Below, one piece after another: positions 1 through 32,000 of a stretch of 32,000 nt of DNA; positions within the stretch are counted from its first letter, which is position 1; the number at the start of each line of letters is the position of its first letter. A model generated the notes under the pieces. It had not been told where the DNA came from. It did not search any database and was given only the letters and a program-made list of their open reading frames with translations. The position numbers and the translations under genes were made by a program. This stretch comes from Candidatus Brocadia sp. (GTDB lineage Bacteria; Planctomycetota; Brocadiia; Brocadiales; Brocadiaceae): assembly GCA_021650915.1 (NCBI GenBank), contig CP091279.1, positions 2,700,001 through 2,732,000 on the forward strand, in the 5' to 3' direction.

Positions 1-870
1 CCAGCCAATACGCTGGTGTCCGGTAAGGCCAAAGGGTTTGATCGTAAATTCAGCCATCTGATAGAGCGTAGTGCCTCTTTCAAAAACCGTATCGAATCCG
101 CTGCGGTCAGCCGTTCCTTCAGAATCTATCGCCAGAGTGGAGACCGTAAGCCAGTCGACGGGGTGGAGAATGACGCCACCACCCAGTGCAACCAGCGGAA
201 ACGTGGTTGCCAGGGCGGCATTGAAGTTGAATGCAGTATTCATAAACTGCTCGGTTTCATTGCTGGCAAAGACGTTTGACTCTCGCAGGGACATCTTTCC
301 GGCCATAACGCCAACCCAGGGGGCCAGGAATTGCAGGTAATAGAGATCCGTCAACGCAGTGACATCATCCTCCGGCACAGGGTAGAGTGATGCCGTATTG
401 ACGGGAAGCAGCGCGCCGGTATTCAGGTTGTTGCTGTTTCCGTACCGGGTTTCTCCGCGGGCAACAAGCAAGCCGCCTGGCCACAAACCTGCCTTGCCTG
501 TGTCAAGTTGAATGCCGTATCGCATGTTCCCCTGGTAAGGATAATCATAATCGGTTCCGCCCGCCCAGTTTCCCTGGAGCGTCTGGATGAGGCTTACGTC
601 AAATCGAATGCCCTTATCCATCAACTGCTGCCGGGCGCCTCCCCAGTCTCCTGTCAGTCCAGCGCTATGCCACAGACCGCCGGTGTAATCTAACCAGGGA
701 ACCAGCCGGGGCATTTCTCCGCCGGGTTGACTTGTCGCTTTAACAGATCCATGCACATTTTCTTTGGGAGTGTCCGCAACAGACTGGATTTCCTCTGCAC
801 GTGCGCCGGACAATCCCATCATCGTGAGTAATAGCGCCAATGTTCCCCATGACTTCCAAAATATGTTCAT
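1..870 (-). CDS. Carbohydrate-selective porin, OprB family (partial; C-terminal part lies beyond the left edge)
   Basis: Absent from the supplied ORF track because there is no stop in the window. Hand translation of the minus strand from ATG at 870-868 stays open for all 290 codons to position 1. It reads MNIFWKSWGTLALLLTMMGLSGARAEE (signal peptide) ... WHSAGLTGDWGGARQQLMDKGIRFDVSLIQTLQGNWAGG ... TIKPFGLTGHQRIGW. The LTGDWGG-R--L---GI-F block and the Gly/aromatic-rich strand pattern match my memory of OprB porins. Confidence 0.65.
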   Translation of the reverse strand, partial: MNIFWKSWGTLALLLTMMGLSGARAEEIQSVADTPKENVHGSVKATSQPGGEMPRLVPWLDYTGGLWHSAGLTGDWGGARQQLMDKGIRFDVSLIQTLQGNWAGGTDYDYPYQGNMRYGIQLDTGKAGLWPGGLLVARGETRYGNSNNLNTGALLPVNTASLYPVPEDDVTALTDLYYLQFLAPWVGVMAGKMSLRESNVFASNETEQFMNTAFNFNAALATTFPLVALGGGVILHPVDWLTVSTLAIDSEGTADRSGFDTVFERGTTLYQMAEFTIKPFGLTGHQRIGW

Positions 871-955
871 AACCATTTATCCTCCCATACTGCCGTTTCT
901 TTTTATATTATATTTTTCCACCGAATTTAATGCTAAGGAATTTCAAATAAAAAAT

Positions 956-1028
956 TCCTCCCCCTTAATCCCCCTCGGTGAGGGGGACAGCCAGCTGTCC
1001 CCCGCTGGCGGGGGCGAAGGGGGTGGAG
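956..1028. repeat. C-tract/G-tract hairpin module (family also at 3722-3763, 19367-19433, 28968-29007)
   Basis: tcctcccccttaatCCCCCTcggtgAGGGGGacagccagctgtCCCCCGCtggCGGGGGcgaaggggg. There are two short perfect stems. The adjacent aaggaatttcaaa motif recurs beside the copy at 29020-29040 in inverted orientation. Confidence 0.7.
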
Positions 1029-1054
1029 TGCAGTTGTAAAAATTTAAAAATTTT

Positions 1055-1275
1055 GTAATAATTTAGCTTTTTGAAAAAATCCCGAAGGGATGTCATGATT
1101 ATAGAAAAAACGCGCCACCCTATTCAACCCCGTAGGGGTGAAATATCGGGAAAATAGCGATACTATGCCACCCCTGCGGGGTTAGCCATAATTGCATAAC
1201 CATATGCTATAATCATGACATCCCTTCGGGATTACTGAATGGATACGAGAATTTTTCAAAAAGCTAAATTGTTAC
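1055..1275. mobile_element. MITE-like element, 221 bp, GTAA-type terminal inverted repeats
   Basis: Left end is gtaataatttagctttttgaaaaaa (1055-1079). The reverse complement of the right end (1251-1275) is gtaacaatttagctttttgaaaaat. An inner 26-bp inverted repeat, atcccgaagggatgtcatgattatag (1079-1104) / ctataatcatgacatcccttcgggatt (1207-1233), is present. The interior 1105-1200 recurs reverse-complemented at 4290-4380. Flanks are A/T-rich (aaaatttt / aattttt), so the target-site duplication is ambiguous. Confidence 0.65.
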
Positions 1276-1363
1276 AATTGTTACAATTTTTGTATTCATT
1301 TAGTTTTTGGCACGAATGTCCGTAGTTTGAGGTACAATCGATAGCACAGTTCTGATGACAATC

Positions 1364-3691
1364 TTAGTTCTTCCCCCCTGGTTTATCTCCTTGACGGGCA
1401 GCTAATGCCCTCAATTGCTGCTCTAATTGCTGATAATTTTTATTATCCGGGTAGTTCTTGCACAATCCGACTGCATACCGCAACGCTTTTTCAAACTCGC
1501 CTCTGTCCCGGTGAATTGTGGCCAGAGAAACCAGCAAATCACGGTCGTAAGGATTACGAGTTAATGCCCTTTTGAGAACCGATATTGCCTGTCCTGACAT
1601 TTCAAGCGAGTTCAGGGCAATTCCATAAACGTAATGGTATTGCGCATTCTCCGGGGCAAGCAGCGCAGCCTTGCGCAAATGGTGCAGGGCGCTCTTGTGA
1701 TTCCCGGCTCGAATCATCAACAGTCCCATTGCGTGATGTGCCGGCGCTGATTCTGGCGCAATTTCTAAGGCATTTTGTAAGATGACCCTTCCTTCTTCAT
1801 CGCGATTCTGCAGGCGGCAAACATCTGCAAGGTTGATATACCCCGGGACGAAGGCCGGCTCAATCTCAATCGCTTTTTTATATGTGGCTGCTGCACGGTC
1901 AAATTCACCTCGTTCGAGGTAGAGGTTTCCCAGGTTTATAAGTGTTGCCGGGTAATCGGCATTGAGCAACTGCGTCTCCTCGTATTCTTTTATAGCAACC
2001 TCGCTCTGCTGCCATGCTTCATTTGATAGCACGTCGGACGGTACCGCCGCTATGGAGCGGGCGGCAAGGGTACGCACCAGACGTACTGAATCCTGTAGCA
2101 CCGGCAACAGAAAATGCACGCGGTCTTTTGGCGGTAAGACATCCAGAGAGGCGACTGCCGCAGACCGAATAAGAGGATTGGAGTCTTGCAGCATTTTTCC
2201 AAGAGTTTTTAACGAGGATTCGTTGGGGTAATTACGCAATTGTAAGATCGCTGTGGCACGCACCATCGACGATTGCTGGTTGTCTTCTACTAAATGAACG
2301 AGATCGGCATCAGTGCCGGGGGTACAGCGGCTGGCGTCCCGGAATATCTCGCCATAATGCATTCCTGACTTTGGCTGACCGTACCACTTCGCGAAATGTT
2401 CTGCTGCCCATGCCGTCGACTTGTCTGCATGGCAATCGTTGCAGGCATTCGGCACACCGAGTTTCTTTGATAAGTCGGGTCGCGGAACACGGAAGCTGTG
2501 ATCACGGCGCGGATCGACTACCATGTAAGTACGAGCTGGCATATGACACTCGACACATTGCGATCCAGCAGAATCCAGCTTGTGAAAATGGTGCTCGTGC
2601 GAGCCGTATTTCTCCGGCTGGTGACACGAGTAGCATAATTCATTACCTTCCTTCCGGCGACGGGTAGTGTGCGGATCATGGCAATCCGTGCAGACAATCC
2701 CAGACTGATACATCTTGCTCTGCAAGAATGAACCGTACTCATAAACTTCGTCACGAATCTGTCCGTCCGGATAGTAGAGGTTCTCCTCCAGTACGTGCGG
2801 GTAGTGGGTATCCAGCAATGGTTTTCCGTGCACATAGTCCTCGCTGATGACTCCCCGGCGGCTGTGACAACGCGCGCACATCTCGACCTCTTTATGTCTG
2901 CGCCGTGGGGCGCTTGGCTTGTAGGTAGCCAGCTTCTTATCGAATATCCACGTCACTTCTTCGTCTTCGTCATTCTTTAATCGAATTGACAAGCCCATAT
3001 CCGTGTAGCCTTGTGTATCTTTGCCGTTTGCCTCTGCTTCTGCCCATTCAACGTGCCGTGAGCCCGGTCCGTGACACGCCTCACACGACACATCAATTTC
3101 AGACCATGTGGTATTGTAACGACCGCTGGCAACATCGTAATTTTTTTTCAGATTGGTGGAATGACATTCAGCGCACATATAATTCCAGTTCTGTGAAATC
3201 TTTGTCCAGTAGAGCATATCATCCGGCGGAATACGTTCGTTGCCGTAAATATGAAACCAGCGCTGGCCGCCTTGTTCTTTCGGCCTTGTATCCCAGCACA
3301 GAGGCAGGGTTTGCAGGCGACCTTTGGGAAACTCAACAAGATACTGCTGCAAAGGCCGCACACCGAAGGTGTATGCAATGGCGAATTCCTGAAATGCGCC
3401 TCCTTCACCTTCAGTAAAAACAAAATACCTGCCATCCCTTTTGTAAAACTTCGATGTTATACCCAAGTGATTGAACGAGGCGTTGTTGAAATCGCCAAGC
3501 GCCGTTGCATCAGTAGCAAAGTCCATTGCGAGATCATGATCGGAACCTGTATATTGTGCATAGATATTTTCATGGCACGGTTTGCATGTCTCTCTGCCAA
3601 CATACTGTGCTTTTATTGCCTCTTGCGTGGAAATATTCTGCTGTGCTTTATGACAGCCAATGCATATCAGAAAAGACACGCAAACAATCAT
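1364..3691 (-). CDS. Octahaem c-type cytochrome lipoprotein fused to HEAT-like and TPR repeats
   Basis: ORF 1364..3853, trimmed to ATG 3691 (MIVCVSFLICIGCHKAQQ; lipobox ICIGC) because codons 1-54 read through a repeat hairpin. It has eight CxxCH motifs: CKPCH, CAECH, CEACH, CARCH, CTDCH, CYSCH, CVECH, CNDCH. These are followed by HEAT-like repeats (NPLIRSAAVASLDVL, SVRLVRTLAARSIAAV). About 6 TPR-like repeats (e.g. YINLADVCRLQNRDEEGRVILQNALEIAP) run to the C-terminus. Confidence 0.85.
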   Translation of the reverse strand: MIVCVSFLICIGCHKAQQNISTQEAIKAQYVGRETCKPCHENIYAQYTGSDHDLAMDFATDATALGDFNNASFNHLGITSKFYKRDGRYFVFTEGEGGAFQEFAIAYTFGVRPLQQYLVEFPKGRLQTLPLCWDTRPKEQGGQRWFHIYGNERIPPDDMLYWTKISQNWNYMCAECHSTNLKKNYDVASGRYNTTWSEIDVSCEACHGPGSRHVEWAEAEANGKDTQGYTDMGLSIRLKNDEDEEVTWIFDKKLATYKPSAPRRRHKEVEMCARCHSRRGVISEDYVHGKPLLDTHYPHVLEENLYYPDGQIRDEVYEYGSFLQSKMYQSGIVCTDCHDPHTTRRRKEGNELCYSCHQPEKYGSHEHHFHKLDSAGSQCVECHMPARTYMVVDPRRDHSFRVPRPDLSKKLGVPNACNDCHADKSTAWAAEHFAKWYGQPKSGMHYGEIFRDASRCTPGTDADLVHLVEDNQQSSMVRATAILQLRNYPNESSLKTLGKMLQDSNPLIRSAAVASLDVLPPKDRVHFLLPVLQDSVRLVRTLAARSIAAVPSDVLSNEAWQQSEVAIKEYEETQLLNADYPATLINLGNLYLERGEFDRAAATYKKAIEIEPAFVPGYINLADVCRLQNRDEEGRVILQNALEIAPESAPAHHAMGLLMIRAGNHKSALHHLRKAALLAPENAQYHYVYGIALNSLEMSGQAISVLKRALTRNPYDRDLLVSLATIHRDRGEFEKALRYAVGLCKNYPDNKNYQQLEQQLRALAARQGDKPGGKN

Positions 3692-3721
3692 CGAAAGGCG
3701 TAACCACAAACAAGTCCCACG

Positions 3722-3763
3722 TCCTCCCCCTTTATCCCCCTCTGAAGGGGGACAGGGGGAGGA
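3722..3763. repeat. C-tract/G-tract nested hairpin
   Basis: TCCTCCCCCtttaTCCCCCTctgaAGGGGGAcAGGGGGAGGA. Outer and inner stems are both perfect. It lies just upstream of the proposed cytochrome start. Confidence 0.7.
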
Positions 3764-3929
3764 AAGTGGGTTGTGATAAATTTGCCGAGAAAATAAGTTT
3801 TTATATAACAATACGATACGTCCAACCGTTGGAAAAAACACGAATAAACGCATAGTGTCTGTGCCTTATAAACCTTGCAACACTTTAGTTTTTTGAAAAA
3901 TTACTATAATAACGATGTTACCGCACCGT

Positions 3930-4003
3930 GTAGGGGCGAAGCATTTGCCATACATTGGCATACCTGTGTTCACGCCCCAAGCTGGCAAATGCTTCGCCCC
4001 TCC
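3930..4003. repeat. GTAG-headed long hairpin (stem AGGGGCGAAGCATTTGCCA)
   Basis: gtAGGGGCGAAGCATTTGCCA-32 nt loop-TGGCAAATGCTTCGCCCCTcc. The 19-bp stem is perfect. The whole element is the reverse-complement homologue of 31745-31818. Confidence 0.8.
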
Positions 4004-4153
4004 TTTTCAAAAAACTAACGCGTTACCGATGCTTTAATCCCGAAGGGATGTCATGATTATAGTATGTTGTTATAGTATTACCGTATAAAAACTTCTTTTT
4101 TTGTAAGTTTTTTCACAAATCCCTTTCAGGAGGTACCGGTTTTTATGAGTGAA

Positions 4154-4247
4154 AGATTGCTTCGCTTCACTCGCAATGACAACGTGCAGTGTGCCATCAA
4201 AGTGCATGGTCGCTGTCATTGCGAGGGCCTTTTCCGAAGCAATCTCC
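4154..4247. repeat. CATTGCGAGG/CGAAGCAATC-family repeat pair (composite unit Y; second copy 12848-12970)
   Basis: agattgcttcgcttcactcgcaatgaca (4154-4181) and tgtcattgcgagggccttttccgaagcaatctcc (4214-4247). Unit Y as a whole spans roughly 4165-4285. Its order and spacers match 12848-12970 in the same orientation. Confidence 0.75.
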
Positions 4248-4496
4248 CGCTTTCATAAGGAGATTTGGTTGCGGCCTTGCTGCGCTATGCAATTATGGTT
4301 AACCCTGTAGGGGTGGCATAGTATAGCTATTTTCCCGATATTTCACCCCTTACGGGGTTGAATATGGCGGCGCGTTTTTTCTATAATCATGTCATCCCTT
4401 CGGGATTTTTCAAAAAACTAACGCGTTGCCAAACCTTTCTACATTTCTGATTGTCGCTTTGTGATAGAGTAAACGCCTTAAATAAGTTGACAGGTG

Positions 4497-4628
4497 ATAG
4501 TCATTGAGAGCACATTCGCTTTACTCAGTGAAACTCCGTGAAGCAATCCCACCCTTGAGACTTCGTCGTGAGCTCAGACGAACGCTCAGTCGAACGATTG
4601 CTTCGGGCTAACGCCCTCGCAATGACAC
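4497..4628. repeat. CATTGCGAGG-family composite unit X (about 130 bp), reverse-complement copy of 12697-12860
   Basis: The reverse complement reads gtgtcattgcgagggcgttagcccgaagcaatcgttcgactgagc...tcacgacgaagtctcaagggtgggattgcttcac. Compare 12697 ggtcattgcgagggcgatagcccgaagcaatcgttcgactgagctcacgccgaagtcttaagggtggggttgctgag. Confidence 0.75.
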
Positions 4629-4681
4629 CTTTCCTTTTGCGTTTACTTTAATTAGGCCTTCGGCAACTTTTTTATCGTTAT

Positions 4682-4709
4682 GTAGAGGCAATTCATGAAT
4701 TGCCTCTAC
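4682..4709. repeat. GTAG...CTAC perfect palindrome
   Basis: GTAGAGGCAATTCatGAATTGCCTCTAC has 13-bp arms. It is preceded by the recurrent attaggccttcggcaactttt module (4651-4672). Confidence 0.7.
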
Positions 4710-4734
4710 AAGATTGAAATTCCTTAACATCTAG

Positions 4735-5727
4735 TCACTCCTTTTCAAAAGGATAAACAACCCTCCAGTCCTTTTTCATGTCCACCACTGTCCAATCATG
4801 CTTTTTCGCCACGTCGAGGGCTTTATCAAGCTTGCCAATGGCCGATTTCCGGTCATATGCCCATTCCCGCTTTGCATCGGTATGATGAACAATGAGCCCG
4901 AAACGCAAACCATCGCCAGCAGTGGTCCACTGAAGCATTTGCAGGTCGCCATCGGAATTGCCAAAGGCTGCGATAGGGCGGCGGCCGATGAACTTGTAGA
5001 TGCCCGACGGTTTTCCCGCCTTGTCATTAATAAAATCAATTTCAGGCAACCGCACGATCGCGGGCTTACCTTCACGCAACTCGAACTTCGTCCTGATGCT
5101 GCTGCCAATGACCTGTTCCGGCGGTATACCGTAAACCTTTTCCGTCCATGGGCGCATGAACTCTATACCGCCACCCGATACGATGTACGTCTTGAAGCCG
5201 TTGGCGCGCAGGTAGACGAGCAGTTCGAGCATCGGCTGATAGACCATTTCCGTGTATGGCCGCCTGGTCACGGGATGCTTTGCGGTTGCAACCCAATCCT
5301 TCACGATCTGCTCGAACTCCTCAGCAGTCATCCCCGCATGCGTGGCCATGACAATTTCCAGCATCGAGCGCTCGCCGCCCGCAAGCGCACCCTTCACATC
5401 GCCTTTGAGTAACGATGCGAACGGTTCATTATCCTTCCATTCCGGATGCTGCGGGGCAAGCGCCTTGATACGGTCAAGTGCAAACAGGAACTGGAAATAG
5501 ATCGGCTGCTCGGCCCAAAGCGTGCCATCGTTGTCGAAGACGGCGATGCGCTCGGCGACCGGCACGAAATCCGGCGAAGCTTGCCGGGTTGCTTTGGCGA
5601 CAAACTGCTCGATGGATTGCTTCGTAGTTCCAGCGTTCCAAGAGGGGAGAGGATCGGCGGCGAAGGCCGTCATGGTAAAGCTGACTACGAACAAAGTTGC
5701 TAACACAGGTATCCTTATGAGTTTCAC
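4735..5727 (-). CDS. Secreted HAD-superfamily hydrolase (phosphatase-like, HAD-IB type)
   Basis: 330-aa ORF. Signal peptide is MKLIRIPVLATLFVVSFTMTAFAADP. HAD motif I is FDNDGTLW (DxDxT). Also seen are YIVSGGG and motif IV GNSDGDLQML. It lies 72 bp downstream of the sulfatase gene on the same strand. Confidence 0.75.
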   Translation of the reverse strand: MKLIRIPVLATLFVVSFTMTAFAADPLPSWNAGTTKQSIEQFVAKATRQASPDFVPVAERIAVFDNDGTLWAEQPIYFQFLFALDRIKALAPQHPEWKDNEPFASLLKGDVKGALAGGERSMLEIVMATHAGMTAEEFEQIVKDWVATAKHPVTRRPYTEMVYQPMLELLVYLRANGFKTYIVSGGGIEFMRPWTEKVYGIPPEQVIGSSIRTKFELREGKPAIVRLPEIDFINDKAGKPSGIYKFIGRRPIAAFGNSDGDLQMLQWTTAGDGLRFGLIVHHTDAKREWAYDRKSAIGKLDKALDVAKKHDWTVVDMKKDWRVVYPFEKE

Positions 5728-5799
5728 GGTAGTCCTCCTTAAGCGTCAATTGCCAGGCCGCACCCGCAGTCACGGTGGGTGCGGCCTGTTACGGGTCGG

Positions 5800-7371
5800 T
5801 CACCTGCCTCCCGCCGCGGATTCGATCTGTTTCTTAATCTTCTCCAGGTTAAACGATCCCGGCGTCTGGCTCGGCGGATACTCCTTCATGGTCGTCAGGA
5901 ACTTCCCGGCCATTGCTTGCAGCGGCACGATAACGAAGATGTGGTCAATATACCAGTCCCAATAGGTGTTGGAGGCGTGCTGGGCCTTTTCGAACGGGTC
6001 GCGGCGCAGATTAAACAACATTGGCGCACGCAGTTCAGTAAAAGGTTCCAGCCAGATACGCACCGTTTTCTCTTCCTTCTGCTCCTGGAATACGGCCTTC
6101 CAGTCGTCAAAGCGCATCGCCAGGATCTGGCCTTCATCGCCGGTGTAAACAACCTCGTGACGGGGCGATTCCTTCACCTTGCCGGAGAAATAGTCCAGCA
6201 TGTTCGTTCCGTCGATGTAGTTGCGGTATCTCCGGCCGTTCAGCTCTGTGCCTTTGGCGAGCTTGTCTTTGATGTCGGAATCACCAGCAATGGCGGCGAG
6301 TGTCGGCAGCCAGTCCTCGTGCCCTACGATGCCGTTTAACGTTACCCCGGCGGGGAAATGGCCTGGCCAGCGGACGAAGGCCGGTACGCGAAAGGCGCCC
6401 TCCCAGTTCGTATTTTTCTCACTGCGGAACGGGGTGGTACCGGCATCCGGCCAGGTGTTGTAGTGCGGACCATTGTCGGTCGAGTAAAATACGACGGTGT
6501 TGTCGGCGATCTTGAGGTCATCAAGCAGCTTGAGCAGTTCGCCCACGTGCCGGTCGTGTTCGACCATGCCGTCGCTGTATTCATCCTGTCCGGAGATGCC
6601 GCGGTGCTCAGCCTTCACATGCGTTCGAAAGTGCATGCGGGTGGCGTTCCACCATGTGAAAAACGGCTTACCGGCCTTCACCTGGCGCTGGATGAAGTCC
6701 TTGGCAGCGGCGAGGGTTTCCTCGTCCACCGTCTCCATGCGTTTCTTCGTCAGCGGGCCGGTATCTTCAACGGTCTGCCCGCCCTTGCCGTCTGCCCTGG
6801 CCCTGATTACTCCGCGCGGGCCGAACTTCTTGCGGAACTCCGGATTTTTCGGATAGTCTGGATGCTCAGGTTCCTCTTCTGCGTTGAGGTGATAAAGGTT
6901 GCCGAAGAACTCGTCAAAGCCGTGCATGGTGGGCAGGTGTTCGTCCCGGTCGCCCTGATGGTTCTTGCCGAATTGCGCCGTAGCGTAGCCGAGACTCTTC
7001 ATCACGGTGGCGATAGTGACGTCGGTCATCTGCCAGCCTTCCTTAGCGCCAGGCATGCCGACCTTGGTCATGCCGGTGCGTACCGGCACGTTACCGCCGA
7101 TGAATGCGGCGCGCCCGGCGGTGCAGCTCTGCTGGCCGTAGTAATCGGTGAACGACAAACCTTCCCTTGCAAGGCGGTCAATGTTGGGCGTCTGGTAACC
7201 CATCATACCGCGATTGTTGTGGCTGATGTTCCAGGCGCCGATGTCATCACCCCAGATGACGAGAATGTTGGGCTTTTTGCCCTTGTCAGCGGCAATCGCA
7301 TGGCTTGTGTTAAAAAGTAAAGCGGAAAAAAGCAGGTTCACAACTATAGCGCTCAATCGAAATACTTTCAT
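5800..7371 (-). CDS. Arylsulfatase (Cys-type, C-T-A-G-R variant signature)
   Basis: 523-aa ORF. Signal peptide is MKVFRLSAIVVNLLFSALLFNTSHAIA. The metal-binding N-terminus reads NILVIWGDDIG. The sulfatase signature is QQSCTAGRAAFIGG, with GKNHQGD downstream. Confidence 0.9.
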   Translation of the reverse strand: MKVFRLSAIVVNLLFSALLFNTSHAIAADKGKKPNILVIWGDDIGAWNISHNNRGMMGYQTPNIDRLAREGLSFTDYYGQQSCTAGRAAFIGGNVPVRTGMTKVGMPGAKEGWQMTDVTIATVMKSLGYATAQFGKNHQGDRDEHLPTMHGFDEFFGNLYHLNAEEEPEHPDYPKNPEFRKKFGPRGVIRARADGKGGQTVEDTGPLTKKRMETVDEETLAAAKDFIQRQVKAGKPFFTWWNATRMHFRTHVKAEHRGISGQDEYSDGMVEHDRHVGELLKLLDDLKIADNTVVFYSTDNGPHYNTWPDAGTTPFRSEKNTNWEGAFRVPAFVRWPGHFPAGVTLNGIVGHEDWLPTLAAIAGDSDIKDKLAKGTELNGRRYRNYIDGTNMLDYFSGKVKESPRHEVVYTGDEGQILAMRFDDWKAVFQEQKEEKTVRIWLEPFTELRAPMLFNLRRDPFEKAQHASNTYWDWYIDHIFVIVPLQAMAGKFLTTMKEYPPSQTPGSFNLEKIKKQIESAAGGR

Positions 7372-7383
7372 GTTTTATCTCCT

Positions 7384-9804
7384 CTATTTTTGAGTGCCCT
7401 GCGCCGCAGCGTCTGTTGCGGCACGTGCGTCATGAGTTTCGATAGTCACCTTCGGGATATGACCGGTAAAGCGTGACTTGCGTTCGGCGCCAATGGCCTC
7501 GACGACCGGTGTTCCGAGGTCGATACCCACGTCGGCGGTTTCGTCCGCCGAAAACATCATAGGCTGCGTTCTCTCGATCCGTCCCTCCGCCACCTTCTGG
7601 CCATTCACGAAGATTGTGCCCATGCCTCCTTTGCCCAACCCGCCGCCGTCATAGGCGAAGTCGAACTTGATGGTCGCCTTGCCGGGAGCGAGTGGCTGCG
7701 TTGCAACAATGCTGCTTCGCTGCATGCCAAGCCAGTTGTAGTCATACGCAGGCTTGCCGTCCCTGACGTAGAGCGCCCAGCCGCCGAAGCGTCCGCCTTG
7801 TACCAGAATGGCACCATTCGCACCGCCCTCCGGCACCTCGACCTCGGCGGTGATGGTCTTGGACTTGTTCTTCACGCTAAGGAAGACGTTTTCCAGCATG
7901 CCGGTCATGCCCTCGGCCAGGGTTAGTGAAGTTCGCCCTGCCATCAAGTCAGGGCGGCCGACCGCTGATGCCAAGGCTCGTTCAAACAGCCGGTCATCAA
8001 GGGGCAGCACATGGCGTTTCTCGGCTTCTTTCATGAAAAGCGCCTGCATCTCCGCGAGCTTCTTCGGGTTCTTCACGGCGAGATCGTAGGTCAGGCTGAA
8101 GTCGGCGCGGGCGTCATACAGCTCCCAGACATCATTTTGCAGGGGATTGCGCGACTCCCGCTCCCATGGCGCCCGGTGGATAGTCCGCGCGAACCAGCCG
8201 TCGTGGTAAATGGCGCGGTTGCCGGCAATCTCGAAGTATTGGATAACGTGACGGTCATTGGCTTTGGCATTGTCGAACGTGTAGACCATGCTCACGCCTT
8301 CCATTGGAATCTGCGGCGTGCCGTCGACCACTTTCGGTTCCGGCAAGTCTGCTGCTTCGAGAACAGTCGGCGCCACGTCAATCACATGGCTGAATTGGGT
8401 ACGGGTCTCGTTCTTCGCCTTGATGCCCCTGGGCCAGTGGACCACCATGCCGTTGCGGGTGCCGCCGAAGTCCGATGCCACCTGCTTCATCCAGCCGAAC
8501 GGCGCATCAAACGCCAGCGCCCAGCCTGCAGCCATGTGGGGGTAAGTCTCGGGCGATCCCCATGCATCGAGCGCCTTGAGCAGGTCGGGCACCTCCTCAC
8601 GCACACCGTTGAAGTAGGTATATTCGTTGAACATACCATTCTCGCCGCCTTCTGCACTGGTGCCATTGTCGCCGGCGATATAGAAAATAAGGGTATTTTC
8701 AAGCTGTCCAGTTGCCTCGACTGCCTTGAGCATCCGGCCGATTTCGTGATCGGTGTAATCGAGATAGGCAGCGAATACTTCGGCCTGATGCGTGAACAGA
8801 CGTTTCTCATCGGCGGACAGCATGTCCCAATCCCTGATCGCCTGAGGCTTCTGCGCAAGCTTCGTTCCTGCCGGAACAATGCCGAGCTTGATCTGACGGG
8901 CAAGCGTTTCTTCGCGCAGTTTATCCCATCCCTGGTCAAACTTGCCTTTCCAGCGGGCAATCCATTCCCTGGGCACATGGTGTGGCGCATGCACGGCCCC
9001 GGGCGCGAAATAGACGAAAAAGGGTTTGTCCGGCGTCAGAGCCTTCTGGTACTTGATCCAGGCAACCGCCTTGTCCGTCATGTCGGTCATGAAGTGGTAG
9101 TTTGGATCGTCCGGCAGTTCGACCTGGGTCACGCCGTCGAACAGGAACGGCGCCCACTGGTTTGTTTCGCCTCCGATGAAGCCATAGAATTTGTCAAAGC
9201 CCTGGTGGGTCGGCCAGCGGTCGAAAGGGCCAGAGACACTGGTTTCCCACGCAGCGGTTTCATGCCATTTGCCAAAAGCCGCCGTGCTGTAACCATTCAG
9301 TCGCAGCATTTCCGCCAGCGGAGCCGTCGCATTGGGTATCTGGCCCGTTGCCCCCGGAATAGATGTCGCCATTTCTGTGATGAAGCCCATGTTGACGGTG
9401 TGGTGATTGCGGCCAGACTTGAGCGCAGCCCTGGTCGGCGAGCACAGGGCAGTGGTATGAAAGTTGTTGTAGCGTAATCCGTTCTGCGCCAGGCCGTCGA
9501 GTGTCGGAGTGACGATCGGACCGCCGAACGTGCTCGTTGCGCCAAAGCCCAGATCGTCGATCAATACGATCACCACATTCGGGGCGCCGGACGGGGCCTT
9601 GACCTCATCGTGGGGTGGCGCCTTTACCTTGCGTGCGTCGAGCTCCTTGTAAACCGGACGCTTCGGCTCCGGGATGGGCAGGATCGTGCGGTCGAGTTTG
9701 TCGGCAGCCTCCTGGGTGCCTGTCGGACCAAAAACCGCAGGCACTATCAGCCCTATAGCGGTAAGAACCATAAATCTCGTCCATTTCCTTACTGTCGTTT
9801 TCAT
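7384..9804 (-). CDS. Large arylsulfatase (about 800-aa class, canonical C-S-P-T-R signature)
   Basis: 806-aa ORF with an N-terminal signal. Motifs seen: NVVIVLIDDLGFG, TTALCSPTRAALKSGRNHH, FGKWHE. A long C-terminal beta-rich extension is present. The stop lies 12 bp upstream of the next sulfatase start. Confidence 0.9.
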   Translation of the reverse strand: MKTTVRKWTRFMVLTAIGLIVPAVFGPTGTQEAADKLDRTILPIPEPKRPVYKELDARKVKAPPHDEVKAPSGAPNVVIVLIDDLGFGATSTFGGPIVTPTLDGLAQNGLRYNNFHTTALCSPTRAALKSGRNHHTVNMGFITEMATSIPGATGQIPNATAPLAEMLRLNGYSTAAFGKWHETAAWETSVSGPFDRWPTHQGFDKFYGFIGGETNQWAPFLFDGVTQVELPDDPNYHFMTDMTDKAVAWIKYQKALTPDKPFFVYFAPGAVHAPHHVPREWIARWKGKFDQGWDKLREETLARQIKLGIVPAGTKLAQKPQAIRDWDMLSADEKRLFTHQAEVFAAYLDYTDHEIGRMLKAVEATGQLENTLIFYIAGDNGTSAEGGENGMFNEYTYFNGVREEVPDLLKALDAWGSPETYPHMAAGWALAFDAPFGWMKQVASDFGGTRNGMVVHWPRGIKAKNETRTQFSHVIDVAPTVLEAADLPEPKVVDGTPQIPMEGVSMVYTFDNAKANDRHVIQYFEIAGNRAIYHDGWFARTIHRAPWERESRNPLQNDVWELYDARADFSLTYDLAVKNPKKLAEMQALFMKEAEKRHVLPLDDRLFERALASAVGRPDLMAGRTSLTLAEGMTGMLENVFLSVKNKSKTITAEVEVPEGGANGAILVQGGRFGGWALYVRDGKPAYDYNWLGMQRSSIVATQPLAPGKATIKFDFAYDGGGLGKGGMGTIFVNGQKVAEGRIERTQPMMFSADETADVGIDLGTPVVEAIGAERKSRFTGHIPKVTIETHDARAATDAAAQGTQK

Positions 9805-9969
9805 TTTCTTCTCCTTTCCGTGTCCCCTCGTGTTTGATTGGTTTGTTCATTCCACCTTCCCGATCTCTCCAGGCTTCCAGGTCTTGTCGACTCACAGATC
9901 GGGGTAAACATCAGCACAAAAAGGGTTGTGCGTATGATGCTTTTGGCAGGTCTCATATACAGGGTCTCA

Positions 9970-10486
9970 TCAGGCTATATTTAATATTTTGCCAAGAGCA
10001 ATATCCCTCATAAATTCTTTAAGCGGCAAAACATGGACTTCATGATCCTTTAAACGGGTATCCCCCAGATAAATCCCAAAGCATTTCTGAAGTAGTTTTT
10101 CCCGGAATCGTTGATTAAGCACACCTGAGTATTCTTTCTTCCAAACAGTCGCAGCCTTCACCTCAAAGCCGATTGCTTTCTTCCCGCGCATCCAAACAAA
10201 ATCAATCTCTGTCTGATTGGGAGTCCTCCAATAATACAATTCGCCACCACAACCGGAAATATTCATCCACAACGATCCAAGACCCTTTCTCCAGCGCTTC
10301 TACTTCAAAACGAAACTGATCCGTACTTCTCATCAATTTCAAGAGCTCTGTGGAACGAAGCAAATCAAACCACCTGGCCTTTCCCAAAACCATCCGGAGC
10401 CAGGTCGTTTTCCCGGTTCCTCTCGGACCAAAGAGAAAAAAGGAGTGTTGTGGTAAAGGTAATAACCGTGTATACATGGTTATCAT
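9970..10486 (-). pseudogene. AAA ATPase (AAA_14 + DUF4143 type) remnant with a large internal deletion and frame change
   Basis: ORF 10202..10486 carries the N-terminal Walker A part (FFLFGPRGTGKTTWL ... SWIVVDE). The overlapping ORF 9970..10272, in another frame, carries only the C-terminal DUF4143-like tail (GGELYYWRTPNQTEIDFVW...GFEVKA). Intact family members are about 400 aa as I recall, so about 200 codons are missing. Confidence 0.65.
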
Positions 10487-10669
10487 TTTGACGGCAATAT
10501 TGCTCTATGTCTATACAAAAATACTTCCGGCCTGCCTCTCTCAGGTTTCGTGGGCGTGTGGTTTCATGGGTGGTGTCGTGTTCCCTTTCCTGTTTTAAAT
10601 CAATACCATTTGGTCTCGCCAGTCGGGGCAAAATAATTGTTCTTAAAGCGCCTCCCTTTTCGGCCGGTT

Positions 10670-11233
10670 CTATTTGCCCAGCATCCCCTGTTTCAGGGAA
10701 GTATCCACGGGCTTCTCCCCCAGCCAGATGGCAAACAGGGCCTTTTTGAAATCAAGCCCCTTGATTGTGCCCATCAGTTTTCCTTTAATCGATACGTACA
10801 CCCCTTCTCCCGGCGCGTAGACAATATCATAGATGTCCCCTTTTCTGGCATCTTCTGTGAAGAAGGAATTGAACGTATCGGCTCTCTCCTTAATAGGTCC
10901 GGGATTTCCCATGGTGGCATTGGCAAATCCTTCGTTCCACCCTTCAACCAGTTGTTTGCAGGAAACTCCGTCATAGATAAACTGTAATCGGATTGCCATC
11001 GGTTCATCAGCATTCACAATCTTTTTTGCACTATCCTCTTTTGTCTTGAGATAAAGCCCCCCTGCATAAGCCTTGACGAAAAATTTTTTGCGTAGTCCGG
11101 CCCCATTCAACACGAGATGCTCCTTTCCTGACATGATCGTGTCAGGCAGGTTTACGCCTCCGATTTCTTTTGCCTGTGCCGTCGTTATGATGGTCAAAGC
11201 AAAGAATATTACGATAAGAATTTTTCTGATCAT
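10670..11233 (-). CDS. Chalcone isomerase-like (Chalcone_3 / fatty-acid-binding-type) periplasmic protein
   Basis: 187-aa ORF with signal peptide MIRKILIVIFFALTIITTAQA. LNGAGLRKKFFVKAYAGGLYL and KALFAIWLGEKPVD are the blocks I associate with bacterial CHI-like proteins. Confidence 0.7.
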   Translation of the reverse strand: MIRKILIVIFFALTIITTAQAKEIGGVNLPDTIMSGKEHLVLNGAGLRKKFFVKAYAGGLYLKTKEDSAKKIVNADEPMAIRLQFIYDGVSCKQLVEGWNEGFANATMGNPGPIKERADTFNSFFTEDARKGDIYDIVYAPGEGVYVSIKGKLMGTIKGLDFKKALFAIWLGEKPVDTSLKQGMLGK

Positions 11234-11321
11234 TGTTTGTCCCCTTTAATCAGGTCTTCGGCGACCTTCTCAATGCAGAGCGACGAGCCTCGTCGCTCTG
11301 CAACTGCAACTTTGAAAATCC

Positions 11322-11381
11322 GTAACACTGTAACACTTTAGTTTTTTGAACAGGTAGGGGCGAACGTCCGTTCGCCCCTAC
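11322..11381. repeat. Solo GTAA-type TIR plus short GTAG hairpin
   Basis: gtaacactgtaacactttagttttttgaacag is followed by GTAGGGGCGAACgtccGTTCGCCCCTAC (11354-11381, perfect 12-bp stem). No matching right-hand TIR was found. It lies 12 bp downstream of the stop of the 11393..12169 gene. Confidence 0.7.
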
Positions 11382-11392
11382 CCTCCAAATTA

Positions 11393-12169
11393 TTACCATG
11401 GTTTTAAGGTAAACATCCCGCGTTCCTTTACCTGATAGTCCTTTGGCGTCTTGACGAGTTCCACGCACTCGTTTGCCCAGTCCGTGATAATGTCTTTTGC
11501 ATGTCCCCACCAGGTGACTGCCTTCAGGTCAATGATGCGCATTTGGGCCTCCTTGCGGTCGGCAAACATAAAGAGCGTCTCGCCGGTTACTCCGTCTTTC
11601 AGCCGTCCTTCGATTGCCACGCTTGGCCGTCCTCCTGCCGCTGCCGATCCGGCTCCAACCACTATCCCCGCAGGTCCCATAGCAGGGGCAGCCAGCCTGA
11701 GCGCTCCAAATGCGGCCTTGCTTGGCACCAGTTCCACGATAGCCAGCTCAAGCACTACCGTTCGTGGTCCTGGCGAGCTAACTAACTTCCATCCTGGTCT
11801 CTCGTCTTTTTGAAATGCCTCGCAAAATTTTTCTTCCGTATATTGAGCTAGTTTATGGGCGCTTTCTTCAAGGTCGTCATTGCCGGGATTGGCAGCCCTC
11901 CATCCGGTATTTTCCATGAGATACTCGGTGTTGACCGGAGCGATTACAAGGTAGTCGTAATCTTCCCTTTGAGCATCCGGCTTCACCCAGACCCTGTCAA
12001 AAGGAAATCGCTCTTTCTTTGGGGCCATTTTTTCCGGTTCCTGTAAAAACCCTGCATCAGGCGCCGGGGCCGTTTTGCAGCCCAGGGGGATACCCAGAAG
12101 TGTTGCCCCCAATAAAATGCATCCGCAGCTCACGGTAATGTGTGTAACAAGACTTTTTCTTCTCCTCAT
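11393..12169 (-). CDS. Lipoprotein, DUF3313-like
   Basis: 258-aa ORF. Lipobox candidates are IPLGC and VSCGC. AGFLQEPEKMAP...FDRVWVKPD after the lipid Cys resembles the DUF3313 N-terminus as I remember it. A Gly/Ala-rich segment AAPAMGPAGIVVGAGSAAAGG is present. The family call is tentative. Confidence 0.55.
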   Translation of the reverse strand: MRRRKSLVTHITVSCGCILLGATLLGIPLGCKTAPAPDAGFLQEPEKMAPKKERFPFDRVWVKPDAQREDYDYLVIAPVNTEYLMENTGWRAANPGNDDLEESAHKLAQYTEEKFCEAFQKDERPGWKLVSSPGPRTVVLELAIVELVPSKAAFGALRLAAPAMGPAGIVVGAGSAAAGGRPSVAIEGRLKDGVTGETLFMFADRKEAQMRIIDLKAVTWWGHAKDIITDWANECVELVKTPKDYQVKERGMFTLKPW

Positions 12170-12380
12170 ATCACTTATCTCCTTTCTTAAAATTAGACTT
12201 CAAAAATTATTAACACAATCCGTAAAAAAATCTCGTATAGCGTTTCAATAAAATGTATATGGAAAAAAATGTCTTTGTAAGGAGTAAAGCGGTTGTGAAG
12301 CAGAAGTGAAGCAAACCCGGAGGGTTCCTCGCTGATACACTCAGAACAGGCCATTAATCCCTCGCTCGCAGAAAACTGAA

Positions 12381-12411
12381 GATTGCTTCGTCGTTCCTCC
12401 TCGCAATGACA
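12381..12411. repeat. CATTGCGAGG/CGAAGCAATC-family solo repeat (reverse orientation)
   Basis: gattgcttcgtcgttcctcctcgcaatgaca. Confidence 0.75.
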
Positions 12412-12696
12412 TTTTTATGATTACGTCATTTATTGATACCTAAATTCTGCAAATAAAACAGGACGGTAATATGCAACAGTCCATAGCTATTGGACTTGAT
12501 GTAATTGCAGTAGAGTTTTTCCTTCACTTTTTACGTGATGAAAAATTTTTCAAAAAAAGCTTCTGCTTCAATGAACACAAGGTTCAAGCGATGTAAGGAT
12601 AAATTCATTTGCAAAATTTAGGTGATATTATTATTTATAGGTCATGCTTGTATGAAATCTGTATATATAAAGTGAGTGTAATAAATATACCTGCAC

Positions 12697-12922
12697 GGTC
12701 ATTGCGAGGGCGATAGCCCGAAGCAATCGTTCGACTGAGCTCACGCCGAAGTCTTAAGGGTGGGGTTGCTGAGCCTGCTCCGAACGAATCTCAGCGAGGA
12801 ATCTTGCCGATAGTTTGCTTCGGCTTTGCCTCGCAACCGTTCCTCCTCGCAATGACAACGTACCGTATGTCGTCAAAGGTATAGCCAGTGTCATTGCGAG
12901 GGTTTTTTCCGAAGCAATCTCC
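12697..12922. repeat. Cluster of CATTGCGAGG-family repeats (unit X followed by unit Y)
   Basis: Copies are ggtcattgcgagggcgatagcccgaagcaatcg (12697-12729), gtttgcttcggctttgcctcgcaaccgttcctcctcgcaatgaca (12814-12856) and tgtcattgcgagggttttttccgaagcaatctcc (12889-12922). The last is identical over 33 nt to the reverse complement of 13403-13435. Confidence 0.8.
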
Positions 12923-13047
12923 CACTTTCACATTTCACAATGGAGAATTGGTTGCGACTTCGCTGCGCCAGGTATACTTATTTTTGTCTCTCACTATAAG
13001 TTGAGAACCGCCCTAATATTTTAGTATTTTGAAAGAACCTATTCTTT

Positions 13048-13080
13048 TGTCATTGCGAGGGTTTTGTCCGAAGCAATCTC
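13048..13080. repeat. Left 33-bp inverted repeat bracketing the GIY-YIG gene
   Basis: tgtcattgcgagggttttgtccgaagcaatctc has one mismatch to the reverse complement of 13403-13435. It overlaps the gene stop codon (13079-13081) by 2 nt. Confidence 0.85.
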
Positions 13081-13366
13081 ACAAACAATCATACAAATCC
13101 TTCCATCCCGCATTCATTCCATTAATTAATTCTAGTTTCTTGGCCATGGAGCCACCTTTAATTTGCTTCTCTCGGAATATGGCATTTTTCACGTCACGAA
13201 ATAGTTCGTAATATACCAACTTGGTGACATTATACTTTTTTGTAAATCCTTCGACCCGCTTCTCTTTGTGCACATATACTCTCCTTTTGAGATCATTCGT
13301 TACCCCCGTATAAAGCACCGTGTTGTTTTTATTCGTCATTATGTAAACGGAGTATATTTTATCCAT
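13079..13366 (-). CDS. GIY-YIG nuclease family protein (small stand-alone URI-domain type, COG2827-like)
   Basis: 95-aa ORF reading MDKIYSVYIMTNKNNTVLYTGVTNDLKRRVYVHKEKRVEGFTKKYNVTKLVYYELF...REKQIKGGSMAKKLELINGMNAGWKDLY. It contains the GIY (IYSVY) and YIG (LYTG) elements, the conserved Arg, and the FTKKY / EKQIK blocks typical of this family. Confidence 0.85.
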   Translation of the reverse strand: MDKIYSVYIMTNKNNTVLYTGVTNDLKRRVYVHKEKRVEGFTKKYNVTKLVYYELFRDVKNAIFREKQIKGGSMAKKLELINGMNAGWKDLYDCL

Positions 13367-13402
13367 TACAATTACCTTGACTAAGTCTTGCGGCTTTAAA
13401 AG

Positions 13403-13435
13403 GAGATTGCTTCGGAAAAAACCCTCGCAATGACA
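13403..13435. repeat. Right 33-bp inverted repeat bracketing the GIY-YIG gene
   Basis: gagattgcttcggaaaaaaccctcgcaatgaca. Its reverse complement is tgtcattgcgagggttttttccgaagcaatctc. Confidence 0.85.
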
Positions 13436-13493
13436 GTTTTGTGTTTACTTATTTGTAAGACATTGCACGAAATCGGCAAATAAATCAGCCGCT

Positions 13494-13814
13494 GTAACAC
13501 TTTGGTTTTTTGAAATCCCTCTGTGGTAAAATCCTTATATACTCCATAGGCTTACAATTTGTGATTTATAGTAATTCAACACGGACAAACAGAATTTGTC
13601 CATGCCACCTTATTATCAATTTAAAATTCACATTTTATGAGCATCTTGAGTATAGATTCTTCATTCCGCTCCGCTTCATGCAGAATGACACGACATGCAT
13701 GTCATTCTGAGGACGATAGGACGAAGAATCTCTGCGATGTTCAGATGCTCAAGGTATAAGAATTTTGCCAAATATGCTGGAGTATCTGCGATTTTTCAAA
13801 TAACAAATTGTTAC
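13494..13814. mobile_element. MITE-like element, 321 bp, GTAA-type TIRs with two hairpin cargo modules
   Basis: Left TIR is gtaacactttggttttttgaaat (13494-13516). The reverse complement of the right end (13791-13814) is gtaacaatttgttatttgaaaaat. Cargo 1 is the tatactc...gagtata module (13538-13654), near-identical to 26532-26648. Cargo 2 is agattcttc...cagaatgacacgacatgcatgtcattctg...gaagaatct (13655-13733), a nested hairpin. No clear target-site duplication was seen. Confidence 0.65.
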
Positions 13815-13875
13815 CGTCCACGTAAAAACTCAAGGCGTTTGTGCCGATGCTTTCGTGCGCGCGAGCCGTACACCT

Positions 13876-15366
13876 TTATTGTAACTCCGCCAAAAGCTGC
13901 TGGAATTCCTCTGATTCTGTGAGTATCCGATGGGCGGCGTCACGCAGGTCGTCGACCTGCTTGTCAGACAATTTGAACGATGTGGGCATGCCCTTGAAAT
14001 AGTGACGTTCCGCCTCATCCCGTAATGCATCAAACTTGACCTCAACGAGATAAAATTTGATGTCACCGCATCCGCCAGGCTCCGTCGATATCGGACCGTC
14101 TCCGCACCGGCTTTTCTGGACCTCCTCAGCCCACCGGCGGAAACTCTCCCGCGCCAACATAACGGTCTCGTAATTATACCTCGTGACCGATACGGACGAA
14201 TATGCGCCAAACATTGCGGATATCGTTGGCGCCCGTCCAAAGAGACTCCACTGGCTGCTTACTTCCGTCTCTGCATTCACAACGATGATAACCACCTTGT
14301 GGGTATTTTCGAGTTTCAAATATTTCAGCGTATTCCAGAAACTCCCCATGACAAGTATCCTGTCAAGCGCGGCCCTCAATCCAAGATTATCAGAAACTCC
14401 ACCATCAACAAGATGGATATATTTATGCTTTGCAACATCCTGATAGACATCTACGTTGCTCACCTGATGAAATGACCGTGACGTAATATCGTGCTCTTTC
14501 CGCACCCTCTCTGCTTCTTCAGGGAGTTTAAAGCCACAATCGTTGGAGTAATTACGAAGGGTGATGGGTGTGAGGACGACGGGCACGGCGGATGATGCCG
14601 TTACGGCGCGAGCAACGGGATAACCGGACAAGTCAGAACAAATGATATCAAATGCATCCTGATGAAATGCGACTCGTATACCTGTTACCATATCTGTTGC
14701 GTTGATAAAGACCATAGGGGATTGGCCTTTCCTCGCTGCCATATCCTGAAAGGTTTTCTTCTCAAAAAGGATCTTGTCGTAATACTCCGCAGCAATGTCA
14801 CTCCGTGCAAAAAACGGAGAGAAGAGGCGTACCCAGTTGTCGGGTCGTATCAAAAACCTTCGGGTAAGGCCGCCCTGCACATTCCTTTTCAGGAATTTCT
14901 GCTCGAAATCCTCAAAGATGCGATCACCAAAGAGACCATAATACGCAGCGGTGAAACTGCCTCCCGAGACGCCAGAAATACCATCAACCTCATGGAGCAG
15001 CATGCGTTTTTTGCCGTTTATGGTCACCGCTGTGTTTCTCAACTCTTCAAGGACACCATAGGAAAAGGCAGCAGCCCGTGTACCACCACCAGAGAAGGCG
15101 AGGAATACCATCATTTCGTCTGAATTTTCAGGCTGACCCATAAACTTTCCACGGTAACCACTGTTCGGATCAACCGTTGCGAGGGGTTTGTTGACGGGAT
15201 AATGCATGCAACCTGAAATTAAAAAAATGGCTATAAGAATACTTGCGGAAATGCGGATAGGCCGAGACATTTTACCCAGTGTAGTTCTCCAATGATTCAT
15301 AATATTCCTTCGCTCAACAATGTTGTTTATGGGTGAGTTAACCCTGTCAAGGTTAGTTTTATTCAT
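13876..15366 (-). CDS. Patatin-like phospholipase, probable lipoprotein
   Basis: 496-aa ORF. The oxyanion motif is FSGGGTRAAAF, the nucleophile elbow is GVSGGSF (GxSxG), and the catalytic Asp motif is DGGVSDNLG. The lipobox is SILIAIFLISGC. The start is ambiguous: ATG at 15366, 15300 or 15270. The last gives a textbook 21-aa lipoprotein signal. Confidence 0.9.
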   Translation of the reverse strand: MNKTNLDRVNSPINNIVERRNIMNHWRTTLGKMSRPIRISASILIAIFLISGCMHYPVNKPLATVDPNSGYRGKFMGQPENSDEMMVFLAFSGGGTRAAAFSYGVLEELRNTAVTINGKKRMLLHEVDGISGVSGGSFTAAYYGLFGDRIFEDFEQKFLKRNVQGGLTRRFLIRPDNWVRLFSPFFARSDIAAEYYDKILFEKKTFQDMAARKGQSPMVFINATDMVTGIRVAFHQDAFDIICSDLSGYPVARAVTASSAVPVVLTPITLRNYSNDCGFKLPEEAERVRKEHDITSRSFHQVSNVDVYQDVAKHKYIHLVDGGVSDNLGLRAALDRILVMGSFWNTLKYLKLENTHKVVIIVVNAETEVSSQWSLFGRAPTISAMFGAYSSVSVTRYNYETVMLARESFRRWAEEVQKSRCGDGPISTEPGGCGDIKFYLVEVKFDALRDEAERHYFKGMPTSFKLSDKQVDDLRDAAHRILTESEEFQQLLAELQ

Positions 15367-15374
15367 AATTTTTG

Positions 15375-16169
15375 CTAATCAATCCAGCCCTGCTCCTTGA
15401 ATCGCGTCTTAAGATGGTCGGCGATTTCCTTGGCGACCTGCTTGGCCCGGCCGCCAATCTTGGCTTTGCCGCTTGCCTCTCCGTACACCTTCATCCCGCC
15501 GCTGACGATGAGCCCCGCCGGATTGGCGGTGGCAATCCAGCCGGCTGCCCCCAAGGCCGTCCCCGGGCCTTTGCTGCCGCCCGCCTCTACGGTGCCGCCC
15601 CCGAGTTTTCTCAGCCCCTGGGCCGTCACCTGGTAGCCCTCGGCCACCACCTGCAACTTTGACGAACCGGAGCCAAATCCGATGGTCATGCGTTTTACGG
15701 CGCTGCCCTCGCTAAACGTGAGGAGATAGCCCCGAATCAGGATGTCGTTGGTCTCAGGCATCATTTCCTTATTATACCGTTCCGCTGGCATGCCCATACC
15801 GCGAATCGCCTCTACCAACTCTGTCGCAATTTCAGCGCCTATCTGACGGCCGGTCTCGATCTCCTCTTCGGTTTGGGGCGTTTCGTGCTCGGCGTACTCA
15901 CCGGCAATCGAGGAATCCGATGGGACATCACCATACGTGGCAACGAAGTCATACACCAGGATGTGATCGGGACGGGGAATCTTCCCGTGCACGAGTTGTT
16001 GCTGGTCGGAAACCTTGGTTGAGGCGCACCCGGCAAGAAATGCCAGGGCGAACAGACCCGCTACGATGGCCGACGTTTTTTTCTGAAGTGACGGAACGCC
16101 TGCCGATGATTTCATGAAGAAGTTGAGTGGCTGGTGGTCCTGTGCGTCATCTTTGTTTTGATTATTCAT
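15375..16169 (-). CDS. Lipoprotein, DUF4410-like
   Basis: 264-aa ORF. The lipobox is FALAFLAGCAS; an alternative start MKSSAG lies 18 codons in. ILVYDF after the signal and a Gly-rich C-terminal half (GFGSGSSKL, GGGTVEAGGSKGPGTALGAAGWIATANPAGLIVSGG) are present. The family name is from memory and tentative. The stop lies 8 nt before the patatin ATG. Confidence 0.55.
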   Translation of the reverse strand: MNNQNKDDAQDHQPLNFFMKSSAGVPSLQKKTSAIVAGLFALAFLAGCASTKVSDQQQLVHGKIPRPDHILVYDFVATYGDVPSDSSIAGEYAEHETPQTEEEIETGRQIGAEIATELVEAIRGMGMPAERYNKEMMPETNDILIRGYLLTFSEGSAVKRMTIGFGSGSSKLQVVAEGYQVTAQGLRKLGGGTVEAGGSKGPGTALGAAGWIATANPAGLIVSGGMKVYGEASGKAKIGGRAKQVAKEIADHLKTRFKEQGWID

Positions 16170-16385
16170 GACTGTTTTCCTTTCGTTTTGGTTGTAGTCT
16201 TCTGTAAGAATTCATCCTGGTGAGCATTGTATACCCATAATTTTCTATGACATACCGTTTTTTGATGATACGACATACGGGAAAAAACTCTTTTGACTGC
16301 TTTTACGTTATCCTCCTTTCATTCCGGTTATACCCAAAGAGTTCTCAATCCGTGAATATTCGACTCGATATACAGGGTGGCATGG

Positions 16386-16612
16386 ACAAACTCCGTTTGT
16401 CCGTGTTGAAATTGGGCGATGTCGTTTATTAAGCATCCATTTTGAGATTTGAATAAACCAACCAAGACTGACCATTGTAATCGTCAAGCATAAACGGGAT
16501 TATAAAAACACGGACAAGCACAGCTTGTCCGTGCCACCCCATGAGATATTGATAACTCTGTATCAAGTTTATAAATCACAAATTGTGAGCCTCTTGAGTA
16601 TAGCATTATTAA
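16386..16612. repeat. Rearranged/degenerate copy of the tatactc...gagtata module
   Basis: ggtggcatggacaaactccgtttgtccgtgttgaa (16386-16420) is the reverse complement of the core at 26569-26603. A second, diverged core sits at 16517-16548. tttataaatcacaaattgtgagcctcttgagtata (16578-16612) is the inverted left end. Confidence 0.6.
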
Positions 16613-16646
16613 AATAGGCCTTCGGTTACTTTATTTGAGGTCATAC

Positions 16647-16721
16647 GTAGGGGCGAAGCATTTGCTGAGATTAAATTTGAATGCCGTCTTATCCCTTGGA
16701 CAGCAAATGCTTCGCCCCTAC
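16647..16721. repeat. GTAG-headed long hairpin (stem GTAGGGGCGAAGCATTTGCTG)
   Basis: GTAGGGGCGAAGCATTTGCTG-33 nt-CAGCAAATGCTTCGCCCCTAC, preceded by the aggccttcggttactttatttg module. The loop is the reverse complement of the loop at 19105-19179. Confidence 0.8.
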
Positions 16722-16745
16722 TATAGTAAACGCAAAAAGAAAGTT

Positions 16746-16839
16746 GTCCTTGCGAACGAAGTGAAGCAATCCAAATCATAGAGATTGCTTCGGGCTAAAG
16801 TTTATCCTGAGTAATAACGAAGGACCCTCGCAATGACAC
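16746..16839. repeat. CATTGCGAGG-family repeats (diverged pair)
   Basis: gtccttgcgaacgaagtgaagcaatcc (16746-16772), and gagattgcttcgggctaaag...gaccctcgcaatgacac (16781-16839) with a 20-nt insertion. Confidence 0.65.
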
Positions 16840-16900
16840 GTGCATGGATACTTATTTATTACGTTTACTGTAAATATGTCAAAATTATCTTTGGAAGACT

Positions 16901-17347
16901 CTAGCGCGGTATACAGGCGCCAAAGATGACAAAGCCCACATCATCGCCTGATGCCGTTACTACAGCCTTGCCCGTGTCCTCTGAAATTGAAGCCGTCCAG
17001 CCAATGCCATCGCGGACATTTTCGATACCATCATCAGCCCCCTGCAGGATTAATTTCCCATCGATGCGCTCCATCCGTTTGATTACGGAATCGCGTCTGC
17101 CGGGAACCGGCGGGAAGGGGCTAATCGTCATCTTCTTACAATCAACGATGAGAAAGTTCGGCACTTTCATTTCTTCTGCCGTTACGATATGGGAATCACC
17201 GTTTGGTTCGCACTCAAGAATGGTTTTCACGGAAAAAATCAATGGTTTTGATCCGTCATAATCACCCGCATAGGAAACCGTTGAAACAAGACATGCACAT
17301 ACAAAGGTCACAATAAAGAATTTTAGCGTTTTCATTGTTTTCTCCAT
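16901..17347 (-). CDS. Hypothetical secreted protein (no family recognised)
   Basis: 148-aa ORF with signal peptide MKTLKFFIVTFVCACLVSTVSYAG and three further Cys residues. It starts 3 nt after the stop of the upstream glycine-zipper gene, suggesting co-transcription. Confidence 0.6.
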   Translation of the reverse strand: MEKTMKTLKFFIVTFVCACLVSTVSYAGDYDGSKPLIFSVKTILECEPNGDSHIVTAEEMKVPNFLIVDCKKMTISPFPPVPGRRDSVIKRMERIDGKLILQGADDGIENVRDGIGWTASISEDTGKAVVTASGDDVGFVIFGACIPR

Positions 17348-17350
17348 AAT

Positions 17351-17830
17351 TTATTTTACCGTATATCCTTTTGCCTCAAGACATGCGCCGTATGCGCGGT
17401 TATATTCGTTGATCCTCTCATTCGTTTGGGCTGTTTGCTGCTGCTCTACCTGCGCTGCCTGTTTTCTCTGATTTCGGCTCTTTAAGCCGCCAAATGCACC
17501 ACCGGAAACGGCTCCAATCGCAGCGCCCTTGCCTGCATCTCCTGCAATAGCGCCAATCCCGGCGCCAAGCAGGGCGCCTTTCGCCGCTCCTTTTACTACC
17601 CCACCTTCAGTGCTACCCTGACTAGCAGCCGGGGAAGTAGTGGATGCAACCATAGGGTCAAATCCCGTCTGTTGTTTTGCCCATGAGTAACACTCGAACT
17701 TATCCTTTTCCATCTGCTCCTGGCTCTGTCCTTTGGCCGGGTAGATAATCAGATTCTGAGCCAGAACCGGGACCGTTGCACCTAATATCCCTAATACGAT
17801 ACTCCCTACATAGACTTTTCTCCTCATCAT
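17351..17830 (-). CDS. Glycine-zipper family secreted protein
   Basis: 159-aa ORF with a signal peptide ending VLAQ. It has an N-terminal YPAKGQSQEQMEKDKFECYSWAKQQTGFDP block, a central GxxxG zipper GAAKGALLGAGIGAIAGDAGKGAAIGAVSGGAFGG, and a C-terminal YNRAYGACLEAKGYTVK block. Confidence 0.7.
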   Translation of the reverse strand: MMRRKVYVGSIVLGILGATVPVLAQNLIIYPAKGQSQEQMEKDKFECYSWAKQQTGFDPMVASTTSPAASQGSTEGGVVKGAAKGALLGAGIGAIAGDAGKGAAIGAVSGGAFGGLKSRNQRKQAAQVEQQQTAQTNERINEYNRAYGACLEAKGYTVK

Positions 17831-17857
17831 TTTCTCCTTCCCAAAAACTTTTAAGAG

Positions 17858-17946
17858 TAGGGTGGATTAAGGCGTTGGTTTTTACGCCGAATCCACCAAC
17901 GCTATTTACAGGAAAGGTGGATTCGCTCTCGCTTAATCCACCCTAC
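17858..17946. repeat. GTAG...CTAC long-range hairpin (GTAGGGTGGATTAAG arms)
   Basis: GTAGGGTGGATTAAGgcg (17858-17875) pairs with cgCTTAATCCACCCTAC (17930-17946). An inner stem gcgttgg/ccaacgc is also present. Confidence 0.7.
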
Positions 17947-17970
17947 CGCAAATCCACATAAATAAAATGG

Positions 17971-18093
17971 AATTTCCCAACCCGAACGAGTCGGAAAAGA
18001 AATACGGATAGGAGCAGATTTCAAACCTGCCCCTACACAGTGTGAAAAAAACATTTTTGCCGAAAAGGTCAAAATATTTTTTATTAGACACTA
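17971..18093 (+). repeat. 120-bp three-copy element, copy A (most diverged)
   Basis: aatttcccaacccgaacgagtcggaaaagaaatacgg-ataggagcagatttcaaacctgcccctac-acagtgtgaaaaaaacatttttgccgaaaaggtcaaaatattttttattagacacta. Confidence 0.8.
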
Positions 18094-18211
18094 TACAATT
18101 AAATTAATAGTAATCATTTTATTCTTTTAAGACCGACGTATACGCGACAGGGGCAACTCATCATAAGCGCTAACGTAAAATGACGGATCAATTTACCCGT
18201 GCGTTGACTAA

Positions 18212-18371
18212 CGAATATCGAACAAAGAATTTCGAATGATGAGGTCTCCTTATCCTCCTTTTGTTTCGCGGTTTTTACGCTTGTTACAAAAATTGAAATA
18301 AGCGTTCTTCAAGATCAAATATTCTCTTATCCTTCGACATTCATTATTCCTTGTTCGTTATTCGATATTGG
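18212..18371. repeat. Inverted arrays of heptad GAA-N4 / TTC-N4 repeats
   Basis: Left array is gaatatc gaacaaa gaatttc gaatgat gag (18213-18243). Right array is ttcatta ttccttg ttcgtta ttcgata tt (18341-18370). About 95 nt separates them. Confidence 0.5.
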
Positions 18372-18424
18372 AATCTTCATAAATCTTTGCAAACTTTTTG
18401 GACAGCCCTGCCATGATGAAAAAT

Positions 18425-19036
18425 CTATTTTAACTTCGTAATCTCTGATGCAATTTCCCGACTCAATTGTTCAAATGTCTGGCTCATAGCTGCTACGATC
18501 ATTTCATAACTATTTTCACTTATTTTTTCGGTAAATTCTGAGGTGCGTGTTATGTATTCCTTTTTACCATGATCACCTAATATTGTCCAATGCGTCTTCA
18601 AGGTAACCGTATTGCCCGGCCCGGCGTCTAACCGGATTAGTTCAACATGGAGCCAGTAATTGACAGCATCGTCGGGAACCCAGGGATGGATAAAGATGCG
18701 ATTGGTCGAGAGCAGGAGCGAGAGGTTTTCAGCAAGCACTGATGAGATATTCTCTTTCAGAGAACCTGCCCACCGGTTAAATTCGTCAACCGTTAGTTCG
18801 CTGCGGTCGCTCCGGGTCACTATTTGCGAGCGGTTCAGATAGTCAGGGATTTCCATGGAACCGATTCCGATCGTAACCCGCTGCAAAACATCTGTGCTCT
18901 CCTGCTGCGCCTCGTCCTTTTCTATGGGATTCAGGATATAAAACTTTGATGACGGAGTACTCGCGCATCCCATAATAACCGCAAGGACGCCCATTGGGAT
19001 GAAACGTGAAAAATATGAAACGGCATTAATTTTCAT
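18425..19036 (-). CDS. PqiC/YmbA-like (DUF330, LinN-type) ABC-transport auxiliary lipoprotein
   Basis: ORF 18425..19291, trimmed to ATG 19036 (MKINAVSYFSRFIPMGVLAVIMGCAS; lipobox VIMGC) because the upstream 85 codons read through repeats. SKFYILNP...IGIGSMEIPDYLNRSQIVTR...FNRWAGSLKENISSVLAENL is the characteristic PqiC pattern. Confidence 0.8.
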   Translation of the reverse strand: MKINAVSYFSRFIPMGVLAVIMGCASTPSSKFYILNPIEKDEAQQESTDVLQRVTIGIGSMEIPDYLNRSQIVTRSDRSELTVDEFNRWAGSLKENISSVLAENLSLLLSTNRIFIHPWVPDDAVNYWLHVELIRLDAGPGNTVTLKTHWTILGDHGKKEYITRTSEFTEKISENSYEMIVAAMSQTFEQLSREIASEITKLK

Positions 19037-19104
19037 TGAGAAACGCCTCCTTATAAAATCAGGGTGTTTAATTAGGCCTTCGGCTACTTTGTTTGCGATC
19101 ACAC

Positions 19105-19179
19105 GTAGGGGCGAAGCATTTGCTGTCCAGGATATAAGATGACATTCAAATCCGGTATCAGCAAATGCTTCGCCCCTAC
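19105..19179. repeat. GTAG-headed long hairpin, loop inverted relative to 16647-16721
   Basis: GTAGGGGCGAAGCATTTGCTG-33 nt-CAGCAAATGCTTCGCCCCTAC, preceded by aggccttcggctactttgtttg in the same orientation as at 16614. Confidence 0.8.
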
Positions 19180-19190
19180 AACAAACATTG

Positions 19191-19312
19191 AAATTCCCAA
19201 CCCGAACGAGTCGGAAAAGAAATACGGTAGGGGCAGGTTTCAAACCTGCCCCTACACAATGTGAAAAAAACATTTTTGCCGAAAATGTCAAAATATTTTT
19301 TATTAGACACTA
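19191..19312 (+). repeat. 120-bp three-copy element, copy B
   Basis: Near-identical to 27672-27788. It contains GTAGGGGCAGGTTTCAAACCTGCCCCTAC (19227-19255). Confidence 0.85.
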
Positions 19313-19366
19313 AACGTCGAGTAATTAGGCTGGGTTTGAAAAGACAAAAACCCAACGGCTTTTTTA

Positions 19367-19433
19367 CCCACCCCTCAATCCCCTCCCAAGGGGGGACTTT
19401 TCAAATTCCCCGCTTGAGAGGGGTAGGGGTGTG
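19367..19433. repeat. C-tract/G-tract hairpin module
   Basis: cccacccctcaatcccctcccaaggggggacttttcaaattccccgcttgagaggggtaggggtgtg. Confidence 0.65.
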
Positions 19434-19470
19434 TTTATTCATACATTGTTACTGAAAAACCCTGACAGTA

Positions 19471-20253
19471 TCACCGTGGTTTTCCCTTGAGAATGGAATC
19501 GGGATGCTGCTGGAGGTACTCGGTTAAGGACCTTGCCGACCGGGCTGTTTCAGAAAAGACCGAAAGGGTATTATTGGTCTGCTTCAACGTAGCCTGCATA
19601 ATCTCAAGGGTGTTCTGACTCACCTCGGAAGTCTTTGTGATATTCGTTATCAGCGGATCAATCTTATTGTCGATGTGCTGGATGAGTTTTTTCACCGAAT
19701 CCAGGGTAACATCTAATTTCTTGACAATTTCCTTAAGATGAAGGTCCTCGATTGTCTTTGCTAATTCCTGTAAGGGGGTGGGGATTGATGGAATTTCGGG
19801 ATATTCCTTTACAAAACCAATATAGTTGGCAGGCTTGTCAGGAAAGAAGTTAAGCGCGATCATGAGCTGGCCGGTAACAACGCTCTGCATCTGAAGTTGC
19901 GCCCTCAGTCCCCGCTCGATAAGCAGTTTTAAATTTTTCTCCGGCTGTCTTTCAACTACGTCAGTCCTTTCGAATTTGTCCGGCTCAAGTTCGATGATCA
20001 CCGGTATCCGAACAGAGTCATTAACAGGGTCGTAAACCAAACGGATGTTTGTCACAGCGCCTATCTTTACCCCACTGAAAATAACCGGCGCTCCTTCATT
20101 GAGCCCCTTAATAGAACCCTCAAAGAACACCACGGCATAATGCGTCTTTTTCAGGAATTTGCCCGATCCAAAAATAAGCACTGCAGCAACCAGTAAGGCA
20201 ATCGCCCCTATGATAAAAGCGCCAATAAGTGTCTTATTCGCCGGTTTACTCAT
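19471..20253 (-). CDS. MlaD-family MCE-domain protein with C-terminal helical extension (LinM-type)
   Basis: 260-aa ORF with an N-terminal TM anchor LIGAFIIGAIALLVAAVLIF. The MCE core is VVFFEGSIKGLNEGAPVIFSGVKIGAVTNIRL. The start overlaps the upstream ATPase stop (ATGA). Confidence 0.85.
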   Translation of the reverse strand: MSKPANKTLIGAFIIGAIALLVAAVLIFGSGKFLKKTHYAVVFFEGSIKGLNEGAPVIFSGVKIGAVTNIRLVYDPVNDSVRIPVIIELEPDKFERTDVVERQPEKNLKLLIERGLRAQLQMQSVVTGQLMIALNFFPDKPANYIGFVKEYPEIPSIPTPLQELAKTIEDLHLKEIVKKLDVTLDSVKKLIQHIDNKIDPLITNITKTSEVSQNTLEIMQATLKQTNNTLSVFSETARSARSLTEYLQQHPDSILKGKPR

Positions 20254-21050
20254 GATACTACCCCCTGTTCTGTTTTTTCTCCCCTGGTTAAAAAACTCAT
20301 TACTTTCGGATCTTTTGACTCTGCAAGCAGTCTCTTCGGGTCGCCGGACGCGATGATCGTCTTGGTATCAGGGTCGAGAAAGACCGAGTTGTTCCCGATG
20401 GCAAAGATACTTTGCAGTTCATGGGTAACAACCACAACGGTTGCGCCAAGGCTGTCCCGCAGTTCAATAATCAGATCATCAAGAAGCCGGGCGCTGACGG
20501 GATCGAGACCTGCCGAAGGTTCGTCAAAAAAGAGGATATTGGGGTCAAGCGCCATCGCCCGCGCAAGCCCTGCCCTCTTTCGCATTCCTCCGCTTATTTC
20601 CGAGGGATAAAATTCTTCAAACCCTGCGAGTCCGACGAGCGCAAGTTTTAGCGAGACTAACTCACGGATTTGATTCTTGCTGAGGTTGGTATATTGTTCA
20701 AGCGGGAGCGAAACATTTTCAGCCAGGGTCATGGAGCTCCATAATGCGCTGCTCTGGTAGAGGATGCCAAACCTCCTCATGATACGGTCTTTTTGCTGAG
20801 CGTCTCCTTCCCAGAAATTTACACCGTCATACAGTACCTGTCCGCGCAATGGCTCCAGCAGCCCTATGAGCACCTTCAGAAGCGTGCTCTTTCCGCATCC
20901 GCTCCCTCCCATAATGACAAAAATGTCCCCCTTGTTCACCGTGAAGTTCATATTACGCATGAGCACATAGCTGCCGTATCCCATATCGAGGTCGCGCACC
21001 ACGATCTTCTTTTTCTCTGCGGTAAGTTCTCTTTTTTCATCCATATTCAA
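20250..21050 (-). CDS. ABC transporter ATP-binding protein (MlaF/LinL-type)
   Basis: 266-aa ORF. Walker A is GGSGCGKST, the ABC signature is ISGGMRKRAGLA, Walker B is ILFFDEPSAGLD, and the H-loop is VVVTHE. It overlaps both neighbours by 4 nt. Confidence 0.9.
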   Translation of the reverse strand: MNMDEKRELTAEKKKIVVRDLDMGYGSYVLMRNMNFTVNKGDIFVIMGGSGCGKSTLLKVLIGLLEPLRGQVLYDGVNFWEGDAQQKDRIMRRFGILYQSSALWSSMTLAENVSLPLEQYTNLSKNQIRELVSLKLALVGLAGFEEFYPSEISGGMRKRAGLARAMALDPNILFFDEPSAGLDPVSARLLDDLIIELRDSLGATVVVVTHELQSIFAIGNNSVFLDPDTKTIIASGDPKRLLAESKDPKVMSFLTRGEKTEQGVVS

Positions 21051-22192
21051 ATACCAAGCACTTCACACACAATGGTAATGATTGCCGTTGAGATGATGAT
21101 GCTCACGATGCTCGTCACCACCGCTGACGTTGTGGCAGTGCCAACCGCAGATGCGCTCCGTCCGCACTGCATTCCTTTCAGGCATCCGGCGAGCGCGATG
21201 AGCACGCCAAACACGGCGCTGTGAAACAGCCCTACCCAGAGATGGGTGAGGGCAATTGCCGATTTTGTCTGGTTGAAGTATTCCATAAAGTTCAAATCGA
21301 GCATAAACACGCCCACAACCATTCCGCCAATAATGCCCATAAGATCTGCATACAGGCACAGGAGCGGCATCATAAGGGCCAGGGCAAGCATGCGGGGCAG
21401 CACCAGGAATTCCATGGGCGATATCCCCAGGGTTTTGAGCGCATCGACTTCCTCGTTCACCTGCATTGTGCCAATCTGAGCGGCAAACGAAGCGCCCGTG
21501 CGGCCTGCCATGATGATGCCGGTCATAATCGCCCCCATCACCCTGACCATGGCTATTCCCACAATATCCGCAACGTAAATCTGCGCGCCAAAGAGTTTCA
21601 GTTGCAAGGCGCCGACAAAGGCAAAGATCAAACCCACCAGCGCACTGATCAGGGTAACAATGGGAAGCGCCTGCGCCCCGCTATCCTGGATGACATTCAT
21701 AAAGTCGGAGCGGCGGAAATTTGCCTTGCCGCACAACAGCTTTCCGAAGGCAAGCGCCGCTTCGCCTATGAACGCAGACATCTCCTTCGACGTCCGTATG
21801 AAATCAAGGGTGGTATCCGCCACCCGTACGAGAAAGGATTTTTTCCCTGCCTTCCCGGTTATTCCTTTTCGTTGGCGTTTCGGTGATGCAAGATCGAGAA
21901 GTTTGCGCACTCCCTGGGGAATGCCTTCCATCCCGATGTGGATGTTGCGTTGAACGCAGATGTCGGAGGCCTTTGATAAGAACAGAAGCAGGCTGCTGTC
22001 CCAGTTGGTAAGATTCTTTGTATCGTAATTGACCGTGCGGAGTGTTTTAACCGATTTTATTTCATTTTCGAATAGTTCGGTTGAAGGGGATGCCGTTTCC
22101 AAAAGCCAGTCTCCGGCAAAATGGACAACAAGGGTGTCCTGTGATGGGTGGCTGAACTTTATCTCTGATTTGTTCTGGATTTTCGCACTCAT
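21047..22192 (-). CDS. MlaE-family ABC permease with fused N-terminal STAS/MlaB-like domain (LinK-type)
   Basis: 381-aa ORF. The first ~110 aa are soluble (LVVHFAGDWLLETAS...GIPQGVRKLLDLA). Multiple TM helices follow, with the MlaE-like GRTGASFAAQIGTMQVNEEVDAL block. Confidence 0.85.
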   Translation of the reverse strand: MSAKIQNKSEIKFSHPSQDTLVVHFAGDWLLETASPSTELFENEIKSVKTLRTVNYDTKNLTNWDSSLLLFLSKASDICVQRNIHIGMEGIPQGVRKLLDLASPKRQRKGITGKAGKKSFLVRVADTTLDFIRTSKEMSAFIGEAALAFGKLLCGKANFRRSDFMNVIQDSGAQALPIVTLISALVGLIFAFVGALQLKLFGAQIYVADIVGIAMVRVMGAIMTGIIMAGRTGASFAAQIGTMQVNEEVDALKTLGISPMEFLVLPRMLALALMMPLLCLYADLMGIIGGMVVGVFMLDLNFMEYFNQTKSAIALTHLWVGLFHSAVFGVLIALAGCLKGMQCGRSASAVGTATTSAVVTSIVSIIISTAIITIVCEVLGI

Positions 22193-22338
22193 GAAGAACC
22201 CCTAATCCTTTCCCGGTCAAACAGGGTATCCTTTCCCACTTCCCGCCTCTTCTTTTTCCATAAAATCCTTTGCAGTATACTCCTTTTTCATTATGATTTC
22301 ACTAAGATTTTCTGCTGTATTTGCAATAATCTCTCAAC

Positions 22339-25134
22339 CTACCCACGGGAAGCGCCCCGCTTACCTTTTTTGTCAGCGCCTCCGGGTTTGCCGCTCTTGA
22401 CCTGGGCGGCTGCCTCGAAAACTGCCTTTCTGCCGCCTTCGAGGATCAACTCCGGCGTGACGGTCGCAAAGATATGCATAAGCCGGGCGATGATTCCGGT
22501 CCATCCTGTCTGGTGGCTGGCGCCGAGGCCGGCCCCGTTGTCCCCGTGGAAGTACTCGTAAAACTGGATGTAATCGCGCCAGAGCGGGTCTTCCTGAAAT
22601 TTCCGGGTATCTCCATAGACCGGCCGCCGTCCATCTTTGTCTTGCAGAAAGATATTGGACAGCCGGCGCGTGATCTCGTCGGCTACCTGATACAGGTTCA
22701 TGCGCCGTCCGGAGCCTGTTGGGCATTCGACGGTGAAATCATTGCCATAGTAGCTGAAATATTGCAGCAAAGCCCGGATGATCAGTCCGTTCACAGGCAT
22801 CCAGATCGGTCCGCGCCAGTTCGAGTTGCCTCCAAACATGCCGGAGTCAGATTCTGCCGGCAGGTAGGAAACCCGGTATTCCTGCTCCCCAGCACGGAAG
22901 ACATAGGGGTGGTCGGCATGGTGGCGGGAAAGAGCGCGGATCCCATAAGGGCTGAGGAACTCCCTCTCATCAAGCATCTTCGCCAGCACCCGGCGGAGCT
23001 TGGTTTCATCCAGAATCGAGCCGAGCCGGCGTTCTGCATAACCAACCTTGATCGGGTTGTGGATAAAGGCTAACAACTCCGGCCGTGCTTCGAGGAACCG
23101 TTGGAATCTTTCCTCAACCTCCGGGAACTTATTCCTTATTTCCCCCTCAAAGACCGTAACCGCGCACAAGGGCAGCAAGCCCACCATGGAGCGCACCTTC
23201 AGACGATGGGCTTTACCGTCCGGCAACCTGAGTACGTCGTAGAAGAAGCCGTCCTCCTCATCCCACATCCCCGTCTCCTCGCCCGTGTGTATCATCGACG
23301 AGGCAATCCACAAGAAGTGCTGGACGAACTTAAGGCACATATCACCGTATGATTCCTTCTCCATCGCCAGTTCTGTGGCGATCTCAAGCATGTTCTGGCA
23401 GTAAAGCGCCATCCATGCGGTGCCATCTGCCTGTTCCAGGTAGCCGCCCGTTGGCAGCGGCGCGCTTCGGTCGAAGACGCCGATGTTGTCCAGTCCCAGG
23501 AAGCCGCCCTCGAAGACGTTCCTGCCAAATCGGTCTTTGCGGTTGACCCACCAGGTGAAGTTGAGGAGCAGTTTCTGGAAATTGCGTTCGAGCCAGCGGA
23601 TATCGCCCTGACCCTTCCGGGCCTTTTCCAGGCGGTAGGTGAAGATGGTGGCAAAGGCATTCACCGGCGGATTGACGTCGCCGAAGTTCCACTCGTATGC
23701 CGGAATCTGCCCGCTGGGGTGCAGGTAGTGATCCTTGAGGATGATGTCCAGTTGTTGTTTGCCAAAATCCGGGTCTACCAGCGTAAGGGCAAGGACATGG
23801 AAGGAGAGATCCCACGCCGCATACCAGGGATATTCCCACTTGTCCGGCATGGAAAGGATGTCGGAGTTGTACATGTGATGCCAGTGGTCGTTGCGGGGCG
23901 CCGCGCGCCTTTTCGGCTTAAAAGGGTCTGAGCCACGTTCCCCGAGCCACTGGTTTACGTCATAATAATAGAATTGCTTGGTCCACAGCATACCCGCCAG
24001 GGCCTGGCGCATAACCTTAGCTGCATCTGCGCTGAGCGATGGTGGAATGACGGTGGCATAGAACTCGTCCGCTTCCTGCCTGCGGTTCTTCAGCACATCA
24101 TCGAAATGGCTTCCGAACGGTCCGAATCCTTTACCGTAGGTCTGATCAAGCGCGGCCGGCGCGACATTAGTGAGCCGGATCCGGACCACATGGCTCTTGC
24201 CAGGCGGGACCGTTAAGCGGTAGTGAGCCGCAGCCTTTGTACCTTTCTTCTCCGGGTTTACGGCCTCCTGCTGTCCATGGACTAAGTAATTGCTGATGCC
24301 GTCCTTTACGTACGGAGTCCTGTTAGGGACGCCAAGAAGTCGTTGGGTGTTGGTTTCATTCTCTGTGAAAAGCAAGGATGGTGTTCCTTCGCAGTACAGG
24401 TAGTGAGGTTCTTCCCTGGGATAGGACGCCGCGACCACGCTGTATGTTGTGCTCCCCTCTGCCTGAAAAGCCTCCGGTTTGTCTGAACCGGCGACCCATG
24501 ACCACTGGTTGCGAAACCAGAGCGTTGGCAGTACATGCACCGTGGCCACCTCCGGGCCACGGTTGTGGACGCTGATTTGAATCAGGATGTCCTCGGGCGA
24601 CTCCTTGGCGTATTCGACAAACACATCAAAGTAACGATCCTGGTCGAAGACGCCGGTGTCGATAAGCTCGTACTCGAGTTCATGGCGGCCCCGCCGGCGA
24701 TTCGTTGCTACAATGTCATCATACGGGTAGGCTGCCTGCGGGTACTTATAGAGGTACTTCATATACGAGTGTGTCGGCGTACTGTCGAGGTAGAAGTAAT
24801 ACTCCTTGACGTCCTCTCCGTGGTTTCCCTCGGCGTTGGTCAACCCGAACAGGCGTTCCTTCAGGATCGGATCCTTGCCGTTCCACAATGCAAGAGCAAG
24901 GCAGAGCCGTTGATTGTCGTCGGAGATGCCCGCAAGGCCATCTTCACCCCAGCGGTAGGCTCGGGAACGGGCATGATCGTGGGGGAAGTAGTTCCAGGCA
25001 TCCCCGGATTCACTGTAGTCTTCGCGCACCGTGCCCCACTGACGTTCGCTCAAATAGGGACCCCATTTCTTCCAGTGCACCTTCTGTTGGTTGGCTTCCA
25101 TCAGCCGTTGTGCCTCTGTTGGTAACTTATCCAT
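22339..25134 (-). CDS. GH63-like / MGH1-like glucosidase (about 900-aa bacterial class)
   Basis: 931-aa ORF with RBS AAGGAGG 5 nt upstream. The N-terminus [52 protein letters not shown] is the conserved head of this family as I remember it. The C-terminal (alpha/alpha)6-type region contains [14 protein letters not shown] and [11 protein letters not shown]. Confidence 0.8.
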
Positions 25135-25198
25135 ACATTCCTCCTTTGATTCAAAGTGGTATTGCCTTTTTGTAAAAACTAAGCGGTGGCATAATTTC

Positions 25199-26023
25199 TT
25201 ATTTTGAAATCGCTTCCGATGGGGCAGCCGGGCCGGTAGTTAAACTTTGCTGAAGCCTGATCATGCCCTGCTGGCTGACCCTGATGAACCCCCGCCGGGG
25301 CCGGTCGAGATCCATGATCACCAGAATGACCATTGCCAGAACGACCGACATCATTGCCGCCGGGAAGAAATTCCTCCGGCTCCCCATGCCGCATCCGTAG
25401 CCCATGACCAGCAGAGACAAGGCCGCACACGTAAACAAAAGCCAAAAGGCGATTTCAGGAACACGGTTCTCAGATGCAGCCAGGCGTTTGGCGTGAAGGT
25501 CGATCATTTCATTCAAAGAACTCAGAAACAGCGAGACAATCACCGGTGAAGATACCCTTTTGTCCTTGCTGATGTCAACGGCACGCAGCCAAAGTTGATT
25601 GTGTAATTGTTCTGACCTGACGATTGCATCATGGAGTTTCCCCGGCTGTATACCCTCTAGCCGCGTATCGACATATTGGCGCAGCAGTCCGGATATTTCC
25701 GTCATGTACGGTTCCGGCAGCAGTTGTGTCCGCAGATATGTTGTGCCGATGGCGTTGGCCTCTTCGAGAACCAGTTGCTTACGGAGATCAAAACGTGTTA
25801 GCGCCATGGAAAAGGTAAATCCCAGGAGGAGGGCGAGTATACCAAGGACAGCCGCATCAATGGTAGTAATCCACGATTTTGCCGTCTCATCAACCTTTGT
25901 CCGGATGAGGCGCCCAAATCGAAAGCCACCTTCGAAAGCCAGAAAGAACAAGGCGATAGCGCATACAAAAATTAACCGTAAATCTATGCTATACAGTAAC
26001 CCACCCACTTCGTTGTCTGCCAT
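25199..26023 (-). CDS. DUF4239 (bestrophin-like) membrane protein
   Basis: 274-aa ORF with TM segments at both ends. LGILALLLGFTFSMALTRFDLRKQLVLEEANAIGTTYLR matches my recollection of DUF4239. RBS GGAGGG lies upstream. Confidence 0.6.
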   Translation of the reverse strand: MADNEVGGLLYSIDLRLIFVCAIALFFLAFEGGFRFGRLIRTKVDETAKSWITTIDAAVLGILALLLGFTFSMALTRFDLRKQLVLEEANAIGTTYLRTQLLPEPYMTEISGLLRQYVDTRLEGIQPGKLHDAIVRSEQLHNQLWLRAVDISKDKRVSSPVIVSLFLSSLNEMIDLHAKRLAASENRVPEIAFWLLFTCAALSLLVMGYGCGMGSRRNFFPAAMMSVVLAMVILVIMDLDRPRRGFIRVSQQGMIRLQQSLTTGPAAPSEAISK

Positions 26024-26531
26024 TGTTAAAGAATCCCTCCGATACCGAAGATATTACCCCCATCAAGCCCTTCTTTCGGGCTGCTCCAGGAACTATTCAA
26101 AGTGATTGCGCTGTCCAGTGCGTATTGCCTGATACGAGGGTTCACGTCAAGAAAAACCGGGCATCGGCATAGCGTAGCTTCACCATTCGCACTGTTGTTG
26201 TCCGGGAACGCCTATTCATAACATAAACGATATTGTTTGCCTAGCAAAATATTTATATTACCCATAGACCGGAACGGACCGGAAGAGCGCCAGGAGATTG
26301 GTAGTGTTAAAATCTTTTCCAAAGACTTACGTAAAGTGAAATACGAAACTCTGTAAAAATTATTTTTACAGAAGAGGCGCTTCTGGCTTTTGATAGCGCC
26401 ACCTTCATCATCAGATCTCCCCGATTTATGTTAAAGCGCCTGCGTTTATATTTGACGTTGCCACCGGTCTTTCGCTGATTTTGTGCAACGGTTTCGATGG
26501 ATTACCCTTGCGCTTCCCGTTGAGAGTATGA

Positions 26532-26648
26532 TATACTCTACAGCCTCACAATTTGTGATTTATAGCAGTTCAACACGGACAAACAGAGTTTGTCCATGCC
26601 ACCATATTATCAATTTAAAATTCACATTTTATGAACATCTTGAGTATA
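26532..26648. repeat. tatactc...gagtata hairpin module (second full copy)
   Basis: tatactctacagcctcacaatttgtgatttatagcagttcaacacGGACAAACagaGTTTGTCCatgccaccatattatcaatttaaaattcacattttatgaacatcttgagtata. It is near-identical to 13538-13654. Confidence 0.8.
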
Positions 26649-26836
26649 ATATCATCCTGAAAAGCGGGCATTCCCAATTCCAAAAAGGACAATCAGCGCT
26701 CCTTTATTTCATTACAACAATTATTTTCAATGACAGCAATAAATCAGTGCAAAATTGCCTCTGCATGCTTAATCTTAATTGTACCCGCATGGCTTGTTCG
26801 AACCAGATAACAACAAAGTGCTTTAGGATGTGAAAT

Positions 26837-27376
26837 ATGAAGATAGCAAAAAGAAAGTTTTTCATGGGACTGGTAGCGTTAATAGTCCCACTCTTCCTGG
26901 TGAATACGGTAAACGCACAAGATGTATCCAACAAATTGAATATGATGGAGATCGTTATTTCAAATCTTATTGCGCGGGTAGAGGCGCTGGAAAAGCGGGT
27001 GAACGCATTAGAAAAAAATCTCGCCCCGGGGGTTGGAAAAGCGGCTAAAAAAGAGGTTGCCGGGAAAGAGCCTGCGAGACCCATTCTTACGGATGGATTT
27101 GAAGATATTGGGAATGGATTTTTTGTGAGGGGCGTGCGGTTTAATCCGTTTGGTGACAACGTGCTTTTTATGGGCGAGATAGCGAACCGGTCGGAAAAGA
27201 ACTATCGTTTTGCAAAATTTAAGCTGGAAATCTATGATGATCGTGATCTGTTGGTTAAAAAAGAAGAGTTTACCATACCGGATAGCCCGAAAGATAGCAT
27301 AAAGCCCTTTGAGACCATGATCATCGGGGTAGACGCTGGCCTTATTCACCGATATGTGCTTCGTGCAGATGATTAG
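26837..27376 (+). CDS. Hypothetical secreted protein: coiled-coil plus small beta domain (FxLYD/DUF3426-like resemblance only)
   Basis: 179-aa ORF with signal peptide MKIAKRKFFMGLVALIVPLFLVNTVNAQ. A heptad-like segment reads LNMMEIVISNLIARVEALEKRVNALEKNL. The C-terminal domain contains GEIANRSEKNYRFAKFKLEIYDDRDLLV. Confidence 0.55.
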   Translation: MKIAKRKFFMGLVALIVPLFLVNTVNAQDVSNKLNMMEIVISNLIARVEALEKRVNALEKNLAPGVGKAAKKEVAGKEPARPILTDGFEDIGNGFFVRGVRFNPFGDNVLFMGEIANRSEKNYRFAKFKLEIYDDRDLLVKKEEFTIPDSPKDSIKPFETMIIGVDAGLIHRYVLRADD

Positions 27377-27671
27377 GGAGTACCTGTTTCCGAGCCCAGG
27401 ACCCTTAAGTCTGCGCGACAAGTGAGGCGATAGGGCGCGGAAATTCTTCATGCTGTCAGCCACCAGCGGTTTTCCTCCTCACTGTTTGCCGGGTAACAGG
27501 GCATTCCGCATCTGGTTTTTCGTATGCTGTTCCCGTCGTGCCATCCTGATCCCTGCCTCCTTTTGTCCTCCGTTCCCTTGTTAACCCAAAAAGAAAGTTG
27601 CCACCACAAACAGAGCGCCTTCTTCATTTTTGACATTTACTTTTGAAGGAATTTTGATAGGCTTATTACTA

Positions 27672-27788
27672 CCCAACCCGAACGAGTCGGAAGAGAAATA
27701 CGGTAGGGGCAGGTTTCAAACCGGCCCCTACACAGTGTGAAAAAAACATTTTTGCCGAAAATGTCAAAATATTTTTTATTAGACACTA
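27672..27788 (+). repeat. 120-bp three-copy element, copy C, abutting the kinase start codon
   Basis: cccaacccgaacgagtcggaagagaaatacggGTAGGGGCAGGTTTCAAACCGGCCCCTACacagtgtgaaaaaaacatttttgccgaaaatgtcaaaatattttttattagacacta. The last A is the A of ATG 27788. Confidence 0.85.
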
Positions 27789-28882
27789 TGGATACAATGG
27801 ATACGCTAACAGGCATTGTAAATCAGGCCTTAGATTGTATAGGCAAAGGCATTATGATACAGGATATCAACCGTCGGGTGGTGTTTTTTAACCACGCCTG
27901 TGAAGAGATAACGAAATGGTCGCGGGCAGAGGTTATCGGAAAGGATTGCGGCGACATTTTTTTGTGCCATACCTCCACGGGGATGTGTTTGACGGAGAAG
28001 TTTTGCCCCGGCATGGAAATATTTCACGGAGGCCTCTCCCAGGGTTCGCGGGAACTCCTGATCAGACGGGGGGATGGAACCGAATCCTGGGTAAAAATGA
28101 GCGTTTCTCCTTTAAAAACCCCCGGGGGAAAAGTGACGCATCTTGTTTCCGTAATCGAGGATATTAGTGATATAAAGCGGTTTTCGGATGAGGTGCTCAG
28201 GTCGAAAACCCTGTCCACCCTTGGCGCATTTGCCGCGGAACTGGCACATGAGGTGAAGAACCCTTTAAATGCCATGAATATCCAGATGACGGTGCTGGAA
28301 CGGGAGATCCACGATATCAAGAAGCTCGGCGATCGGGCAAAAAAGGAATTACTTGACGTTGTCACGATCGTTCAGAAGGAACTGCATCGCTTGAGCGGTT
28401 TTGTCGAAGAGTGTTTGCATTTTTCAAAGACCGGTGAACTGAATAAGAGCAGCGTTCATGTGGGTGATCTCCTCAGCGAGATTGTTTCGTTGCTCCTGCC
28501 CCAGGCGCAATTACAGGGGATACAAATTGAATTCGTAATAAAAAATGCCTTGCCGGAGATAATGATCGACCGGGACAAGATAAAGCAGGCGATCCTGAAT
28601 ATCCTGATCAATGGCATTGAGGCAATGCCAGACGGAGGAATATTGCAGGTAAGTGCAAAGCGTATTGAACAGGAAATAGGTATCTCCTGTCAGGACACCG
28701 GGCCGGGGATACCGGATGAAATCAGGGACAAGATATTTCATCTCTTTTATACCACAAAAGACGGGGGTACCGGCATAGGGCTTTCGTTTGCACAGAACAT
28801 TGTCCAGGCCCATGGAGGTATCATACGGCTGGAGGCATCTTCCAGGGGAAGTAAATTTGTGATTGCGCTTCCTATAAGTTAG
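27788..28882 (+). CDS. Soluble PAS-domain sensor histidine kinase (NtrB/AtoS-like)
   Basis: ORF 27737..28882, trimmed to ATG 27788 because the first 17 codons (GTG start, MKKTFLPKMSKYFLLDT) are repeat sequence also present at 19261. No TM segment is present. The PAS domain has a Cys cluster. Kinase boxes: H-box ELAHEVKNPLNAM, N-box LNILINGIEAM, G1 DTGPGI, G2 GGTGIGL. The start remains uncertain (27737/27761/27788/27797). Confidence 0.85.
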   Translation: MDTMDTLTGIVNQALDCIGKGIMIQDINRRVVFFNHACEEITKWSRAEVIGKDCGDIFLCHTSTGMCLTEKFCPGMEIFHGGLSQGSRELLIRRGDGTESWVKMSVSPLKTPGGKVTHLVSVIEDISDIKRFSDEVLRSKTLSTLGAFAAELAHEVKNPLNAMNIQMTVLEREIHDIKKLGDRAKKELLDVVTIVQKELHRLSGFVEECLHFSKTGELNKSSVHVGDLLSEIVSLLLPQAQLQGIQIEFVIKNALPEIMIDRDKIKQAILNILINGIEAMPDGGILQVSAKRIEQEIGISCQDTGPGIPDEIRDKIFHLFYTTKDGGTGIGLSFAQNIVQAHGGIIRLEASSRGSKFVIALPIS

Positions 28883-28967
28883 GTGGATGGAAGGAGCGTG
28901 CAGTGCGGTTAGGGGGCGAGTTAGGGGTTAGATTAGACCTTCAGCAAATTTTTATTATACGATAAAA

Positions 28968-29007
28968 CCCCCCCTGAATCCCCTCCCGGGAGGGGATTCA
29001 GGGGGGG
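28968..29007. repeat. 40-nt perfect palindrome between the kinase and regulator genes
   Basis: CCCCCCCTGAATCCCCTCCC|GGGAGGGGATTCAGGGGGGG. Arms are 20 nt with no mismatch. Confidence 0.9.
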
Positions 29008-29051
29008 TGTAAGGCAGGAGCAGAAACCTTGAAATTCCTTAGTATCAGCCT

Positions 29052-30398
29052 ATGACAAAACCAAGGATCTTACTAATTGATGACGATAAAACCGCGCTCG
29101 ATGGGCTGGTGAAGATTTTGGCGCACGACGGGTATCCGGTCTCCGGAGCCCTGTCTGGCTATGAGGCATTAAACCTCCTCTCCGGGAAGACCTTTGATAT
29201 CGTTGTGACGGATATGAAGCTGCCCGGTATGGGCGGATTGTCCCTGATTCACGAATTGCGGAAGAAAGAAGAGCCGATGGCCATCGTGGTTATCACGGCC
29301 TATAGTTCGGTTAAAACGGCTGTTGAGGCGATAAAGTGCGGGGCGGACGATTATCTGACGAAACCCGTAAACGTTGAAGAGTTGGAGCTGGTATTGGAAA
29401 AGTTGTGGGAACGACAGCAACTCATTTTCCAGAACCGACTATTAAAGGAAAAATTAAAGGACAAGTATAAATCTTCTGAACTGGTGGGAAGCACCCCCCA
29501 GATGCAGGGTATCTTCAAGACCATTGAAGACGTTGCCCCCAGCGCCGCATCAATCCTGATCTTAGGGGAAACGGGGACCGGGAAGGAACTCGTGGCGAAT
29601 GCCATTCATTATCAAAGCGACAGGTCCAGCAAGCCCCTCGTGGCATTGCATTGCGCCGCCCTATCAGAAGGCGTTTTGGAAAGCGAGCTCTTTGGTCATG
29701 AAAAAGGGGCGTTTACCGGCGCCATTCAGGCGAGAAAAGGACGGTTTGAGATGGCGGACGGAGGCACCCTTTTCCTGGACGAAGTGGGCGAGATGAGTTT
29801 AAAGGTACAGGTGAAATTGCTGCGGGTTTTAGAGAAGGGTGAGTTTGAGCGTGTTGGCGGGGAAAAAACTCTGAAGGTGGATGTGAGATTGATTGCGGCA
29901 ACGAACCGAAACCTTGAAAGAGAGGTCTCGGAAGGAAGATTTCGCGAGGATCTGTTTTATCGGTTAAATGTCATCACCGTCCATTTGCCTCCGCTGAGGG
30001 AAAGGAGAGACGACATTCCCCTCCTTTCTAATTTTTTTGTTATTAAGTACATAAAAAAGTATAAAAAGGAGATCAGGGGATTTGATCCTGATGCAATGGA
30101 GGCACTTTGTTTGTATCAATGGCCGGGAAACGTGAGGGAGCTGGAAAACGTCATGGAAAGGGCTGTCGTGCTCTGTAAAAAAAGCATGATCGCCATCGAC
30201 CTTCTGCCCAAAAACATTGTTCCAAACAAGGAAGATGTCTCTATGATCAAAATTCCCCTGGGCACTTCTCTAAAAGAAGCCGAAAAGGAAATTATCCAAA
30301 AGACACTTCAGATGGCGCAGGGAAGTAAGAAGGAAGCCGCAAAAATATTGGGTATCTCGAGCAGAAAAATTGAATATAAAGTAAAGGAGTGGAGTTAG
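29052..30398 (+). CDS. Sigma-54-dependent response regulator (NtrC family: REC + AAA+ + Fis HTH)
   Basis: 448-aa ORF. The REC domain has DDD10-12 and phospho-acceptor D54 (IVVTDMKLPGMGG). AAA+ Walker A is GETGTGKE, the sigma-54 contact loop GAFTGA is intact, and Walker B is LFLDEV. The C-terminal HTH is KKEAAKILGISSRKIEYKVKEW. Confidence 0.92.
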   Translation: MTKPRILLIDDDKTALDGLVKILAHDGYPVSGALSGYEALNLLSGKTFDIVVTDMKLPGMGGLSLIHELRKKEEPMAIVVITAYSSVKTAVEAIKCGADDYLTKPVNVEELELVLEKLWERQQLIFQNRLLKEKLKDKYKSSELVGSTPQMQGIFKTIEDVAPSAASILILGETGTGKELVANAIHYQSDRSSKPLVALHCAALSEGVLESELFGHEKGAFTGAIQARKGRFEMADGGTLFLDEVGEMSLKVQVKLLRVLEKGEFERVGGEKTLKVDVRLIAATNRNLEREVSEGRFREDLFYRLNVITVHLPPLRERRDDIPLLSNFFVIKYIKKYKKEIRGFDPDAMEALCLYQWPGNVRELENVMERAVVLCKKSMIAIDLLPKNIVPNKEDVSMIKIPLGTSLKEAEKEIIQKTLQMAQGSKKEAAKILGISSRKIEYKVKEWS

Positions 30399-30575
30399 AA
30401 GCGAAATTTTTTCAAGCATCTTTTTCCTGTCTGCCTGGATTTCCGCAAAATTTTCATTTAATACGCCCCTCTTGTAAAAGCATCTCTTTCGGGTCATCGC
30501 ATCACATAAAAAGACGCACGGTTTAAAGATATTCAAAAAATATACTTATGACTTTTGTGCGGCTTAAAATGGCAA

Positions 30576-30591
30576 TTGGCATATCTTTTGT
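30576..30591 (+). promoter_or_regulatory. Candidate sigma-54 (-24/-12) promoter
   Basis: TGGCAT-atctt-TTGTt compares with consensus TGGCAC-N5-TTGCW: GG at -24, correct spacing, and GT instead of GC at -12. It lies 95 nt upstream of ATG 30686 and directly downstream of a sigma-54 activator gene. Confidence 0.45.
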
Positions 30592-30603
30592 TATTTTGAA
30601 AAA

Positions 30604-30637
30604 CGGCATGAGTATCTTATGGTGAAGATACATGCCG
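30604..30637 (+). promoter_or_regulatory. 5'-UTR stem-loop at the predicted transcript start
   Basis: CGGCATGagTATCTT-atggtg-AAGATACATGCCG has a 13-bp stem with a 2-nt bulge. It begins about 12 nt after the -12 element. Confidence 0.45.
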
Positions 30638-30685
30638 CATTTTAGAATTAACATTTTTTGGTTTTACAAGGAGGGTGAATAGCGT

Positions 30686-31339
30686 ATGTCAATTATGTCA
30701 GATGCGTATATGAAAATGTTTCCGATGGAAGCAGAGAAGAAGGTTTCGGCTGGCAAGCGTAATCCTGTTTTGGAAGTGCCTGAGTTTAACACGGCATGGA
30801 AGCTTTACCGGGATACCAGTTTGGATATTGTGAAACGTTACGAATACATGGCTCAATGTGTCGGCTTTACTGATAAGGATACTGCGGCTATTAAGGAATC
30901 AAAGGATATTATAGCTGCAAATTTGAAGGCAATCCTTGATCATATCTATTATGAAAAACTCATAACCGACCCATGGCTCTCAAGATGGTTCAGAGACGAT
31001 AGTGGCAAAATAGCCAGGGAGTACGTTGACATAAGACGGGCAAGACAACAAAGGTTCCTGCTTAAGATACTGGAGTGTAAATGGGATGAGGAATTCTGGA
31101 ATTTTGTGCGCTGGGTGGGGGCTGTGCATGTGCCCATCTTTGGTTTCGAAGATCTTTATATACCGATAAGGCTGAATCTCGCCTTATGGGGGTATATACA
31201 TCAATATTTGTTCAACCTCTTTGCTCAGGAACTAAAAAATGATCCGGAAAAACTGCGCAGGATCACAACCGCGTGGACAAAACTTTTTTGGATAATTATC
31301 GACATTTATCACATCGATTATTTTGGTCCCTGGATGTAA
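30686..31339 (+). CDS. Stand-alone protoglobin-domain haem protein
   Basis: 217-aa ORF with RBS AAGGAGGG 10 nt upstream. It can be aligned along its length, from memory, with archaeal protoglobin: FTDKDTAAIKESKDIIAANLKAILDHIYYEKL; RRARQQRFLLKILECKWDEEFWNFVRWVGAVHVPI (His148 as proximal His candidate); ITTAWTKLFWIIIDIYHIDYF. No additional output domain is present. Confidence 0.75.
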   Translation: MSIMSDAYMKMFPMEAEKKVSAGKRNPVLEVPEFNTAWKLYRDTSLDIVKRYEYMAQCVGFTDKDTAAIKESKDIIAANLKAILDHIYYEKLITDPWLSRWFRDDSGKIAREYVDIRRARQQRFLLKILECKWDEEFWNFVRWVGAVHVPIFGFEDLYIPIRLNLALWGYIHQYLFNLFAQELKNDPEKLRRITTAWTKLFWIIIDIYHIDYFGPWM

Positions 31340-31369
31340 TGTTTTCATGAGACATTCGGTGGTTTTCCG

Positions 31370-31406
31370 CCCCATACTCCCTCGTTTACGCGAGGGAGTA
31401 TAGGGG
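31370..31406 (+). terminator. Stem-loop between protoglobin and ferredoxin (weak intrinsic terminator/attenuator candidate)
   Basis: CCCCATACTCCCTCG-tttacg-CGAGGGAGTATAGGGG, about 15 bp with one bulge. The T-run (ttgaaatttttt) starts several nt after the stem rather than immediately. Confidence 0.4.
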
Positions 31407-31472
31407 ATGTTTGAAATTTTTTAGCATCAGGCGTAGGGAGAATATCCTGAGAAATGAGGAGGAGGCGCTCCT

Positions 31473-31670
31473 ATGAAGAAATCTGTTGTCTGGTTTGAAG
31501 AGAGTTGTATTAAGTGTGCAATGTGTGCTGAAGAAGCTCCTGAAGTTATTGAGTTTGAAGAAACGGGCGGGCCGAGGTTAAAGGAGGGGGTTGATATTAC
31601 CCAGCATAGTGAAAAGATCAAGCGGGCTGCTCAGTATTGCCCGAAAGATTGTATAAAACATCATTTATAA
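31473..31670 (+). CDS. Small single-cluster ferredoxin ([3Fe-4S]/[4Fe-4S], CxxCxxC...CP type)
   Basis: 65-aa ORF with RBS GAGGAGGAGG upstream. CIKCAMCAEEAPEVIEFEE...AAQYCPKDCI matches the monocluster ferredoxin pattern C-x2-C-x2-C ... C-P. Confidence 0.8.
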   Translation: MKKSVVWFEESCIKCAMCAEEAPEVIEFEETGGPRLKEGVDITQHSEKIKRAAQYCPKDCIKHHL

Positions 31671-31720
31671 TTGCCATTTGAATAAATTTTTCTTTGTCAA
31701 ATCGTTCTATAAAAACTTTT

Positions 31721-31871
31721 GTAACACTTTAGTTTTTTGAAAAGGTAGGGGCGAAGCATTTGCCTGCTTGGGGTGTGCAGGCATTTATGCCAATTGATGG
31801 CAAATGCTTCGCCCCTACACCGTGCGGAAACATCGTTGTTGTTGCCATTTTTCAAAAAATTAAATTGTTAC
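31721..31871. mobile_element. MITE-like element, 151 bp, GTAA-type TIRs, GTAG-hairpin cargo, 8-bp target-site duplication
   Basis: Left TIR is gtaacactttagttttttgaaaag (31721-31744). The reverse complement of the right end (31847-31871) is gtaacaatttaattttttgaaaaat. The cargo hairpin is GTAGGGGCGAAGCATTTGCC...GGCAAATGCTTCGCCCCTAC (31745-31818). The direct repeat aaactttt immediately flanks both ends (31713-31720 and 31872-31879). The whole element is a reverse-complement homologue of 3877-4026. Confidence 0.8.
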
Positions 31872-32000
31872 AAACTTTTTTATATGAGATAAATATATTC
31901 GGTGTACAGAAAATCTCTGCCCGCTTTTTTCAATGAAAGGTTGTGCTGCGAGACACCAAAAGTTATGATACTATGCGGAACGCCATTGGCATATTGAAGC

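Follow-up and report, generated by a model that had tools for sequence, protein, structure and literature searches.

The locus lies among chromosomal housekeeping genes of Candidatus Brocadia sp., within a 32-kb stretch that we analyzed as a whole (the window). Here, a 95-aa open reading frame, ssn, is enclosed by two 33-nt inverted copies of the repeat TGTCATTGCGAGG..CGAAGCAATCTC. The initial annotation had described a GIY-YIG gene at 13079-13366 bracketed by inverted 33-mers, and this description holds throughout: the ORF is present on the minus strand and matches PF01541 (Pfam, E=1.4e-16, residues 5-75, no other domains), the repeats at 13048-13080 (+) and 13403-13435 (-) mismatch at 1 of 33 positions, and the unit 13048-13435 measures 388 bp. 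The cassette and its borders comprise the following features:

13018-13047, no strand assigned: 'flankD', an extension of ~30 nt beyond the downstream repeat, conserved in related genomes
13048-13080, plus strand: downstream repeat (3' side of the gene), TGTCATTGCGAGGGTTTTGTCCGAAGCAATCTC, inverted relative to the upstream copy
13079-13366, minus strand: ssn, encoding a 95-aa single-domain GIY-YIG nuclease (ORF and Pfam)
13367-13402, minus strand: 36-nt spacer or 5' UTR from the upstream repeat to the ATG, with AAGG 9 nt ahead of the start codon
13403-13435, minus strand: upstream repeat (5' side of the gene), TGTCATTGCGAGGGTTTTTTCCGAAGCAATCTC, GTCA end outward
13436-13477, no strand assigned: 'flankU', an extension of ~40 nt on the 5' side of the upstream repeat, conserved in related genomes

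The TGA stop codon of ssn overlaps the downstream repeat, and in most of 80 homologous loci (L numbers below) 3-11 nt separate the stop codon from the start of the downstream copy. The spacer is conserved in L004, L098, and L102; with only 36 nt, a promoter would not fit in it. Scanning for promoters and terminators gave nothing above shuffles, and no T-run terminators were found. An upstream repeat identical to that of the window is present in L098, and its basal parts are invariant across the Kuenenia, Jettenia, and Brocadia copies. This invariance persists while anammox ssn copies reach a dS of up to 1.1 under purifying selection (dN/dS 0.06-0.11). The extensions are shared as well. Homology to the window reaches 13022 in L098 and 13018 in L102, and a flankD-type extension also follows a gene-less doublet in L102 (1127-1160); flankD travels with the element. 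In flankU, AAATRAGTRARCAYAMAAC adjoins TGTCATT and is preceded by CCGATTTC..GCAA, with matches in L102 (1031-1049) and L111 (3600-3642).

Besides the flanking pair, the window holds 10 further copies of the ATTGC type and two of a second subtype. All 14 copies are intergenic and fall into three regions (3854-4734, 12170-13875, and 16170-16900), and the core CATTGCGAGG-N(1-30)-GAAGCAATC occurs exactly seven times, against 0.00 expected from 100 shuffles:

4155-4244: back-to-back pair, short copy 4155-4180 (minus) and copy 4215-4244 (plus)
4501-4626: doublet with GTCA ends outward, degenerate long-loop copy 4501-4548 (plus) and copy 4596-4626 (minus)
12381-12410, minus strand: solo repeat GTCATTGCGAGGAGGAACGACGAAGCAATC, oriented as the upstream repeat
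12698-12856: doublet with GTCA ends outward, copy 12698-12728 (plus) and degenerate copy 12813-12856 (minus), spacer ~85 nt
12890-12919, plus strand: solo repeat identical to the upstream repeat
13655-13689 (minus) and 13701-13730 (plus): second-subtype pair GTCATTCTG..GAAGAATC, basal stem ATTCT/AGAAT
16746-16837: doublet, degenerate short copy 16746-16771 (plus) and long-loop copy 16783-16837 (minus)

Every solo or clustered site named in the initial annotation carries a copy, and the one at 12889-12921 indeed equals the right-hand repeat (34 nt, 100% complementary). The degenerate copy at 4501-4548 and the second-subtype pair are additions to that list. Several of these sites share more than the repeat itself. 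The doublet at 12698-12856 is homologous to that at 4501-4626 (repeat pairs I6, 98%, and I8, 91%), and a conserved tail of ~50 nt after the 12890-12919 repeat is common to 4215-4290. The 35-nt spacer of the 4155-4244 pair is conserved and recurs at 12846-12921 and also immediately ahead of ssn in L098, of which positions 5764-5965 match 4071-4247 of the window. The loop of 4501-4548 shares ~80% identity with the repeat upstream of ssn in the Smithella MAG L033. No cognate nuclease gene for the ATTCT/AGAAT subtype lies within the window; the ssn homologues that have this stem type on their flanks, at L070 and L078, belong to a separate clade.

The window copies read GTC-ATTGC...GCAAT-C, with the 5' GTC and the 3' C kept in every one. 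We propose that the repeat is an oriented hairpin consisting of a 5'-GTC, a 5-bp basal stem (ATTGC/GCAAT), a GAG/GAA internal loop, a distal hairpin free in sequence and length, and a 3' C. This anatomy is argued from covariation rather than stability: 63 of 155 variant 5' halves have their matching complement on the 3' side (~3 expected), and naked hairpins fold only weakly as ssDNA (-2 to -8 kcal/mol), in most cases without outdoing shuffles, so the protein may be needed for folding. At gathering score, no Rfam family matched the window or any of 16 related loci. The only match at a permissive threshold, Clostridiales-1 (21.6 versus 48 bits), was rejected; it is absent beside GIY-YIG genes in two Firmicutes loci. 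In the literature, the motif string matched nothing but unrelated primers.

Ssn homology and the linkage of gene and repeat

Ssn proteins have been described as ~94-aa single-domain GIY-YIG site-specific ssDNA endonucleases, encoded by genes that lie between cognate hairpin repeats (NTS/SRM) (Chenal et al., Nat Commun, March 2025; PMC11893778). SsnA enzymes bind and cut ssDNA, and neither dsDNA nor RNA, at their own flanking repeats, for which the GTC ahead of the palindrome is critical for cleavage and the C after it for binding (PMC11893778). The statement in the initial annotation that no repeat-bounded bacterial element is known with a GIY-YIG gene as its only gene has therefore been overtaken by the publication of Ssn/SRM. 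The window protein is 49% identical to a 94-aa N. gonorrhoeae ORF (BLASTP, E=7e-32; E=1e-19 by tblastn in a 7.3-Gb database), below the E<1e-10 that serves as the homology criterion for SsnA (PMC11893778), and residues Y8, Y19, R29, H33, and E66 are conserved in the alignment with this homologue. The gonococcal ORF sits among canonical NTS repeats and, judging by its size, domain, NTS flanks, and single genomic copy, is probably the orthologue of the characterized NMV_0044. Much weaker was the match of the window protein to UPF0213 (PDB 1zg2, E=0.0075), and its TIGR01453 score was 16.7 bits against a 56-bit cut-off. The Pfam match and the pairwise homology together settle the fold. A protein look-up gave no record of the exact 95-aa product, and a 2,350-aa top match (P0121) was rejected as a tandem-repeat artefact.

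Given this identity to an NTS-flanked ORF and the retained 5' GTC and 3' C, we put the probability at about 80% that the gene is a member of the Ssn family of site-specific ssDNA endonucleases and that the 33-nt repeats are its cognate SRMs. On this reading, the locus is a new Ssn member with a repeat subtype missed by the published pattern, not a new kind of element. As at other Ssn loci, a protein of about 94 aa with a single GIY-YIG domain is encoded between oriented hairpin repeats of 20-50 nt that start with GTC and carry a C after the palindrome (here alike at 32 of 33 positions), many further intergenic copies occur, often in alternating orientation (here 12 + 2 in 32 kb), and the stem sequence varies by nuclease clade. 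The differences concern the hairpin and the host. The Ssn/SRM stem is a continuous, GC-rich helix of 9-10 bp, whereas here a 5-bp basal stem leads into a conserved GAG/GAA internal loop and then a distal hairpin of 4 to >40 nt. The subtype GTCATTGCGAG..GAAGCAATC gave no match in the window to the published degenerate pattern (HGTCWYN(0-2)YYVSBRHN(0-5)WNVSBRGN(0-2)RNCYNB), while the same scan was positive in Neisseria (9), Shinella (4), Rhizobium (5), Aeromonas (2), and Azospirillum (4). That pattern is a search tool derived from 29 genomes and not a definition, so the non-match marks a subtype rather than an exclusion. In addition, the nearest copies at the Neisseria locus that we examined face inward, whereas the GTCA ends here point outward, and the host is an anammox planctomycete, while the string 'Planctomycet' is absent from the text of the Ssn paper.

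The pairing of nuclease and repeat, proposed in the initial annotation, proved to be real, specific, and evolutionarily conserved. Of 80 loci, which span more than 15 phyla, 78 carry a strict repeat within 200 nt of the ssn homologue on at least one side, and the pairing is thus not refuted by paralogues without flanking repeats. Strict repeats on both sides in the (+,-) layout were found at 53 of the 80 loci (flanking on both sides by hairpin repeats holds at 53-62), and the commonest layout, inverted repeats with GTCA ends outward, accounts for 38. Across these loci, strict repeats reach a density of 7.0 per kb adjoining the gene (≤200 nt) versus 0.37 per kb elsewhere, a 19-fold enrichment, and the presence of ssn goes with repeat-rich loci (6-8 copies versus 0-1). 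The repeat stem type likewise tracks the nuclease clade. At least one host of the subtype is found in each of Planctomycetota, Chloroflexota, Nitrospirota, Cyanobacteria, Patescibacteria, and Bacteroidota, among others. Among 2.9 million viral contigs, we found only six weak relatives, with alphaproteobacterial-type repeats, and thus no sign of phage carriage. B. pituitae (AP021856) yielded no close ssn match. A UPF0213-type example in Subdoligranulum sits in an operon and has no flanking repeats.

Homology, the critical nucleotides, linkage across phyla, stem covariation, and purifying selection are established by this analysis; for the biochemistry in the anammox host, we reason from the Neisseria and Wolbachia enzymes. 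By analogy with these, the protein would bind the folded repeat only as single-stranded DNA, as arises in replication, transformation, conjugation, or repair, and the cut would fall a few nucleotides 5' of the GTC on the repeat strand and not on its complement. The gene would then sit between two of its own target sites, with the solo and doublet copies as further genomic targets. The only biology demonstrated for the family is the restriction of NTS-bearing transforming ssDNA in Neisseria (PMC11893778), a role that need not hold in anammox bacteria. Most likely, the system controls ssDNA recombination at repeat-marked loci, possibly together with self-propagation of the cassette.

Alternative explanations and the mobility of the cassette

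The window's intergenic regions also contain many other, unrelated families of repeats. To find repeats beside any small gene would thus be no surprise in this genome, and the copies could in principle be an independent REP-like family spread by another enzyme (e.g. a Y1 transposase/RAYT), with the gene between two of them by chance. Yet the linkage recurs at 78 of 80 loci in more than 15 phyla with 19-fold local enrichment, the stem type changes with the nuclease clade, homologues cut their own flanking repeats in vitro (PMC11893778), and the window encodes no transposase of any kind. We therefore consider this explanation effectively refuted. Only marginally more credible, and still very improbable, is that the hairpins act as RNA, being terminators, mRNA stabilizers, or regulators of the nuclease transcript and its neighbors, with the link at the DNA level secondary. 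Covariation of the stem alone cannot separate RNA from ssDNA, and with the upstream repeat at a distance of 10-50 nt from the start codon and the downstream repeat abutting the stop codon, both are probably transcribed with the gene. An RNA function is nevertheless at odds with the lack of T-run terminators and of Rfam matches at gathering score in the window and 16 related loci, the weak folding energies, and the occurrence of copies in both orientations relative to flanking genes. Moreover, SsnA shows no binding to RNA, and for the repeat as ssDNA the recognition is specific to one strand (PMC11893778).

A third explanation overlaps with the Ssn reading and does not exclude it. This is the REP/RAYT-like scenario of the initial annotation, in which the repeat-ssn-repeat cassette is an active autonomous element, Ssn acts as the mobilizing nuclease by cutting 5' of the repeats in ssDNA, gene-less doublets are non-autonomous derivatives, and new copies land beside existing repeats. 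The comparison of filled and empty sites between genomes did yield an empty allele, in GCA_021646415.1 only. In this Brocadia sp., ssn is absent from the orthologous site in two independent assemblies, and a single repeat occupies the position at which the window carries an additional 1,024 nt and L098 an additional 435 nt. Both blocks are delimited by repeats of one orientation, with the breakpoints at the 5' edges of these repeats. In the window, the solo repeat at 12381-12410 marks the distant end of the block, and the two direct repeats share 13 identical nt plus a similar extension of ~20 nt. Such repeat-bounded breakpoints are consistent with movement, but homologous recombination between the two direct repeats would explain the empty allele equally well. 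In L102, the cassette lies downstream of a Chalcone_3 gene instead of upstream of DUF3313, and a gene-less TIR-8 nt-TIR doublet carries the same outer extensions. The Kuenenia and Jettenia copies lie in other genomic contexts, and their homology to the window extends no further than the repeats. Mobility is further favored by the prevalence of the inverted, GTCA-outward architecture (38/80), by the 6-8 repeat copies where ssn is present versus 0-1, and by a protein identity of 60-78% across more than 15 phyla, which suggests horizontal spread.

Other observations argue against mobility. The same patatin/DUF3313 site holds the cassette in three Brocadia species at a dS of ~0.35, which suggests stable vertical inheritance, and the strong purifying selection fits a gene useful to the host; the yield of six weak relatives from 2.9 million viral contigs also speaks against a mobile cassette. 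When we sought an empty site by aligning the orthologous intergenic regions of B. carolinensis and GCA_026647515.1, these were unalignable owing to wholesale repeat turnover. Target-site duplications and clean insertion junctions were not found, because the intergenic regions cannot be aligned between species. GIY-YIG nucleases act by hydrolysis, and neither strand transfer nor a covalent intermediate is known for them; the joining step would therefore need host functions. Taken together, the gene-less allele, the doublets, and the homology ending at the repeats give circumstantial support that makes mobility plausible without proving it, and we regard generation or mobilization of the repeats by the nuclease as a hypothesis. 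That the cassette is at present an active autonomous element seems to us doubtful. Slightly less likely again is the boldest form of this idea, an element that represents a new transposon class, is still active and propagates itself, is driven by a hydrolytic GIY-YIG ssDNA nuclease, inserts and excises just 5' of existing hairpin repeats, leaves single repeats or gene-less doublets behind, and has crossed more than 15 bacterial phyla. If true, the first footprint of such an element would be the presence/absence allele with repeat-bounded edges seen among Brocadia genomes.

Comparison with other systems and significance

The authors of the Ssn study likened NTS-ssnA-NTS to IS elements and REP/RAYT, and raised mobility of the element only as a hypothesis (PMC11893778). 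RAYTs are Y1 HUH transposases flanked by REPs (PMC2817692, PMC3116915). Like REP/REPIN-RAYT systems, the Brocadia locus has one small gene between inverted hairpin repeats that are scattered as intergenic singlets and inverted doublets and form mosaic, BIME-like clusters with conserved spacers, and its hairpin would, by analogy, be recognized in ssDNA by the enzyme. The likeness is one of architecture only: the enzyme here is a GIY-YIG hydrolase with no match to PF01797, for which no covalent tyrosine intermediate is expected, and the conserved 5' bases are GTC, not the GTAG of REPs. IS200/IS605 elements, with 'peel and paste' ssDNA transposition by TnpA, also use hairpins in ssDNA with cleavage a short distance away, and their ends are two same-orientation hairpins, as at the boundaries of the empty allele. 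TnpA, however, is absent here (the only Pfam match is GIY-YIG), we have no evidence of circular ssDNA intermediates, and IS200/IS605 carry differing left and right subterminal hairpins on the same strand and no inverted repeats, in contrast to the near-identical inverted copies around ssn. GIY-YIG homing endonucleases (I-TevI and Seg proteins) share the catalytic core, and possibly the spread of the gene by site cutting. They differ in having a DNA-binding domain, whereas the 95-aa protein has neither such a domain nor a linker; in targeting dsDNA alleles, whereas ssDNA hairpins are the presumed targets here; and in residing in introns or phage genomes, where this ssn is not found. UPF0213/YhbQ proteins (PDB 1zg2) are likewise stand-alone GIY-YIG proteins of ~100 aa, and are matched only distantly.

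For the Ssn family, our findings indicate that a repeat subtype that may be the most widespread of all escapes the published pattern. The published estimates of the share of ssn genes with cognate repeats, 71% and 42% (PMC11893778), may therefore be too low. The subtype suggests that recognition by Ssn depends only on the GTC and the 3' C together with a basal stem of 5 bp and a small internal loop, and that any distal hairpin is tolerated, which would be useful for the design of ssDNA-cutting tools. The ssn-less allele bounded by same-orientation repeats offers a concrete footprint for the question of whether such cassettes move or only recombine. For anammox genomics, the repeats matter in that they break short-read assemblies and get translated into spurious ORFs; for example, the short-read contigs L081-L084 all terminate at 13702, within the second-subtype pair. 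Some annotations carry an 86-aa version of the ssn product, which lacks the first GIY strand.

The window cassette and its relation to Ssn nucleases

As the initial annotation proposed, a GIY-YIG gene lies between inverted repeats: a 95-aa ORF (13079..13366, minus strand), whose sole domain is Pfam GIY-YIG PF01541 (E=1.4e-16, residues 5-75), is bounded by TGTCATTGCGAGGGTTTTGTCCGAAGCAATCTC at 13048-13080 and an inverted partner at 13403-13435 that differs at 1 of 33 positions. The copy at 12889-12921 was also found to be identical to the right-hand repeat (34 nt in the repeat-pair comparison). The window contains neither a further copy nor a remnant of the gene, and it encodes no transposase of any type. 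The window matches Candidatus Brocadia GCA_000987375.1 with 99.96% identity across 8.3 kb. Comparison with its counterparts in Brocadia, Kuenenia and Jettenia shows strong purifying selection on the ORF (dN/dS 0.06-0.11, dS up to 1.1). Some annotations (e.g. Logan contig L085) shorten the nuclease to 86 aa and so lose the first GIY strand.

Exact matches to the core CATTGCGAGG-N(1-30)-GAAGCAATC number seven in the window and none in 100 shuffles, and counting degenerate copies brings the first subtype (basal stem ATTGC/GCAAT) to 12. Copies of this and a second subtype (basal stem ATTCT/AGAAT, GTCATTCTG..GAAGAATC) all lie within three intergenic regions.

Hairpin repeats in the window (coordinates, strand, type)
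4155-4180, minus, first subtype
4215-4244, plus, first subtype
4501-4548, plus, first subtype
4596-4626, minus, first subtype
12381-12410, minus, first subtype
12698-12728, plus, first subtype
12813-12856, minus, first subtype
12890-12919, plus, first subtype
13049-13078, plus, first subtype, downstream of the gene
13405-13434, minus, first subtype, upstream of the gene
16746-16771, plus, first subtype
16783-16837, minus, first subtype
13655-13689, minus, second subtype
13701-13730, plus, second subtype

The premise that GIY-YIG domains were not known as the sole gene of a bacterial element bounded by terminal inverted repeats is out of date, because repeat-flanked GIY-YIG genes were described with the Ssn family in 2025 (Chenal et al., Nat Commun 2025, PMC11893778). 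Ssn proteins are single-domain GIY-YIG proteins of ~94 aa (CDD cd10448) that bind and cut ssDNA, and not dsDNA or RNA, beside an oriented hairpin repeat, which is called NTS in Neisseria (CGTCATTCCCGCGMAVGCGGGAATCYRG) and more generally SRM (PMC11893778). Cleavage depends most on the three bases GTC that precede the palindrome, and binding on the C directly after it; two oligonucleotides, each half an NTS, can reconstitute the substrate (PMC11893778). An ssn gene typically has copies of its own repeat on its flanks, four homologues cleaved the repeat beside their gene in vitro, and in N. meningitidis the enzyme reduces integration of NTS-bearing transforming DNA (PMC11893778). The authors likened NTS-ssnA-NTS to an insertion sequence, to IS200/IS605 and to REP/RAYT, and hypothesized domestication of a mobile element (PMC11893778). 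The REP/RAYT-like reading of the initial annotation is sound as an analogy, and its inference matches a hypothesis that this paper had itself left open. Since the system was already described, the window cassette would be a new member of the Ssn/SRM kind.

As a reference we used the single 94-aa GIY-YIG ORF among canonical NTS repeats on an N. gonorrhoeae chromosome mislabelled in a plasmid collection. It aligns to the window protein without gaps over 87 residues (49% identity, E=7e-32) and matches its Y8, Y19, R29, H33 and E66; the best solved-structure match is a UPF0213 protein (E=0.0075). The window repeats keep both the GTC before and the C after a 5-bp palindrome. Our implementation of the published degenerate SRM pattern, a search tool from 29 genomes rather than a definition, found no match among the window repeats. 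Because it does find repeats in Neisseria, Shinella, Rhizobium, Aeromonas and Azospirillum loci, the window repeats form a subtype outside that pattern. Apart from this failed pattern match, the sequence comparisons support membership of the window element in Ssn/SRM. What is new here is a widespread repeat subtype missed by the published pattern, together with one informative presence/absence allele. The layout differs from that at the N. gonorrhoeae locus (L088, 1358-1385 and 1779-1806), where the nearest NTS copies point inward (upstream minus, downstream plus strand), whereas the window repeats point outward; the outward layout is seen at 38 of 80 loci and the Neisseria layout at 8.

Linkage and covariation of gene and repeats

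Our genome scan yielded these 80 loci, with homologues of 56-88% protein identity, in Planctomycetota, Chloroflexota, Nitrospirota, Cyanobacteria, Desulfobacterota, WOR-3, Omnitrophota, Patescibacteria, Bacteroidota, Proteobacteria and others. We searched them with a strict, sequence-agnostic hairpin (GTC, any 5 nt, G, loop, exact complement, C). Gene copies without flanking repeats would, in the initial annotation, have counted against its reading; at least one strict hairpin lies within 200 nt of the gene at 78 of 80 loci, and 53 have the upstream(+)/downstream(-) layout. Strict hairpins reach 7.0 per kb beside the gene versus 0.37 per kb in the remainder of these loci. The gap between stop codon and downstream copy is usually 3-11 nt, and that between upstream copy and start codon is 10-50 nt. 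The repeat consensus reads yTGTCATTGCGAG-(variable)-CGAAGCAATCTC. No such repeats accompany a UPF0213-type GIY-YIG gene in Subdoligranulum. The family comprises 11,454 clusters (50% identity) at E<=1e-3 and 3,777 at E<=1e-10. The second-best match in the representative search (P0121, 2,350 aa) was rejected as an artefact: its 57-aa unit, repeated 41 times in tandem, matches nuclease residues 14-36 through accumulated weak similarity (GVKNDVKRRAKFH vs GVTNDLKRRVYVH).

Covariation was assessed without presupposing pairing, using 155 5' halves with a non-canonical stem. Their own exact complement followed in 63 cases, against ~3 expected, and a canonical 3' half in only 21; pairing was correct for ACTGC (4/4), ATTGT (5/5) and ATTCC (10/10). 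The initial annotation also proposed testing whether repeat subtypes co-vary with nuclease clade; stem type does follow clade on a neighbour-joining tree, in which, at 95 aa, only coarse groupings are meaningful. Stems ATTCC, ATCCC, ATCCT and ACCCC belong to a proteobacterial clade including Neisseria, ATTCT and ATCCT to an Omnitrophota clade, and ATTGC to the large clade containing the window protein. Folded as ssDNA, the repeats take the expected shape (basal 5-bp stem, GAG/GAA internal loop, distal stem-loop), but at only -2 to -8 kcal/mol, with z-scores mostly indistinguishable from shuffles, so the case for structure rests on covariation and not on stability. Between the fixed GTCATTGCGAG and GAAGCAATC, the distal part is free to vary (4 to >40 nt), which fits the reconstitution from half-NTS oligonucleotides (PMC11893778).

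An ssn-less allele and the question of mobility

The basal parts of both flanking repeats are invariant across the Brocadia, Kuenenia and Jettenia copies. B. carolinensis and GCA_026647515.1 share the window's patatin/DUF3313 location of the cassette. In B. carolinensis the start codon of ssn (L004, 5001-5275) is altered (ACG/GTG context) and the reading frame is disrupted by a 4-nt deletion close to the 3' end of the gene, with both flanking repeats intact; the gene is probably decaying while its repeats persist. Homology of Kuenenia and Jettenia to the window stops at the repeats, and their genomic contexts differ. In GCA_964490485.1 (L102) the cassette instead follows a Chalcone_3 gene, and a gene-less doublet, consisting of two inverted repeats 8 nt apart, has the same outer extensions as the cassette.

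A search for empty sites, as suggested initially, identified Brocadia sp. GCA_021646415.1 (L111), which has patatin, 454 nt and DUF3313 without the nuclease gene, an arrangement also present in an independent Logan assembly. The L111 spacer (3558-4000, vs window 12260-13477) contains one repeat, whose left flank corresponds to that of the upstream repeat in the window (13436-13477) and whose loop and right flank are those of the solo copy at 12381-12410. Because this repeat joins the flanks of two window repeats, the window has a block of 1,024 extra bases (12412-13435); GCA_026647515.1 has 435 relative to L111. Each block begins at the 5' edge of one repeat and finishes at that of a second repeat pointing the same way, and these edges are where an Ssn cut is expected. 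A degenerate inverted repeat and the extension found past the window's downstream repeat (13018-13047) follow the single L111 repeat, so that the allele without ssn resembles a gene-less doublet. In small samples, strict repeats number 6-8 per 4-12 kb at ssn-bearing loci versus 0-1 at ssn-less ones.

The best-supported reading, to which we give a probability of about 0.8, is that the cassette encodes an Ssn-family ssDNA endonuclease with cognate hairpin repeats. The enzyme would bind the repeat when folded, on the strand that reads GTC...C, and cut a few nucleotides 5' of it, with two predicted cuts just outside the cassette, one per strand. Homology, critical bases, linkage, covariation and selection are observed directly; from here we infer nuclease activity in Brocadia and a biological role. 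A compatible proposal, that the cassette is a mobile element, draws circumstantial weight from the repeat-bounded empty allele, the gene-less doublets, the cassette's different position in L102 and its spread across phyla. We nevertheless consider it rather unlikely, given that the chemistry of GIY-YIG enzymes is hydrolytic, that synteny is stable in three Brocadia species, and that recombination offers another origin for the empty allele: the two repeats share 13 identical nt and a similar ~20-nt extension, so direct-repeat recombination would leave the same junction as seen in L111. Two further proposals are poorly supported: a purely RNA-level role of the hairpins is highly improbable, and REP-like repeats independent of the gene are scarcely credible.

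Repeat content of Brocadia intergenic regions

The second-subtype pair lies 220 nt from the cassette, and the window has no cognate nuclease gene for its stem; copies also occur in GCA_026647515.1 (L098), L102 and B. pituitae (L110). As the ATTCT stem is found elsewhere beside ssn homologues that form a separate clade (Omnitrophota L070, L078), the Brocadia genome may encode a second ssn paralogue, or these repeats may be orphans. A long-loop variant (GAGCACATTCG..CTCAGTG..CTCCG.GAAGCAATCC) at 4501-4548 is ~80% identical to the ssn-upstream repeat of a deltaproteobacterial Smithella MAG (L033), which indicates that particular distal-loop variants are conserved across phyla in an otherwise variable loop; it also occurs in L098 (5850-5899). 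Window 12620-12736 (+) weakly matches the Rfam Clostridiales-1 RNA (RF01699; 21.6 bits vs a 48-bit gathering score, E=0.014-0.054), mostly through the model's repeat-like 3' hairpin (GAUUGC-GGGAG-stem-CGGAGCAAUC), and may reflect chance or an Ssn-type hairpin inside an orphan motif.

Logan short-read contigs (L081-L087) end at window 12410, 12509 and 13702, at or near repeats; among independent assemblies 100% identical to the window, four contigs end at 13702 and one at 12410. Such ends fit a high genomic copy number, and this breakage explains why the exact gene product is absent from protein collections. Spurious ORFs run through repeats (12754-12931, 12815-13024; database protein P0006), repeat translations contain VIARRNGCEAKPKQ or SLRGG, and the N-terminal extensions of some database proteins are translated repeats.

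The window also has at least five intergenic repeat families unrelated to these, in direct or inverted copies.

Other repeat families in the window (unit, coordinates)
117-nt unit: 17977-18093, 19196-19312, 27672-27788
118-nt unit: 13537-13654, 26531-26648
145-nt unit: 3870-4014, 31734-31878
~130-nt unit: 1068-1198, 4286-4417
75-nt unit: 16647-16721, 19105-19179

Orthologous intergenic regions of different Brocadia species carry entirely different, unalignable repeat sets; small repeats form a mosaic in Brocadia intergenic space, and its content is fully turned over between species. A perfect hairpin, GTAGGGGCAGGTTTCAAACC(T/G)GCCCCTAC, occurs at 19227 and 27703.

Follow-up and report, generated by a model that had tools for sequence, protein, structure and literature searches.

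Does a two-component circuit in an anammox bacterium switch on a protoglobin together with its own reductant and, if so, would that globin work as a haem enzyme or as a sensor? This question is raised by a gene cluster within a 32,000-nucleotide stretch of DNA (hereafter the window), the source of which is a B. fulgida-like Candidatus Brocadia. A sensor kinase, a GAFTGA-containing activator, a globin and a ferredoxin with a CxxCxxC...CP pattern were all recovered, by open reading frame and Pfam analysis, where an earlier note had placed them, as were a -24/-12 motif and a stem-loop, apart from small shifts in coordinates. The reading that we favour, with moderate confidence, is that the globin works in the cytoplasm as a haem enzyme acting on O2 and/or NO, is kept reduced by the ferredoxin and belongs to a wider stress regulon under two-component, sigma-54 control.

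The globin ORF (30686-31339, plus strand) is preceded by AAGGAGG and encodes 217 amino acids with no signal peptide visible in the sequence. Its assignment as a protoglobin, originally made from the letters alone, was borne out by a profile check (Pfam Protoglobin, E = 1.8e-24, 87 bits against a cut-off of 25); similarity to the sequences of solved protoglobins was weak (E = 0.025). His148 aligns with F8 His120 of the M. acetivorans protoglobin, this proximal His is conserved in 50 of 50 distant relatives, and Tyr B10 is also retained. The AlphaFold2 model (pLDDT 77.7, with residues 147-158 round the proximal His below 50) found protoglobins as its top Foldseek matches (TM 0.65/0.73). The clade to which the globin belongs is tight (66-100% identity), falls into a single cluster at 50% identity in a set of 1.8 billion representatives and was found only in Brocadiales (49/49 homologues and 45/45 genome loci, from 45 species-level genomes), relatives beyond it being at most 30% identical. 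By its sequence and predicted fold the protein is a single-domain protoglobin of an anammox-restricted clade, and as such would bind haem. Our literature search returned no paper that connects any globin with anammox bacteria, and an anammox-only clade that is undiscussed in the searchable literature thus offers a testable route to the cellular role of protoglobins.

The ORF at 31473-31670 (plus strand) matched Fer4_15 (8.8e-9) and Fer4_13 (2e-8) above their cut-offs, in agreement with its first description as a ferredoxin. The 65-residue product has no visible signal peptide and is predicted from its motif, C12-x2-C15-x2-C18...C56-P, to carry a [4Fe-4S] cluster with four Cys ligands, all of which are invariant in 21 orthologues with overall identity down to about 44%. 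A ferredoxin HMM gave hits at 28 loci, in each case to the ORF directly 3' of the globin and to no other ORF within 8 kb, and a genome scan found the globin-ferredoxin pair at 25 of the 45 species loci, deep-branching lineages included. Between the two genes lies a stem-loop (31370-31406, plus strand) with a 16-bp stem and no adjacent U-run, which may stabilise the mRNA or terminate transcription in part (31340-31472 folds at -51 kcal/mol, z = -3.8 against shuffles).

The linkage proposed for the cluster holds across related genomes: the order activator-globin-ferredoxin was found in 17 species-level genomes (Brocadia, Jettenia, Loosdrechtia and relatives), in 12 of which the kinase is also alongside, and in B. 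pituitae and a sister genome (L006, L012) the kinase is absent beside the activator. These counts are inflated by common descent, as every locus compared belongs to a single bacterial order. In sister genomes the globin transcript would run on into a paralogue of the activator that consists of a receiver domain only, probably a phosphate sink giving feedback, and into a two-domain multicopper oxidase that, judged by its signal peptide, is exported; the oxidase (80-88% identical) follows in 12 species-level genomes of the scan (13 with the window's own). In the window's genome a SNF2-helicase segment lies between the ferredoxin and these two genes (L001-L003), and a long inverted repeat (31745-31818, no strand assigned; fold z = -4.95) probably ends the operon. 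In basal lineages the globin operon is followed by a cytochrome c and a COX1/CcoN-like protein (Pfam 3.3e-72), a cbb3-like oxidase, into which the transcript would likewise continue.

It is from these neighbouring genes only that O2 and/or NO are proposed as the substrate. A different chemistry, tied to anammox physiology and not to oxygen, would follow if the ferredoxin-reduced protoglobin were an anoxic reductase for nitrite, NO or hydroxylamine arriving from the anammoxosome. The anammox-restricted clade is present in all anammox families and is polar at positions (Q121, N164, H172, Y174 and H209) where other protoglobins are hydrophobic, both of which suit such an enzyme. Anammox catabolic reactions are located in the anammoxosome, however, whereas neither the globin nor the ferredoxin has a visible signal peptide, and the enzymes whose genes are conserved next to the pair are of O2-reducing types (multicopper oxidase, cbb3-like oxidase) and not N-oxide enzymes. 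The M. acetivorans protoglobin is reported to be active in vitro as a nitrite reductase and a peroxynitrite isomerase (PMC4020757), and a haem enzyme of unrelated type, served by a ferredoxin of its own, reduces nitrite and creates N-N bonds (bioRxiv 10.1101/2025.05.27.656397). Most Brocadia genomes are without nirS and nirK, and their nitrite reductase is unidentified, but the current candidates for nitrite reduction are HAO-like proteins (PMC7814187), and overall we consider an N-oxide reductase unlikely.

We also doubt a role for the protoglobin as an independent gas or redox sensor, or as a ligand buffer, in which it would modulate the kinase, activator or receiver by contact as feedback while the ferredoxin only set its redox state. 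The globin is of the sensor (S) lineage, its nearest solved folds include the globin-coupled sensor domains AfGcHK, HemAT and GsGCS, it sits among signalling genes (kinase, activator, receiver), and in Kuenenia and Scalindua it is kept with no ferredoxin adjoining it. Against this, it has no fused output domain and lies 3' of the predicted promoter as a target of the circuit, not co-transcribed with the kinase, and its iron-sulfur linkage recurs, not only as adjacency but also as fusion in distant relatives. Rieske fusions were present in 4 of the 51 nearest non-anammox protoglobins (for example the Anaerolineae MAG proteins P0059 and P0061), one of which, P0054, adds CDGSH and Fer4_19, and these iron-sulfur fusions favour a redox enzyme over a pure sensor. 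The fusion proteins, on which our literature search found nothing, are 25-28% identical to the window globin and likewise pair a protoglobin with iron-sulfur electron-transfer modules; in the window, however, the partner is adjacent and not fused, and its predicted cluster is [4Fe-4S] whereas those of the fusions are [2Fe-2S].

The longest ORF for the kinase begins at a GTG (27737-28882), and public gene calls use the ATG at 27761 (27761-28882, plus strand, 373 amino acids). The protein comprises PAS_9 (E = 5.8e-15), HisKA and HATPase_c (E = 7.6e-21) domains; no hydrophobic N-terminus is visible in the sequence, and it is read as soluble and cytoplasmic. Its PAS domain is generic by sequence, with those of MmoS and DosP the closest, and has in its core five Cys (C-x15-C-x5-C-x6-C-x5-C) that are invariant, together with a CHTSTGMCLTEK motif, in 12 orthologues. 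The gap after the kinase holds a perfect, G+C-rich palindrome of 42 nt (28967-29008, no strand assigned; fold z = -4.0), which was picked up by a terminator-like scan and is perhaps a terminator or repeat element, whereas most orthologous loci have a gap of only 0-50 nt. The activator (29052-30398, plus strand) contains Response_reg (1.6e-28), Sigma54_activat (7.9e-73) and HTH_8 (1.2e-9) domains, with GAFTGA seen in the translation, and by these domains is an NtrC-type sigma-54 enhancer-binding response regulator; its orthologues within Brocadiaceae are 79-91% identical.

The gap between activator and globin (30399-30685) measures 287 bp, one fewer than the 288 bp first given, and the TGGCAT-N5-TTGT motif is indeed in it, although at 30577-30591 (TGGCATATCTTTTGT, plus strand) instead of 30576-30591. 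In Brocadiaceae the -12 element is TTGT, compared with TTGC in the consensus. The transcript is predicted to start near 30603, and a leader hairpin (30593-30648, plus strand; -24.9 kcal/mol, z = -4.1) in the predicted 5' untranslated region matched no Rfam family. A previously unnoticed, enhancer-like pair of dyads accompanies the motif at fixed geometry. Putative activator site 1 (CGAAATTTTTTC, 30402-30413, plus strand) is a degenerate dyad that begins 4 bp past the activator stop codon; site 2 (CGCAAAATTTTC, 30444-30455, plus strand) follows 42 bp, or four helical turns, later, and the promoter motif lies 133 bp 3' of site 2. The pattern CGMAAWWTTTTC, which was derived post hoc, matches the window at two places only, against an expectation of 0.07 for its full length, and each of them falls within this gap. 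Site 1 is retained by Kuenenia as well as by the activator-linked loci; the Kuenenia counterpart is a perfect palindrome, AGCGAAATTATTTCGCT. In the 44 distinct instances where a promoter motif stands within 260 nt of a dyad pair, the dyads are always 41-43 bp apart and TGG(C/T)A(C/T)-N5-(T/A)TG(T/C) follows site 2 by 131-136 nt in 42; paired dyads were confined to this enhancer-promoter module.

That the motif is a sigma-54 promoter draws its support from conservation across genomes and not from window statistics: every activator-linked locus has TGG(C/T)A(C/T)-N5-TTG(T/C) 5' of its globin, whereas within the window alone the motif falls short of significance (2 matches where 0.66 were expected, with 2 reached by 15 of 100 shuffles). 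Depending on the locus, it stands 95 to 272 nt from the ATG (109 nt in the window compared with about 240-270 nt in most other Brocadia genomes). The module precedes the globin in Brocadia, Jettenia, Loosdrechtia, Kuenenia and basal lineages, where it stands before a ZnR-globin-ferredoxin operon (L026, L027); the stand-alone globin of Kuenenia has it, with AGGCACGATGATTGC or TGGCACAACGCTTGC, though no activator gene adjoins. Most Scalindua loci have neither dyads nor a -24/-12 motif; the promoter seen there is sigma-70-like. What did not survive is the proposal that the circuit is dedicated to the globin, because in the window's genome the receiver and multicopper-oxidase genes, which are displaced, have a second full copy of the module in front of them (L001 15321/15362/15486). 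Some metagenomic relatives have the order activator-module-receiver-oxidase with no globin between, and others the module 5' of ruvC-mla, and these loci indicate a broader stress regulon rather than a globin-specific switch. We regard it as very improbable that the gene order was simply passed down and means nothing for regulation, the motifs serving the activator 3' end or something else and the globin having an ordinary promoter, as the single-order sampling, the window statistics, a weak sigma-70-like match at 30596-30623 and the Scalindua promoters might suggest, since the dyad-to-motif distance stays fixed while flanks and ATG distance diverge, genes beyond the module are not syntenic between genera, and the module accompanies the Kuenenia globin and recurs in front of the receiver and oxidase genes of the window's genome.

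In the haem-enzyme reading that we favour, the kinase, which has the five invariant Cys in its PAS core, would sense a redox, O2 or NO cue and would phosphorylate the activator, which would then occupy the two dyads and switch on the -24/-12 promoter, giving a transcript for the protoglobin, as first target in the window, and the ferredoxin. The ferredoxin would keep the haem of the globin ferrous, and the reduced globin would consume a small oxidant, O2 and/or NO being the likeliest, rather than merely sense it, by NO-dioxygenase-like or oxidase-like scavenging. In favour of this chemistry, globins that work with a reductant function as NO dioxygenases (PMC3820574), and the in vitro activities reported for the M. 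acetivorans protoglobin (PMC4020757) point the same way.

Among known systems, NtrB/NtrC-like pairs (AtoS/AtoC, ZraS/ZraR) share the kinase and activator domain architecture, and AtoS and AtoC are the top NCBIfam matches of the two proteins; the scores are, however, far under the equivalog cut-offs (218 against 646 and 493 against 714 bits, the activator being under every cut-off), the window kinase is soluble with a five-cysteine PAS, and the targets differ. P450s are paired with Fer4_13/15 ferredoxins, and in KinJ-KinI (bioRxiv 10.1101/2025.05.27.656397), as in the window, a small ferredoxin is encoded beside a haem protein. Such partner ferredoxins are small, single- or double-cluster, obligate electron donors, but the haem folds of P450s and KinJ-KinI are unrelated to the window globin and the analogy is one of organisation only. 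Globin-coupled sensors (AfGcHK, HemAT, GsGCS, BpeGReg) are of the same globin lineage and among the top structural matches, whereas the window ORF is a lone globin with no fused kinase, MCP or GGDEF output. The archaeal protoglobins (MaPgb, PDB 2VEB, 3ZOM; ApPgb, PDB 7UTE) are single-domain members of the same Pfam family, which the window globin resembles in its predicted 3-on-3 fold with N-terminal extension, His F8 and Tyr B10. We know of no partner or regulon for them, whereas the window globin, about 19% identical, bacterial, confined to anammox bacteria and with many clade-specific polar, Cys and His residues, is encoded with a dedicated ferredoxin behind a predicted sigma-54 promoter. 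In NorR-Hmp and FhpR-Fhp a sigma-54 activator stands beside a flavohaemoglobin NO dioxygenase; the parallel with the circuit proposed here is that the globin gene is switched on by an enhancer-binding protein encoded next to it, and that the globin needs a reductant to detoxify a gas. There, however, the sensor is a GAF non-haem-iron domain inside the activator, the reductase is a fused FAD/NAD domain and the globin is of the M lineage, whereas the window has a receiver domain with a separate Cys-rich PAS kinase, a separate 65-residue ferredoxin with a predicted [4Fe-4S] cluster, and a globin of the S lineage.

The gene at 30686-31339 on the plus strand, which has AAGGAGG upstream, encodes a protoglobin. 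Residues 51-208 of its product match Pfam Protoglobin (PF11563) at E = 1.8e-24, their 87 bits lying well above the 25-bit cut-off, and an AlphaFold2 model (pLDDT 77.7, pTM 0.72), of low confidence at residues 147-158 flanking the proximal His, predicts a 3-on-3 globin fold with an N-terminal extension. The best PDB matches of this model in Foldseek were MaPgb (TM 0.65/0.73, rmsd 2.7) and the globin domain of AfGcHK. By sequence, solved protoglobins are matched weakly (E = 0.025), yet phmmer and hhalign (the latter at 87.7% probability) agree in placing His148 at the proximal His120 (F8) of the Methanosarcina acetivorans protoglobin and either Tyr88 or Tyr89, the register being ambiguous by one residue, at its Tyr61 (B10). 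Among distant relatives His148 is kept in 50/50 and Arg117 in 50/51. By HMM, predicted fold and the F8 His and B10 Tyr positions the protein is therefore a protoglobin, and it is predicted to bind haem.

The protein is 100% identical to Candidatus Brocadia MAG proteins, with a UniRef entry under B. fulgida; for the window itself, matching contigs exist in three Brocadia assemblies. The 49 homologues found (66-100% identity) are all from Brocadiales, namely Brocadia, Jettenia, Scalindua, Kuenenia and Rifle-aquifer lineages; the Kuenenia and Brocadia globins are 70% identical. A scan of one genome per bacterial and archaeal species returned 45 loci, 45/45 in Brocadiales, and in an exhaustive HMMER run against 1.8 billion cluster representatives the clade formed one 50%-identity cluster, which together indicate that it is isolated, restricted to anammox bacteria and spread over the anammox families. 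The next full-length relatives, at 30% identity or less, are P0052 (E = 1.6e-17) and P0050 from Cyanophora paradoxa, a protein of 2207 aa with four protoglobin domains. Invariant residues peculiar to the anammox clade (C58, H86, D95, Q121, C131, R142, N164, H172, Y174, Y208 and H209) occupy sites at which other protoglobins are hydrophobic, for example Phe in place of C58 and Leu in place of Q121; they may line a polar distal pocket or make up a second metal or redox site. Codons of such residues lie, for example, at 30857-30859 and 31076-31078.

Downstream of the globin gene, beyond a 16-bp stem-loop at 31370-31406, lies a plus-strand gene (31473-31670) for a 65-aa protein with a CxxCxxC...CP arrangement, which scores above the cut-offs of both the Fer4_13 and the Fer4_15 family, at 36.4 bits against 22.4 for one and 35.2 against 24.5 for the other. 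All four of its Cys ligands are kept throughout 21 orthologues, in which overall identity falls to ~44%, and it is predicted to be a single-cluster ferredoxin with a putative [4Fe-4S], or else 3Fe, cluster. An HMM built for this ferredoxin matched solely the ORF directly 3' of the globin, at 28 loci, 25 of which come from the species-level genome scan; it gave nothing convincing within 8 kb of the globin loci of Kuenenia and Scalindua, and a homologue search returned 6 matches, from close Brocadia relatives only. Links between protoglobins and iron-sulfur proteins recur further afield. Among the 51 nearest non-anammox protoglobins, 4 are fused to a Rieske domain, and one of these adds two CDGSH domains and Fer4_19; fusion relatives include P0059, P0061 (Anaerolineae MAG) and the metagenomic P0054. 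In the literature searched we found no report of protoglobin-Rieske fusions.

To place the genes in their neighbourhoods we ran tblastn and HMM searches on all 45 species loci from the genome scan, and also on five contigs, L001-L005, that were obtained by looking up the exact protein (L001 belongs to the window's own genome and reaches beyond the window end). Type A, comprising Brocadia, Jettenia, Loosdrechtia and related Brocadiaceae (17 species loci), has the order activator, globin, ferredoxin, receiver-only paralogue and multicopper oxidase, with a kinase gene adjoining the activator in 12/17. Identity between the receiver-only protein and the activator's own receiver domain is 57-76%, and the oxidase (~428 aa, two-domain, with a signal peptide; 12 loci) is 80-88% identical across genera. 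In the majority of Brocadia and Jettenia genomes both genes lie 3' of the ferredoxin gene, as at 9001-10857 of the B. pituitae locus L006. An identification of the oxidase as NirK was rejected, as NCBIfam gave weak multicopper-oxidase/laccase matches and no NirK model; its HCH and HxHG motifs are typical of multicopper oxidases. In the window's own genome a SNF2 helicase gene and two further ORFs are inserted between the ferredoxin and receiver genes, and the displaced receiver and multicopper oxidase genes lie at 15321-17681 of L001, ~4-6 kb past the window end. Type B is found in deep-branching groundwater lineages (L025-27, L035, L038-40, L046 and L048). Here a 76-aa zinc-ribbon protein (CxxC...CxxC), sometimes followed by a 59-aa membrane protein, precedes the globin-ferredoxin pair, and downstream, sometimes after a receiver and a TPR protein, come a secreted monohaem cytochrome c and a divergent CcoN-like haem-copper oxidase (for example L039 7468-11185, L048 7298-12206 and L026 7685-11078). 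The latter matches Pfam COX1 (3.3e-72) and scores 264 bits with TIGR00780, under the cut-off of 583; we take its Y-x5-HH motif to match the position of the cbb3 cross-link tyrosine. In Kuenenia (Type C) and Scalindua (Type D) the globin stands alone. No synteny between genera was found outside the globin modules. The window also encodes, on the minus strand at 1364-3853, an 829-aa protein with multihaem cytochrome c motifs (Cytochrome_C7, paired CXXCH) and HEAT/TPR repeats, which appears unrelated to the globin locus.

The kinase gene (27737-28882, plus strand, GTG start; public gene calls use an ATG at 27761 for a protein of 373 aa) encodes PAS_9 (5.8e-15), HisKA and HATPase_c (7.6e-21) domains, and the activator gene (29052-30398, plus strand) encodes Response_reg (1.6e-28), Sigma54_activat (7.9e-73), AAA lid and HTH_8 (1.2e-9) domains. 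The activator thus has the NtrC-type architecture of a receiver domain, an AAA+ Sigma54_activat domain with GAFTGA and a Fis-type HTH, and its translation shows GAFTGA as well as the receiver Asp (VTDMKLPG). Overall, the elements that the earlier note had read from this stretch (four plus-strand genes, GAFTGA, a -24/-12 motif, the stem-loop and CxxCxxC...CP) were all found, its protoglobin and Fer4 assignments both score above the Pfam cut-offs, and the linkage that it had suggested recurs, that of activator, globin and ferredoxin in the 17 Type A species loci and that of a ferredoxin 3' of the globin in 25 species loci. The kinase and activator are NtrB/NtrC-like, yet fall under all named equivalog cut-offs; AtoS/AtoC identity was rejected on NCBIfam scores of 218 against 646 bits for AtoS and 493 against 714 bits for AtoC. 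The matches listed in a homologue search with the activator were all from Brocadiaceae, down to 79% identity, and the Kuenenia orthologue was not among them.

In the kinase the PAS core (27840-28000) carries five Cys in the arrangement C-x15-C-x5-C-x6-C-x5-C, together with CHTSTGMCLTEK, all invariant across 12 orthologues and located where haem or flavin PAS domains hold their cofactor. The domain is thus a possible thiol, metal or iron-sulfur redox sensor; against solved structures it gave generic PAS matches only (MmoS, DosP). B. pituitae and a sister genome (L006, region upstream of 6233, and L012) keep the order activator, globin, ferredoxin, receiver and oxidase and have no kinase gene within 6 kb upstream, so that the cognate kinase would be encoded elsewhere or have been lost. 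The kinase-activator gap contains a perfect 42-nt G+C-rich palindrome (28967-29008). A related sequence, with the next ~40 nt, also occurs upstream of the receiver-only paralogue (L001 ~15740-15823), which suggests that the 5' region of the activator gene was duplicated along with the receiver domain.

The earlier note had proposed that this two-component system acts through sigma-54 on the globin gene. The 287-bp gap between activator and globin does contain a -24/-12 motif, TGGCATATCTTTTGT (30577-30591, plus strand), but in the window alone such motifs are not significant (2 matches against 0.66 expected; 15/100 shuffles reach 2), and we therefore used comparative analysis. When the regions between activator and globin were aligned, two conserved dyad-like sites emerged immediately 3' of the activator stop codon, here CGAAATTTTTTC at 30402-30413 (site 1) and CGCAAAATTTTC at 30444-30455 (site 2), with a start-to-start spacing of 41-43 bp; the pattern CGMAAWWTTTTC, derived post hoc, matches the 32-kb window at these two sites only, against 0.07 matches expected. 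Ahead of the stand-alone Kuenenia globin the dyads are clearer palindromes, AGCGAAATTATTTCGCT then CCGAAAAAATTTCG, followed by a AGGCACGATGATTGC or TGGCACAACGCTTGC promoter motif, and the same dyad geometry, followed by TGGCACGCAAGATGC, precedes the zinc-ribbon-globin-ferredoxin operon of the basal loci L026 and L027. The window's own genome holds a second full module outside the window (L001 15321-15500), in which two dyads 41 bp apart and then TGGCACAATTGTTGT precede the displaced receiver-oxidase genes. Searched against metagenomes, the dyad-pair pattern returned 58 loci, 34 of them with a -24/-12 motif nearby; the other 24/58 look like chance matches in A+T-rich DNA and were set aside. With all sequences pooled, 44 distinct dyad pairs had a -24/-12 motif no more than 260 nt away; in 42/44 it begins 131-136 nt downstream of site 2 and in the remaining two 124 nt downstream, while the spacing between promoter and start codon ranges from 95 to 272 nt. 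Such a fixed dyad-promoter geometry in a diverging background is as expected for tandem NtrC-type activator sites. The globin promoter is thus predicted, from 44 instances, to be of the -24/-12 type with upstream activator sites, and it is this geometry across genomes, rather than the motif in the window, that upholds the proposed wiring.

Most Scalindua loci have neither the dyads nor the -24/-12 motif. Upstream of their globin is a sigma-70-like TTGAYT-N16-17-TAYTMT followed by a conserved TAACAATCATTA, an arrangement located ~60-110 nt before the globin ATG in L023, L029-L031, L033-L037, L044 and L045, and its replacement of the module points to a changed regulatory logic in this marine genus. 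In the window a strong hairpin is predicted in the globin leader at 30593-30648 (z = -4.1). The -24 motif lies 109 nt before the ATG here, compared with ~240-270 nt in most other Brocadia genomes, where the longer leaders share the blocks CATGAATATC and TTTTCATTGGAGGGGGG (L006 7775-8000 and equivalents), and the region may act as a regulatory leader or encode a small ORF. Scanned against Rfam, the stretch 27300-32000 gave chance hairpin matches only, with no known riboswitch or leader RNA. At the window edge (31984-32000), ~100 nt before the SNF2 helicase gene, ATTGGCATATTGAAGC, in a copy truncated by the window end, repeats ATTGGCATAT of the globin promoter.

The module is not confined to globin genes. 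A dozen metagenomic contigs have the activator and module directly ahead of the receiver-oxidase genes, with no globin-ferredoxin pair between them, and in about ten other metagenome contigs the module, plus a sigma-70-like promoter, lies upstream of ruvC-mlaEFDC-vacJ. The latter contigs (L052, L057, L061, L062, L065, L093, L095, L096, L098 and L105; gene order ruvC-mlaE-mlaF-mlaD-mlaC-vacJ) have a module spacing of 132-135 nt, no adjoining activator gene and the sequence TTGACA-N17-TATAAA between module and ruvC. Contrary to the earlier note, then, the two-component circuit does not serve the globin alone; the globin-ferredoxin pair appears instead to be one conserved member of a small regulon. 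As far as the literature searched shows, no concrete sigma-54 regulon had been put forward for anammox bacteria before this one, and its arrangement dyad-42 bp-dyad-133 bp-promoter can be used to enumerate the regulon in complete anammox genomes. That the gene order reflects pure inherited synteny without regulation is unlikely, being contradicted by the fixed module geometry and by the module copies away from the activator gene.

No signal peptide is visible on the globin or the ferredoxin, and we infer that both act in the cytoplasm. The ferredoxin partnership and the regulatory wiring are computationally well supported, and the persistent ferredoxin linkage, with the Rieske fusions among distant protoglobins, argues for a role as a redox enzyme. 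O2 and/or NO as its substrate is favoured by the co-location, in different lineages, of two types of oxygen-reducing enzyme, the multicopper oxidase and the cbb3-like oxidase. It is also favoured by NO being an obligate free intermediate in anammox bacteria (PMC7814187), by globins supplied with a reductant working as NO dioxygenases (PMC3820574), and by the nitrite-reductase and peroxynitrite-isomerase activity of the M. acetivorans protoglobin (PMC4020757). The pair could also be an anoxic N-oxide reductase; beside the co-located oxygen-reducing enzymes we regard this as rather unlikely. It is likewise doubtful that the globin, for all that its gene follows that of a regulator, is a sensor or feedback element, given its persistent ferredoxin. 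Quite improbable, in our estimate, is a ferredoxin-dependent enzyme working on anammox intermediates, by nitrite or hydroxylamine reduction or by scavenging NO or hydrazine; if true, a protoglobin would for the first time have a defined enzymatic role in physiology, and the pair would be a candidate contributor to the unexplained nitrite reduction in Brocadia that have neither nirS nor nirK. As for a redox enzyme acting on O2 and/or NO, papers on anammox oxygen tolerance name cbb3 oxidase, flavodiiron proteins and peroxidases and no globin (PMC8862662, PMC10156729, PMC13253579), so that this highly conserved anammox globin could fill a gap in the picture of how bacteria used for wastewater nitrogen removal handle O2 and NO.

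In the literature searched we found no description of the globin gene, the globin-ferredoxin pair or the regulon. Protoglobin structures have been known since 2008 and protoglobins are widely engineered, while to our knowledge their physiological role is unsettled; a clade that comes with a candidate electron donor, a regulator, a promoter-enhancer module and co-regulated genes makes protoglobin function directly testable. The globin is not a globin-coupled sensor because it has no output domain, its 217-aa ORF comprising the Protoglobin domain alone. Homology to the KinJ/FzmP haem enzyme was rejected, as the latter is of another family, with no recognisable domains and a predicted haem ligand at His541, and the analogy is one of organisation only. 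Closest in organisation is the sigma-54/NorR control of flavohaemoglobin. Membership of that system was rejected, since the activator has a receiver domain and not GAF and the globin lacks a reductase domain; the NorR model aligns to the activator only from residue 129 on, with 360 bits against a cut-off of 476. Whereas the NorR-flavohaemoglobin system senses NO through a GAF non-haem-iron domain within the activator and reduces its globin through a fused flavin (FAD/NAD) reductase, here a separate PAS kinase would signal to a receiver domain and a separate, predicted [4Fe-4S] ferredoxin would supply the electrons. By analogy, the system described here resembles that of NorR and flavohaemoglobin, and may do so in its working, without being a member of it.
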